Assembly (NCBI GenBank): GCA_965644495.1
Contig: CBFFSA010000001.1
Coordinates: 434,001-497,891, forward strand
Origin: Perkinsela sp. CCAP 1560/9
Taxonomy: Eukaryota > Protista > Euglenozoa: Kinetoplastea
Direction of reading: 5' to 3'
Length of the DNA: 63,891 bases
Numbering within the stretch: position 1 is the first letter of the stretch; every line of letters begins with the position of its first letter. The notes under the pieces are model-generated. The model was not told the DNA's origin. It saw nothing but the letters and a program-made list of their open reading frames with translations, and searched no databases. The position numbers and the translations under genes are program-made. This document shows positions 1 through 63,891 of the stretch, piece by piece.

Positions 1-812
1 TGGTCATGGTCAGCCGCCCATTTGGCCTCGAAAGGCTGTGGGCCCTCAACCATCCAGATGAGGTGGCTGACAGCTCAGGTATATTCCGAGCCGTCACCGC
101 TCCTTTCGGAGCAGTTTGCATAGCCAATCGCAGATCGCCGCGATTGACCTTCATTCAGGATGGGAGCAAGAGACGCAGTTTCTTGACGTCTTGTGCTGAC
201 GCCGGGTAGCTCCATACTCGGAAAATGCGGTGGGGAGAGCTACGGGTGGCGCGTCGGGTGGCGAGGCGGAAGCGCGGCGGGTGGGGCGGGGGGAGCGCAG
301 TGGTGAGCGTGGCGGGGAGAGCGGCGGGTCGCGCGGTGGCAAGCGTGGCGGGGAGCGTGGCTGGGAGAAGGGGCACATGGGGGGTGTCAACAAGGTACAG
401 AATAAAATACCAGCCAACAGGGTGATGGTATATACAGTGTATAGCACTAAAATTGTTACGCTAAATATTTCACTCATTTCGAATATGGAGTGAAACCAGA
501 GAACCTTTTTCTCAACCCACCTTTTTGATGGTCTACCGCCAACCGAGATAAGTCGGCTATTGAAGAAGACCCGCTTGATGACCTTTTTCGAGATATCTTT
601 GAGAAGGATTAAGTGAAGTAGTGACAGGACACTAAAAATAAATAGAAATGACAAAAAAGAGAAAATAAAAAAAAACGCGACAAAAAAAAATATCGATCGA
701 ATCGATCGAAGTTGTATTTATAATTACTTATGAAAGGCATAGGAATTATAAGTCACAAGGGAGTAAAAGTGCTAGTTCAAGGTGTATTTATAATTACTTA
801 TGGAGGGGGGAG
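1..812. mobile_element. Probable right end of a Tc1/mariner-type DNA transposon remnant (left end outside window)
   Basis: Ends ...TTACTTATGGAGGGGGGAG followed by TA (813-814). The motif TGTATTTATAATTACTTATG occurs at ~713 and ~783. A minus-strand fragment from ATG at 215 reads ILNEGQSRRSAIGYANCSERS, which is HTH-like. Confidence 0.35.
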
Positions 813-1020
813 TAATTTGGTGTAGAACAAGAGAATTACACTATCATGGACCATTGATGGTATGAAAGAAATCTATGAATTATCTTTCTTCGCTTCAAAA
901 TGACTTTACATTAAAATTACTTTGGTAAAAACAGTGCGTACCACGAATGAGATATCAATCGGCCGAAATGTAATGTAAGCGTACAACTGACAAATAATGT
1001 GCGGTGCACGACGTTTGTTT

Positions 1021-2199
1021 TTAGAGCTCCGTGTGTAGTAATGGGAAATTGTTATCATCCCTCAAAACTGTACCAGGAGCAGTTTTATTAAGCAAGTTCT
1101 TTGGAATCCATGTACTCCTTAAACCGGTGAAAGTAGAACCTTCTGGAATTAAACTATATGATACGGCTGACCAACGATGAGAAGTAACGTTAGCTCCTAT
1201 GCCCATGAGAGTAGAGTGATCCACCAGTAAAATATCACCGGATTTGGGAAATATCGGTTGAATGTTTGTTTGAGAAATATCGTTGTCGTGCGGTATTATT
1301 TTTTGTTCCCCAAGCTTGTAATGTCGGTACCACAGACCGAAATCAAAGCTGACAGGCTGAGTGCGTTGCCTATGGATATCTTCCATTGTGGGAAACTCAT
1401 TTCGCATCACTTCCTGACTTCCTCGGATCAAACACGGGGCGCCATTCGTCATTGTAACGTCTTGAAGAAACAGCCACATAGTACATCCCCTTGACTCCAC
1501 CTCCCCTCGTGTATTGCTAAGACCAAGATAAGGTAAAACGCAATGCAAAGGTAGTGCATTGCTAAAGGGTTCTTTTACGAATAAGTCTTCACACCAGAGA
1601 CGTAGACCGACACAGCCGGTGAGTTGTGCCGCAGTGACGAAAGGAAGTACGGATGGGTTCGCAAGAAGAACATGCCTTCGAATGGTGTCGCAAGATTGAA
1701 ATAGGTTATAATGGTGAGTTCCCATGCTACGAATATACGCATGGAACTCGTCATAGTAATATCTTTTTCTCATCTCTTCATAAAACTTTGGATTATTCAT
1801 CCAATTCTTATCCTGCATAGTAGATTTCGCTTGCTCTTCGGTCATCATACGAGGACCAAATTTCTTTTGAAAGCGCTTTATCAAACGATCACGATGCTTT
1901 TCAGAGCGGCACTTAACATAATAAGTACGATTTCCTCGTGAGGGCACAGACGAAGTTGAGCCTCTGCTGAGTCCATCGTCGGTGCTGTTCATCGCACCAG
2001 GGGGCGCGACCTGAATAGTGCATAATGTCCCCTCCATTTTCTGTAGGGCACCAGGATACATTGATTGCCCTCGCTCTTTTGCCGCAGAATTGTATAGCGT
2101 ATTGATACCACTTAAGTGCTCGCACGGGACAGCTTGTTTTAGGTGAAGAAACCCTTCACGTCGGTACTGGCGCACCATGGATGCTAATGCCAAAGACAT
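1021..2199 (-). CDS. PhyH-like (2OG-Fe dioxygenase fold) protein, probably mitochondrial and possibly catalytically dead
   Basis: QYRREGFLHLKQAV N-terminus, MWLFLQDVTMTNGAPCLIRGS and KSGDILLVDH are PhyH-type motifs. The HxD and distal His ligands are not conserved. Confidence 0.6.
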   Translation of the reverse strand: MSLALASMVRQYRREGFLHLKQAVPCEHLSGINTLYNSAAKERGQSMYPGALQKMEGTLCTIQVAPPGAMNSTDDGLSRGSTSSVPSRGNRTYYVKCRSEKHRDRLIKRFQKKFGPRMMTEEQAKSTMQDKNWMNNPKFYEEMRKRYYYDEFHAYIRSMGTHHYNLFQSCDTIRRHVLLANPSVLPFVTAAQLTGCVGLRLWCEDLFVKEPFSNALPLHCVLPYLGLSNTRGEVESRGCTMWLFLQDVTMTNGAPCLIRGSQEVMRNEFPTMEDIHRQRTQPVSFDFGLWYRHYKLGEQKIIPHDNDISQTNIQPIFPKSGDILLVDHSTLMGIGANVTSHRWSAVSYSLIPEGSTFTGLRSTWIPKNLLNKTAPGTVLRDDNNFPLLHTEL

Positions 2200-2399
2200 T
2201 TCAAATTGATAAATTTAAGCACAAAAAATAAATTAGGCAAAAAATGTTCAAAATACAATTGAATGCAGTAATGTTCAATCTTTGAAGAAATACGATGTAT
2301 TGTCATGCCAAATTCATCCATTCCACGTAAAAAACTATGCGAAGTTGTACGTTAAGCTTGAGTAGATTCTTTTACAATTACAATTAGAAGTGTGGCAGA

Positions 2400-2774
2400 C
2401 TATCGTGAAGGACCCCTACCCTTTTGCATTTCTTCAGCCTGACGCATCTTTATCATTGCATCCCTAGCCATTTTTTCGTACCCTTTACTAAATTGACTGT
2501 ACGCACTCTCGGCGAACGTGGCGTACAATGTGGCATATTCTTCAATACATGTCATTTCGTCTACCGTTAATGTTGTGGATTGAGTATCTGAGATTGATGA
2601 GGCCTGTCCACGATAAGGCAGCATCTCAGTGTCCCTTACACTTGATGGAAGAACACATTTCAGGAACGCTTGGGCAGTTACACCGTGTAAGTCGTTTTCG
2701 CTATGCAAATAATTATAAGAGGCAAGTAATTCACGAGTCGTTTTATAAGGATTATTCGAGCTCCCGAAAAACAT
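2400..2774 (-). CDS. Hypothetical protein (124 aa)
   Basis: ATG-initiated ORF co-oriented with the cluster; no motif recognised. Confidence 0.5.
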   Translation of the reverse strand: MFFGSSNNPYKTTRELLASYNYLHSENDLHGVTAQAFLKCVLPSSVRDTEMLPYRGQASSISDTQSTTLTVDEMTCIEEYATLYATFAESAYSQFSKGYEKMARDAMIKMRQAEEMQKGRGPSR

Positions 2775-3251
2775 GAGTAGTTGTTGATGAATCGCTTAGT
2801 AATAAAGTGGATTTATAAACTAAAATTGTATCCACACGAATGCAACCAAAATAGTATTACGGGAGAGGATTAGATTACTAAACTTTAATGTGAAAAGATA
2901 AATTGCGACTACCAGCAGTCGTATTTAGATCCTATAGCTTAATGAATACTAATACAACATTTTTGTTTAAGAGAAATTAGTTCTTAGCAATTAGCATTTT
3001 TCTAATGACCATAAGGAAAACTCAGTAAATTATGGAATCGAATTAGACAAGATAGGAATAAACCCTCAAAATATGTTTCTAAGAAACGCTTTACAGAGTC
3101 TATACCTTTCAAATAGAATAATATAACTTGCACAAGATGAATTATTTTTTTGCATCCTAATACAAGCGGCTAGAGAAATGAAAAACACCGTGCTTCTCTA
3201 GCCCACCTAGCACAAAATAAATAATATTAATGCCGATACATTGCGACCCAT

Positions 3252-3725
3252 TTACTTGCGTCCAGAGTCATCCTTGAAGCTAACCACGGCTTCTCGATTC
3301 ATTGCAGTAATCACCACTACACTCACATCATCCCCGCCTTCATGAGCCTTACGAATCTTGTCCGCGAGATCTGCATCTTTGGGAAGATCCAAATCTTCCT
3401 TCATTGAGCCGTCGTCCAGCATTAGCGTAAGTTGGTCTGCTTGGATATCCATAATCTTGTACTCCGTGCGCTTCATCACAACACCCTGCATGTTGTGAGA
3501 TGAGGGACATACTTCTTCGTGCTTCTTGCCCTCAAAGATATCAAGTCCGATCACATGAGCTTTTGCGTGACCATGCTTCCCAGTCTTGCTTGTGGACATA
3601 TCAACCACTTTGCATGGGAAGCCATCCAAAAGTACAACGTCACCCTTTTTAACATTTCCAGCCTGAACGGGAAAGGTCAGAGACGCTCCCGCATCGGTGG
3701 ACTCAAAGGTTTCGTCGTCCGACAT
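3252..3725 (-). CDS. eIF5A: Translation factor eIF5A
   Basis: Hypusine motif STSKTGKHGHAK. Confidence 0.98.
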   Translation of the reverse strand: MSDDETFESTDAGASLTFPVQAGNVKKGDVVLLDGFPCKVVDMSTSKTGKHGHAKAHVIGLDIFEGKKHEEVCPSSHNMQGVVMKRTEYKIMDIQADQLTLMLDDGSMKEDLDLPKDADLADKIRKAHEGGDDVSVVVITAMNREAVVSFKDDSGRK

Positions 3726-4019
3726 TGTCTACTATGCAAACAAAGATAGCCTTATGAAAACTATGTATTCTTGACTAAAACTCGTTGGTATCATGTTTAG
3801 TTCGTATTTGGGCGTTATATATCAATTCAAACTTTTGCATGTAGAAGAAATAAAAAAGATATCATGCCTGTCTAAGGGATTTCGAATCTGAAAGGGGAAT
3901 ATTTCTTCAAAAGAAATTCTATACATATGTATGATCATTCAGCCCATTCAAAGTCAGGAATCAGCTCAACACAAAGAATTTAGTTCAGAATTCCTAAGGA
4001 ACATAGGAATACGTTCACA

Positions 4020-4940
4020 CTACTCGCTTTCTTCGTCTGATTCGTCCTGATCACGTTGGTTTGTAGTCGGAGAGGCGATGTCGTCTTCCTCCATAACTTG
4101 CGGCGGTGATCGCACGACACATTCGCCACCCTTCTCTTCCATACCCTCAGTGATCAGATCGACAGCCTTCTGTACTAATGCAATGCCTTCCGCTTTATCC
4201 ATCATCTGAGTCCGGACAGTATAGTGCGGTGCTGCAACAACATGAACCTTTATTGTGCTATCTTGGTCGATCTCCAACATTTCAGCCTTCGCAAATACTT
4301 CTTTGATACCTCGAATCCCTTCGGGAGTGTATAATGTTACCTCAACTTCGGCACGGATACGAAAGGCGGAGGCTTTCATACGGTGCTTGACCTCCTCCAT
4401 TAGACTTCGAAATATAGGCTCTGACTCAACAGTGAGTCCAATGACCGAAATTACTTTTTCAGGACTGCTTAGTGCAACTTTAAACCCATCATATGCATGA
4501 CCATAGCGACTGTACAAGGGCCATCCCACAACTTTATAAAGTTCTTCGGTGGAGTACTTCGGATTTCGCTGTACAGTAGACTGCAAAATGCCATGGACCA
4601 TTTTGGCGCGAGTGTAGCGTTCCTCACATTGCCTCATGTCAGACTCACTGACCCTTTTCTTTGATAGATCTACATAACCGCGAGCCTTGTCGACACGAAT
4701 TACGGTCATAACTTCCACTGATCCAACCTTGATGTGTTTCGAAATAGAACGGATTCGACGACGTGAGAGTTCGGTAAAAGGAACCATTCCCTCTAGGTGA
4801 TCGTACTCTATGAGCCACACGTACGCTGCAGAGTCCCCGACCGACTTGACCTTTACCATGACGAGGTCATCTAAATCTGGCACCGCCTTTTCGTAAAAGC
4901 GAAAGGAGGAGAAATTAGTCTTTCGCACCGGTTCAGTCAT
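4020..4940 (-). CDS. eIF2A: Translation initiation factor eIF2 alpha
   Basis: S1 domain with EGMVPFTELSRRRIRSI and VIRVDKARGYVDLSKKRV. Confidence 0.96.
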   Translation of the reverse strand: MTEPVRKTNFSSFRFYEKAVPDLDDLVMVKVKSVGDSAAYVWLIEYDHLEGMVPFTELSRRRIRSISKHIKVGSVEVMTVIRVDKARGYVDLSKKRVSESDMRQCEERYTRAKMVHGILQSTVQRNPKYSTEELYKVVGWPLYSRYGHAYDGFKVALSSPEKVISVIGLTVESEPIFRSLMEEVKHRMKASAFRIRAEVEVTLYTPEGIRGIKEVFAKAEMLEIDQDSTIKVHVVAAPHYTVRTQMMDKAEGIALVQKAVDLITEGMEEKGGECVVRSPPQVMEEDDIASPTTNQRDQDESDEESE

Positions 4941-5188
4941 AAAGATTAAGGAAATAAAGGGTGTGGTAGAAAACGAATCTCACTGTAGACATAAAAAAGG
5001 CATCAAAAAATTGGGTACGTGGCACATGATTCGTTGAAATATCAATGCAACCCACAAATCCTAATCACATCGCACATAAAAAAATCAAGAAGCTGAAGCC
5101 GCGCGAAAGTGGTGCCCCCCATTTCTTTTAGAATTCAATGTGCCCCCGAAAATACGTTTTTCTGAATGTACAACACGAGTTGTACGGT

Positions 5189-6487
5189 TCATTTGTTCCT
5201 TATTCGAAAGTATTCCCACATACCCCCGGGAGGGTATGTACCTCTTTGATCGTGTAAGATTTGTACTGCTCCACTGTCGTCACTGATAGCCATTACTCCC
5301 TGCATCATTCCAGGGCGGCACCAAATTCGTCGCAGGGGTGATCTTCCAAGCTCCAGCAGACACTGTTTGCTTGTGGGGGAACAAACTACAAGGTGGGATG
5401 TAAGAGACCCGCTCTCCCAAGCAGAGGTAAGCACAAGTGGCTCGGCACACACCGAGCTCGCCGCTCTTCCACACAACATGATGTCACACGGGCCCTCGGT
5501 TAGGGTTTCGAGACCCTCAAAACGCGAGAGGTGAGCATTTTCCTTGATCTTGCGAAGATCGTATATCACCACAGCCCCACAGTATGTTCGCACGGCCATG
5601 TAATGCTCCAGTAATGATAATCCACAAATACCCTCTTGGGAAACTTCTGTGCGGGAAGTGTGTTTCCTAGAGTGCAACCTCTCACTATCCCATAGCTGAA
5701 CTGCTCCATCCTGTCCCCCGGTCGCGAAATGCGTCGCTCCTCCGTAGAGTTGGGAACTCACGGCGGTAATAGGCACGCGCGCGGCAAGAGGGTTGCTCTC
5801 TCCATGTTTGATCACGGCTCTAGAAACAATGAAAGAACTGGCATCGGAAATATCATAGAGCCGTAAAGTTCCGTCCATCGAGGACGAGTAAAACCGTTTC
5901 GTGGATTCGAAGGCATTTTTCACCCACCCCACCTGTGAAATCGAAGATGTATGTCCGGGGTTTCGATACGCATCGCGTACAGTAGCCACACCCAGGGAGG
6001 TGACGGCGCAGAGTGACAAAGGCTCTGTAGAGGTTTCATTCAGTTGGTAGAGTCGACAATTAATACCCTCTGTTCCCGCTAACAATATATTCCTTCCGTC
6101 GCCAATGTCATTCGCGAAACTCGAACGCCATGCTACATCTGTGATTCCTACGACCGGCCCTCCGTCGTATCCAGGAAGACCCTCTAACACTTGAGAAGGA
6201 TTGCCCACCCCATTTGGCCGAGATATCGAATGGAGATGAACTTTTCCGTCCATCGCTCCAGACACCATCCATGAATTATCTTTACCACACTTTGCGCTAA
6301 TGTCTATTCCTCTGCATGAAGTCTCGTGATTTTGCACCTTCAAACAATGCGTAATTGGAACCCCTATGTGAGGCAAAAACGAATCAGCGGAAATCGACCC
6401 CTCCGTAGAAAATGGGACCAGTGACCGATTTACTCGCATTGCGGCAGTTGTCACTGACCGCAGTCCCGCGGAATCCACGCACGACAT
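5189..6487 (-). CDS. WD40-repeat protein (WDR70-like)
   Basis: WD repeats GHTSSI..SSSMDGTLRLYD and GGQDGAVQLWD. Confidence 0.75.
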   Translation of the reverse strand: MSCVDSAGLRSVTTAAMRVNRSLVPFSTEGSISADSFLPHIGVPITHCLKVQNHETSCRGIDISAKCGKDNSWMVSGAMDGKVHLHSISRPNGVGNPSQVLEGLPGYDGGPVVGITDVAWRSSFANDIGDGRNILLAGTEGINCRLYQLNETSTEPLSLCAVTSLGVATVRDAYRNPGHTSSISQVGWVKNAFESTKRFYSSSMDGTLRLYDISDASSFIVSRAVIKHGESNPLAARVPITAVSSQLYGGATHFATGGQDGAVQLWDSERLHSRKHTSRTEVSQEGICGLSLLEHYMAVRTYCGAVVIYDLRKIKENAHLSRFEGLETLTEGPCDIMLCGRAASSVCAEPLVLTSAWESGSLTSHLVVCSPTSKQCLLELGRSPLRRIWCRPGMMQGVMAISDDSGAVQILHDQRGTYPPGGMWEYFRIRNK

Positions 6488-7236
6488 GCACCGTGACTCA
6501 GTTTAATAAAGTGACATGAAAAGGAAAGAAATTTATGGGAGTGTCATAGTTCACAGAGATGCGTATTAGGCAAAGTAGCAACACATTGCCTCTCAAATTG
6601 AATTCAAATCTTAACCTTATTCCGTAATACCATGCTGTACAATAACTGTGAACCACGGAACAGAAGCCTACTCAATGTACCGAAAAATGCATGCTCGGCG
6701 AAAAATTATAATTTTTTTTCCTTTAACTCATAAGGGCCTTTACAGTGCGCCCTCCATAATGATTCCAAGAATTCGATTCTACGTGTGAGCAGTTTCAGCG
6801 CTGGTGGGGTGTCTCCTCATGTATTTAAGATTGAAGGCTGAAACCCCTGATTCATCATTTACACGAAGATAGTAAGAAAAAAATGAATAAAGTGAGAAAA
6901 GGAAACAAATGTGAGAAATTTTACTAAGAGAAATGTGACTGTACTACCAAAAAAAGTAATATGCACAAGCATCAGGTTCTTTGCATGTTTTCGTGAATCT
7001 TAAGATCTATCATATTTTTATCTTATTTTTCAATCTAAAAGGAAGTAAAAATAAACAAACAAATCAATGAAGCACAGATCCACGCCGTTGTGAAAACAAC
7101 GTTAAGAAAGAATGCACTCTAAAAGAATTCTTACTTCGTGAATCGCATATCTAGAACAAAAAAACCAATATTCTACAAACATTCTAAACTAGAGAAACCC
7201 CTAAGCTGCTTCAATCACCCAAAACTGCAATATTAG

Positions 7237-8277
7237 CTAAAGTGAATCGCTTAGCTCCGGGAGCGGCTGATCGGAAACCTCACCGCATTTTGATGAGGCA
7301 TATTTCCGTTTCACCGCGGTGTACTTGCTGCTCAGCAACACGTGGGCGTACTCCAATAACTGCTGGGCGACACTAAAGACATCGGGTAGAGTGTATCCCG
7401 AGTAGTGTTGCATCAGAGGAGTCCATGGCTCCGTGTGGCCCCGCGTACGACATGCGAGATACACACAGGCGGCAGCCACTAGACTCGGCAGATATCCGTA
7501 CATCGCGTAGCTCAGTAGGGATATCTCCGAGTAGTAAAAGGTGGCATGTGTCAATGAAGTGTCGGCGTCCATCACGTCTAACAGACGGCTTGTGAAGTGC
7601 ATTACATTCGGAGTTGTCAGTCGGAAGTGAAGCGCTCCACAAATAAGTCGTTCCATAGTGAGAATATCTTCTCGGGAGTACGTGTTGGCGCTAATGTACA
7701 CACAGTCTTTAATTTCAGGTGGCCATATTTCCTCATATTTAGCCGCGAGCAGTATCGCGGTAACACCCACGAGCTGAAGTGTAGATCGAGTGGTGCGTGC
7801 GACGGAGAGGTATCGGTCAACAATATCGACGGCAAGGAAGAGTGTCTCGGGCCGACACTTGAACTTCAGGTGTACCTCGACAAGCCAGTCAACAAGAATG
7901 GTTCGCATTTTTTCGCTCAATTCAGGTTGATGACTCAAGTAGGGGTCGCGCGAAAGTTGTTCCTCGGCGTGTCTCAGACTTGACATGATATCTTTCATAT
8001 ACTCTGCGGCGTACTGGGGATCAGCGTGTCGTCGCTTGTCGGCCTGTGGGGAGGCAGAGAGGTACGGCTGTGACTGTTCTACGGATTGGGTTAGAATCTT
8101 TTCTTTTTGAAGAAAAAGGGAAGGACAAGACTTGATTGCTTGACTGAGAACTGGAATCACATTGATATCTGCTTTAGCTAAAGGCATCGTACGTTGGGAT
8201 AATCCTTTGGATGGCTGAGAATTTTGGGAGAGTGCAACTTCTTGCTGGGAAAGAGAAAGCGCTGCTTCGCGGGGCAT
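7237..8277 (-). CDS. Mitotic-type (A/B-like) cyclin, copy 1
   Basis: Cyclin box MRTILVDWLVEVH and LQLVGVTAILLAAKYEEIWPP. Confidence 0.95.
   Translation of the reverse strand: MPREAALSLSQQEVALSQNSQPSKGLSQRTMPLAKADINVIPVLSQAIKSCPSLFLQKEKILTQSVEQSQPYLSASPQADKRRHADPQYAAEYMKDIMSSLRHAEEQLSRDPYLSHQPELSEKMRTILVDWLVEVHLKFKCRPETLFLAVDIVDRYLSVARTTRSTLQLVGVTAILLAAKYEEIWPPEIKDCVYISANTYSREDILTMERLICGALHFRLTTPNVMHFTSRLLDVMDADTSLTHATFYYSEISLLSYAMYGYLPSLVAAACVYLACRTRGHTEPWTPLMQHYSGYTLPDVFSVAQQLLEYAHVLLSSKYTAVKRKYASSKCGEVSDQPLPELSDSL
7301..8058. repeat. ~760-bp direct repeat (cyclin core), second copy at 10795-11552
   Basis: Near-identical DNA. I found only two substitutions by eye (aattcaggttg vs aactccggttg), both synonymous. 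Confidence 0.95.
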
Positions 8278-8814
8278 AAGCAGATATAGAAAATAATAAA
8301 ATAAGCCTGTTTGTGTGATAGTAGTATAAGGTTTCGAAACAGTCGGTAAATTTTACCGACTTCATAGCTTTTACTAAAAGCTATATAAAAAAATCTATAT
8401 GCTAAAAACTCGTGCTATATTTGTAGTGGCATCTGAAGAAAGAAACTCTGAACGATGTCAAGCCCAGCACATGTATACAGGGGTACCAGTATGCGTAACG
8501 CGGAACTAATACAGATGAAAAAGCAAAACTCTGACAATTGTGGAATTATAACGTTTTGTACTGGTATTATTCGTCTTTTACCAGTACTACAGTCCAATAC
8601 TACAGTCCACAGTGTACTATCTCTCATTAATACCAATGAAGGTCAGAAAAAAGAAGAAACCTCAACTTTCCATTCATGCAGGCGGGAAAGTCAATGCGAT
8701 GAACCAAAGTCAATAAAGATCATTACTTGGTGGTATCATTACTTAATATCTTTTCTTAGTGGTGCACGGACGACTTCTCCAATATAGTGTGGAACAAAGC
8801 GAAAATGAAGATTT

Positions 8815-10356
<1,542 letters not shown>

Positions 10357-10733
10357 TCACACAACATATTTAACGTGTTATTAAATAGACTGAGTTACTT
10401 ACGTGTACTACAAGAAATATTTCTGAAGCACATGACTTACATCGGCGAGTGCCTAATAAAGTTTACAACAGGCGGAGGAACATTACATTCAACAGAAATC
10501 GGAATTCCAGAAGACTAAAGAATCTGGCGCTACGAAACCAAAAACCCTTTTGGTTCCTTCTCATTGGTTTTTGGAATAGGGAGTCACACACCTCGTGGTA
10601 ACACTTACTACTACAAGGAACAATGGCTTACTGCTTCTAAAATCTAGTTCTACTTTTTAACTAATGAAGTAATTCTACTATAGAATCACCCATACAATAT
10701 GCCAAGGATAAGCTCTACAGACATACAGTGTAG

Positions 10734-11753
10734 CTAAAAATCTTCCCTCTGTGGAAGAGAACAAGATGCCGCATTTGCGTATTTATCCGTATCGTATTTC
10801 CGTTTCACCGCGGTGTACTTGCTGCTCAGCAACACGTGGGCGTACTCCAATAACTGCTGGGCGACACTAAAGACATCGGGTAGAGTGTATCCCGAGTAGT
10901 GTTGCATCAGAGGAGTCCATGGCTCCGTGTGGCCCCGCGTACGACATGCGAGATACACACAGGCGGCAGCCACTAGACTCGGCAGATATCCGTACATCGC
11001 GTAGCTCAGTAGGGATATCTCCGAGTAGTAAAAGGTGGCATGTGTCAATGAAGTGTCGGCGTCCATCACGTCTAACAGACGGCTTGTGAAGTGCATTACA
11101 TTCGGAGTTGTCAGTCGGAAGTGAAGCGCTCCACAAATAAGTCGTTCCATAGTGAGAATATCTTCTCGGGAGTACGTGTTGGCGCTAATGTACACACAGT
11201 CTTTAATTTCAGGTGGCCATATTTCCTCATATTTAGCCGCGAGCAGTATCGCGGTAACACCCACGAGCTGAAGTGTAGATCGAGTGGTGCGTGCGACGGA
11301 GAGGTATCGGTCAACAATATCGACGGCAAGGAAGAGTGTCTCGGGCCGACACTTGAACTTCAGGTGTACCTCGACAAGCCAGTCAACAAGAATGGTTCGC
11401 ATTTTTTCGCTCAACTCCGGTTGATGACTCAAGTAGGGGTCGCGCGAAAGTTGTTCCTCGGCGTGTCTCAGACTTGACATGATATCTTTCATATACTCTG
11501 CGGCGTACTGGGGATCAGCGTGTCGTCGCTTGTCGGCCTGTGGGGAGGCAGAAAGGTATGGGTGAGAAGATGAATTAGGATGAGCTAAGTGATGTTTCTT
11601 TCCAGCTGAATGTAGAGTGGCGTGACTTTTAATTGCATTGACGTTCGCGCTCGTTAGCGCCCCGGTACTCTGAGATACTATTTTTGGGTACTGGATTGTA
11701 AGGACATCGAATAGGGATTGTGCCTGTGTATGGGGTGTCGACTGAGGTATCAT
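10734..11753 (-). CDS. Mitotic-type (A/B-like) cyclin, copy 2
   Basis: Same cyclin core as 7237-8277 with different N- and C-termini. Confidence 0.95.
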   Translation of the reverse strand: MIPQSTPHTQAQSLFDVLTIQYPKIVSQSTGALTSANVNAIKSHATLHSAGKKHHLAHPNSSSHPYLSASPQADKRRHADPQYAAEYMKDIMSSLRHAEEQLSRDPYLSHQPELSEKMRTILVDWLVEVHLKFKCRPETLFLAVDIVDRYLSVARTTRSTLQLVGVTAILLAAKYEEIWPPEIKDCVYISANTYSREDILTMERLICGALHFRLTTPNVMHFTSRLLDVMDADTSLTHATFYYSEISLLSYAMYGYLPSLVAAACVYLACRTRGHTEPWTPLMQHYSGYTLPDVFSVAQQLLEYAHVLLSSKYTAVKRKYDTDKYANAASCSLPQREDF

Positions 11754-11998
11754 ACGTTGTGTGTCCGAGGAAGCAACAGATAATATGTACTTTTGTGGTT
11801 CCCCGTTCGAGTGAAAGTAATAAAAATATGAAGAATGATGTACTGCCCAATAATAAAGATGTGTTCAAAAAATAGTTGATTGTGTAAAAACGCCACTAAT
11901 AAACTGAGTGTATTATTTTGGACTTTTAGATACGATATGTGTACGTCAAAAATACATTTGTATTTTTTCTTACAGAATTATCAATTCTGTACATCTAT

Positions 11999-12811
11999 CT
12001 AAATTTTGTGAAGATTATCTAATTGATTTCTGATCTCATCCGTCTTAGAAAGACACTCATTCGATTCACCTAGCAAGCGTTCTAAGCTTTCTACCCGAGA
12101 AAGGCATTCTGATTGCTCACTGGAGAGAGACTGCTGTTCGCGACGCACGGCAGAAATCTTTTCTTGCATATCTTGTATCGAAACTTGTGCCTTTCGCCGC
12201 TCGCGCACAACGTTCCCTAATTGTTCGTCCAGCGTTGCTTTTTCCTCTGATAAAATACGTTCTTTCGCATATAATTCCTTCATGTAACGCTCGGTTTCAT
12301 ATGCTTTTTGTCGCTTTTGGGTCAGCACCTCCAATTTTTGTTTCAGCAACGAGATCTCTCGGTCTTTTTCGTCTAACACAAGCGCAAGTGCGTTCTTCTG
12401 AACAGTAAGACTGGAAATGGCTTCCGCATGCGTACCTTCTATTTGGGCATATTCTTCCCGCACTCGAGACACATGAGCGGTACATTGGCGGTGCTCTTCT
12501 TCGTATGCTTTTTGTTGAGTCTCAAGCGCTTGTTCGAGTCTCTCGATTTCATCCTTTTGTGACTCGCACAAAGCGATGTACCTTTTTCTTGTCATTTGTT
12601 TTTGCTGTAACATGTTTTGCAAGTGAGAAATCTCTTGTTTCATATTCTCTGTCTCATTATTCTTTCCCTGCACTACTTGTCGAAGCTCTCGGAGTCTCTG
12701 ATCCGAACTTTCCAATTCTCTTTCCTTGGCCCTCAGTGTCTCAAGTTGCTCACCAAACGCAAAATCCGAAGGTCCAGGGTTTCTAAGAGGAGGTGTCTTA
12801 CTTCTTGACAT
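11999..12811 (-). CDS. Coiled-coil protein
   Basis: 270-aa E/K/Q/R/L-rich heptad sequence. Confidence 0.75.
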   Translation of the reverse strand: MSRSKTPPLRNPGPSDFAFGEQLETLRAKERELESSDQRLRELRQVVQGKNNETENMKQEISHLQNMLQQKQMTRKRYIALCESQKDEIERLEQALETQQKAYEEEHRQCTAHVSRVREEYAQIEGTHAEAISSLTVQKNALALVLDEKDREISLLKQKLEVLTQKRQKAYETERYMKELYAKERILSEEKATLDEQLGNVVRERRKAQVSIQDMQEKISAVRREQQSLSSEQSECLSRVESLERLLGESNECLSKTDEIRNQLDNLHKI

Positions 12812-13002
12812 TTACATCAAATAAGAAAAATGTAATGGGGCAAGTGGAAAAAAGCTTTTATGATTCATACAATATTATTATTCGGAGTATTTTAAAAAGA
12901 AAGAAAGAGAGAAAGAAATTCAAAACTAGAAATACTAAAAAAAAGAAATACAATGTAAAATAGGAAATTTGACACTCATAAACTCTTCTAGTATGTACGT
13001 AT

Positions 13003-13542
13003 TCAAAGTTTGTCCTCCCCTCGAAGATATTCCCCAACGTCTGCCTCATGAAAGAGAACAATGGCGTTGCTTTCGCACTTTCTGCACTGCAACGTGCTCT
13101 GCGCTGTGACCCCGAAGCCTAATGGGAGGTCAGACATAGAAAACACAACGACCCCCGCGTGTTGAGGGGTATTTTCCGTTATGCGACCCAATCCATTTCT
13201 CGTTATATTATTTCCGTACAAGAAAGATTGTTCTTGGTTTGGTTTCACCCATACTTTAAAAATAGCGTATTTCGCCAAAATATCCAGGGCTGTAATTATG
13301 ATACGAATGTTTCCATGATGTGTTACCCTAGCGAGAGCGGTTCCGATCCCCACAAGATGTTTGCGGTGAACCTGGCTGGCGACTTTTTCTAGTGCTGTTG
13401 GAATAAGCCAGATGCGCTTAGCATGAATGCGGAAAACCCACTCTTCACCACCTTGATCCAGTAAACGACTCATATTCGACCCAATATATTTCGCAAGTTT
13501 CGCAAAGAGCTTCTCGGACTCTTCTTTTGTTAAGGGGCGCAT
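13003..13542 (-). CDS. NIP7: 60S ribosome biogenesis protein NIP7
   Basis: MRPLTKEE..LAKYIG N-terminus and C-terminal PUA domain ending ADVGEYLR. Confidence 0.95.
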   Translation of the reverse strand: MRPLTKEESEKLFAKLAKYIGSNMSRLLDQGGEEWVFRIHAKRIWLIPTALEKVASQVHRKHLVGIGTALARVTHHGNIRIIITALDILAKYAIFKVWVKPNQEQSFLYGNNITRNGLGRITENTPQHAGVVVFSMSDLPLGFGVTAQSTLQCRKCESNAIVLFHEADVGEYLRGEDKL

Positions 13543-13723
13543 GGAAGATGATAAGAAAGTTGAAAATCAGAGAAACATTGAAAAAGGAAAACCGCTGCTC
13601 CTTACCAATTACGGCAGATAAATACACATCTATAAAATATCTAGATCTATCCATAAGTATCTAGAAAATATATTTTTAGGAGGGTGCACATTAATCCAAC
13701 CAATCTCACAGATTGCTTGGTCT

Positions 13724-15019
13724 TCACCTGCGCTCGTTAACAAATTCAAATGTTTCTCCACCAAGGAAGAAATGTGTCCGACTTTGTCTGAGAGCCGCAT
13801 AAGTTCCGTGTGCTCCCTCCAGCTGTATTAATCGTGTAGGCAATCCCATGACGCAGAGCATGTTACAATGAGAAATCCAGCACATACGTGGGGGTTTGAT
13901 AAAAGGCCCACATGTATGTAATACAAGGGAGGTAAGCTTAGATAAAGCAGGTATACGCAAAATTTGAACAACAAGTGAGTTTTCTGTTGTACCGTAAAGA
14001 ACTGCTAAACAAGGGTGTCCCTTTAGTGTGATACGACATATTGCGTAGGCGGTCTGCATGAGATGGTTAAAGAATGCTCCCTCGGGAAGCAAACCGCTAC
14101 TGGAAAAGACCTGACATGAAGTATCATAAGCAAGAGCAAAAATATATTTTCCTTCCGACGATGCCTCCATGCATGTTATTGGTGCCCCAGGGGAGGTGCA
14201 AGTGATGGTATGCTGCAAAACCATTCGATCGCGTTCCACTGCTAGAAGCAGCAGGTCTCCATTTTCCACGCCAAGTGCGATGTGCCCGATATCAAAATTT
14301 GTGTCGGAGAAAAGCGGGGTACTTGCGTTCGATCCCACCCACTGAATACAGCTAATTCTATTTGAGAATGTGAAGCCCCATTCGAGAAACTTACTGTACG
14401 TATCCGTTCGGATAACGACAATGCGACGTCCGCATTCGTCCACTGCCCAGATCCACTCCCCAGAAGAAGAAAATTGTGCATCACTCACGGAGGAAAAAGA
14501 TAAACCTGTGATAGAACATACGTCAGATATTTGAGTTGTTGCCTCGCCTAAAGAATAATCTTCACTAATATTCCAAAAAAATACTCCGGTGTCAGAAAAA
14601 GTTAAGAACAGATGAGCTAGCAGTGGATGAGTTCGAATACCACGTAAAAGATAGTCAAACACAGATACGGCCCCAGATTCGTATGTATTAATAACTTTTT
14701 GAAGTTTGAGGCACACCTCTTGAACGACACCAGAGTAAAGAAGCACCAGCACGCGTCCTGATGGGGGACTATCGACCTTTTGATTCTCCTTATCACAAAT
14801 TTGTTTGTGTCCATCGTGCGGTCCTGTGATGAGTGCCGCATCGACAATTTTATCGTCTACTGAAATTTGCCATTGCTTCAGAATCGGCTCAACAATATAT
14901 GCAACGTGTTTATTGCCTGGTAAGGTTTTTAATGTGCTCGTACTTTGATTGGGACCACACAACGATAAATAACACGACAGAGCATCAAGACCCTTGTCTT
15001 TGTATTCAGTACTTACCAT
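13724..15019 (-). CDS. Hypothetical beta-propeller (WD40-like) protein
   Basis: 431-aa ORF with degenerate propeller blades (ITCMEASSEGKYIFA). Confidence 0.6.
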   Translation of the reverse strand: MVSTEYKDKGLDALSCYLSLCGPNQSTSTLKTLPGNKHVAYIVEPILKQWQISVDDKIVDAALITGPHDGHKQICDKENQKVDSPPSGRVLVLLYSGVVQEVCLKLQKVINTYESGAVSVFDYLLRGIRTHPLLAHLFLTFSDTGVFFWNISEDYSLGEATTQISDVCSITGLSFSSVSDAQFSSSGEWIWAVDECGRRIVVIRTDTYSKFLEWGFTFSNRISCIQWVGSNASTPLFSDTNFDIGHIALGVENGDLLLLAVERDRMVLQHTITCTSPGAPITCMEASSEGKYIFALAYDTSCQVFSSSGLLPEGAFFNHLMQTAYAICRITLKGHPCLAVLYGTTENSLVVQILRIPALSKLTSLVLHTCGPFIKPPRMCWISHCNMLCVMGLPTRLIQLEGAHGTYAALRQSRTHFFLGGETFEFVNERR

Positions 15020-15324
15020 TTAAAAAAGATCTATGAAAAAATAATAGAGTTGTACAGAATTCGTAGCCCCAGTTGTAATGTACATACAACGCACGTTGTG
15101 CCGTGATGTATAAAGCAAAGAAAATGTAATGTAACATGTCCACTATTCTACAGTTTAAACTTCTATTTAAACAGTTGCATGGGGCCGATGACACATATAA
15201 ATATGGTTGGATTTCCAAAATGTCGGGAGAGAAAATAAGTACATTCTCTCTCAATGTCATGAAATGCTTGTGCCTGCGAGGAATGATAAGCTCGTAACAA
15301 GCAGAAATTCTGCACTCAAGATTT

Positions 15325-16029
15325 TCATCGTCTCTTCCCTTTATTTTTCTTAACATCGCCCTTCGATAGCACAGTAAACCCTTGTGGTATTGCGTTAGAA
15401 ACCTCTCGTTTTTGCGATTGAAAAGTTTTCAAAAATTCTTCTCGACATCTTTCTTCCTCCAACCGTTCTTTTTCACGTTCTGACTCTTTTTTTCTTTCTT
15501 CTTCATCGGCTACCCTCTTTAGCTCAGCCAATCGTTCAAGTTCTTCCATGTCAAATTCTACGATTTCTTCGGTTACCTCACATGTTACTGGAGTTTGAGT
15601 GGAAGAAATTATTGCGTTTTGCCTTTTAGCACCTGTTTCAGATGTATCGTCTTCGGAATCATCAAAACTATCTGCGCCTTCACTTGTATTCAGTATGCCT
15701 CTACGTTTCTGCTTGTTCGCCGCCTGTGCAAGTGCTTCTCGGAGCCTTTGCAAATAAGATTCCTGTGTACAGTCAACGACTTTGAGTAAATTGTCGATTT
15801 CATTGGGGTCCTCTACAAGCCCTAAAATCTCTCTCGTGAACGCCGCAATGCGACTGGGATCTATTTTCCTCTTTTCCAACACGTTCCTGCTCTCATCAGC
15901 ATTATATGATAAAGTGGAAGCAGTCTGCAATACTTTTTGCCCCACAGCTTTTCCAAATTCCACCGCTTTGCTGTAGGTGCTCAGATCGTAAAGCTCCAAG
16001 GGTACAGAACTACTCTGTGAGTTATGCAT
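15325..16029 (-). CDS. Hypothetical protein with charged coiled-coil C-terminus
   Basis: 234-aa ATG ORF on the coding strand. Confidence 0.65.
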   Translation of the reverse strand: MHNSQSSSVPLELYDLSTYSKAVEFGKAVGQKVLQTASTLSYNADESRNVLEKRKIDPSRIAAFTREILGLVEDPNEIDNLLKVVDCTQESYLQRLREALAQAANKQKRRGILNTSEGADSFDDSEDDTSETGAKRQNAIISSTQTPVTCEVTEEIVEFDMEELERLAELKRVADEEERKKESEREKERLEEERCREEFLKTFQSQKREVSNAIPQGFTVLSKGDVKKNKGKRR

Positions 16030-16272
16030 TTAGAAAGAATACTATAGTGCTAATAAACATTATCTCCGACTATCTATCTACCCGCTGTACTGCTTTACTA
16101 TATAGCACTCGCAAAGCTTTTTTATGGAATAATTCGATTGTTGCAACATGATCAACTCAACAATTGTTGCACCATTTTTCTACAAAAAATACAAAAAAGA
16201 AGAGAAGAATTTGTTGTACAATGAAGCGTTGTCCAATTGTTGTATTACGATAAAATAACTTTCTGTCTTTCG

Positions 16273-17829
16273 TTACGTTTCGGAACTTTTCAACATGCTC
16301 CATTCACGTATCCAGCATTGAGACCCGTTGCATAATTCGGGATGACGACGGTTACCACCCAGGAGAAAAAGTAGGGAAATCTGATATGTAGCAAGTGAAT
16401 TTTGACAAGTGAATTGTTCGAAGAATTGACGGCGTATCACAAGTAAATCTGCCGCAGGCAAATAGAGTCGCTTAGGAGAACACATAGAGGCGTGGTTCGA
16501 ATTCTTTATTAACTGATAGGACAACTCCGGCAAGGAGGAGGTTGACTTTCTATCTTTCATTAAAAAGTGAATTTCTCCATTGTCTTCACCACATACATCT
16601 GTGTTTCGAGCAACTGCACTATGATTTGTCTTGCCGCCCATCCATGCTACCCATCCTTGGCCGCACGCTACACTAATATGTCCATTGCGGTGAGTGGCTT
16701 GAATGATTTGTGAAATCGGTTGCGATTCAGCGAGCTGAGGAAGTGACCAAATCATATTTTCCATGTCATAGATGAAGCAGAGAGGAATTCCATTGATCAA
16801 TTGAGCAGCTGAATTTCGGTTGCTGGTGTTCACACCTCCTAAGATCAGTAGTTCCGATTTTGTCAGCCGACTGATTGAACAAGACACGTACTCTTGAATA
16901 TCTAGCTCCAAAGTGTCTTTGGAGAAAATATTTTGACGCACGAAAGTGGGAAGCTCGATATTGCTCCAGATAAACGATTCAAGATCAAAACAATGTAGTG
17001 TATAAAAATCTGAAAGGCCGTCGGAGGATTCACATTCTCCGCCAAATACAAACATGTGAGTCTCCGTTGCACAAGCGGCGTGACGATATCGCGGGCACGG
17101 CACTCTACCGTACTGTGAAATCTTAGGTTTAAGAACAAAATGAAGGGAGGACTGCACCGGATCATTGCAGCCGCAAGTTATCGTTATCAAGTTCAGATCG
17201 TTTTTGATTGAATAATTCTCATCCATTCCACCAAAAATTACGATGTTTTGAGTGAGAAAAAGTCTCAGTACATTTTCATTACAAGACGTTGAGGGATTGT
17301 ATTTAGTGTTACAGGTTGTTTTTCCATACTGTCCTACTTTACATGCCGTGTGCCCCTCCAACAAAAGCTCAGAACCTAATTTTTTACAATCTTTTCTGAT
17401 GCCACAATGTTCATCTTTCTCTGATTTCCACGGCACGGAAGACCACTGAGTTAACTTCTCAAACTTTAATACTCTAGCAGGACTGCACCAATCAAGGCTT
17501 GAGCATGGATTTGTTGAATCTTGTTGAGCAAGAATTGACACCGAGGCTGTTATGTAGTAAGAACCCAGTATTTCATCATCCCCGTATCCTCCAATGCTCA
17601 GAATGAGGCAAGAAAAACTCGAAATTTCCCCAGGTAATGCTGAAGTCGAATCTGTTATTTGTAACACATTGAGCGTGCTACTCTCTACATGCGTATCCTC
17701 TGGAAAGAGTTTCGCGCGCGAACTTTCATTTTCTACGCAATCTTCCCGAAACAAAGATTTGGCGTTTCGTACATTTAAGCCGCCAAGGGAGTGCCACATT
17801 ACCTTATATCTACATGTCTCCAGATACAA
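16273..17829 (-). CDS. Kelch-repeat protein
   Basis: PCPRYRHAAC..MFVFGG, IVIFGG and LLILGG kelch signatures. The listed start is TTG, so the true ATG is probably slightly downstream. Confidence 0.7.
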   Translation of the reverse strand: MYLETCRYKVMWHSLGGLNVRNAKSLFREDCVENESSRAKLFPEDTHVESSTLNVLQITDSTSALPGEISSFSCLILSIGGYGDDEILGSYYITASVSILAQQDSTNPCSSLDWCSPARVLKFEKLTQWSSVPWKSEKDEHCGIRKDCKKLGSELLLEGHTACKVGQYGKTTCNTKYNPSTSCNENVLRLFLTQNIVIFGGMDENYSIKNDLNLITITCGCNDPVQSSLHFVLKPKISQYGRVPCPRYRHAACATETHMFVFGGECESSDGLSDFYTLHCFDLESFIWSNIELPTFVRQNIFSKDTLELDIQEYVSCSISRLTKSELLILGGVNTSNRNSAAQLINGIPLCFIYDMENMIWSLPQLAESQPISQIIQATHRNGHISVACGQGWVAWMGGKTNHSAVARNTDVCGEDNGEIHFLMKDRKSTSSLPELSYQLIKNSNHASMCSPKRLYLPAADLLVIRRQFFEQFTCQNSLATYQISLLFLLGGNRRHPELCNGSQCWIREWSMLKSSET

Positions 17830-18469
17830 GAACGGCTAGAAACCGCCGTAGATAATTAAACGCTAAATACCATTAAACAGCTAACTACTTCCGTAAAGTA
17901 GAAAGTTCGTTCACGTCCGTAAGCGTTAGTGCCTTATTATGGAAAAAATACATACTAATGCAAAGAAAAAGGTGTAACAGATAAAAGGATAAGTGTATCT
18001 AATAGATTATTTTCGTTTGATAGAGTTTATCTTAGCGTAAACAGCTAGCTTGCATCACGTGCCGAAGAAAGTATTTAGAACAAATAAAGACAATGCTGGT
18101 CCTGCTAAAAAAGCCCATAATAAAGGAATGAAATAACGAAAGAAACTTATTCCAGAAGAATAAGTTCGATAAAAATACGTTCCCCTGAGTTACGTTTCCC
18201 CTGAATCAAAAATACCATGCTTCTATTCAATAATCGCCTATGTACGAGATAATTTCGATCGGGTGTTATTACGTTGCTGAAATCAAGAAAACAAAACAAT
18301 AATAGGATTAATTGAAGAGGCCTACTATTATACAATGTAGTCAATACGGTTCAAAAATCTCGTGACAAACTAAGTTTCATCCCACTTAAACTGCTAAAAA
18401 AACTGTCAGCATCAGACTAATGACAAAGTCCGCACAAAATTTGCTTGATAATACTCACTCTCTAAAAAT

Positions 18470-19102
18470 TTAAGAAGCTTTTGCAACGTGTTTCCGGTTA
18501 TCCAAGAGAGCGAGTTCTCTGTTTCTCTTTGTGGAAATATACAGAGGAAAAGCAAGCGGAAAGAGCAGCATAAAGGCAAGGAGAATCCACTCACTGGAAT
18601 CTGTTTCTTGTGTTCGACGATACTCTGCAGGACTTAGTACTGTAACAAAGGGCGTGCGACTGGCCTCTCCTGCTCCAGGAATCCCATCCTGTATCTGTGT
18701 ACTATAAGCAGTATAGGTATCTGCTGCAGGACTTTGACGAAGTGAGTATCGAACTGTGGCCATTCCGGTAAGAATTTCACCTCTCTCTGTAAGCTGCACG
18801 GTATACGTGAGATTGGAGCTCCTACCTGGTGCAAGTGTATCAATTTTATGCATGAATTCCTTATTCTTAAATAGATCGCGCATTTCTAGTTGGTATGCTG
18901 GCGCTTCTCCAATGTTGGTTACGATGATGTCAAACCGAACTTCCCCGCCTACTATGACGCGAGACCGGTCGACCTTTTTTTCAACCGAGAGCAAAGGAAG
19001 AGCGGGCATGTTTTGGTCGTTGCGACAATTTGTACACGACAGTCCACTTCCTAAACATAAAAGCACGAAGCGCCAAAATGGGGAAAGCGTCTCAGTTCTC
19101 AT
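18470..19102 (-). CDS. SSR2: Translocon-associated protein beta (TRAP-beta/SSR2-like)
   Basis: Signal peptide, LLSVEK..V.NIGEAPAY..D Ig-like domain and C-terminal TM helix. Confidence 0.75.
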   Translation of the reverse strand: MRTETLSPFWRFVLLCLGSGLSCTNCRNDQNMPALPLLSVEKKVDRSRVIVGGEVRFDIIVTNIGEAPAYQLEMRDLFKNKEFMHKIDTLAPGRSSNLTYTVQLTERGEILTGMATVRYSLRQSPAADTYTAYSTQIQDGIPGAGEASRTPFVTVLSPAEYRRTQETDSSEWILLAFMLLFPLAFPLYISTKRNRELALLDNRKHVAKAS

Positions 19103-19542
19103 AATTGTATGTAAAATATAGAAAGAAGAGTTTAGGAGTTTGTTTTATAAGGGACTCCAATGTCAGGGCCAATATGACAACCCTTGCAAAGTACTTTGTG
19201 TATTTTTGTAAATGTTCAACGGCATTCCTTTTAAAGTCAAGGCATAAAAAACGAAAAGCCAGGTTATGCATGTAGAAGATGCATTCAAGTTTGAGGTTTT
19301 GTTTATTTCTTAGGCATTTGAGAATAGTTTATAGAAAGTATTTTCCACTCCCCATTTTCATCCTATGTACAGAGGCGCTTTACCTAAACATATAAAAAAG
19401 TAACAATTCTTCGCACACCAAAAAGTGATTTTTCATTAAAATTCAAAGCGGAAAAATAGAAAAAGAACGAAAAGAATGTATCCATCAACAAGTTCCACTA
19501 AAAATACAACTGTAAGTTCCTAACAAGCAAAAAATCATTTTT

Positions 19543-20067
19543 CTATTTTTGTTCTTTGTTCTTCATTGCTTTGTCTCCTTTCTTTGATTCATTTATGACT
19601 TCTTGAACTGACGCTCGTTCCTGACGTTTACGAAGTCGCATAGTGAGACGCTTCAGAACGGACGAACTGGCTAAATAAAAGTCCTTCAAGCGATCCTTTG
19701 TCAGGTGCGTTGCGCTTCCAGACTTCGGAGCAGCTGATGGCTTCGGGACCACCGCTGGCTTCGGTGAGGGCAGTGGGACACTTTCGAAAGAACAAGGAGC
19801 TGCGACGGGAGGCCAGCGTTGGCGGGGAAGAAATCTTGGCGGTTGGATGAACTTGGGTGAGGATACGGATCGTGGACTCGGAACACCCAAATCATTCTCT
19901 GGTCCGCATGAAGCGTGACGCATCGCAAGAAGATTGAGATGAGAAATATCCTGCGCGAGCAGCGGAGTCGCAGCATGAACTCGTTGTGACGAAAATTGCG
20001 TTGTGACGGCTGCCATGCGAGGTGCCAGTCCGCTCTTTAGCGCACGGATGACAGTGCAATGAAGCAT
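19543..20067 (-). CDS. Hypothetical protein with mitochondrial presequence-like N-terminus
   Basis: 174-aa ATG ORF with an R/S/A-rich N-terminus. Confidence 0.5.
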   Translation of the reverse strand: MLHCTVIRALKSGLAPRMAAVTTQFSSQRVHAATPLLAQDISHLNLLAMRHASCGPENDLGVPSPRSVSSPKFIQPPRFLPRQRWPPVAAPCSFESVPLPSPKPAVVPKPSAAPKSGSATHLTKDRLKDFYLASSSVLKRLTMRLRKRQERASVQEVINESKKGDKAMKNKEQK

Positions 20068-20303
20068 GTCCTCGCGCGAAAGGGCTTAACTAGGTGAAGT
20101 AGCGAAAGAGAAAACGTTTCTTTTAGATATAAAATGAAAGGTGGCACAAAACTTTTAAAGGAAAACACTTGAACATTTCTTGACAAGGCTGCTATACCCT
20201 CGAGCGTCAGAGCTCTCGAGAATTTTAGAAACATGAGATTCTTAAGTGTATCAGACATAAAAAACATACTAGTACAGTATATTAGTTTCGTACTAATACA
20301 TTA

Positions 20304-20613
20304 CCGTATACCCCCCCCCCCCCAAGTAAGAGAGATTTGGCCCTTTTTGGGCTGACCCCCAGTAAGAGAGATTTGGCTTGGGAGCCCAACAGGAGGCGTA
20401 TAGGGGGTAGGGGGTTGGTGTCTGCATGTTGGGGGCCTCGGGGGTAACCCAAAGAAGCGTTTTAACACGTTTTCAGAAGCAAAAAATAGAAAAAAATAGT
20501 CAAAAAAGTTGGGAGAAAAGAGGAAACTGGCCAGAAAAGCATACCCCCCCCAATAAGAGAGATTTGGCCATTTCGACCCAAAACCCATTCTCTTACTGGG
20601 GGGGGGTATACGG
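20304..20613. mobile_element. MITE family A (Tc1/mariner-pogo type), 310 bp
   Basis: TIRs CCGTATA-C(n)-AGTAAGAGA / TCTCTTACT-G(n)-TATACGG, TA on both flanks, and internal repeats of AGTAAGAGAGATTTGG. Confidence 0.9.
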
Positions 20614-20645
20614 TAGTACAGAATGCTGTCGCTCAAGATGTGAAA

Positions 20646-22133
20646 TCAAAAAGTTGAAGACTGCACCCCAGTTTTGAATTTGCTTAAAAAAGGATTTTCT
20701 TCTTGTCGCTTATGTCTCCGCACAAGCATTCGGTGCGTTCGTGATTTCATGTGCGCTTCCACCTGAGAAGGCCCTCTCAATGACTTTTGACACACATCAC
20801 ACCAAGTTGTGACGCATTGCTTTTGTTCGAAAGCTCTACCCGGAAGGATCTTATGGCGATATTCATGGGTAAGAATGTCCGGCAAGGGCAAAGAGGATAA
20901 AGCAAAGGCTTGTTTTGGAGTCAAAATTAGATTTCTATGATTAAAAGCGGAGGCGCCACGCTCATTAATAACTCTAAAAAGGTTTACATAAGGGTGCGTG
21001 GCGAATCGATGACGTATCCACTGCTGTTGCTTCTTCGCATATTTTCGTGTAGCCCTATATAAATCTTCTGTACACGATTGCCATATTTCGCACGCATTTA
21101 TATTCGCTGATGGTATATCAAATTCTGTTTCTATGTCCAAGCATTTCAACCGGAGAAACGGAAGAAATTCTTTAAAACCAATGGCTTCAAGCAACGGAAA
21201 TCGACTTCCTGAGTTTAATGCTCTTCTATTCAAAACGTGATCTTTCAATAAAGGATGATTTTTTAAAAGAAGAAAATAGTCTTCCACTTCACGCTGTAGT
21301 CCGCGAGTTTCCATGAAATTAATTCTTTCCCTAATGACATTGTCCATATGTTCATCACCGTCAAAATCACACCAAAATGTTACATGGTTCATCCATCGTA
21401 TTGGATCATGCTCGCTTTGCTCAATAATATGGTCGCTATGTTTTACCTTCCCTCGAGATAGATAGAAGACCTCCAAGCTCCGCCGAATACGTCTCGTATC
21501 TTTCGGGTGCCATCGAATTGCCATATTAGAATCTACGTGGGATAATTCTTCGTGTAGCGATTTCGCCGAAAGTGCATCAAGTATGCGGAACAATGAACGT
21601 CTGTAATATGTGTCAGGCATTTCAGCATTGTTTTGAAGCAACTCCTGTAAAGTAGAGTAATTTTTTAATGTCATGTAAGTCCCTTGTTCGGTACTTGCTG
21701 AAAGAGAGTCTAATGAAGAAAATGAGCTCACTGCTGTAGATTCAATTATGGACTCACACATGAGAGCCTGTACGTAGTAGTTGGTACCGCCACATACAAT
21801 CGGGGTCTTACCATCGTTCAGCAAGTTTCGGATGAGTGGGAGAGCTTTGTTGACAAAGCTATGAACGCTGACTTCGTAAGTTAGATCCACTTCAGAGGTA
21901 TTGATTGCACCGTTCTGAATAGAGTTTAAAAAATGATGATGCACCTTTTGCAACTCAGCCTCAGTAGGTTTGTTGGATGCAATGGGTAGTCCCGGACACA
22001 TTTGCATTACATCGGCACATATTATCTCGCAAGGACGATCAAAAGTGGAGAAAACATGCTGAGCCAATCGCATGGAGAAGTTCGACTTACCTGAGCCTGT
22101 CGATCCTATTACGAAGAATACTCTAGAGTCCAT
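20646..22133 (-). CDS. MOD5: tRNA dimethylallyl (isopentenyl) transferase with C-terminal zinc finger
   Basis: GSTGSGKS, ADVMQ, CGGTNYY, ATRKYAKKQ and a CDVC..HMKSRTH zinc finger. Confidence 0.93.
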   Translation of the reverse strand: MDSRVFFVIGSTGSGKSNFSMRLAQHVFSTFDRPCEIICADVMQMCPGLPIASNKPTEAELQKVHHHFLNSIQNGAINTSEVDLTYEVSVHSFVNKALPLIRNLLNDGKTPIVCGGTNYYVQALMCESIIESTAVSSFSSLDSLSASTEQGTYMTLKNYSTLQELLQNNAEMPDTYYRRSLFRILDALSAKSLHEELSHVDSNMAIRWHPKDTRRIRRSLEVFYLSRGKVKHSDHIIEQSEHDPIRWMNHVTFWCDFDGDEHMDNVIRERINFMETRGLQREVEDYFLLLKNHPLLKDHVLNRRALNSGSRFPLLEAIGFKEFLPFLRLKCLDIETEFDIPSANINACEIWQSCTEDLYRATRKYAKKQQQWIRHRFATHPYVNLFRVINERGASAFNHRNLILTPKQAFALSSLPLPDILTHEYRHKILPGRAFEQKQCVTTWCDVCQKSLRGPSQVEAHMKSRTHRMLVRRHKRQEENPFLSKFKTGVQSSTF

Positions 22134-22617
22134 TCGAGTCGAACATTAGTGACCAAGAAAATCGTAAAAATTCGCGTTGCATGAAGCTAATGTCCAGGAA
22201 AACGAAAATAGATCAACGCATCGGTATTCATTCAATAGGTATGATTACGGGCGTGAAGTGATTACGGCCATTCTTTGGTAAAAAGGATTACTCATACGTG
22301 CGTACCAAGTCCAAAATTCAACACTAAATAGGGGGGGGGTAGAGCACTCAATAGTAAATAGGGGAGACAGTAAATAAAAAAAAATTATTTATATTAAGAC
22401 ACGATTAAGACAGGAGTCATGTTAACACATGACTTCAATATTCAATAATATGCTCTACAAGATTTGAACACCTAAGGGGGGATCTATGAGTAGTAAAAGA
22501 TTACTCCCTGGATTATCATATCCAGTGCACCAAAAACGCGAAAATTACATCCCGTTCCAGGTGTCAAACATTTTCTCATATCCAGTGCACCAAGAATAAT
22601 AATAAAAAATGAACCTA

Positions 22618-22986
22618 AACCCTGTTCCGGGTTATTGTGCCCCCCCTGCACAATAACTGGCTCTAGGCACAATATCTGGCTCCAGGCACAATAATTAAAT
22701 ATTAGAAAAAACCAAAAAAAGGGTAAAAAAAAATTGGCGCCGCTTCACGGCGCCTTTTTTACGGACAAACATGTTCATATGCAGAAATAGTTCTATTTAA
22801 CGAGTGCGTTGTTGAACCAACAACGTTAATTCCGAGAAAATGAGAATAAAAAACCCGCAAAAAAAGTGAGGCACCGCTTCGCGGCGCCATATCTTGGAGG
22901 GGGGTACAATAATAGTGGTCGTTTCCACTTATTGTGCCCCCCCTGCACAATAACTGGCTCTAGGCACAATATCCCGGAACAGGGTT
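22618..22986. mobile_element. MITE family B nested in the IS30 element, inserted at a C-TA-G site
   Basis: TIR AACCCTGTTCCGGG(T/A)TATTGTGCC, TA at 22616-17 and 22987-88, and an internal ~45-bp direct repeat (22632-22676 / 22929-22973). Confidence 0.88.
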
Positions 22987-22988
22987 TA

Positions 22989-23756
22989 GTACGATGATAC
23001 AATGATTGGTATATTTTTCAATGGTTTGCCCGTTGGGCCGTTTGTTCAACTTCTTGGTTGTCTTGTTCACCTCTTTGAGGCTCAGTGTCTCAAACGACTC
23101 ACTCGCCTTGTGATATTGGCGAATGTTGGTAAGACCATTTGAATTTTCCACCGCCCCCTTTTCCCACGAGTGATACGGGGCACAGAAAATGGATTTACAG
23201 CCCAGCTTTTCATTCACTCTTTCATGCTTTGTACATTCCGTTCCATTGTCATAAGTGATAGTAAAAGTTTTGTACTTTCTTAATCCCTTGATGATTTGAT
23301 TCGCCACTTCTTTGGCATGCTTCGATCGCAGAACACGCAGAACGAGGAATCGGCTCTTCCGCTCACACAAAGTCAAAATGTAGCCTGAGTGATTATGACC
23401 TTCCACGAGGTCTGCTTCTCAATCCCCATACCGACGCCTCTTGCGTCCCGACAACTAAAGTGTTGGCAACCTGTTCTGGACTGTGAAGCTGCCCTAAGCG
23501 CTTCTTGATGTGGCGCTCCACGGGCCCAGAGATCATGCGAGGGCGCACGGGCTTTCTTTCCAAGCGTCTCTTGGATACTCTGAGCACGGCTGGCCTCGTA
23601 CCGCCGACCCCGTTTTTCGTTTCGGGCCAGCTCACGGCTAACGGTGCTATGTGATTTTCCGATAGCCGTGCCGATCTCACGTCGCGTGGCTCCCGCCTCG
23701 AACATCTCTTGTATTGTGCGTCTCTCTCCTTCGCTGAGCCGCTTATACTTTGTCAT
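22989..23756 (-). pseudogene. IS30-family DDE transposase pseudogene
   Basis: HTH (YKRLSEGERRTI..IGKSHSTVSRELARN), HSPEQVAN, GD*EADLV (D), TLCERKSRF, ITYDNGTE (D) and APYHSWEKGAVENSNG (E). There are frameshifts, an internal deletion and an in-frame TGA at 23419-23421. Confidence 0.92.
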
Positions 23757-24109
23757 GACGAAAGAAGGAAAAAAATCGAGTAATAGAAATGCCTAAATTG
23801 AATAAGTAAGTTGGATATGTAAATTGAAATTGTAAAAATATACTTTTGGTGCACTGGATATGATAATCTAAAAACTTTTGGTGAACTGGATATGATAACT
23901 TGGTGCACTGGACATGATAATCCACCCTTTAAACGGAAAACAAGGCGCAAACGTGAAATAATATCAAATAAGAATAGAGGTAACCTCACATAAACCTCAG
24001 GTTTATGTGTACGTGCTTCGGAGTTGTCAAAGAAGAAACCTTTCGGCAACCTTTCGCATTTTAGTTGTTTATGCCTTAAAAACGGACTGGTTACAAACAT
24101 CGCTGACAT

Positions 24110-25525
24110 TTACTTGAAAACGGTATCACCAGCCGCACACAGTTTGTCGTGCATGATGCTATGACGTATCGCCACACCATTGGTTCGAAGTTTGTGATGA
24201 CGTGATGTACGAAAATAAAAAATAATTTTTTCTGCAAAACGTTTTTTTAACATTTGTGCGTCGTTATAGCGTGTGTCTTGCGCAGGTATGTCTGATAACG
24301 CAGATATAATATCATAAGTCGCGTGAGGAGGGACGCAAATATATTTAACGTTTGGATTATCTCCCCGAGGTCTCGGCCCGGAGGAGTCGGGTAGTATGGT
24401 ATTACTTTCTGTACATTCTCTTATTTCGTAGTCGTAAGGAGGTGACAGAACCAATTGAGTACCAATTTCGTTTCCCAAGGAGAACTTCTTTGAGTTATCC
24501 TCAAAAAAAGGTATAAACAAGGGTGGATCGTCATCGTCAAGATTCTGATGATATGGATATTCAGGGTTGGCCCTTATATCTTGAAACAAATCCTTTGAAA
24601 CAAGTAATTGAAGAAGAGCTTTGAAAATTGAAGGAGCCCATTCGGTGCGAAGCACTGAGACATCGGAAGGGTCTTCATCAGGAAGCATTTCTCTTGATTC
24701 ATATCGCTCTATGTGTTGTCGCGCAATATCCTGTGCACATGCATGTACCATATTATCGTATGAGATAAGCCCCTCCCATGGACAGAAAGTTTCAAAAGCA
24801 ACGATGTAAGGGCAGATACCGTTGAATAGCATTGGTACTTCAATATGAGCTAAGCAACATGCATCAAAGTAAATAGCATTTAGGTGGGGTAGAGGACCAA
24901 GTGCGCGCAGAGTATCGGCAATATCACGGATGCTCAGAGCGTGACTCACATCATGTACACCCTCATCCATAAAAAGATGTAAACCTTTGGCATGAGAACT
25001 AAAGTAAAGTGCTGTTAACGATGACGCATCACCCACACACTCTTTGATAAACCATTGAAAAGTGGAAAGATGACCCATAGGTCCCGGGATATCCACTTTT
25101 CTGTGCGAGGTATGCACATCCACAAGATCACAAAAGCTTGAGTCTTCGGAGCATGCAGAATTATCAAACGTGTGAGGAAAATCGGATGATATTTTTTCAG
25201 CATTTGTCAGCTCTAATTTCGACTCAGAAGCGATAGGCAAAACCTCTTCTTCATTTCCCCGTATTTCAAGACAAGAAGCTTTGCCTTTGTGCGAAACAAG
25301 AACGACATATCGATCCTGTGGAGAAAGAATTCGCTGTTGTTGGTTGTTTAGTCGTACACCTTGTGACACAATTTTGTGCTTAATATCGTATATGACGTGC
25401 GATAAAGGAAAGTCACCTGCTCCGTAGTAGAAAGCTGCTGTGCGAACACTCTCACTGTTTCTGTCAGTTTGCTTGAAGTCAGTCATATGCAAATAGTAAG
25501 AATAAGATAAAACATAGATTATCAT
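24110..25525 (-). CDS. Clostripain-family (C11, clan CD) cysteine peptidase
   Basis: ALYFSSHAKG (catalytic His) and IYFDACCLAHIEV (catalytic Cys) match the C11 pattern. The start may be the second Met (MTDFK). Confidence 0.75.
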   Translation of the reverse strand: MIIYVLSYSYYLHMTDFKQTDRNSESVRTAAFYYGAGDFPLSHVIYDIKHKIVSQGVRLNNQQQRILSPQDRYVVLVSHKGKASCLEIRGNEEEVLPIASESKLELTNAEKISSDFPHTFDNSACSEDSSFCDLVDVHTSHRKVDIPGPMGHLSTFQWFIKECVGDASSLTALYFSSHAKGLHLFMDEGVHDVSHALSIRDIADTLRALGPLPHLNAIYFDACCLAHIEVPMLFNGICPYIVAFETFCPWEGLISYDNMVHACAQDIARQHIERYESREMLPDEDPSDVSVLRTEWAPSIFKALLQLLVSKDLFQDIRANPEYPYHQNLDDDDPPLFIPFFEDNSKKFSLGNEIGTQLVLSPPYDYEIRECTESNTILPDSSGPRPRGDNPNVKYICVPPHATYDIISALSDIPAQDTRYNDAQMLKKRFAEKIIFYFRTSRHHKLRTNGVAIRHSIMHDKLCAAGDTVFK

Positions 25526-25754
25526 TGGCCCCCGTGACCGAAAGGATAAAATAATATCTGCTTATGAACCTCGATGCTCATTGAAAAGGAATATTCCAAT
25601 GTCCTAGCCAATAATGCTAGTCAACAATTTATAATGGTATCGTGTTTAGTGTTCTCTTCCATTTGAAAAACAATACATTTTCCTAATCAAATCCTAAGAA
25701 GACTTTGCAACACTTCGACATTCTTGATCTTAACACTAACTCCCTTCATAGTGG

Positions 25755-26342
25755 TTATTTTTTCCCCTTCTTGCCTTTCCAGTTGCTCTTGGGTCGCTCC
25801 GACACAGGCTTGTTCTTCAAGAGGATGCCATCAAACTCCTTTTTGAACCAGTCCTGCGCTTCTTTCTTCGTTACTCGGTGGTGCAAGCCAACAACCCCTG
25901 GGGCGTGGCGTCGACGACTGACACGAGTGCCTGGGCGTTTCAACACTACGTGGAAGTCCATTCCATAGATCCCTGTGCTGGGGTCGTACTTAAGTCCCAA
26001 ATCAATATGCTCGCTGATTCCAAACCCAAAAGTGCCCTCGTTACTAAAGTTATCTGCATAGAGCTCGAACTCCTTGACTTTCAGTCCGCGCTCTAAGATC
26101 TCCCGAGCACGCTCGCCTCGTACTGTGGCGTACACAGCAATTTTTTCGTTTCGACGAATGCTGAAGCTTCGAATGGTTTTCTTCGATTTGGCGTGTACGG
26201 GCTTTTGACTCGACAACTGCTCAAGTACGCGAGAAGCCTTTGTAAGCTTGTCACCAGATTCTCCAACACCAATATTGATACAGAGCTTTTCAATTTTGAT
26301 TTGGCGCATCGGATTCTCCGATGCCTTCGAAGATTTCACCAT
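25755..26342 (-). CDS. RPL11: 60S ribosomal protein L11 (uL5)
   Basis: [22 protein letters not shown] and [20 protein letters not shown]. The start is ATG at 26342. Confidence 0.97.
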
Positions 26343-26573
26343 AGTAAATGAAGGGAGTAAAGACAAATTATCTGTAAGACAAGCTAAAACGATAGGAGAA
26401 GTTAAACCGAGCCCAACCCTTGTTAGCTCAACTCTAGTTTTTGCAAACGCTTTATTTGATAAGCTTCTTAAATTTTCCTTCATTTCATTAAAATCGAATG
26501 TGAAAAAATAGTCATGGGAAAATCTTCTTACACTTCTGTCTTACCCATCTTAAAACACAGATAATCCGCTTTT

Positions 26574-26918
26574 CTAAATTCGGCTTGGGAACATGTAGAC
26601 TCGGCACTTCTTCCCGATTGCTTGACTTGGTAGGTTGGGGTTAAATCGGGCACGCACGGCGCCACTCCCTCCGTGAGGCTTCACGACTCGGCCCCATATG
26701 ACGCGAATATGAGACCGACGTGAGGGGACCTGCCGGCTTCGAAAGCACTTTCGTGGCTTCAAAGCACGATAGACATACGCCACACGCTTGCCCTCATACC
26801 ACCTTGCCTCCTTAGCACTGTTGACTTCGTTGATATGAAGTATCGGTTGGTCGTTGTATTGATTAGCTTGATTGCGGCGAAACCCTGTCATCACTGCCCG
26901 TTGGAACAAACGCACCAT
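26574..26918 (-). CDS. RPL35A: 60S ribosomal protein L35a (eL33)
   Basis: GKRVAYVYRA, RVIWGRVVKPHGGSGAVRARF and MFPSRI. Confidence 0.96.
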   Translation of the reverse strand: MVRLFQRAVMTGFRRNQANQYNDQPILHINEVNSAKEARWYEGKRVAYVYRALKPRKCFRSRQVPSRRSHIRVIWGRVVKPHGGSGAVRARFNPNLPSQAIGKKCRVYMFPSRI

Positions 26919-27182
26919 TAAATTAAAAAGATTGGACTATTATATAGGATCTATTGTAGTAGTAGAAGTAAGAAATGATATATATTTTCTAGTAGTAAGC
27001 TTTAGTAGTTAGTAAGATAAACCTAAGACTTGCGAAACTTCAAAACAAACAAGAACAGACAAGGGAAAGGTGAAGACATAAAACAAAATAAAGAAAGATC
27101 ATCTGCCATTAAAGGATACAGTGAGATCTTGAACCTGAAACACAAATTCTTACACCTGCCAAGGTGCCTAAAAATCTTAATT

Positions 27183-30100
27183 CTATACTTGTGCAAAATA
27201 CCAAGGTGTTTGCTCGATATCGTTATATGAAAAAGGAATGAGCAAAGACATGACTTGATTACAGTTATCAAGCTTGTTTCGAATGCTCGGGTACATGCAA
27301 CTTGCTAAAGAAAAATACGTATGATACGCCCTTCCTGCATAGTGAAAAGTGTGTTCCTTGTCACCTATCTTTTCAACGAGATCTGCAAGTAAAATGTGTT
27401 CATCACAAGAAAAGACAAAATCGTTCAAATCTTCTAGTGTTAGGATCCACACCTCATAGTATCGTATACCGGGAATAAAATTGATGTGAGAGAGATTTTG
27501 AAAGTTAGGTGCTACGAAATTTAACAAACTTAAATTCAGAACGGGCTTTCGCAAAGAATTGTGCCTAACCAGAGATTTCGAAAAACCCGTCGTTTCATAA
27601 CTAGGAGATGATATGCCTTCTTTAGCGCCACCTGTCTCATCTATCCAAAGGGCAAGCCTACCCAAGGTTACTGCGGCCTTTTCTATTTCTATGAAATCAT
27701 GCGAATTCTTTGTAGAAAGGGGGAACGATTCCATAAGCACGAGGCTAATACCGTCTAGAACAGTATGTCCCTCAGATACTATGTGACTGATGGGTACAGA
27801 AAAGTTCAAAACATCCCACTCCGATGACAAATAGTCAGCACAAGAGACGGATTTAGACGCAATCGTACTCGGAAGATGAACTTCACACTCCCGTAAATCC
27901 TTGTGATTATGAAATCTCGCGTCCTCTGCGAAAGGAAAAAGCAATTCGGTTACGCAACTTTCATCCGGAATACGCGTTTCGTCTGCTTGTACCAGTGTTG
28001 CGCAATCAGTACGCACAACCAACGAAAGAGCGCAATTAGACGCTAAAGTTGTTGGTTTATGAAAAACGACCTCAACAGTAAGATTACCACTTTCACTACT
28101 GTTACATTTACAGTTTTTCAAATTTACGCAACATCCAAACATTGTTGTCTTTGCTAATCTTGGGGAATCCGATTCTGAAAAAGTACAACTGATATCGTTA
28201 TAGTGCAATTTACCCTCCCAACTGCACCCCCCATGAAAAGCTCGATTCATGCAGGGTTGTGACTCTATGTATGGTGCCCCCTTTTCCGAATTTTTTTTGT
28301 CTTCACCTATAGGGCACAACTCTTGCTGTGAAAGATGCTGCCATGGGAGTGCCTCAGCTACAGGACTGCCGAAACGACAAGTCTGGATACCGAATCCTGC
28401 GTTGAAATTTGTAGAAAACGGAAGACTTGTGATACAAGGCGTTACATGTGTAGGAAACAAAGTGGACCACAATAAATTGTCGCGAGAAATAAACCCGGTT
28501 CCCTGTGAACTTCCATCACAGTTGATTTGCATCCCCGAACTCGTTTCCCACGTCCAACCGGGGGCAAAAAGTGCCGACGAAAGGGATCTAGTATCGGTCA
28601 CCGCGCGATAAGACTCTGCGACGAGTTCAATTGAGGGCTTCTGACGAGGGGAGTTGCGACAAAATATGTCAATACCCACGTAAACTTTATGGGATAGTTC
28701 TCCCGCCATTTTTATACTGTGTTGCAAGTGAGCTTCCGTCCAGTGATAATCAGTAAAAATGCCATCACAAAGCTCAAAGAATGAACTATTCAGTGAACTA
28801 AGACAGGATTGCCATTGTAATTTGCCTTGCACTGTGACACTGTCGTACCAAAAAACATGACTTGCGGGATGCAAACTATGCATAGTTGCGGTTAATAGGG
28901 AAAGAAAATGCAGGAGATGCTCTACACCTCTAGGAGAAACAGGATTTTCTATGTTCACCAGCCATCCGTCGAAGTTGTAATACATCGCAATATTAGCCAA
29001 TTGACTTGCAACATGAGCAACGTTTGCTTCGCTATTCAAGAAATTTGAGCACTCATCAACCCCTTCTGACCACTCGGTTATGAAAGTTCCCAAGACAGGA
29101 ACTGAATTACTGTGAGCCACATCGATCCACACAGCGGGGGGAATTGTAACGCGATGATGGGAAAAATAGACAAACGTATCAATGCATTGCCAATGACGAA
29201 ATAAGTAGCCGGGAAAAGGATTTTCTGTAGATAAGGTGATGTCCTTACCCTGAGGATAACGGTCGGATTCTAAGTAGCCACCACGACAATCGTGACACAA
29301 GAAAGTGCGACTCGAAGCAAGAACTCTCTCCTGTGAATGAGTGGAACATTTTAAGGTCCTCTGGGTGGAAAGCAATAATTTGACGTGCGACTTGGCAATA
29401 ACTGAAGGAGGAATCCAATCCATGAGCTCTTTCATAGTATCGATTCCACTGCTCATAGAAAGTTTTAAGATGTTTATCGAAGATTTTGATATCAGGGCTT
29501 CATTCAATTTCAAACGTGCTTTCACTGGACCTCCGACAGCCATGTCAAAAGTGCTTTCTGGTAAAGTTCTTTCTGATACATCATTTTTGGCGTCCACGTT
29601 TACGGTGCCACTGACAGAAATCATCAAGGCTTCTTCTAGTTCTTCTTGAATTATTTCTTCCGAGACTGCGGAAATAAGCATTGGGATTGACACCGTACCT
29701 TCAAGTTTCGTAAACCGAAGTGAACAAGAGGTATTTTCGTTATTTGGTCCATTCGTAAAGCCAACCAAAAGCAAAGCTTCGACAATCTCGTTCTGTACGT
29801 GCGTCCACTCCTTACCAATTTGCAGAACACCGTAATTTATATCTTGAAATTCCTCCAAAAAACCTTCTAGTGACCGCCAAACTGACATTGCAATTATGAA
29901 GCCATGCGACCCAGGTGACGCTTGTAAAATTTGCTTGACTTTGGATATGAACATGTTTGCGTCGTATACTATTGGTGAAATTCCCTCTTTCAATACACTA
30001 TTGCAGTCATGTGTATCTTCAGCAACTTTAATGTTACCTATTGCAGAGGTTGTAGACGAGTTCGAAGCACTGGCCGAGTCGAAAAAGGCTCGGACCCATG

Positions 30101-30500
30101 GCGTGGAAAGAACAATATTCATCATTTCACGGACACATGCTGGAAGACTTTGTACGCCAAGATAAGAAGTAGCTTCCTCAGTGTAGTGGTTACAATTATT
30201 CTCCAGGAGGTGATATTTTGTTTTGTGAAATCGTGACATTGTGTGACACGGTACGTAAACGTTCCATTCGTCTACAGATCGAGTAGTAATGCCCAAACTT
30301 TGGATTCGAAGCGGTTTTCCGAATCGAGTCTTTCCAGCAGGGCCTTGCACAATCCCCTCGTGCGCATCAAAATAGCATTCAATACCCCCAAGAACAATGG
30401 ATGTGTGCCAGATCGCATCCAAGTGATGCCCAATCAGGGACTGGCTAAGCAACGCGGCGGTGCCACGAGATAAATCGTACATGTATAACAGCACCTCCAT
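27183..30500 (-). CDS. Fusion protein: PPPDE/DeSI peptidase + PUB-like + UIM + GH85 endo-beta-N-acetylglucosaminidase
   Basis: LYMYDLS..IWHTSIV..YHLLENNCNHY (PPPDE), EELEEALMIS (UIM), and CHDCRGGY, IDTFVYFSHHRVTIPP, FDGWLVNIE, WYDSVTVQGKLQWQ (GH85). Confidence 0.88.
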   Translation of the reverse strand: MEVLLYMYDLSRGTAALLSQSLIGHHLDAIWHTSIVLGGIECYFDAHEGIVQGPAGKTRFGKPLRIQSLGITTRSVDEWNVYVPCHTMSRFHKTKYHLLENNCNHYTEEATSYLGVQSLPACVREMMNIVLSTPWVRAFFDSASASNSSTTSAIGNIKVAEDTHDCNSVLKEGISPIVYDANMFISKVKQILQASPGSHGFIIAMSVWRSLEGFLEEFQDINYGVLQIGKEWTHVQNEIVEALLLVGFTNGPNNENTSCSLRFTKLEGTVSIPMLISAVSEEIIQEELEEALMISVSGTVNVDAKNDVSERTLPESTFDMAVGGPVKARLKLNEALISKSSINILKLSMSSGIDTMKELMDWIPPSVIAKSHVKLLLSTQRTLKCSTHSQERVLASSRTFLCHDCRGGYLESDRYPQGKDITLSTENPFPGYLFRHWQCIDTFVYFSHHRVTIPPAVWIDVAHSNSVPVLGTFITEWSEGVDECSNFLNSEANVAHVASQLANIAMYYNFDGWLVNIENPVSPRGVEHLLHFLSLLTATMHSLHPASHVFWYDSVTVQGKLQWQSCLSSLNSSFFELCDGIFTDYHWTEAHLQHSIKMAGELSHKVYVGIDIFCRNSPRQKPSIELVAESYRAVTDTRSLSSALFAPGWTWETSSGMQINCDGSSQGTGFISRDNLLWSTLFPTHVTPCITSLPFSTNFNAGFGIQTCRFGSPVAEALPWQHLSQQELCPIGEDKKNSEKGAPYIESQPCMNRAFHGGCSWEGKLHYNDISCTFSESDSPRLAKTTMFGCCVNLKNCKCNSSESGNLTVEVVFHKPTTLASNCALSLVVRTDCATLVQADETRIPDESCVTELLFPFAEDARFHNHKDLRECEVHLPSTIASKSVSCADYLSSEWDVLNFSVPISHIVSEGHTVLDGISLVLMESFPLSTKNSHDFIEIEKAAVTLGRLALWIDETGGAKEGISSPSYETTGFSKSLVRHNSLRKPVLNLSLLNFVAPNFQNLSHINFIPGIRYYEVWILTLEDLNDFVFSCDEHILLADLVEKIGDKEHTFHYAGRAYHTYFSLASCMYPSIRNKLDNCNQVMSLLIPFSYNDIEQTPWYFAQV

Positions 30501-30748
30501 TCGTTATTAACATGAAAGGCAATAAATTAAAGGAAGATGGATAAGGAATATAATCGCGGAAAACAAATACGCTCAATGTATCAGGACGGCGAATAGAACC
30601 TGTAATTTGTGCCAGTATGGATATCTAACTGTAGAAAGTAAGGATACCTCAAATTTTTGAGGATACTCAGAAATTCAACAATTTTTAAGAGCAGAACACA
30701 CTAACACGAAAATAATATCGAATTGACAATTCTTGAAAAGGATGATCC

Positions 30749-31969
30749 TCAAGAGCTTCTCTTCGATGAGTTCAAAAGTTTAATTCCCACACACGTAATT
30801 ATAGCACTCCGCTCATCCGATGTATCCTCGACTACCGAAAAAGCCACCCCAAAAAAGGACTTTAAAACGGAATTCATCACCCTTCTCGTTCTCGGTGAGA
30901 TCTCCCCACCCACGCGCACCTGTGACGGCAGACTCTGGGACAGCACCATGAGAAACACACACATCCCGACATGATGCACGTCGACACACCCCGCGCGTGC
31001 GATTTGATCCAGCAGCTCATCCGCACATTCTGTGGCTATCTCCTCCGCGACCTGTCCGCGTTGTGCGACGACCTCTGCCGTACACGTCGCCTCCTTCGTC
31101 GTGGACTCCGTGACGAGACAAATCCCGAAACCGGCGGAAGAGGAGGAAGAAGAAGGGGCCTGCATCGACGTCTGCCCCCCTTTTCCCACATCGGTGACGA
31201 CATAGACATCCGAGAGAAGGGGGAGAAGCCGTCCTTTGGCGCCCGTCGCCATCCGGTTGCACACATCCGGGGCGACCCGCAGGCCGTAGGCAATCCCTCG
31301 AACCTTTTTGACCTTTCCTCGGTGCGTGAGTTGAATGTGGTGAAGGAAACGAACGTTTTGGATGGTGAGCACGACTTTCCCTCTGGACTCGGTTTCAGAG
31401 GCCGTGGAGTCACGGCTCGGCGTAGGGTTCGTCTCGTTGTAAAGAATGCTGCGCTGAATAAGTTTGAGGGAACACTCCACACCAAATTTCCGAAGGAGTG
31501 GGAGTGTAACCGTGCGGAGGACGTCAATGCCAAGATCCAGACTGTGGTTTGTGACAACAGAGGTCAGGGTAATTTCAGTGCTGGATTTTGCGAAGGGACA
31601 GAGAATACAGGCGGCCTCAACCCAGTAGCCAAGGCCACGTGTCCCACAACAGGTGTGTGTTAAAGTTCCACCCTCAACTACGCCAGGGCGCATAGCTACG
31701 GAGCGCCCGTCCGGTGACACCTCAAATTTGGTCCCACTCGTGAGTCGTGACAGAAAATGTAAGAAATTTGCCTCGTGTGTCTGTATTCGTGTTGGTAGCT
31801 TCAAATTGATTGATTTGTTGCTGAGCAGCGACGCTATCAAGTAATAGCGAAAAAGAGAACGGTCACTAAAAGAAAGTGATTGTTGTAGTAGGTGTGATGT
31901 GCTTGATTCCGACTTGTGACTGACTTCAGCACTAGCAGAGGGGGGAGCATACCGTTCTTGAACCTTCAT
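30749..31969 (-). CDS. RCL1: RNA 3'-terminal phosphate cyclase-like protein RCL1
   Basis: HEANFLHFLSRLTSGT, RGLGYWVE..LCPFAK and GKVKKVRGIAY. Confidence 0.9.
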   Translation of the reverse strand: MKVQERYAPPSASAEVSHKSESSTSHLLQQSLSFSDRSLFRYYLIASLLSNKSINLKLPTRIQTHEANFLHFLSRLTSGTKFEVSPDGRSVAMRPGVVEGGTLTHTCCGTRGLGYWVEAACILCPFAKSSTEITLTSVVTNHSLDLGIDVLRTVTLPLLRKFGVECSLKLIQRSILYNETNPTPSRDSTASETESRGKVVLTIQNVRFLHHIQLTHRGKVKKVRGIAYGLRVAPDVCNRMATGAKGRLLPLLSDVYVVTDVGKGGQTSMQAPSSSSSSAGFGICLVTESTTKEATCTAEVVAQRGQVAEEIATECADELLDQIARAGCVDVHHVGMCVFLMVLSQSLPSQVRVGGEISPRTRRVMNSVLKSFFGVAFSVVEDTSDERSAIITCVGIKLLNSSKRSS

Positions 31970-32305
31970 AAATACAAGATTATGTAGATGCTACAAGAAA
32001 GCAGACAACAAAGATTGCTAGAGTAGCATTCAAAATTTGTAGGTTGCCGAAAAACGAACATCGAATATAAAAAAGTAGAAGACAAAGCACAAATAGAGAA
32101 ATACAGCAATACAAATCAGATTTTCCGCCCAACCGGAAGATCATTGAAAACTGCTCATCAATCATAGTGTACAGTACAATCTTATGCGTGTAGCACATAC
32201 ACGTCTATACAGGTGTGCTGTCAGGTGCTCAAAATAGAAGCCCACGCCGGCGTTAGTAAACACAGTCTACGATGTTGAACCAAAGGTACAAGGATACAGG
32301 TATTA

Positions 32306-32794
32306 TCATTGAAGCTTCGCAAGACGTTCAGCGTGTCTCCCTCCCTCAAACGCCGTTGTTACAAAAGTTTCCACAATGCATTTAATCACTTCCATCCCAA
32401 GCACTCGTGTCCCAAGACATAGCACATTGCAGTCATTGTGCTGCCGACACATACGCGCAGTGTACTCATTATGGCAAAGTGCTGCACGTATTGAAGCACC
32501 TAGTTTCGGATCAACCCGATATTTGTTCGCAGCGATTGACATACCAATTCCACTTCCACAGAGAAGAATTCCAGCAATGGGACCTTTCGCTGACCACTCC
32601 TGCGTGAGTTGTCCGCATAATTTGTGAGCCACATCGGGATAGTCCACCCGTGAAGCATCATGTGTGCCAACATCAATGATATCCACCATCCCAAGCGACG
32701 ATAGCAAAGTTTTTAGTTCTTCTTTTTCTTTGACGGCAGCATGATCGCTCCCGATAATCATTCTCTTGAAATGAAGAGAAGGATTTGTATTCAT
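32306..32794 (-). CDS. rpiB: Ribose-5-phosphate isomerase B
   Basis: GSDHA, DYPD, CGSGIGMSIAANK, RQHNDCNVLCLG and FEGGRH. Confidence 0.95.
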   Translation of the reverse strand: MNTNPSLHFKRMIIGSDHAAVKEKEELKTLLSSLGMVDIIDVGTHDASRVDYPDVAHKLCGQLTQEWSAKGPIAGILLCGSGIGMSIAANKYRVDPKLGASIRAALCHNEYTARMCRQHNDCNVLCLGTRVLGMEVIKCIVETFVTTAFEGGRHAERLAKLQ

Positions 32795-33184
32795 TGGATT
32801 GTAGATTTAAAAACTCAGCGTTTGATATTAACGAGTTTGTTATGTGTCTGTTTCCGAAAATGTAGTGTACAATGTATATGCTCGGTATTGTACTCTAAAA
32901 AATACGTTATAAAAGACAAGTTACATCCGCATATTTGCACACAGATATATTCGTTTTATCCCGACGAGTGCGTAACAACGTTTATAAACGTTGTAGTTCA
33001 GAATTTACCCCCTCTTAAATATTATCTTTTAAAATTGTCTGTTATACAGATGAACATGTATACATGTTCTATGAATGAGTGCATCACGCGAGAAAATTTT
33101 AATAGAGGAAATACTTAAAAATCAATGACCTGTAGATAAACGTGAGCACACTCTCCGGCGTATCTCCTAGAAAAACGCAAAGAA

Positions 33185-34861
33185 CTAATCCTGATACACC
33201 CAATTCAATCCAAATCTAAACCGATCAAAAACGTAAGAATTTGGTTTCCATACGATTCCGCGGTGTTGAGAATTCCTCAATTGGAAAGGGATTGAAAAAT
33301 TTATCTCTAGCCTTCCGAATGTTAAGGATCCGATAACCGGTATTTCGTTTAAAAGAAGACCAGCTCCGATAGATGCGTACCAATTTTCAGCCGAAAATAT
33401 GTCTCTACGAATTTGACTTCCATGACGCGGATGAAAAAGAGATCGCATACTATCTGGTATGTATTGTACCGTTCCAGCATTCGCAAACACATGACCGGCA
33501 AACAAACCTCCTGAGAGAGGAAGAGGAAAACTTATACACGAGCTGAGGGCAACGAGCAATGTACCTCCCAGCTGATCGAGTGTCTTGGAGGTAAATTCCG
33601 TATTTCGTATTGTGCTATCAATCGGGACGGAAAAATGCTTCGAATTCGTAAAGCGGTGAGGGCCTATAAACTTGTACCCCCGCACGTAGGTCCCGTCCAT
33701 GAAGTAACGATCAAGGAGGTGAATGTCACATCCCCGGCTCTTTGTTTTGTGAGAGGGTGACTCCTCCCCAAGTGGAAAAATCATACCAGTTCGTAGCCAA
33801 ACCCCGGCGGTCACAAGCGGGTGAATCAGAAAATGCTTTGAACACCATGAGTCAAGACGAAGGTCGGTGAGCGTGCCACCAAGGGATAGACATTGTCGTA
33901 TGCGCTTATTCATCGTTGTCAGCCCAGAGCTGTCTGTCGTCCGTTTGGCGCTCTCTGACGTAGGCAACCCACCAGCTAGCTCACACCGTATTCGAAAATC
34001 GTGTCCCTGAACGGGGTGAGCGTACAGCTTACGAAGGTGGGGAGTCGAATGAGATAGGAGCGTAGACACTGCCCATTCGTATCTTGCAGCCAGTCGCGTG
34101 CGCAGGGTATCTTTGTAGGGGGCAAGTTCGTGAGGCACAGAGCGGGACTTTGAGGTGCAGTTCAGAGAGGAATGAGTCGTACTAAGAGACAAAATGGATC
34201 GGTTTCGGTTGGGACCAAAGTGTACTGATGTTTTGGCCTCCGCACGGACTTCGTTGTCCAGTGCATGAAGCCTACCGTGATCGTGAGAGCCTTGACTAAT
34301 GCTGTACTCCGCAAACCTTCCTAACCATGAGTCATACGACTGTAATTTTCCTGTTAGAGCTGAAACACTACGAGTGAGATTCGTAGGAAGGTACTCAAAG
34401 ACAACAGTGTAGGGTGAACTCATAATGTTTGCAGCAGAAATCTTGATCTCTGGACTACCCGTAAGGTCCGTAGAAACGCCTGCTTGCTTTCTGCCAGCCG
34501 ATTCGGACGCAATGAGCCGAACCACTACATAGTTTCCCCCTTCCTGCGCGGGCTCCACTCGTGAATCAATATCTTTAAACAGACCCGTCTCCATAAACCT
34601 TTCTCTAAGTTCCTCGCATCGCAGCATAATTTCTGGAATGCTCGTCGCATTTTCTAAACCTCTGACAGAGTTCTGTACGAAATGATGTTTCGTATGCCGA
34701 TCAAACCCCTCAAGATGCACACGTGTTATGACGTGACCTGAGTGGTTTAGTAATGCATGGAAGAGATATGGGTCATACCTTACTTCGTCTAACTCTGACA
34801 CAAGATGCTCAACTTCGCTAGCCAAAGAGTCGGAATGCGAAGCGTTGTCGTCGAGTTTCAT
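33185..34861 (-). CDS. SAM50: SAM50/Omp85 mitochondrial outer-membrane beta-barrel assembly protein
   Basis: POTRA-like N-terminus, VRGY motif, HVFANAG, GRLEINF and C-terminal FRFGL beta-signal. Confidence 0.85.
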   Translation of the reverse strand: MKLDDNASHSDSLASEVEHLVSELDEVRYDPYLFHALLNHSGHVITRVHLEGFDRHTKHHFVQNSVRGLENATSIPEIMLRCEELRERFMETGLFKDIDSRVEPAQEGGNYVVVRLIASESAGRKQAGVSTDLTGSPEIKISAANIMSSPYTVVFEYLPTNLTRSVSALTGKLQSYDSWLGRFAEYSISQGSHDHGRLHALDNEVRAEAKTSVHFGPNRNRSILSLSTTHSSLNCTSKSRSVPHELAPYKDTLRTRLAARYEWAVSTLLSHSTPHLRKLYAHPVQGHDFRIRCELAGGLPTSESAKRTTDSSGLTTMNKRIRQCLSLGGTLTDLRLDSWCSKHFLIHPLVTAGVWLRTGMIFPLGEESPSHKTKSRGCDIHLLDRYFMDGTYVRGYKFIGPHRFTNSKHFSVPIDSTIRNTEFTSKTLDQLGGTLLVALSSCISFPLPLSGGLFAGHVFANAGTVQYIPDSMRSLFHPRHGSQIRRDIFSAENWYASIGAGLLLNEIPVIGSLTFGRLEINFSIPFQLRNSQHRGIVWKPNSYVFDRFRFGLNWVYQD

Positions 34862-35139
34862 TTTCTAGTTAAAAGTTAAATTACCGAACGTACTGGGGAA
34901 TAAACTCTGGATTAAAAAAATCTGACTTTTCTTAAGAGCTATGGTCACGAATTTGAATGTATTCACTATAATAGAATGCACCACGCATTATCGAATCAAT
35001 TAAGAGACCAATATCATTAGAGACTCAACACTTTGTGTACCAAATATAAAAATCTTTTCTTTCAGACGTTTGTCCACAAGCTAAAGGAACTCTACAAAGA
35101 CGCAGGTAAGAATACTGTAGTACAAGTACAGATTAAGCG

Positions 35140-36132
35140 TCACATCTTTTTATCCTTTTCCGCAGCGACAAGAGCCGATATTGTTGGATAATACGAAACT
35201 ATCCAATCCAATCGAGAACTTGAAGTCTCAGAAGAATCCAAAGTACCAGAATCCTTGGTCGAATCAGAAGCTAACCCTAGTCTTTCGTTTCGCATATTTC
35301 TCACCAACTTTACATATGCCTGCTTAATTTTATTTATTGACTGCCATTTGATTTCATGAATTTCACCAATGCATTGTGGATAAAAGAGTGCGATAGTCGA
35401 TGAGTCCCAGGGCCCCACACCACCGAATAAGACAACAGGCGCCCGTCCCTGTCTACTGCTGCGTCGAACGAGAGGTGACTTTGAAAGAAATCCCGACACG
35501 TCAGATCCAATCTCCTCCTTCGCCTCACGTAAGGCACATAAGTACTCTGTCTCCCCCGCTGCCCTCTTTCCCTTCGGAAACACCCAAGGAGAGGACGCAT
35601 GGGCGCATACGGTAAGAACATGAGTTTTGCTACGGTCCAGCAGAACAACTCCACATACCGTGATGGATTGGTTGTATTTCAAAAATTGAGATAATCCGTA
35701 CGTTATGTGATCCGTCGATATCGTGGGCAACAATCCCAAAAGAGAGCGAGCGAAATACGGGAATGGAACCTGTGAGTGTAATGTTTCTACACTTGTACTA
35801 CCTAACTGCGGAGGACACGATTTCTGAAGAGTTACCGATGTTTCGCCTGCACTAACATCAACTTCGCTTGAAGCTTCGTTGAAAGCGTCAGCGCTGCCAT
35901 CACAGTAATAATAATATGCTTCCTGCACGTGGTAGAGCAAGCGTGGCCAAGAAGAACGATCTTCCACGGGTACGTTCAACACGAACCGCACAAGCAAACT
36001 CAATAGAATGTTGTTTGAAATCTCATTTAAACCACTCACCCCTAGGTAGTCCGTGTCATGCTTGAAGTACACAGGTTTCTGCGATCCATACCCAGGTAAG
36101 CTCATTTCATAACAGCTGATCAAAAACCACAA
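35140..36132 (-). CDS. DCP2: mRNA decapping enzyme DCP2 (Box A + Nudix)
   Basis: Box A LLVRFVLNVP..RLLYHVQEAYYYYCD and Nudix WVFPKGK..ETEYLCALREAKEEIG. Confidence 0.85.
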   Translation of the reverse strand: MWFLISCYEMSLPGYGSQKPVYFKHDTDYLGVSGLNEISNNILLSLLVRFVLNVPVEDRSSWPRLLYHVQEAYYYYCDGSADAFNEASSEVDVSAGETSVTLQKSCPPQLGSTSVETLHSQVPFPYFARSLLGLLPTISTDHITYGLSQFLKYNQSITVCGVVLLDRSKTHVLTVCAHASSPWVFPKGKRAAGETEYLCALREAKEEIGSDVSGFLSKSPLVRRSSRQGRAPVVLFGGVGPWDSSTIALFYPQCIGEIHEIKWQSINKIKQAYVKLVRNMRNERLGLASDSTKDSGTLDSSETSSSRLDWIVSYYPTISALVAAEKDKKM

Positions 36133-36389
36133 GAAGTTTCATTCATTCATAAAGTTAAATGTAAAATTGAACCATCTAATAACTAAAACAATGTTGTAGT
36201 AAAAATAGTTTCCTAGTAGTAGAAGTATGTATCCACCGTTCACGGGAAATGATCTTTCAAGTTTTGGAAGATGATACAGTAATTTTCTGAAGACTATCCA
36301 AGGAAATGTATATCCAAGGAAAATTTGTCATGTCAAGAAATTCGTTGCCAAAATAATCTTGGCCCAAACTGTCTTGGGCTGTACAGGAA

Positions 36390-38831
36390 TCAAACACCAA
36401 TGACATTAGAAAACGTTGATGCTTCGTGCGTCTTTCCATAATCGCGAAATAAACCAGGAGGATGTGCATATCTCCGAAGTCTTCCATCTACGTGCGGATC
36501 CGGATCGCTTCCGTACTTTTTATTGAGTGCCAAAGATTCAGAACGAGAAAGTTTTCTTTTTGTTACAGGACAATACCCATGTGAACGATGAACAGAAACA
36601 TACTGATCCCACTGTTTTCCTTGCAAGGTAGTGCCAGAAAATTTTGCATATGCTTGTTGCTGTTTTTGTGTCATTTCTCGAAGTTTAACTTTTCTGTCAG
36701 GTGAATGTTGCTTCAATACAGCATCGATTTCCTTCTTTTCTATACCTTGCCTATAACAAGCATTGATTGTTTTAACGTCTCTCCATCCCAAAGTTTTAAC
36801 GTCTGTGCCTGCAAGATAGTATCCTCGTATACTTCCGTCTAAATCTCCTTCGGCAATGGCACCCGAACCATGGCGTTTTGCTTGTACCTCACTTCTGACA
36901 AGCTTGTTCATGGATTGCATAAGCACTTCCCGTCGTTCTACTTTTTTCGGCTTCTTTCTCACCGAACCATCTTTCTCTTCTGACGCATTTTTCGGCAAAG
37001 GCGATGGAAACGGTACATGGGCGCTGGGGTCTTGTAAATCAGATGTTGAAGATGTAATGTCTTTTGAGGAGTTATTACTCCCTCCGAATCCTGCGCGTAC
37101 TTTACCATAGGGGGTATCTATGGTCATTTTCACCGAACAATTCTTCTCTGGTGAAGCGATTTCTCGACTTCCTGAGTGATCATCCCGAGTTCCCATTCTC
37201 GCCTCCCTGAAAAGATCAAGGTTCTTCATCTGTTCGTCACTATGATTGTGGCAATTGGGTACAACCAAATCACTTGTCAGCACATCAGATTTTCTACTTG
37301 AATCCTCTACAAAGGCTTTGCATGATAAATCATTGCCTATGTTTCTATCCTTGTGAGGCACAGTTTTGCACGCCAGAACACACTCTTCATCCGAATTTAG
37401 GGATAGATGTGAAGAGGATTTCATAAGATCTGAACCAGATTTTATGAAAAAAGGTTCCTTTTGTACCCTCCGATCCGGGTCAGTGACTGAGAGAGGCGAG
37501 GCGTTTGAGTTCTGAATCCCCGATTTTGCTCTACTGGCTCTCTCAGAATAAGCCAGCCAACGCATTCGTTTTCCCTGTATCATTCCCGAGGTTTCAACAA
37601 TGAGTCTTCGTAAAAAATCAATTCCATGGTGACGTTCAGGATCCCATCCTCGACTGCTGGTCGGTATAATAAGAGGATATGCGCGGTAAGAATTCTTTTT
37701 AGCAGTAATCATAACATAGAAATCATGAATTCGCTTGCACAAAAGACTGTGTCCGACTGTGTCACACTTTGTAAGCACCACAAAACAGCGTCCGTGGCTG
37801 TTATTTATCATAGTGAAGTATTTTTCATCAGTAGAATTCCATTCTACGCTGGCATCTTTGCAGAAAATTACAGTGTTCAGCGATCTTCGTGTCCCAAGAT
37901 AATTTTGGTTACACTGAAGTGCGTGCTCTGACCAAGTCGGCTTCATTCCTTGTAGACCCCAGCCCGGCAGATCTACAAAAGTAAACTGTAAACCACCTCC
38001 TGGCAGCTTTACAAGCCGATTTGGATGTCGCATTTGAAAATTTTGCAAACTCGCGGAGTCCACAGATTGATAATAGCTAATGTGTCTTGTCGATCCTGGA
38101 GTAGTGGAACTCTTACAAGCGCGAGGTTGGCTCAGTAGAGCATTGAGTAGTGAGCTCTTACCACTGTTAGCTCTTCCTGTGAATGCGATCTCCAGATAGA
38201 GATCATTAATCTCGAAATGATAGTCGAACATTGTACTTTGATGCACAAGCTGATACTGGGGCTCTACTATCATTTTGTGTGCAATCTGAGCGCTTTCTTC
38301 AGTGAGTACGCCAAATGATACCGGTGGGGGTGGGACCAGTCTACCATTGTAAGTGTAGTCTTGAGGTCTGGGATGAGTGATATCATACAGAATCTGCATC
38401 CGTCGCGACCTCTGCAGAGCGGCTTCGTCCTGTATACCTGCCTGTACCTCCGCTTTCAGAACGTTAAGTGGAGTTAGGGCGCACGTCAGTGCTTCCGAGT
38501 CCTTCAGGGGCCCTATAGAAGTGTCACTACGAGGATCTAACACCGCGTTTTCCATTAGAGGTGTTTCTACCACCATCTCATGTTCTGTAGACGTGCGTTG
38601 CTGTGTAATTGTTCTCGATGTTGTGGAGGGTATATCGGAATTCAAAGCGTCGCTCATTGTGGAATCCTCCGCACCGAAATGCCTTTTTAGGGCATCTGCT
38701 GTTGGAGATATACTGGACGTAATAGCGTTTTCATGTTGAAAACGTTTGCCAAATAATACCAGATGCGACTTCCACGGTCGTCGTATCGTATCTATGAACT
38801 TTGAAACCTGATGTACGAATACTTTGGACAT
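36390..38831 (-). CDS. EngB/YihA-family GTPase with long extensions (likely mitochondrial)
   Basis: EIAFTGRANSGKSSLLNAL, PGST, DLPGWG and TKCD. The first ATG is at 38831. Confidence 0.85.
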   Translation of the reverse strand: MSKVFVHQVSKFIDTIRRPWKSHLVLFGKRFQHENAITSSISPTADALKRHFGAEDSTMSDALNSDIPSTTSRTITQQRTSTEHEMVVETPLMENAVLDPRSDTSIGPLKDSEALTCALTPLNVLKAEVQAGIQDEAALQRSRRMQILYDITHPRPQDYTYNGRLVPPPPVSFGVLTEESAQIAHKMIVEPQYQLVHQSTMFDYHFEINDLYLEIAFTGRANSGKSSLLNALLSQPRACKSSTTPGSTRHISYYQSVDSASLQNFQMRHPNRLVKLPGGGLQFTFVDLPGWGLQGMKPTWSEHALQCNQNYLGTRRSLNTVIFCKDASVEWNSTDEKYFTMINNSHGRCFVVLTKCDTVGHSLLCKRIHDFYVMITAKKNSYRAYPLIIPTSSRGWDPERHHGIDFLRRLIVETSGMIQGKRMRWLAYSERASRAKSGIQNSNASPLSVTDPDRRVQKEPFFIKSGSDLMKSSSHLSLNSDEECVLACKTVPHKDRNIGNDLSCKAFVEDSSRKSDVLTSDLVVPNCHNHSDEQMKNLDLFREARMGTRDDHSGSREIASPEKNCSVKMTIDTPYGKVRAGFGGSNNSSKDITSSTSDLQDPSAHVPFPSPLPKNASEEKDGSVRKKPKKVERREVLMQSMNKLVRSEVQAKRHGSGAIAEGDLDGSIRGYYLAGTDVKTLGWRDVKTINACYRQGIEKKEIDAVLKQHSPDRKVKLREMTQKQQQAYAKFSGTTLQGKQWDQYVSVHRSHGYCPVTKRKLSRSESLALNKKYGSDPDPHVDGRLRRYAHPPGLFRDYGKTHEASTFSNVIGV

Positions 38832-39461
38832 TAAAAGTTTTCTCACAATTCGTTTATTCGAAATTTGACGCTTCAAGGTTCAAAAATGATGAAGCCCATG
38901 AAAATTGCATAGTAGAGAAACGAATTCTTGCCTCAGACGAAAACTAGTCATTCCCCATACTAAATAATTGTACTTTATATGTAAATTTACACTCAGTATA
39001 ATTCGGAAGTAATAGTTGCATACTTGCATACACCTCCGCTAATTAATTATAAAAAATTATAAAAGTCGAAAAATCACCCGTTTAAAAAAATATATTAGCG
39101 GGGGTGTAGTTGTATATAATACTACCTGTCGTTGTACCTACAGGACAGATAGTTGACCTGCAGTTGTACCTATCGATAGATGATGTATCTCCTCATGCGA
39201 AATCCTCCTGGGCGAACTGGAGGGAATGCGAGCGATCATGAAGCATATCGTTTTACGTTTGATGGAGGAGCATGCCATTTTTCGAGCCGACCTGTCTGAG
39301 AAGGCGAAAGAGGAAACATGCCATCGATTCAAGTACGGTTTTGGATGGACGAAATGCAAATTTGGCGAAGCGCAATGTCTTTCCCCCAAAAAGACCCCCC
39401 GAACCGGCGGCAGTATAAAGGGAAAGCGATAGTATTCAAATTCAGAATCCGAATACAATAA

Positions 39462-39992
39462 CTACGCCGATGTCATATCATGTGTCAACGAAAGACGAAG
39501 AACAGAACGGATGAGAGAATCTTGGTACACCCGGCGAAGTTTTTGTCCGTCTCTAAATGATATTCGAGCAGAAGGAATAAGCACTTTGTGACCGTCACCG
39601 TCATCAGTCATTATCATAAGGTCTTCACTGCGCCTAACGTCTTCATCAATGACCAGAAGTCCTACTCCGCCTGCTTTCTGAACTACTTGCGCTTTGGTAA
39701 CAAATGTACATTCCCCTCGGAAAACTACAACTATCTTACCGCTATACGTATTGTTTTCGTGCGATCTCTCGATTAGTGAGTCACACCCACACCTTGGAGA
39801 AGAAAATATAATCGGATAACTTCCGGTGTATCTTCCTGCAGTATAATATGGGCATCCGAAAGTGGCCGGTGCAAAACCAAGTCGGCGTCTTAATGACGGA
39901 GGGTAGGTAATACTTACTGCACAGACCAAACTGCCATGATAGTTCGAACAAAGCAGGAAGAATAGAGGCAGATATGGCAAGCTACGTAGCAT
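39462..39992 (-). CDS. Secreted PA-domain protein (PRADC1-like)
   Basis: Signal peptide, PATFG, GKIVVVFRGECTFVTKA and IPSARIS..DG. Confidence 0.8.
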   Translation of the reverse strand: MLRSLPYLPLFFLLCSNYHGSLVCAVSITYPPSLRRRLGFAPATFGCPYYTAGRYTGSYPIIFSSPRCGCDSLIERSHENNTYSGKIVVVFRGECTFVTKAQVVQKAGGVGLLVIDEDVRRSEDLMIMTDDGDGHKVLIPSARISFRDGQKLRRVYQDSLIRSVLRLSLTHDMTSA

Positions 39993-40161
39993 GACATAAA
40001 ACCAACAACATGCAAATACAAAAACAGTAAATTATTACTCAAAAATTATTTTACAAGATGAAACACATTATGCTTACTTATAATTTACAAGGTACAAAAG
40101 CAACCTGCGAAACTGTGAGTAATGCCACAGACTATACTAAAGCTTTACTTGAGGGGAATTA

Positions 40162-40825
40162 CCGTATACCCCCCCAGTAAGAGAATGGGTTTTGGGTCAA
40201 AATGGCCAAATCTCTCTTACTAGGGGGGTATACCTTTTTGGCCAGTTTTGTCCTTTCTTCCTTCCTTTTTAGACATTTTTTTCGGTGAAAGGGGACTTTT
40301 TCCCCCCGAAAAAAAAACTTAAATTCTTTCATGGTGGTTTCTCAAAAAAAATTTCAGTATTATCCAAGCGAGTGATTAAACATCGTATTTTTGCTACTTA
40401 CACGACTCCGCTCTATCATTTTTCTGTGCACAGGCTGTAAAATGTATGACAGTACCACTTTTTGTAGTTGGGAACCTTGGATGACGTGATGATAGAAGCC
40501 TGTACCGTACGATGTGAATTGAGGAGTTCTTGTAATCCGCTGTTTAAGGAATTTGAAATTATTGTCCAGGCTCAGAACCGGAACCAAGGTAGAGCTCATA
40601 AATTTTCTTTTTTGGTACATTTTATCAAGGGAAGTACGAAGTTAAAAGTTTTTGGGGGAAAAAAGTCCTTTTGACCAATTTTTCTATTTTTGCTTCTGAA
40701 AACGTGATAAAACGCTTATTTGGATTACCCCCGAGCCCCCCGACATGCGGACACTCACCCCCTACCCCCTATACGCTTCCTGCGGGGCCCTCGATCCAAA
40801 TCTCTCTTACTGGGGGGGTATACGG
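40162..40825. mobile_element. MITE family A, longer (664 bp) copy in opposite orientation
   Basis: Same CCGTATA-C(n)-AGTAAGAGA TIRs and TA flanks. Its terminal sequences are homologous to 20304-20613. Confidence 0.9.
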
Positions 40826-40865
40826 TATATTGAGAATGGTAAGAAGAACCCGAGCAGTAGACATA

Positions 40866-41611
40866 CTCCCCTGTCCAGCTTCATTTACCCCCCCCCCCCT
40901 ACAGGTCTTGTATTTTGTTTGATTTTGGAAATATTTAGCATGGGACTGTTTTTCGACCCAATCGTCTTGAATCCGCTGTCCTTTTCACTCGAGCGATCCT
41001 TTTTCCTCCGAGGCCTTAAAATTTTTGTCGAAAAACCCGATTTTGTTTTGCCTACCCTAAAAAATTCATTATTTTCAGTTTTTTCCTTAATGGCCAAGAG
41101 ATAACTGGCTTCCTCTTCTCCCAAATCAGCGTAATCCACCGGAAAGTCGAACCCTGATCATAGCACGGTAGGAACTATAATCCTTGCGCGCTTTAGATAG
41201 AAAGAATAGACACGAAATACGAGACGCTATGTTTCAAACATCCGACCTTTTAACAGGAGAACATGTTGAATCCATTCAAAAACTGTCGCAAACGACTTCA
41301 GTTTGTGATAGAAAAGAAAAGTTGCCATATTGGATATTGAATACATATCTAGCTTCATTTTTGTGTTATCCAAGCACGATTTATACTTTTAAAAGCATAA
41401 AAAATTTCCCAAGAATATGAAAAAAATTAGAAAAAAAAGTGTACCCCCTCAAAAATTGTCATGTCATTTTAGTAATTTGTTTTTTCCAATCATGAAAAGG
41501 ACGGCGGATTCGAGACGATTGGGTCGAAAAACAGTCGCACGCTAAATATTTCCAAAATCGAAGAAACTATAGGACCTGTAGGGGGGGGGTAAATGAAGAT
41601 GGACAGGGGTG
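40866..41611. mobile_element. MITE family C with ~120-bp TIRs
   Basis: C(T/A)CCCCTGTCCA.CTTCATTTACCCCC...CCTTTTCA is inverted at both ends, with TA at 40864-65 and 41612-13. Confidence 0.9.
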
Positions 41612-41623
41612 TAAAAAGAATAA

Positions 41624-43831
41624 CTAGAGTTGCTGCATTCGATTAATAGTACTCTCTGAGTGCATAACAAATCGCTTTTGTACCTCTTTTACATCCGCTA
41701 AAACTCCCGATACAAGGCGCCGGGTAAATAGTTGAGTACGATCATTCTCACTCACATCTTCCAGAGGCCTGTATCTCGAAGCACACCACGCCTCGTGCTG
41801 CGCTTCAACATGACTCACTATATTATAGAGCCTAGTGACTACTAAGCTGGTTGTCTGGGTAGGTGGAAGAGTTAAAAATAAAAGGGTACCTGTGAAATGT
41901 GAAAGAAGTCCGAGCTCAGTCGTCAGGCGTCCTAGAGATTCATACCACATATTGAACTGAGAAGAATGACCATGTGAGGAGTGTAGTGTATGCTTTTCCC
42001 CATTTTCTACATCTCTGAGGGCTGCATGAATCCATTCGTCCCATGTCGCACTAAACAAAACAGAATCCGATGAATGATACTCACCCCTTTCATCTCCTTT
42101 GCCCTCGGTGACGATACTGTCTAAAAAGGAAGGGGCACACATAGGGAACATACCCCCGTCGCGACTTGCAATAATTCGCAACACAGAGCAAGAGGTGAAG
42201 CACATGGAACTAAATGGGAGAGGAGGCGACTTCAACGCGCCTTGCATTGGGACACGTGCGCTCCGTGACGCATGGGTGAAACTTGGCAGGGTATCCTTTG
42301 AAGATGATGCAGGAGCAACAGTGTGTTTGTGGTAGTAAGCCTCTGCTTGCTCCCATGAAAGGACAGCAGCAGCAGCTAATATAATGCAGTCATAAACAGC
42401 TTTGCGTACTCGATTTATCCAAGATGAAAGATGGCAAAGCAACTGAACAGGTGCGCCACCAATCACCGATTCCTGCAATCTCGGGAGGGAAATGGAAGAT
42501 AAAGAGCGAAAACCTGGATCCAGAAGGGCAACCAAAGAACTAGAAACAGTGTGGGTCGTGCGTGAAGCGGAAAATTCTTTTTCATTGGATTCTACTCTTC
42601 GTACTACAAGAAACTTCGAGTTTTTTGATTTGTTTCCCCTATTATTTCCTGCTAATAAAGGTTGTTCTGAACAAATCTCCGAAAAAGAACCGGCATTATC
42701 AGCGCAATGCTGAAGTAGAGAAAATCCTTGACCCGAATCGATAGCTTTCTGTAAGGAATCTGTTAGGCTTTCTGCGGTTTGAGAAGCTGCAATACAAGTT
42801 GAATTTGATGGTATTTTCTGCTGAGGAAGAAGAAGATTTAAAGCACTAGATAAATTGGCAACGTCAACCTTCGAAAACATTGCTACATGAAAAGGATTAT
42901 ACCGGCTGTAAATACGCTTCTCAAACGAAAGCGACTTCGTGTGAAGAACGGTTGTTATCAGCAAAACTGAAGAGGAGGCATCTGCCATATGTGTAAGAAT
43001 CCCGTACAAAATCTTTTGAGAAGCGGATAGACACAAGTCCATACGACTAAGACAAATCACTATCATCTCTCCGTTGATGAAAATTCTTTCGAGGATTGCA
43101 ACAAGCCGACGTACAACAGAGTTAGTGCGCAACGTATGCGTATGACCTTTTTCAAAAAGATCATCACTGTGACAGGAACTTTGTGACCGCGAATTAGTAG
43201 AACAATCGCTCAGTCCCCCAAAATCGTCATCTGAAAGGTCGGTCTCCTTAAATGCATTCAAGCCAAAATTTATTTTCTTTCGGCAAACTTGTTTTCTGCG
43301 CTTGCGCAACTTAATGCGTAAAGAGGACTCGTTTAAAAATTCTGACGATTCGTGACCTTCCATGTGTTCAGGTGATATGGTTTCTACTTCACTAGATGAA
43401 CAAAGTACGGAAGAAGGAGTTGTGCTTTCAGAGTCTGAACTATCACGCCAAATATTCGTCTCCGAGGAGGACGAGTCAGAAAAGAAAGTTGAACCGAGCA
43501 CTTTCAATAGATGCTGAAAAAATCTATGTGTGTAATCACGGACGCTGATGTTTCGGGGGTAGTCACTGTTGTCAAACTTCAAGAAGTAAGTCCGTTTCGG
43601 GCCCCAGTATCGCTTGTTAATATTGCCCTCATAAGAATGCGCGTATTTCGATATCTGGTCGCACCACACTTCGAGCTGCGCATTCTTGCCACTCCCATTG
43701 GGACCCCATAATTCTACTGTAAAAGAGGAACGCTCACGCCAATGATGATGTAGCATATGAGTCGCTGCATACCTATCCATATTGCCTGTGCTCGCCAGAT
43801 CAAGGCAATGTCGCAGCGTCTCAGATGACAT
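41624..43831 (-). CDS. ORC4: Divergent ORC4-like AAA+ protein
   Basis: Walker A LWGPNGSGK and FEKRIYSRY, resembling ORC4 LEKRVKSRF. The first ATG is at 43831. Confidence 0.55.
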   Translation of the reverse strand: MSSETLRHCLDLASTGNMDRYAATHMLHHHWRERSSFTVELWGPNGSGKNAQLEVWCDQISKYAHSYEGNINKRYWGPKRTYFLKFDNSDYPRNISVRDYTHRFFQHLLKVLGSTFFSDSSSSETNIWRDSSDSESTTPSSVLCSSSEVETISPEHMEGHESSEFLNESSLRIKLRKRRKQVCRKKINFGLNAFKETDLSDDDFGGLSDCSTNSRSQSSCHSDDLFEKGHTHTLRTNSVVRRLVAILERIFINGEMIVICLSRMDLCLSASQKILYGILTHMADASSSVLLITTVLHTKSLSFEKRIYSRYNPFHVAMFSKVDVANLSSALNLLLPQQKIPSNSTCIAASQTAESLTDSLQKAIDSGQGFSLLQHCADNAGSFSEICSEQPLLAGNNRGNKSKNSKFLVVRRVESNEKEFSASRTTHTVSSSLVALLDPGFRSLSSISLPRLQESVIGGAPVQLLCHLSSWINRVRKAVYDCIILAAAAVLSWEQAEAYYHKHTVAPASSSKDTLPSFTHASRSARVPMQGALKSPPLPFSSMCFTSCSVLRIIASRDGGMFPMCAPSFLDSIVTEGKGDERGEYHSSDSVLFSATWDEWIHAALRDVENGEKHTLHSSHGHSSQFNMWYESLGRLTTELGLLSHFTGTLLFLTLPPTQTTSLVVTRLYNIVSHVEAQHEAWCASRYRPLEDVSENDRTQLFTRRLVSGVLADVKEVQKRFVMHSESTINRMQQL

Positions 43832-44412
43832 GATGTGCAAAGCTCTGTCAGAACCTTCAAAGAAATATTCAAGTCGCCAAAGATTTGACGTTGTCACTTG
43901 CTCAGCCTGGGTTGAGCCACACGGAAAGGTAAATACCAGAAAAAAAGATTTTTGCGCGCAGGACCATCTTATTTCTACACTACTCGATTAAACGGTTAAA
44001 TAATTGCGATATTTCATTACTCACGTAAGATACAATTGCAAGAAACTACTGATTCACTTTTTTTGGTAGATTTCCGCATTGCCATATTTGGCAACTTAAT
44101 TCGTATGGGGAGTTACTTGGTACAAGGTCCTTTGTATAAAAAAAGATTAATCTATTAGTAAGTTTTAGCATTGGTAATGAGTATAAGAATCAAAAAGCTC
44201 TTGCCTTCCTGCTTTACATAGGATATTTACCTTATCAATATATGATTCGAAACAAGTCCTGGCGCCCATTCCTGTCTTTCACCTTCAATCTTCTCTGTTC
44301 ATTTCACGTGTTTTATGTTCCACTTGAATAACTTCAACTCCGCCAAGCGACAGCATCCTAAGGGATAAAAAATAATGCTTTCTTTCGGCTCATCTTTCAA
44401 AGATCATCTGCC

Positions 44413-45531
44413 TTAAAACTTTCCACGAAAGCCACCACCTCCGCGTCCGCCGCGGCCCCCGCCTCTCCCCCCACGGAAGTTGCCCCCGCGGCCACCACCT
44501 CGGCTGAACTGACCTCCTCGGTTGCCACCTCCTCCCCCGAAGCTGTTACGCTGCTGCTGGAAACCCCCACCGCTGTGTCGACCTCCCTGCTGGGGGGTGT
44601 GACCCCCTGGCTTGAAGTGACCCCCGCTGCCATGCTGGCGTCCCCCGCTACCTTGCTGGCCGGGGGAAAACGGCCTATTCTGCGGCGTTCCACCATGGGA
44701 GGGACGGTTAGGAAACTCCTGGCGTTGGCCACCTTGGGGCTTGTTCGACTTCTCCCCGTGCTTTGCGGAAGGGTCGAACTTGGGTTTCTTCACCGGAACC
44801 TCGTCCTCTTCGTCGTCCTCCTCTTCGTCGTCCTCATCCTCCTCTTCGTCGTCATCTTCTTCGTCCTCCTCTCCTTCCCCCATGTTCTCTTCCTCCTCCT
44901 CGTCGTCTTCCTCCTCCTCGCTGTCATCATCCATGTCCATGTCTTCTTCCATCATCTCGTCTTCCTCATCGTCCGACTCTTCGTCGTCTTCATCATCTTC
45001 ATCGAGCTTAGGGGCAGCTTTCGAGGCCAGCGCGGGCGAGGCAGAAGAAGGCTTCACGGCCGCAGGGGGAGCGGAGGGTGAGGTTTTCACAGGCACCGTC
45101 TTAATCCCCACTTTATCCACAACAGTCTTTGAGACTTTAACCGCTTCCAGAGCCTTTTTCGCTGGCACCTCCTCCAGACTCTCGTCGTCTTCGTCGTCCT
45201 CGAGGTCGTCCATATCATCCATGTCGTCCATTTCATAATATCCGGTGAGATGGATTTTGAGTTTGTCCCCTTTGGCTGTGAATTTCACTTCCTGGTCGGG
45301 CATGAAATTGAGGTCAAGGGCCATTTGGAAGTTGCCATGCTTCGAGCAGAGCGTCCCTAGGGCGAATTGTTTGCCTTGGACGGTGATGTAGAGCGTAACA
45401 TTCCCGGACTTTTCAGAATCACCCGCCAATGCCGCCTGACTCACGTGGAGGAATCCGATCTTGGGGGTTGTTTTGAACTCTACTCCGGGTTCTACCTGAG
45501 CGCCGAAAAAGCAGTTGAGTTCGTCTTCCAT
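44413..45531 (-). CDS. Nucleoplasmin-like domain protein with acidic tract and RGG tail (nucleolar histone chaperone-like)
   Basis: FFGAQVEPG..LHVSQAAL..LGTL..IHLTGYY, a long D/E run and RGG repeats. Confidence 0.85.
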   Translation of the reverse strand: MEDELNCFFGAQVEPGVEFKTTPKIGFLHVSQAALAGDSEKSGNVTLYITVQGKQFALGTLCSKHGNFQMALDLNFMPDQEVKFTAKGDKLKIHLTGYYEMDDMDDMDDLEDDEDDESLEEVPAKKALEAVKVSKTVVDKVGIKTVPVKTSPSAPPAAVKPSSASPALASKAAPKLDEDDEDDEESDDEEDEMMEEDMDMDDDSEEEEDDEEEEENMGEGEEDEEDDDEEEDEDDEEEDDEEDEVPVKKPKFDPSAKHGEKSNKPQGGQRQEFPNRPSHGGTPQNRPFSPGQQGSGGRQHGSGGHFKPGGHTPQQGGRHSGGGFQQQRNSFGGGGGNRGGQFSRGGGRGGNFRGGRGGGRGGRGGGGFRGKF

Positions 45532-45739
45532 GTTGATGCAAGCGAAAAGTAAATGTAAATATGACTAAGAACGAAAATGTTGTTCAGGTGTTAAACCTTA
45601 TCCATTCAAGAACATCTGCTACTCTTGAATATTATGTATTTTCAAGGCTTTTCTGGAAACAGTGAGGTTACACTAGTGTGACCTTATTTGAATATGAAAT
45701 GATTAGGAAAAAAGGTGCACTTCTCTGCTCTAAGAAGAC

Positions 45740-48010
45740 TCACGTAAGCGTAAGCTGTATTTGGATATTCCTAGAGTGTGTCGTGTTCGAGTATCTCTTG
45801 GGGGGTTGCTTCGCATCCAAGGCATTGGGTGCACCGTGAACATTCACAGACTGGGTGACTTTGGGGTTCTTTGCTCGATATTCAGCAATAGTCCCGAAAA
45901 TGCTCAAACATTGGCTTAGTTTCTGCCTATGGGACTCATCTCTTTCAAGCTCTATGCATTCCTCTAGCAATTGCTTAGCTAGATCATTTACTTTCGAGTG
46001 AGTTTGCAGCAGGGTGACAATTATTTCAGGAAGTCCAGTTTCACTTGGTTGGTTCAAGCTGGACCGCTCAAGGTGAAGCATATGTATTCTACGTCGCAGC
46101 AATAAAATCATAAATTCTTGAGTAATGCCACTGCCTAATTTTGAGGACATCATTTTAGTGTTTAATGTACTTGTCTCTTTCGTGTAAATGTATTCTGCGG
46201 CCGGTGAGACTAAGGTAACATGCTTTGAAAGCGAGTGCATAGTATCACCATAAACTTTGCAAGCCTTGGACCATTGTCCATGCATCAAACACGAGTTTAG
46301 AACATGAATGGGCAGTACTGCACGTTGTGCGGAATCTGACTCACGAACGAACTGCAAAGGCCTGTTAAGGGAAATATAGTAGTATGTGAGAGCATCTTCC
46401 CATGCTTGTGATAGAGAGGCGGCTCTAGCATATACAGCAGCAACTGCATACGAAGTGAGAGGCGATTTTCTGCTTAAATAAAGGAAGAAGTTTCTCTGTA
46501 TGGATTTAGGAAAAGGCGAGGAATATCTTGTCATCAGCACTGCTAATCGTTGGCAAAGTTCAGAAAATTTTTCTTGTTCAGCTAGAAATTCAGTAGTGTC
46601 ACTTATAATAGATTTTGTCGATTCCATCGGCGTTCCTCTTACAAAAGCTGATAACGCAAGCCTCCAGCAATCTTCGTGCAATAAAGGTTGAGCGGCAAAA
46701 AATACTGAAAACTGAAGATGAGCCGTCCTAGTAAGGACTGAAAAACTATAATTAGTATTGAGAAAAATATGCATTCGTAAATGCGCGGCTTCCGATTCTA
46801 TCTTGAAACGCTCAACATGATACCTGTAAAAATCTTTTACATGTATCCATGTATTATCTCGGCGGTACAAAGCTTTCTCCTGGTGTGAAATAATGCGGTG
46901 AGAACATGGTTCACGTTCAAATCTAATGGAGGCGGAGAGAGGTGCAGTTGTGTGCATTAGCATTCGAGCTGCAAATGATACATCTGGTGCCGACGTAATT
47001 GAACTCCACCTTGTATTAGGATAAAGCTTAGTATAAATCTCCATGACGCGGCGGGCCATTACAAGGAGTCGATGGCGTACTAAGAGAGCCCACGTAACAA
47101 AAAAAGTGGGAGCGGTTGGCACTAGCATTCGCCAGCTTGGAGTCGAATCTACATCCATTTTACTAATAACATTAAGCATTTCTGCCCAGCTTCCGTAGCG
47201 CGCGTAGGATCTTACAAGTCGCTCGTAGAGATTGCAAGCATTATCTCCGCGTAGAAGCAATCTGTTGCGGACGCAACACTGGTTTAGTAAAGAATGTAAA
47301 GCTTGAATTTGCCCCTCGGACTTCTGACATCCTCTGTTTCGCGCGTGTTCAATCCACCTTACAGCTGGAAAGAAGTGATTAGGGGCAACATCAGTTGCCG
47401 TAAGAATCGTATTTTGAAATAGTTGCAGTGCATCACACCAGTCAGCAAGGGATGTAACCGCGTGCTTAATTGTATTTCCCTTTAAATGTTGAGTTTTCCC
47501 GTCGTTTCGCAGTCTGATAATAGTATTGAAAATTTGTTTAATAGTTTGACACCTTATTTCAACAGATTTGGGATTGCACCGCCACCCTTGATCCACACGA
47601 TATATTTCCGCGAGTATCATTTCTAATTTCTCTGCCTCATATTCAACGTGGAGAACATTGTGAACATGCTGAATGATGCGACAAGCATGTGTCCACGACC
47701 TTTTGGACGAATTCAAAATAAATGTTAGAGTTTTTCGGTCGATTTGCTTTTGAAACGGAAGGCTAGAGTAAATTCTTAGGGCGCCGTACCAATTCTTGTC
47801 TAAAGCTGCTTTCCATAATCCGAGTGAAGAATCACCCGCAATTCGAGGCAAATGTGATGAATGGCAAGAAAGCTCGTCGCTGCTTCCCGATGGTTCATTT
47901 GCACTGTGTACAAGTGAATGCGAATTTTTCGGATCTCCAGGAAGGCTTGAGAACAGTTTGAGTGATGCTTTGCGCAGACGATCTACTACATTACGATGTA
48001 ACATGCACAC
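45740..48010 (-). CDS. Helical-repeat (PPR-like) probable mitochondrial protein
   Basis: Recurrent W..AL..Y/F helices (WYGALRIY, WCDALQLF, WEDALTYY, WSKACKVY). Confidence 0.55.
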   Translation of the reverse strand: MCMLHRNVVDRLRKASLKLFSSLPGDPKNSHSLVHSANEPSGSSDELSCHSSHLPRIAGDSSLGLWKAALDKNWYGALRIYSSLPFQKQIDRKTLTFILNSSKRSWTHACRIIQHVHNVLHVEYEAEKLEMILAEIYRVDQGWRCNPKSVEIRCQTIKQIFNTIIRLRNDGKTQHLKGNTIKHAVTSLADWCDALQLFQNTILTATDVAPNHFFPAVRWIEHARNRGCQKSEGQIQALHSLLNQCCVRNRLLLRGDNACNLYERLVRSYARYGSWAEMLNVISKMDVDSTPSWRMLVPTAPTFFVTWALLVRHRLLVMARRVMEIYTKLYPNTRWSSITSAPDVSFAARMLMHTTAPLSASIRFEREPCSHRIISHQEKALYRRDNTWIHVKDFYRYHVERFKIESEAAHLRMHIFLNTNYSFSVLTRTAHLQFSVFFAAQPLLHEDCWRLALSAFVRGTPMESTKSIISDTTEFLAEQEKFSELCQRLAVLMTRYSSPFPKSIQRNFFLYLSRKSPLTSYAVAAVYARAASLSQAWEDALTYYYISLNRPLQFVRESDSAQRAVLPIHVLNSCLMHGQWSKACKVYGDTMHSLSKHVTLVSPAAEYIYTKETSTLNTKMMSSKLGSGITQEFMILLLRRRIHMLHLERSSLNQPSETGLPEIIVTLLQTHSKVNDLAKQLLEECIELERDESHRQKLSQCLSIFGTIAEYRAKNPKVTQSVNVHGAPNALDAKQPPKRYSNTTHSRNIQIQLTLT

Positions 48011-48696
48011 GAAATGACGGATGTTACAATTGATCCTGCAGCAGAACTAGAATTGTGCTCATAAGATAGATCATCTGGGTAAACACCAAAAGGTACAAAT
48101 ACGCATTTTAGAAAAAGAGGACAGACAAATATACCAAGTCCACCCACAAAACAAAGACATGATAACGTTTCTGTTCTCCCATAGCCCTTAGGTGAACTTC
48201 TAAAGTAATGTAACTCTTAAACGTAGGTAGCAGTTATTTGACGTAACACATGAAAGCACACGCAAATAAAATGTATGTTTATGTAGGAAACACGAATATT
48301 AGCTTAAATATAAATTATAGACTACACATACATACATTGTATGTAGTGTTCATCTAGTATCTGGTACACCCGAACATCTACCTCCCTTGTCTCGAGGTAG
48401 TGCGTGGACTGATGACCTCTTCTCTTCAACAGATAAACCCTATTTTTTTGAGGACATCAAAGAGTTCTCGATCTCTTGGCAGCATGGAGACATGCATGTA
48501 TGTAAACCAATTCGTAGAAATTTCGTTCTTCGTCTTAATCGGAAGCCATCCGAATGGAATGGGGGCGGTTAGGCTGATAGAAGCCTACGCAAAATTAATG
48601 CGAGATCGTCGAATGCGACTCTCGTCTGAATACGAATAGAACTCATCACATTAACTTGTATTGAAGACACAACAACGTACACGACGTTAATCGCTC

Positions 48697-50136
48697 TTAT
48701 TGGCCGCAAGCTACAGCAATCATCTTCTTATATTGCAAAATTCTCTCGGACGATTTTCCCAGTAATACACCAGCACATTTTTCAAAATTTTGAATGCGTT
48801 TCCATTGCTCAAATGTAACGGCATTCTTAAAACAGGGTAAGTCACACGTTTTAGGCTCTTCCGCAGCTGAACCAGGCTGAATATGCCCATTTTCTGATAA
48901 ACGCTTAGAACATTCTTCTTCCAACATTGTTTGTGCCGTTTCGAGTGCATCTGGAATGACACTGGCAATGACGCCATGTGCCCCACGTTTGGCCCATCCT
49001 ACGGTATAAAGGCGAGGAATGGAAAGAACTGCTCCCTTACTATGAGATATCATTCGTGTCTTTTCCTCCAAAGGAACGCTAGAGATGTAACTTCCACGAT
49101 ATCCTGTAGCGAAAATCACGACATCAGCGTTCATTTCAACTTGTTTTCCATTTGGGGACCACACCAAGCGGGAGGCAGAATTGTCGTTTGCGTTTACCCC
49201 GGGACTGGGTTCCAAACATTCAAAAAGGATTGAACGCGCTCGTATTTCTAACGGACGAAGATTGTATTTCAGATTAAGAAGGCGTTTCTTAGTTTGATCT
49301 AATAGACTTTGATTTGAAACGGACTTGAGCAAGTCGATGAGTCGTCTTCGCGATCGTGGAACATCTGAGGATTCGTAGCAGAATTTGTCCAGAGAAACAT
49401 CCACATTTTCCAAAGAAAGCATTTCACGAAATTCTTTGATACTAAAAGCAGATTCCAAAGCTCCACGGCGTCCGACTATGGTAATCCGTTGAATATCGCA
49501 ACTTTGTAATACGCGCAATGCAGGAGAGGATATATCCGTTGCTTCCAGTTTCTTGGAATCTTGCAAGAAAATTCGAGCGACATCTAAAGAAACGTTGCCA
49601 TTTCCAATAATAACCGCTTCTTTCGGACTCGACGTGTTACCCCAAGGGGGCTCTTGTAAATTATAGCAGCTAAAAGGATATCCATTGTACCACTCTACAA
49701 TGTTCTTAGCGTAGTGCACATGCGCGCTTGTTGACCCTTTGCACTGTAATTTGTTAACCTCACTAGCCCCTGTGGCGAGGACTACAGTGTTGTAAGTATT
49801 GAGAAGCTGCTCTATGGATACACCCTTACCCAGTTCAATATTTCCCAACCATCGCACATGTTCGCGAGATGCGATCTCCTCAAACCGGGACTCCACATTT
49901 CGGATTTCCGGATGGTCCGGAGCTACACCATATCGTATTAAGCCGTAAGGTGTGGGTAGCTTTTCCAAGATATCAAACTGAAGTCGGTCAAAACTTCGAT
50001 ATCCTTTGGGTGTTCGCATGGTGAGACATGAAGACGGATACCTTGCTCTACGGGAATCAAATGCCTTTTGTAAGGCATCAACGAAATAAAAGCCGGCAGG
50101 TCCCGATCCTACAACACATGTTCTATATGGAAGCAT
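48697..50136 (-). CDS. FDXR: NADPH:adrenodoxin/ferredoxin reductase
   Basis: VGSGPAGFY, PYGLIRYGVAPDHPE, IIGNGNVSLDVAR and GWAKRGAHGVI. Confidence 0.93.
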   Translation of the reverse strand: MLPYRTCVVGSGPAGFYFVDALQKAFDSRRARYPSSCLTMRTPKGYRSFDRLQFDILEKLPTPYGLIRYGVAPDHPEIRNVESRFEEIASREHVRWLGNIELGKGVSIEQLLNTYNTVVLATGASEVNKLQCKGSTSAHVHYAKNIVEWYNGYPFSCYNLQEPPWGNTSSPKEAVIIGNGNVSLDVARIFLQDSKKLEATDISSPALRVLQSCDIQRITIVGRRGALESAFSIKEFREMLSLENVDVSLDKFCYESSDVPRSRRRLIDLLKSVSNQSLLDQTKKRLLNLKYNLRPLEIRARSILFECLEPSPGVNANDNSASRLVWSPNGKQVEMNADVVIFATGYRGSYISSVPLEEKTRMISHSKGAVLSIPRLYTVGWAKRGAHGVIASVIPDALETAQTMLEEECSKRLSENGHIQPGSAAEEPKTCDLPCFKNAVTFEQWKRIQNFEKCAGVLLGKSSERILQYKKMIAVACGQ

Positions 50137-50442
50137 TCCGACAAAAAGTCAGGATGTGTCGCAAACATTATCGTAAAGGTGAGATATTCTGTACAATTAG
50201 AAAGTGAACAGTAAAACGCATTCTCCGAATCAGCTGAGACACAAATTTAATAATTCTTACCGATCCGCGTAAAAATATATAAACCTCAAAAGTATTGTGT
50301 ACGTAGAGAATTTAATTCTATAAGAGAAAACTTTCGTAATACAACTTTTGATACTTTAAAACCATAGCACTACGAAGCTTGATATATCCTACAGTGAGTT
50401 ACAACTTTCATACCACCTTCGTCTTCTTTTCAGAATAGAGCA

Positions 50443-51288
50443 TTACTTTCGTCGAATACCGCTCTTGGATTTTCCCTTTCCCGCACTCGCCTTTTTGGAG
50501 CGCTCATACGCCTTGCGCCGAGCTTCTCGAATTTCCACATCTTGCTTCTTCACCAACGAGCGCTGCTTTCGCTTTTGCTCATCATGACGACGCAGACGCT
50601 GGTCTCTACGGCGGGCAAGCAAAAGCGAAATGTATTCCTTACGCTCGGCTGCGCTGCGCACCACGCGTGCCTTCTTCTCCTCCAGCTTTGCCTTACGACG
50701 TCGAAGAATCGAGGGAACAATCAAACGCTGAATCTTCGGGGCCTTGGTGTAGGAACGAATATTCTTCCCCCCTTTCTCACTGCGGTCCTTCTCCGGGATC
50801 GTGCGTCGCACGACATACTTCGTCACGGGCTGGGTGGTGAGCCCAAACAGCTTACGAATCTTATTCGCCCGTTTCGGGCCCAGACGCAGCGGCACGGAGA
50901 CGTCCGTGACCCCGGCGATATCCTTCTCCCCCTTCTTGGTGACCGTCAGCGCGAGGGTGGCCAAATCCCCCCCGAGGATACACCCGCGGACGCTGCGTCG
51001 TCGGCGCTCCCCTTTCCGGGCGCGCCACTTTTGGAACCCCACGGTGCCGGGCTGGAGCAGCAGGCGCACGCGGCTTGCGGTCATCACCCCTTGCTTCATC
51101 GGGAACCCGTCCTTGTCCTGGCCCCCGGTGATGCGGAATTTGTACCCCGCAAAGGCCTCGTCGAAGATGTGGCCCTCCATCTCCTGCCCCATGCGGTAGT
51201 CGGAGAGGTTGGCTTTGCGCAGGTGGTCGTCCTCGATGTCAACGCTCTTGGTGCCGCCGGTGGAGGGATCCGCGATGAGGAGTTTCAT
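50443..51288 (-). CDS. RPS6: 40S ribosomal protein S6 (eS6)
   Basis: GGQDKGFPMKQGV-type motif, GERRRRSVRGCI, RLGPKRANKIRKLF and KAPKIQRL. Confidence 0.98.
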   Translation of the reverse strand: MKLLIADPSTGGTKSVDIEDDHLRKANLSDYRMGQEMEGHIFDEAFAGYKFRITGGQDKDGFPMKQGVMTASRVRLLLQPGTVGFQKWRARKGERRRRSVRGCILGGDLATLALTVTKKGEKDIAGVTDVSVPLRLGPKRANKIRKLFGLTTQPVTKYVVRRTIPEKDRSEKGGKNIRSYTKAPKIQRLIVPSILRRRKAKLEEKKARVVRSAAERKEYISLLLARRRDQRLRRHDEQKRKQRSLVKKQDVEIREARRKAYERSKKASAGKGKSKSGIRRK

Positions 51289-51591
51289 GGGAAAAAACGG
51301 TGGTGAGAGAAAAGATGAGAAAAAAAGGCTAAGGAGGAAGAGGGAGAGTTCGTGAGCGCGTGTGGGCAGGATACGAGTGGAATAGGGTAAAAGAGAGCGA
51401 GCGGGGGTAATGTCGATTTTAGGTTAGGGTGAGACGAATAAAGTACTGTGGATTTGATAGTGCTCATCCATGATTACACGCTTCAATGATTACAAGTCTT
51501 CTTTTACAGAAGAAGAGAAGAAGAAGAAAAATATGATTAGAAGTCTTTTTTACAATCTGCGTTAAATTACCACTTCTTGACTTTTAGATGG

Positions 51592-53337
51592 CTACGTATC
51601 GGGTGGCATGTTCACGGGTGAACTCACACTTGGAGCACAAGAAATAGTGGTAGCTCTACCCGGAGAAACATCCTCCGAGACATGAAAACTCGAATCATTC
51701 TTTTCTAATTTCACCTCCGTCCGCCGTTCAGCAAGTTCCCGACTGGCCGCATAGAACTGATACGGCGAGGTAAACAGACCATCCCCTTGATACGAGGGAT
51801 GCTTTGCAATAAAAAAGCGATGGCAACTTCGAGTGTAGTGTTGAGACTGCGCATCCTTAACAATATCCTCTATCTCTTGAGGGCTACCTTTCGGTAGTTG
51901 CTCCCGAAGCATGCGGTGCAGATTGCTGCTTTCGGAGTGGCGAAACGGGCACCCGTGGCACGAGGAGGAAGAGGGAGGAGCCCCCATAATAATTGACCCG
52001 CATCCCATAGCGTTATAGCTGACGTGCTTCCCTTCCTTACCATAGTGATGCCGAATTGCATATGCGTAGCTTGACCTCTTAAATGCCTCAAGCCCCATAG
52101 CCTCTCGTGAACCAAAGAATTCAATCGCCTCATCCATGGACAAACCAATGCGTTTGAGAAAAGTACTGTACTGGAACCTTCCATGAAATTTGAGGTGGCG
52201 ATCTCTGTTAAGCTGGTCTTGCAACTGCTTCATGCAGGGTGGGAAGTGTTCAGCAGCAAGGGAGTCAATTTGTTCACTATGAACAACACCAAGTTTGTGA
52301 TCCTCCGTATCGGAACGGGAACCGGGGGCAAAAGCCTCGACTGTAACAATGGCGTCTATCTTATGAATCACATAGTTGGAGGCAGAATGCTGAAGTGAGA
52401 GCCTTTGAGGAACCGCTTGAGACAACAGCTTTCCCAAACTATCTTGAAACATGTTACACTGCATGGTTACGATCTCCCGGTTCTGCACAACAGCCTCTCC
52501 ACGATGCAAGCAAACGCTTCGCCTTCGTACTGCATCCAGAACGTGCCGAAATGGGACTCGATACCACGAAGCCGACTCACCGGAGGAAACAACAACGGTA
52601 GAAGGCAGCTCACTCGATATGGAAGCTTTCCCAGTAAGAGCTCTCGCGGTTGCTGTGGCTGCCTCGGCAATTTTTCGTACTCCCAGCGTAGCATAGCGCT
52701 GTGACATGCCTGTGACTTTGTATGCGAGTGCATGGCCCGAATCCGCATCAGTGTTCCCCAAATCTGAGATGTGGCTCACCTTCGCAAGTGTGGGAATCAC
52801 GCGTGCAGGCACTCCATTCGCCTGGAACACAGACTCTTGCTCAACGCTTGTTAGTTCCCGCAGTCGCATGCGAAAAAGGTTCTCCTCGCACCGAGAGAAC
52901 CATTGTCGTAGGTGATCAATGTGACAAAACCCCAACAAACATAAATAGAAAGATACATGATCGCGAGTCCAGTCCTGTAATAAACCTTTTTCTACAGAAC
53001 TTAGGGTAGAAAGGAATGGGGTTTCATTTCTTCCATGCTCTCTGAAAAGTTCATGACGATTTTTTTCCACAGCCGCAAGTAAACGGAGACGGGCGGAAAC
53101 TAAATCCCCTAGATCGGGTAGAAATACACTGTCTTCCATAAGCCTAGTTTTTACGGGACGCAGAAGGTTATCATGATTTTGTTGAATTAAGTTGTATTTC
53201 AGAGGTCGGTTTTTATACAGTCCCACCCAAGTAGAATTCTGCAATTCGTTGCCTACTCCCGCTTTCGGAAACTCTGATGCATCTAGGTGAAAAGAGCGTC
53301 CAGAAGGAGAAGAAGGTTCCTGCTTCAGAAGCTGCAT
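51592..53337 (-). CDS. PRIM2: DNA primase large subunit
   Basis: HFPPCM, HLKFHGRFQYSTFLKRIG, YAIRHHYGKEG and CHGCPF Fe-S domain. Confidence 0.95.
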   Translation of the reverse strand: MQLLKQEPSSPSGRSFHLDASEFPKAGVGNELQNSTWVGLYKNRPLKYNLIQQNHDNLLRPVKTRLMEDSVFLPDLGDLVSARLRLLAAVEKNRHELFREHGRNETPFLSTLSSVEKGLLQDWTRDHVSFYLCLLGFCHIDHLRQWFSRCEENLFRMRLRELTSVEQESVFQANGVPARVIPTLAKVSHISDLGNTDADSGHALAYKVTGMSQRYATLGVRKIAEAATATARALTGKASISSELPSTVVVSSGESASWYRVPFRHVLDAVRRRSVCLHRGEAVVQNREIVTMQCNMFQDSLGKLLSQAVPQRLSLQHSASNYVIHKIDAIVTVEAFAPGSRSDTEDHKLGVVHSEQIDSLAAEHFPPCMKQLQDQLNRDRHLKFHGRFQYSTFLKRIGLSMDEAIEFFGSREAMGLEAFKRSSYAYAIRHHYGKEGKHVSYNAMGCGSIIMGAPPSSSSCHGCPFRHSESSNLHRMLREQLPKGSPQEIEDIVKDAQSQHYTRSCHRFFIAKHPSYQGDGLFTSPYQFYAASRELAERRTEVKLEKNDSSFHVSEDVSPGRATTISCAPSVSSPVNMPPDT

Positions 53338-54060
53338 TGAGAGCTATACAGTATAGGACCTACTCTTGTTGCTAAGTTGACAAGTATAAGTAGTGAAAAA
53401 AAGTAGAATTACACATAAAAGATAAGGAAAACAAGTACCATTCCTCTCATAATAAATCATATACAATCAGGTGTTGAAGCTGAAGAAGAATTTCGCTTGT
53501 AATTTACAAGAGACTTTACTTACAACTTGTGAATAAAACTTTATCCTGTCGGAGTACACATATCCTGTCGGAGTACGCATACATGTATCCTTTTGTACGT
53601 ACAAGTACAACCGAATATTGACTGTTCAGAGTAAAGCCAACGAATATCGTGAGCTTGTGACACTTCATTCAGATATTCATCCAGAGTACTCGCACAGAAA
53701 AAAAGCAACAGCTCTGCGTTTATGTCGTTGCTGAAAGAGCTGTTCAAGGCGCATCGGGCGACCTTTAAAGAAGCACCTTCAGAAGGAAGAAGAGGATGCC
53801 ACCACCTTTGACACTGGCAATTACAATTTCAATCATGAAATTTACCTTCTGGGCTGCTTTTCGTTTCGTAAAAAAGCTGTGTTGTCCAATAAGGTAGCGT
53901 ATAGAACTTGGCCCTTCAAGCCATTCAATTCAAGTTCCTTCTGAGGAAAAAGAAACCAGTGACTGAATGGTAGTCAGTCTATCGTACTCAAAACGGTAGA
54001 AAATGCTGTTCATATTTTTGACGGGGGGGTCTAACAGAAAGAACACTTTAAGTCAGTTTT

Positions 54061-54855
54061 CTACACAGCTTTTTTTACGCTTTCTTCATTGGTATCTGCG
54101 TCGTTCGAAGTTTCAAGAATTTGCAAAATTTCTTCTAGTTTTTCACCACAACTACTGGAAATGTCCTTCGAATCAACGTCCTTGGAATTGTTCAATGAGT
54201 TTTGTCTACGACAAGTGACTGACAATTCTTGTAATGTTGGCGCCCTAGCAGTTTCATCGGTCAGATTTAGAGAATCGTTTTTTGTAAGTGGCTCTTCCTT
54301 AGGAATGTTTCTGGTCCCTGTGGTCTGGTCCAACCATGGATCCCATTGAGCCTTCTTACTCCTTTTCTTAGACTGCGCTGACATGCGCTCATTGTGTGAA
54401 AGGTTTGGAACAAGTTTATTAGGATGACGTTCGTACTCCATTCCAGGATACCACAAAGCATTTTCATCTCCGTCTCGACGTACTTGAACGTCACCCAACT
54501 TCTTAAGACGGCCCCATAGAATCATATTTAGATCTGCTCTATGAGCACAACCAAAGTACTTTTTCGCGTAGTACGACGAGGTCATGCCGGGATCGTGTCG
54601 TATTACGGCTAATACGGTCTTCGGATCCATTACCACATATCCACCTTCCTGTTTAATTTCTGGTCGAGTTTCCGATGATTCGTACATTGATAGAGGTGCG
54701 GACGTCCCAGTGGATACGGGGTGACTACTTTTCGATTTACCTTTTGACGAATTAGATGCTCCCTTTTGTGTAGTAGATATTCTGGGAAAGTCTTGAAAAG
54801 AAGGCGGATACAAGACTCCACTGTATCGGCGAACAGAGCGGAAAAACATTTTCAA
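54061..54855 (-). CDS. Hypothetical protein, possibly mitochondrial
   Basis: 264-aa ORF; the probable start MFFRSVRRYS is presequence-like. Confidence 0.6.
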   Translation of the reverse strand: MKMFFRSVRRYSGVLYPPSFQDFPRISTTQKGASNSSKGKSKSSHPVSTGTSAPLSMYESSETRPEIKQEGGYVVMDPKTVLAVIRHDPGMTSSYYAKKYFGCAHRADLNMILWGRLKKLGDVQVRRDGDENALWYPGMEYERHPNKLVPNLSHNERMSAQSKKRSKKAQWDPWLDQTTGTRNIPKEEPLTKNDSLNLTDETARAPTLQELSVTCRRQNSLNNSKDVDSKDISSSCGEKLEEILQILETSNDADTNEESVKKAV

Positions 54856-55099
54856 TAAGGTAATCTATTCGAAATACCAAGGTAGGAAGAAAATCCAAGT
54901 AAACAACTCTGAATTGTAAGTAAATTAACTACACTTCAACTTAGATTAACATAACCAACAACCCATACTGTGAAGCATACGGAAGTTAACGTATAAAAGC
55001 GAAAGTCTTGACCTGGTTGGTTGACCTAAGACAGTGAGCACTACATTGTACTAAAAGAAGTACAACTTTACTTATGAATCACAATCTTTTCGAATATCG

Positions 55100-56089
55100 C
55101 TAAAGTTCGTTTCCGATTGTGACCCATCCTCTACGCAGATTATGTGGTCTTCCAAAAATTTCGAGAAAGTGACCATTTTTTGGTTCTAAATCACTACTCC
55201 AAAAAATATTCTCAATTATATCGTAAGCCTCCAACGGTTTCTTGGACGTGAGGCCACGGTTAGCAAAAAAATAATCAACTGGGACAGAGACGCTGGTGCT
55301 GGCACCGCTTTCTTCATCAGTAGATGAGTTTCGCTCCCTACTCTTCTTTCCTATGAGAAGGCTTTCTTTTCCATGGGAGAGAATATTTCCGTTCCCAGTA
55401 GCCAAGCGCCCAGTACCGGGATGCAATTTTATCCAATCAATCACAGTTACAAATTCATATCCCCAAATTCTGCACATCATGTCCAGTGCTTTAGGAATTC
55501 GACTGTTTACAGCCCAGACGAAAAGCAATCCGTGAGATTGTAACTTTGATAGGGGTAAGGATTCGATTTCTTTATCCGTAAGCTGAGGGTATGGGAGCCG
55601 ATTTCCCGTGCTTTGCTTTTTTATTGCAGTAGAACGGGAAGACCCTACAATGGACTTCATGCCAGATACTCCGTTCGCAGATGGACTGAATCCGGAGCGC
55701 AAAATCTTCCACGGAGGATCCATCAAAATGACGTCAAAATTTGAAACGAGTCGTGAGAGACTATGGAAATCAAAGTGGAGTACGTCAGCAGAGATTGGAC
55801 AACTTCCTGGGGGTATGGGATACAAGCCTGGTGCTGGAATATGTGTACCCTTCTCAAGAGTATTTGAAACGTTGCAACTCAAGCTTGTTGGAGAAGAGAG
55901 AGAATCGGCCTCTTCAAGGTTGTGCGAATCATTAGAACCATTCTTAATCTCCGGTGATGGCTTAAGAAACCAAGGAGTCGAAATTTTTCTTCGCAAATCA
56001 TTCGAGACAGCATGGTGGGAAAGGTCTTGCAGATGTCGACGTCTTTGACGAATGGCACAGAGTTCTTCCCACGTTGCGACGTCTTCCAT
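55100..56089 (-). CDS. MT-A70 family N6-adenine methyltransferase
   Basis: FDVILMDPPW, GLLFVWAVN, HGKESLLIG, SKKP and LEIFGR..RRGWVTIGNE. The probable ATG is at 56089. Confidence 0.9.
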   Translation of the reverse strand: MEDVATWEELCAIRQRRRHLQDLSHHAVSNDLRRKISTPWFLKPSPEIKNGSNDSHNLEEADSLSSPTSLSCNVSNTLEKGTHIPAPGLYPIPPGSCPISADVLHFDFHSLSRLVSNFDVILMDPPWKILRSGFSPSANGVSGMKSIVGSSRSTAIKKQSTGNRLPYPQLTDKEIESLPLSKLQSHGLLFVWAVNSRIPKALDMMCRIWGYEFVTVIDWIKLHPGTGRLATGNGNILSHGKESLLIGKKSRERNSSTDEESGASTSVSVPVDYFFANRGLTSKKPLEAYDIIENIFWSSDLEPKNGHFLEIFGRPHNLRRGWVTIGNEL

Positions 56090-56351
56090 ATGATCTATTA
56101 TGATGGAAAAGACATACTCTAATGAAAAAAGCAACAAAAGTTTTGTCACATAACATAGGACACAAAGAATACGTACACTTCACCACTTCACCATACATGA
56201 GAGAAAAGAATACGTACACTTCACCACACATGTACCTGTATGTACTAAATATGAAATATGTGGTGTACTGCATATTACAGTGCACGCATTGAGAATGGTA
56301 TTACTGAGAATGTATAACTAACATCAAGCTTCGCGCTCGTACTTTCTCCTA

Positions 56352-57095
56352 TCAATAGTTCACGAAATATTGAATACATCCAACAAAGGCCCCAAAGAGC
56401 ATTCCTCCTAAATGGGCCCAGTGACCCACAACGAACCGCTGAGAGAGCCACTGATCGGCGAACCCTCCAGCTAAGGAAGGAAGGCCCGGGTTACGCTCCA
56501 CCCATTGCACTAATTCCCCACAAGCAATGGAAAACGCTCCCCAGAAATAGCCACGGACAGTAGCATTGTAACAGAGAAGAGCATAGATGCCGGCCGACGA
56601 GCCACAAAAAGGTATGCGATCCTGCCACAGCTTTTGTGCCGAGCTAATGACAGTTGCCAGCATTTGAATTCCAAGCCCGTACTTGTTACCAGAACGTGTT
56701 CGGTGATATTTGTGCTCTAAGTACGTGGCTGATAACCCGGATAAAGCGCCTCCAATAAATACACCATAAAAACACTGTAACGATTGCATTCTTGGCGTGG
56801 TTGCAACGGCGACAAAGTAGGACAATACGTTACTCCAAAGATGACGTTCGGAAGCATGTACTATTACATGAGTAAGAACCCGGTGAAGTGATGGAGTTCC
56901 ACGAAGGATATAGAAATTTGCTCCCCAGCGATCAAGCCGGTCCTCTAGATCAGGATATGCATAGTGTACATAGATAAACAAGGCACAGGGAGCACAGCGT
57001 GATGCCACCCATGATAACGCAGGTTTCCAAGCAGGTGGTTTAATTTCTTCGTACGCTCTTTTATTATGGGTCCGCGATATTTGTCGACGAACCAT
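56352..57095 (-). CDS. Rhomboid intramembrane serine protease
   Basis: H..HLWSN, GSSAG (catalytic Ser) and HWAHLGG (catalytic His). Confidence 0.88.
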   Translation of the reverse strand: MVRRQISRTHNKRAYEEIKPPAWKPALSWVASRCAPCALFIYVHYAYPDLEDRLDRWGANFYILRGTPSLHRVLTHVIVHASERHLWSNVLSYFVAVATTPRMQSLQCFYGVFIGGALSGLSATYLEHKYHRTRSGNKYGLGIQMLATVISSAQKLWQDRIPFCGSSAGIYALLCYNATVRGYFWGAFSIACGELVQWVERNPGLPSLAGGFADQWLSQRFVVGHWAHLGGMLFGAFVGCIQYFVNY

Positions 57096-58499
57096 AAATC
57101 GATCTGAATGGCTTATGCAGAAATGTGCCCCATACTAGCATATACGTTTCGGTATAATATTTATATCAAAATGGTTAAACTACGCTCAAAAGGAGCCAAG
57201 GAAGGTTTTCTCAAATAATACAATTTATCATTCCAAGCACTTGTGGAATCGTACAATCATTAGCACAAGTAGGAAACATGCAGTATAGGTGACAGCCCTG
57301 TGTTACATATTCAGTTGAAAAGCTGAACTGAACATATGAGAGTTTTTCATAAACGGTTGATACAAATAAACCCCGATTGCACGTTCAGCCGAAAAATATC
57401 CAAGTCGAAAGGTACCTTCTAAATGCGGCATTCGGTGAGCACTCACGTAACGTCTCCCCTCAAGAGGAACTGGAATTCATTGGAATTCATGGTGGCGTCA
57501 AGATGAAGGGGAGAGTAAGTTCATATCATCAATGCTTGATGTTGTGTGATCATCTAAATTTCTTTATCAGAAGTATTTACGTTTATGCCCCCTGCGATGG
57601 GGCGAGGTACATCAGAGGCTTTCCTTAAGCCTTGGATAACTGGAAGCATCTCCTTTTGGCAGCGTTCGATAAAAGTAAGTGTCCCCTCAAGTGTTGCTTC
57701 ACTCGCAGGGCTCTCGATGCTCTGAAGTATGTCATCATTTCTAGATAGTTGCGCCTTCATCATAAATATGCAGTAGGTAAATATGCAGTAGGTTTAAATT
57801 GAAGTACTCCCATGCTTTGTAATAGTACAAATGTAGAAAAAACTAGTATCTACGCTTAAAACTCACACAGCCCGCAAACCACAATCAGGCTTGATGAACC
57901 GATGCCGCGTTCAAAATTTGGGTATTTCCGCGCTGTATGGCCACGACAACTGCCATGATCGTGTGGTCCACAAAGCCTTTCGGATTCGTTGTGTACTTCG
58001 CTCGTTTTCTCAGGAGGGAGAGTGTGGCATTGCCGGGAACACCGAATATAGATAAAGCTAGCGGGTACAGGGGCATCCCCTTTTCCGGGCCGATTCTGCG
58101 TATTTGGTAAATTTGTCGGCTTTTCTAGTGTCCGGCCCGGGGCCTTGGCTTCCGCCTCGACGTACATACCCCTGCCGAGTCGATGGGTAATTACCCATGA
58201 GCGGGTCTGTGCGGGTAAACCATTTGGGAAAACCGCTTTTTGGGACTTTACCAACTGGGTGCACTGTACCTGCCCTTGGGAGGAGAATTTTGAGTTCGCA
58301 CACGAGCGCAAAATAGAAAAATACAGGAGTTTATATCACTCTCGAAAACTCGACCATCCTACCACATTCCTACTCGTCGTCGAGGTGGGAGCGAGAGGCA
58401 AACTGCATAAAATATGCCGGCCTGAACGCTCAACTCTCTCTTCATGGGACATGAGGAAGGGGTTGCAGCGTGTCGCCGAAATATGACAACTACAGCTCT

Positions 58500-59950
58500 T
58501 CGGGGAAGTTTCATAAATTTCCAGCACCGCGAGAACAAACAGTGGATGGAGGTTAGTTCTGAGGAGTGAGTCGCTGACTATCAGGTGATTTCAACGCGTT
58601 TTGTGGCGTAATATGGAACTCCCATATTCACTGTCTAATCCTTGTAGAATATTTTCTACATAATGACATACAGGGGGTGGCACTTGCACCTGGGGGGGTC
58701 TAAAATTTGTAAAAGTTGCTCAATTTTGAAGAACAATGCCGCGTAGAAGAGCTCTCTCAGAGTTGTATATCTTTGGCATATTCGGACCGCTCAAATTAAA
58801 AGATTCAATCCGATGTCTCGGATGATGAACTGATGTCTCGGATAATGAAGACCCGCCCCAGGTGCAAGTGACACCCCCTGCATGTGTAATGTATGCAAAG
58901 CTGCGTCCTATCACAAAAAAAAGAAAGCATTCAGTGGAAAAGAAATGTCACCTCATCTCCTCACGATGCTACGGGGAGGCATGGGTGACGGCATTCACAA
59001 GCTCCGTTACTTAAAGCTTGATGGTTGTCCGGTTAATCACGTTGCGCGAGTAGCAACCGAAAAAGAGCTAAAAGAAATTTATGATCGCTATGATCCCATT
59101 GGATCTGAAGACACAGAAAACCTTTGCAAAGGGGTTTGTTTGATAGTTCCCGCTGTACGCGAATTGCCGTGCTTCAGACACCTAGTCAATCTGATTGCTC
59201 GCGACGCAATGATGCCTTACCGAGAGAAGTCGTTTATAAAATTTCGAAATTGCTTTGCGCACCTCTTCTACTCGGGCGGAAAGCCTAGTGCAAAGAAAGG
59301 CAAATACACGGTTCAAGCCATGGAAGAATTGCTGGGCGCATATGACAGTGAAACAAACAATGCTATAACTTTTTTTAAGCAATGATATTCCGTTCTAGGT
59401 GACGAGACTCTACCAAGTTCAGTACGCACCAGCCATATTAATAAAACTTGTGACGCGCATCAGAAAATTGAAAGGGTTTCGTATCCAAATTTGAGAATCT
59501 TCTAAAAAGAGTTGCGCTCTTCATCATATCTAAATGATAAACATAATATTCTTAAAAAGGGGGGCCCAAAAATTTATGATGCTATTGAACAGGCCCGCAA
59601 GCTTTGCTCTATTCCTGTGCCAAAACTTGGAGGAGTCACACGCTGGTGTACCGATCACTTTGACAGTGTTCGATACTTTGCAGCACTGACATCTATTATT
59701 GCGCATGTTAAAAGCGAAGTCGAATAAGTGCAAACCCCCCATAGTTATTATTCACATTGTTTATTGCTCACAATAATTTCATTTTAGTTTGAAAAACTTT
59801 TGCTTTTCTTCATGCCGGTACTGACGCGAGAGCTTTTATCTGAAATAGAAAATCTTTTTGATTTGCAGCTTGAGGCATATAATGATGGAGTGCAGGGCAC
59901 AAATTATTTCAAGTTGTGAGTGATGACGAAGTGAGCTCGATTTCAGCCAC
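58500..59950 (+). pseudogene. Decayed hAT-superfamily transposase
   Basis: LKLDGCPVN, CFRHLVNLIARD (CxxH motif) and PKLGGVTRW (TRW motif) lie in fragmented plus-strand ORFs with many stops. Boundaries are approximate. Confidence 0.7.
58671..58880. mobile_element. MITE family D (210 bp) inserted in the hAT remnant
   Basis: TIR CAGGGGGTG.CACTTGCACCTGGGG.GGGTCT at both ends; flanks are TA and CA. Confidence 0.85.
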
Positions 59951-60503
59951 ATCACTCTCGGATGATAGTTACCGAGCAAGAAATAGGGCTCGATAGTGCG
60001 ATCGAAGACATACTTGTAGAAGAGAACATTGAACCCGTAGAATTCGGGGCTTCAGATTCTGATAGTTTCGAGGAGGAGGTCAAAGCACACGGAGCGCCAA
60101 CCGTTAGGGTAGAGTCTCAGGTCACCGACCTTCATTGTCTTGCTACCCCCTTCCCAGAAGGGGCCCGAGCACGGCTACCCAACCGTTGCTACCAGGACGG
60201 GCGTCCATCCCGTTGCATCGTGTGGGCTGTTTCTCAAGCCTCCTTTGCGTATCGAACCCCCAAGCTGCAGGTTGTAAGGCGCACCAACACTGCAGGTTGG
60301 CAGGCGCACCGCCTGCCAACTACGTCAGCACCTCCCTACTGTACGGTACGCAAACTTGGCGTCGCAGCATAGAAAAGAATACGCGTACTCATATAGCAAA
60401 CTGATTTTTTTTGGGGGTAACTTTTTTCCCAGAACCGCTACTCTGAAAGGAAGAGTCCTCTGAAAACTCTCCTAGAACGGCTATTCCAGGGGAGGTTATA
60501 ATA

Positions 60504-61175
60504 CAAGGGTGTAAATTTGGATGTGGGGGGGTCTAAAACGTAACATGACCGAACTAGGCACAAGGGGGTATTGCCCCCTAGACAAAGAGCCACCAAATGC
60601 TATTTGCAACTTTTTAAAGCAATGATAATACCGAAAAAAACATTAATAATTGCCATTATCGTCGTTTTATCTCAATTACAATACGGCATCGCTTTCGAAA
60701 GCTCTTCATGGCATTTTCAGGGGCTTTGAAACGCTGCTTCGATCGCAATGATCAAATCTGCACGATTCCGAGGGGCTCAACCATTTTTGAAGTTGCCCAC
60801 TATGGAACATAAATTCTTAGCGAGAAAAAGATTGTGTTGTTTCGTAATCGGCAACGAGAACCATGCAACAGCCTGCTTTTACGTGCGCAGGCGAAGAATA
60901 AGCCCTTTCGTAGTCTTTGTGTTCGGGCGATCGTCCACAACCCCGTCTTTGTTGCATGAGTCAGGGGAGAAATCAGAAAACCTGTGAAAAATGCAAGAAT
61001 TTGTCTCCCAAAAAAATGAGCTTTTTTTATGTGCACTTGAAAATCTAATTAACGCAGATGCCGTACACACACGTTCATGAGCCCTGTTCGAGAGCTCTCG
61101 AATGCGCTATTATTTTTCAAAATTGGTCAAGTTTTACAAATTTTAGACCCCCCCACATACAAATTTAGACCCCTG
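60504..61175. mobile_element. MITE related to family D (672 bp)
   Basis: TIR CA(A/G)GGGT.TAAATTTG.ATGTGGGGGGGTCTAAAA with TA flanks. The right subterminal region resembles the left arm of 58671-58880. Confidence 0.85.
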
Positions 61176-62031
61176 TATAACCTACAATATACACGTATAT
61201 TATATTATTTACACGTATACTTAGTATACGTTAAGCTAAGAAATACGATTATTCGTGAACAACCCCATGCATGTCTCAGTATCTGTCTTAAAAAGTTAGT
61301 AAAAGGCAAATAATACGCAAGCAAGGCAAGTATATCGTTATTTACTGGTAGGACTAGTAATATCAAATAGTACTACTACTTTACTGTTTTAAAAACACTC
61401 ATGACAAAACATGTTGTGAAACAACGGAAACCGAGGTACAGCTACTTTTGATGTTCGTATTGAAAAAGCGAAAAAATGCAAGTACGAGTACCGCGTATAC
61501 GCTAGATTTCCAAGAAAGGTATTGATACCTCATTCGCTCAATTCTAACGTCGCGCTACTGCTTACGAGAGAGAAAACTACATGCGCACATTGAAGAACAG
61601 AAGAAACTTCCAGAAGACCATAGAGAATGGATTCCAGCGAGCGTACTGAACTCGAACACTCATATATTGCATCATCCGAGTTCAATAACATCTGCATTTA
61701 ATAAAGGCTTAACTTTTATTCAAATGATGTTGTGTTCAAGTTAATCACATCGTAGAGTCAGTAAAACTCTAAGTACATTCAGTTGTTAACAAAAGAAAAG
61801 GCTAAAAGAAAACTATTCAGCTTATACCAATGTAAGCTGGAAGAAGATACGTGTAGATCACGAATGTAGTGAAATGGAAGTATGCCAGAAACCCATATAT
61901 AAAAAAGAACACTTTTCCACACTTTAGGTACTGATAAGCAAATTAAAAAGAGGAGCAGAATATAAAAAAGAGCAGTGAATAGAATGCGATGAATAGCAGT
62001 GAATCCACGATAGATCTAACATAGATCCTTA

Positions 62032-62661
62032 CACTGCCGACTAATATTATTGAGTTTTTAATTATTGGCGAAGCTTTGCAACTTTAAATTAAAAAATCAA
62101 TAATTTTTGTGCCAATAATTTTCGTAGAAATTTGTACATATCGACAAACAATAGAAGTTGTTAGTACAGGGGCGGAAAACCCCAAAATTAGGTCAAAAGG
62201 GTTTTTTTGCTCCCAAAAAGATTCAAGAATTTTTACGGGGAAGAAAGTTGCTTATCACCAAAAAATTATTATCCTTAGGAAGTACAAGTGTCCATAGGTA
62301 TAACCCGGACGGTGGTTTGCATCTCTCTAATCTTGTCAAATGCGTTGCGAAGGGCAGGTTATTAAATGGTCATTAAATGATGGGCTGCGGGTGTGATCTC
62401 GCATGATCTCGCGACCGGGTGTTGACATAAAGCCAATCTCGATCCTCCTGCATCAAATCCTCTCATAAAATTTGAATTTTTGTGTAAAATCTATGGCACT
62501 CTTCTCTAAAACGTGGTTGCCAAGATCAGACCTCATGAGAAATTCAAAAATTGACCAAAAAAATAAAAAAATGTTTCTCGCCAAACATTGACAACTTTTA
62601 ATTAAAAAAACAATAATTTTTGTGCCATGAATTTTAGCGATAATAATTTTTGGCTTGGGTG
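62032..62661. mobile_element. Degenerate Tc1-like non-autonomous element
   Basis: TA-CAC...ATTATT imperfect TIRs and an internal direct repeat CAACTTT.AATTAAAAAA.CAATAATTTTTGTGCCA at ~62088 and ~62592. Confidence 0.5.
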
Positions 62662-62711
62662 TATAAGAATATAACCTTATATAGATCTTATAAAAAATTG
62701 TTACCAAAAGT

Positions 62712-63485
62712 TCACTCATATCGCTCGTAGACGGCAAAATGCTTAACAGCGCCTCGCCTTTGGGATCTTTTTGCGTCCTCGCTGGAGTGCACGAGTGTAG
62801 TCAATAAGGGGTCAGCGGTACAGTGTTCCTCTCCGAGTCTTCGAAACAAATCTGGGAAATGACTCAATCTTTCTACCATCCATTCATGAAGCTCTTCCAC
62901 GTCCGTTACAGTATAAAGTCTTCCATTGGGACGCAATACGTAGGCATACTCCGGAATAAGTGAATCTGATAGAATACGTCGTCGAACGTTGTGCTGCTTA
63001 AAATGTGGATCGGGGTAGCAAAAGAATATACACTCCAATTGCTGCTTTGGGATCCAGAAAGCGAGTGACCGCATTACATTCGCCTCAAGAAACCAAACAT
63101 TATGCAACAACGATTCGTTTTTGCGCTCCTCCAGCACTCGAGATTTCGCGAATTCTACAACTTTTTTACGAATTTCCATCCCGAGTATGTACTTCTGAGG
63201 ATAAGAGGGACCTAATGCGCAAAGCATGCCGCCATAAGCACTTCCGACATCAAGCCAATCTATGGGGCACTGTAAGCGAACTGTATTGTCTTCTCGTTTT
63301 GACATGATTTTATCTTTCGTAGACTCGTTCAGTTGAGGATACATTTCACACCAATCAACATCTTCGGGGCAAGTTGGATGATAAGCGAGCGTATCAGACA
63401 AGGGATTGCGGTGTGGACGGACTCGTATGGGAAATCTTGTCCAACGAGGGCCTGTGATATCGCTGTACTGAGTCGGTCTGCTCAT
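62712..63485 (-). CDS. TRM8: tRNA (guanine-N7)-methyltransferase TRM8/METTL1
   Basis: HRNPLSD, DVGSAYGG, LGMEIR, YPDPHFK and TDVEELHEWM. The probable ATG is at 63485 or 63515. Confidence 0.95.
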   Translation of the reverse strand: MSRPTQYSDITGPRWTRFPIRVRPHRNPLSDTLAYHPTCPEDVDWCEMYPQLNESTKDKIMSKREDNTVRLQCPIDWLDVGSAYGGMLCALGPSYPQKYILGMEIRKKVVEFAKSRVLEERKNESLLHNVWFLEANVMRSLAFWIPKQQLECIFFCYPDPHFKQHNVRRRILSDSLIPEYAYVLRPNGRLYTVTDVEELHEWMVERLSHFPDLFRRLGEEHCTADPLLTTLVHSSEDAKRSQRRGAVKHFAVYERYE

Positions 63486-63891
63486 TTCGTTATAGCACAA
63501 AAGGAGTACACCCACACTGCAACCTTGTAAAGTAGATTACGTAAACAAAACTTAGATACAAAGAATGTTAATGTAATAGCGAAGAATTTATTAAGCTTGA
63601 ATTTATAGCTTGAATTAATAGTCAAATGCAAAAATTTATTTCTGTTTGCATTGTTGAAACATCCACTTCTCAGGAACAGTGATGAATCATTAAAAAATGT
63701 ATGCGCTAAAATCGCTACTTTTCTTCAACACACAGGGAATACAACTACAATACATGAACCGATGTGCCTAAGAAAGAAACGTGATAATGGATCAAATTGA
63801 GGATCTTTTTGTATATAAATGCCTCATAAAATTTCCTTCTCTGATGTGCCCCCGATTTAAAGATTACTTTCGTAATGAAAGGACTCCTCTT

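Follow-up and report, generated by a model that had tools for sequence, protein, structure and literature searches.

An apparently resident and recently mobile lineage of IS30 transposons in the genome of a prokinetoplastid

The nuclear genome of a prokinetoplastid very probably houses a diversified and recently mobile lineage of IS30 transposons, one member of which is a broken copy in the stretch of DNA analysed here. This stretch, hereafter the window, comprises 63,891 nucleotides of the Perkinsela sp. CCAP 1560/9 assembly GCA_965644495.1 (contig CBFFSA010000001.1, positions 434,001 to 497,891 of the forward strand), and window coordinates count from its first letter. An initial annotation, made from the letters of the window, had proposed that an IS30 lineage is established in a eukaryote. 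The proposal is supported by the many families found, by intact open reading frames (ORFs), by target site duplications (TSDs) that differ from site to site, by the monophyly of the transposases and by a search of the assembly in which no bacterial rpoB or 16S gene was found. In the history that we propose, a prokinetoplastid ancestor would have acquired a bacterial IS30 in its nuclear genome, probably in a single, ancient event. That element would have given rise to a resident DNA transposon lineage, which comprises at least 12 families in two clades (about 40% identity between them), some of the families having moved very recently.

The window copy is a non-autonomous element of clade I, family C, which occupies positions 22507-23926 on the minus strand, its ends being set by comparison with sister copies and with other families. 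It measures 1420 bp with a nested MITE and 1049 bp without it, and is 93-98% identical, piecewise, to three other copies (L002, L003 and L004). The 25-bp inverted repeats of the initial annotation were found at 22509-22533 and 23900-23924, with 24 of 25 positions matching. Its TG...CA ends and CCC target duplication, on the other hand, are mis-registered, the true ends lying 2 bp further out (5'-GG). The left terminal inverted repeat, on the 5' side of the transposase, spans 23900-23926 on the minus strand and opens 5'-GGTGGATT; the right one spans 22507-22533 on the plus strand and opens 5'-CCTGGATT, with a terminal dinucleotide unlike that of the left end. CCC is not a true TSD because two of its three C residues at each side are the element's own. 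The duplication instead reads CTC on the right side (22504-22506) and CTT on the left (23927-23929), both on the plus strand, with two of three positions matching. In this corrected register the insertion site obeys a purine-NNN-pyrimidine target rule, which it does not in the TG...CA register.

The same register holds elsewhere in the genome. With ends at 5'-GG, a perfect 3-bp TSD is present in 13 of 17 two-ended copies, drawn from six families, and all of these TSDs are different; the TG...CA/CCC register yields a perfect TSD in two of the 17, and any other register in none to two. A purine precedes and a pyrimidine follows the TSD in 25 of 26 half-sites (p=4e-7). Seven family-A copies have 1424 bp in common and diverge exactly outside the left 5'-GG and the right GG-3', each carrying a different, perfect 3-bp duplication. 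The family-C copy L003 (G000:C1:2978592-2980055) is flanked by AAG and CTT, without a TSD, each half obeying the target rule, and is possibly a recombinant of two insertions. In family B, L034 and L035 start with TG at the left and give 4-bp TSD readings (ACGT and AGTA), and L051 has a GG start and a 3-bp TSD. At L032:2380-2836 the right-end repeat array is present twice, 316 bp apart, with a TSD at the outer array only.

Within the window element lies an IS30 transposase pseudogene (23023-23756, minus strand), delimited by profile matches and by alignment to sister copies. The HTH, SPEQ motif and complete DDE triad previously ascribed to it are all there: HTH_38 is matched at E=4e-15, SPEQ is retained, the fragment scores 116 bits on NCBIfam NF033563 (cut-off 80), and the catalytic D, D and E codons are located at 23410-23412, 23248-23250 and 23146-23148, the second D and the E being separated by 33 residues. 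The same fragment scores 33 bits on the IS481 model. The decay that had been noticed is real but understated, as the ORF is broken five ways: by a 2-bp deletion near 23581 that causes a frameshift, a 179-bp deletion at 23443, a TGA at 23419-23421, at a conserved Trp, a 6-bp insertion near 23125 and a 3' deletion near 23033. As read from its sequence, the window copy is dead. The 6-bp insertion and the 3' deletion are common to L004, which lies at another site with its own TSD, and the deleted subfamily must therefore itself have been mobilised. An intact family-C transposase acting in trans would have mobilised the window copy or its deleted parent, and the MITE would have inserted afterwards.

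The nested MITE (22618-22986, 369 bp) is flanked by TA...TA, a Tc1/mariner-type target, and lies in the 3' non-coding part of the element, outside the ORF; L003 and L004 have the empty TA site. It had been described as host-type, and has many genomic copies, 12 of them two-ended. The family to which it and L008-L022 belong is TA-flanked, with many copies of 310-370 bp, and the genome also contains Tc1-like DDE_3, DDE_1 and DDE_Tnp_4 genes, so several further groups of DNA transposons are present in this kinetoplastid. A second MITE, at window positions 20302-20615, has 18-bp perfect inverted ends and G/C runs, with relatives near 40160-40827.

A search of the assembly for other copies, as the initial annotation had suggested, returned many, with different TSDs and intact ORFs. 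The IS30 HMM has 96 matches in the 21-Mb assembly, 55 of them above the cut-off, scattered over large contigs, and 60 loci of about 3.5 kb each were read. At least 12 copies, from five families, are intact, each having its start codon, the complete ORF and DD(33)E, and there are at least 12 families in total, falling into the two clades. The transposase ORF encodes 315-360 aa, in elements of 1.4-2.5 kb, and intact copies score 227-253 bits on the IS30 model. In L036 the catalytic triad is D174, D228 and E262, and the N-terminal HTH and SPEQ/SPQQ region is likewise found. The predicted structure of the transposase was set aside, since pLDDT is below 50 in the catalytic half. The C-termini of clade II (L031, L032, L044, P0260 and P0262) have an acidic tail with an (L/I)(V/L/Y)DS motif that is absent in clade I.

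Very recent movement is indicated by L036, L037 and L038, copies on three different contigs (C2, C4 and C9) whose ORFs do not differ at all and whose overall identity is 99.6-99.8%. Selection between families is purifying as estimated from the pair E and E2, for which dN/dS is 0.08, dS being saturated for the other family pairs. Internally deleted derivatives are also present: there are family-A end pairs without an ORF and, for clade II, 32 left and 44 right ends, many of them paired 0.6-1.7 kb apart.

The ends of these elements have changed relative to those of bacterial IS30s. A 16-nt end motif, a putative transposase-binding site, occurs three times at the left end of the window element (23847-23916, minus strand; copies at 23901-23916, 23879-23894 and 23847-23862). 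At the right end, motif number two lies at 22577-22592 on the plus strand; the window copy has lost, by deletion, a third one that L003 and L004 retain. Clade I elements carry 3+2 or 3+3 copies of the motif and clade II elements have arrays of up to about 24, whereas in the three bacterial IS30s that were compared, namely that of E. coli and two relatives, no end has more than one. We infer that the repeats provide the transposase with additional binding sites. At the left the elements mostly end in GG, and at the right in CC, GC or TG; the nearest bacterial relatives, which are IS30s of Verrucomicrobiota and of freshwater metagenomes, have GG at both ends. In other respects these relatives are alike, with inverted repeats of about 26 bp, the same GG(T/C)(G/A)GATT opening as at the window left end, a related inner motif and 3-bp TSDs. 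The ends of clade I resemble those of E. coli IS30 and of these nearest relatives, while in clade II the GG start is kept and the motif has diverged.

The leader has changed too. The 90 nucleotides ahead of the transposase in the window element (23757-23846, minus strand) are pyrimidine-rich and lack a Shine-Dalgarno sequence, as in host genes, and form a candidate trans-splicing signal. The pyrimidine fraction in the 40 nt before the ATG is 0.68 in nine elements, compared with 0.64 in host genes and 0.47 in bacterial IS30s; the difference from the latter has p=4e-6, a value computed on related and thus non-independent sequences. These 40 nt are also G-poor, as in host genes, and in L036 no plus-strand sigma-70-like promoter was found. 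Pyrimidine-rich tracts direct trans-splicing in kinetoplastids. Given this role and the host-like leader, expression of the transposase from host polycistronic transcripts, with trans-splicing, is the likely route. The bacterial expression signals would have been replaced by the pyrimidine-rich leader, and the transposase mRNA would be cut from polycistronic transcripts by trans-splicing.

Taken at the level of sequence, the copies demonstrate a single-ORF HTH and DD(33)E transposase between inverted ends, inserting at a loosely palindromic target with a 3-bp duplication; they also demonstrate that copies multiply and that deleted copies spread as well. In E. coli IS30, one end is nicked and joined beside the other, host replication copies out a circle, and the abutted ends then integrate (PMC9333248). 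The lineage described here probably, by a modest preference, still follows this copy-out/paste-in route via a circle, because the layout of the protein is IS30-like and the asymmetry of the ends suits an asymmetric first step. An alternative with the same residence and activity is that the lineage has switched to eukaryote-style cut-and-paste, in which a paired-end complex would make use of the end-motif arrays and excise both strands. Such a switch is distinctly the less probable course. It retains some weight because repeated end motifs, which have expanded in both clades, are common in eukaryotic cut-and-paste elements, and because no abutted end-to-end junction was found, either genome-wide for family A and clade II or in 65 loci. 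Circles are transient, however, and their absence from an assembly is to be expected. Moreover, the IS30 layout and length have been kept, with no new domain in the clade I transposase, and a terminal dinucleotide that is mostly fixed on the left and variable on the right fits an asymmetric first step better than cut-and-paste. No insertion next to the elements' own inverted repeats was seen, and the target bias that was seen is symmetric (the 25 of 26 half-sites given above).

The phylogeny for which the initial annotation had called places the families as a monophyletic group inside bacterial IS30. In an LG+C20 tree of 56 proteins, the 12 families form one clade (98/96) within a bacterial IS30 clade (99/97), and are divided into two subclades (100/99 and 100/100), both with long stems. 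The best matches outside the organism, at 42-49% identity, come from Verrucomicrobiota genomes and environmental contigs, and every checked database match above about 50% comes from the same organism. One candidate from another organism, P0350, turned out to be from the same sample. No closer relative was found in GTDB genomes, JGI metagenomes, plasmids or a 50%-cluster library, none was confirmed among the viral contigs searched, and database searches found no other eukaryote with an IS30 lineage.

Separate entry of clade I and clade II, by two or more transfers from an unsampled donor lineage such as a bacterium in the same host cell, is unlikely. Full-length pairs taken across the two clades are 35-44% identical, a lower value than the 43-49% that each clade reaches with its best bacterial match, and the end motifs of the clades differ; in a 100-sequence quick tree, where the named IS30 references lie further out, they are not joined. 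It is this tree, together with the long stems of both subclades, that keeps a second entry under consideration. Against it, the site-heterogeneous tree joins the clades at 98/96, and in both of them the end motifs are repeated, the right terminus is degenerate and the leaders are host-like. A single, ancient entry is the preferred reading. The composition of the transposase genes (GC 0.45-0.51, GC3 0.42-0.54) is close to that of host genes (0.48 and 0.46), which points to long residence; for six bacterial relatives the corresponding values are 0.51-0.61 and 0.50-0.76.

The neighbours of the window element are eukaryotic, as had been stated at the outset. On one side lies a gene for a tRNA isopentenyltransferase with a C2H2 finger (20646-22133, minus strand) and on the other a clostripain-like (C11) gene, a weak match below the Pfam cut-off (24110-25525, minus strand), with genes for a uL5-family protein, eL33 and a PPPDE-ENGase further around it. 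The ORFs adjoining intact copies are mostly blank in Pfam, so that the eukaryotic context of these copies rests on contig identity and on some annotated neighbours. Four other insertion sites, with ubiquitin, Argonaute, ribosomal-protein and LRR genes as neighbours, were reproduced at 99.7% identity or more in a second long-read metagenome assembly (ENA ERZ24900291). A search of it for an empty allele found all four compared copies at the same sites as in the main assembly; as this second assembly probably derives from the same culture, the agreement is a check on the assembly rather than on the strain. No bacterial 16S was found in the main assembly, its two long SSU matches (about 1870-1890 bases) having scores that we take to be typical of 18S cross-hits. 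Nor was any bacterial rpoB found above the bacterial cut-off; three weak rpoB-like genes are expected from RNA polymerases I-III. That bacterial IS30 sequence was joined into eukaryotic contigs by contamination or chimeric assembly is very improbable, even though the sample or culture contains bacteria and was also assembled as a metagenome, given that each site has a different TSD, that the copies form a ladder of decay with host MITEs nested inside, that GC is host-like with no bacterial 16S or rpoB and no bacterial match above about 50%, and that the same junctions recur in the second assembly. The opposite case raised by the initial annotation, a single copy nearly identical to a bacterial IS within a bacterial fragment, is excluded.

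The host is a prokinetoplastid, as judged from its genes. Nearly all long ORFs of the window are on one strand and lack introns, and the best structure matches found by search for eL33 and dihydrolipoamide dehydrogenase are entries that we presume to be trypanosomatid. The eIF2-alpha protein is nearest to that of Perkinsela sp. CCAP 1560/4 (64%), and its tree groups it with Perkinsela and PhF-6 (100/99) but outside the Perkinsela subclade; gene order is kept in two other metagenome contigs of the same clade. Profile searches, run without a positive control, found no match for paraflagellar-rod proteins or dynein AAA_9, a hint that the organism may lack a flagellum and, like Perkinsela, live as an endosymbiont in an amoeba.

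Several observations on the host were made in passing. The 1041-base JGI contig 3300017035 (L069) is 100% identical to window positions 3943-4983 (eIF2-alpha), which shows that another sample of this organism exists, probably a transcriptome. Two Argonaute-like (PAZ and Piwi) genes, one of them in pieces, adjoin an IS30 copy (L064:237-2983 and 13152-15499), and the host may thus retain RNAi. In the window, a single ORF of 1105 aa (27183-30500) joins a PPPDE peptidase domain to a GH85 ENGase domain, and dihydrolipoamide dehydrogenase lies between two near-identical cyclin genes (7237-11753), where related contigs have one cyclin. A protein with Dcp2 box A and NUDIX is encoded at 35140-36132; trypanosomatids are not known to have Dcp2.

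By their sequence features the elements belong to the IS30 family, and they differ from its bacterial members in host, ends and leader. With E. coli IS30, ISAs2, ISPpu17 and ISApl1 they have in common a single ORF with HTH_38 and DD(33)E, scoring up to 253 bits on NF033563, as well as a palindromic target bias and, as in the family, a TSD of 2-3 bp; identity to E. coli IS30, whose TSD is 2 bp (PMC9333248), is 30-35%. Bacterial IS30s measure 1.05-1.2 kb with one motif per end, whereas these elements are longer, with several to many motifs, and are set apart further by a eukaryotic nucleus, the degenerate right dinucleotide, a pyrimidine-rich leader without Shine-Dalgarno and internally deleted derivatives. 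Compact size and one inverted repeat per end are thus lacking here, a derived trait in features that are typical of the family rather than strictly defining. Transposition of IS30 in zebrafish was reportedly described by Szabo in 2003.

Other bacterial-type elements have become established in eukaryotes. IS481EU and IS3EU/GingerRoot, eukaryotic offshoots of related IS families, are likewise bacterial-type DDE insertion sequences that form multi-family transposons in one protist lineage; the IS family is a different one, however, and in IS481EU the ends are TG..CA and the TSDs measure about 4, 15 or 25 bp (PMC10045372). The elements described here belong to neither, as the IS30 model scores far above the IS481 model and their ends start with GG. 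Merlin, which is related to IS1595 and widespread in eukaryotes, is an IS-related DNA transposon found in the early-branching kinetoplastids Perkinsela sp. and Bodo saltans, but in Perkinsela it lacks both TIRs and TSDs and was considered to have lost its mobility (PMC8101967), whereas the present elements have both ends intact, carry TSDs and include copies that are identical. IS607-like elements provide a further case of transfer from prokaryotes to eukaryotes; their proteins are 42-51% similar to those of bacterial relatives and their distribution is patchy, but they are not DDE elements and number 1-22 sequences per genome (PMC3673617).

The initial annotation knew of no established eukaryotic IS30 lineage, and none was found in the literature searched, subscription journals and Repbase lying outside the search. 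The IS481EU paper, which lists known links between insertion sequences and eukaryotes, does not mention IS30 (PMC10045372), and in a survey of all 24 IS families across some 430 eukaryote genomes Gilbert and Cordaux kept only IS607 (PMC3673617). An unpublished entry, for example in Repbase, is rather improbable. For kinetoplastids, which had been considered to have only retroelements and an inactive Merlin (PMC8101967), the only DNA transposon found in the literature searched was likewise the apparently inactive Merlin. The present lineage would probably merit the status of a new superfamily in eukaryotes. The fuller proposal of an undescribed superfamily, 'IS30EU', which combines nuclear copy-out/paste-in with trans-spliced expression and would be the first among the DNA transposons of kinetoplastids to show signs of current activity, is a tentative one, albeit a serious possibility.

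Insertion sequences almost never establish themselves in eukaryotes, and the known IS-related superfamilies are mostly too old to show the crossing. Here, bacterial relatives are still 42-49% identical and the ends are directly comparable, such that the steps of adaptation, namely a new leader, multiplied end motifs, asymmetric ends and amelioration, can be read and put to the test. If the circle route has been kept, the lineage would offer a naturally occurring case of copy-out/paste-in transposition in a nucleus. Kinetoplastid genetics could also gain a tool from a transposase that is active, small and loose in its choice of target.
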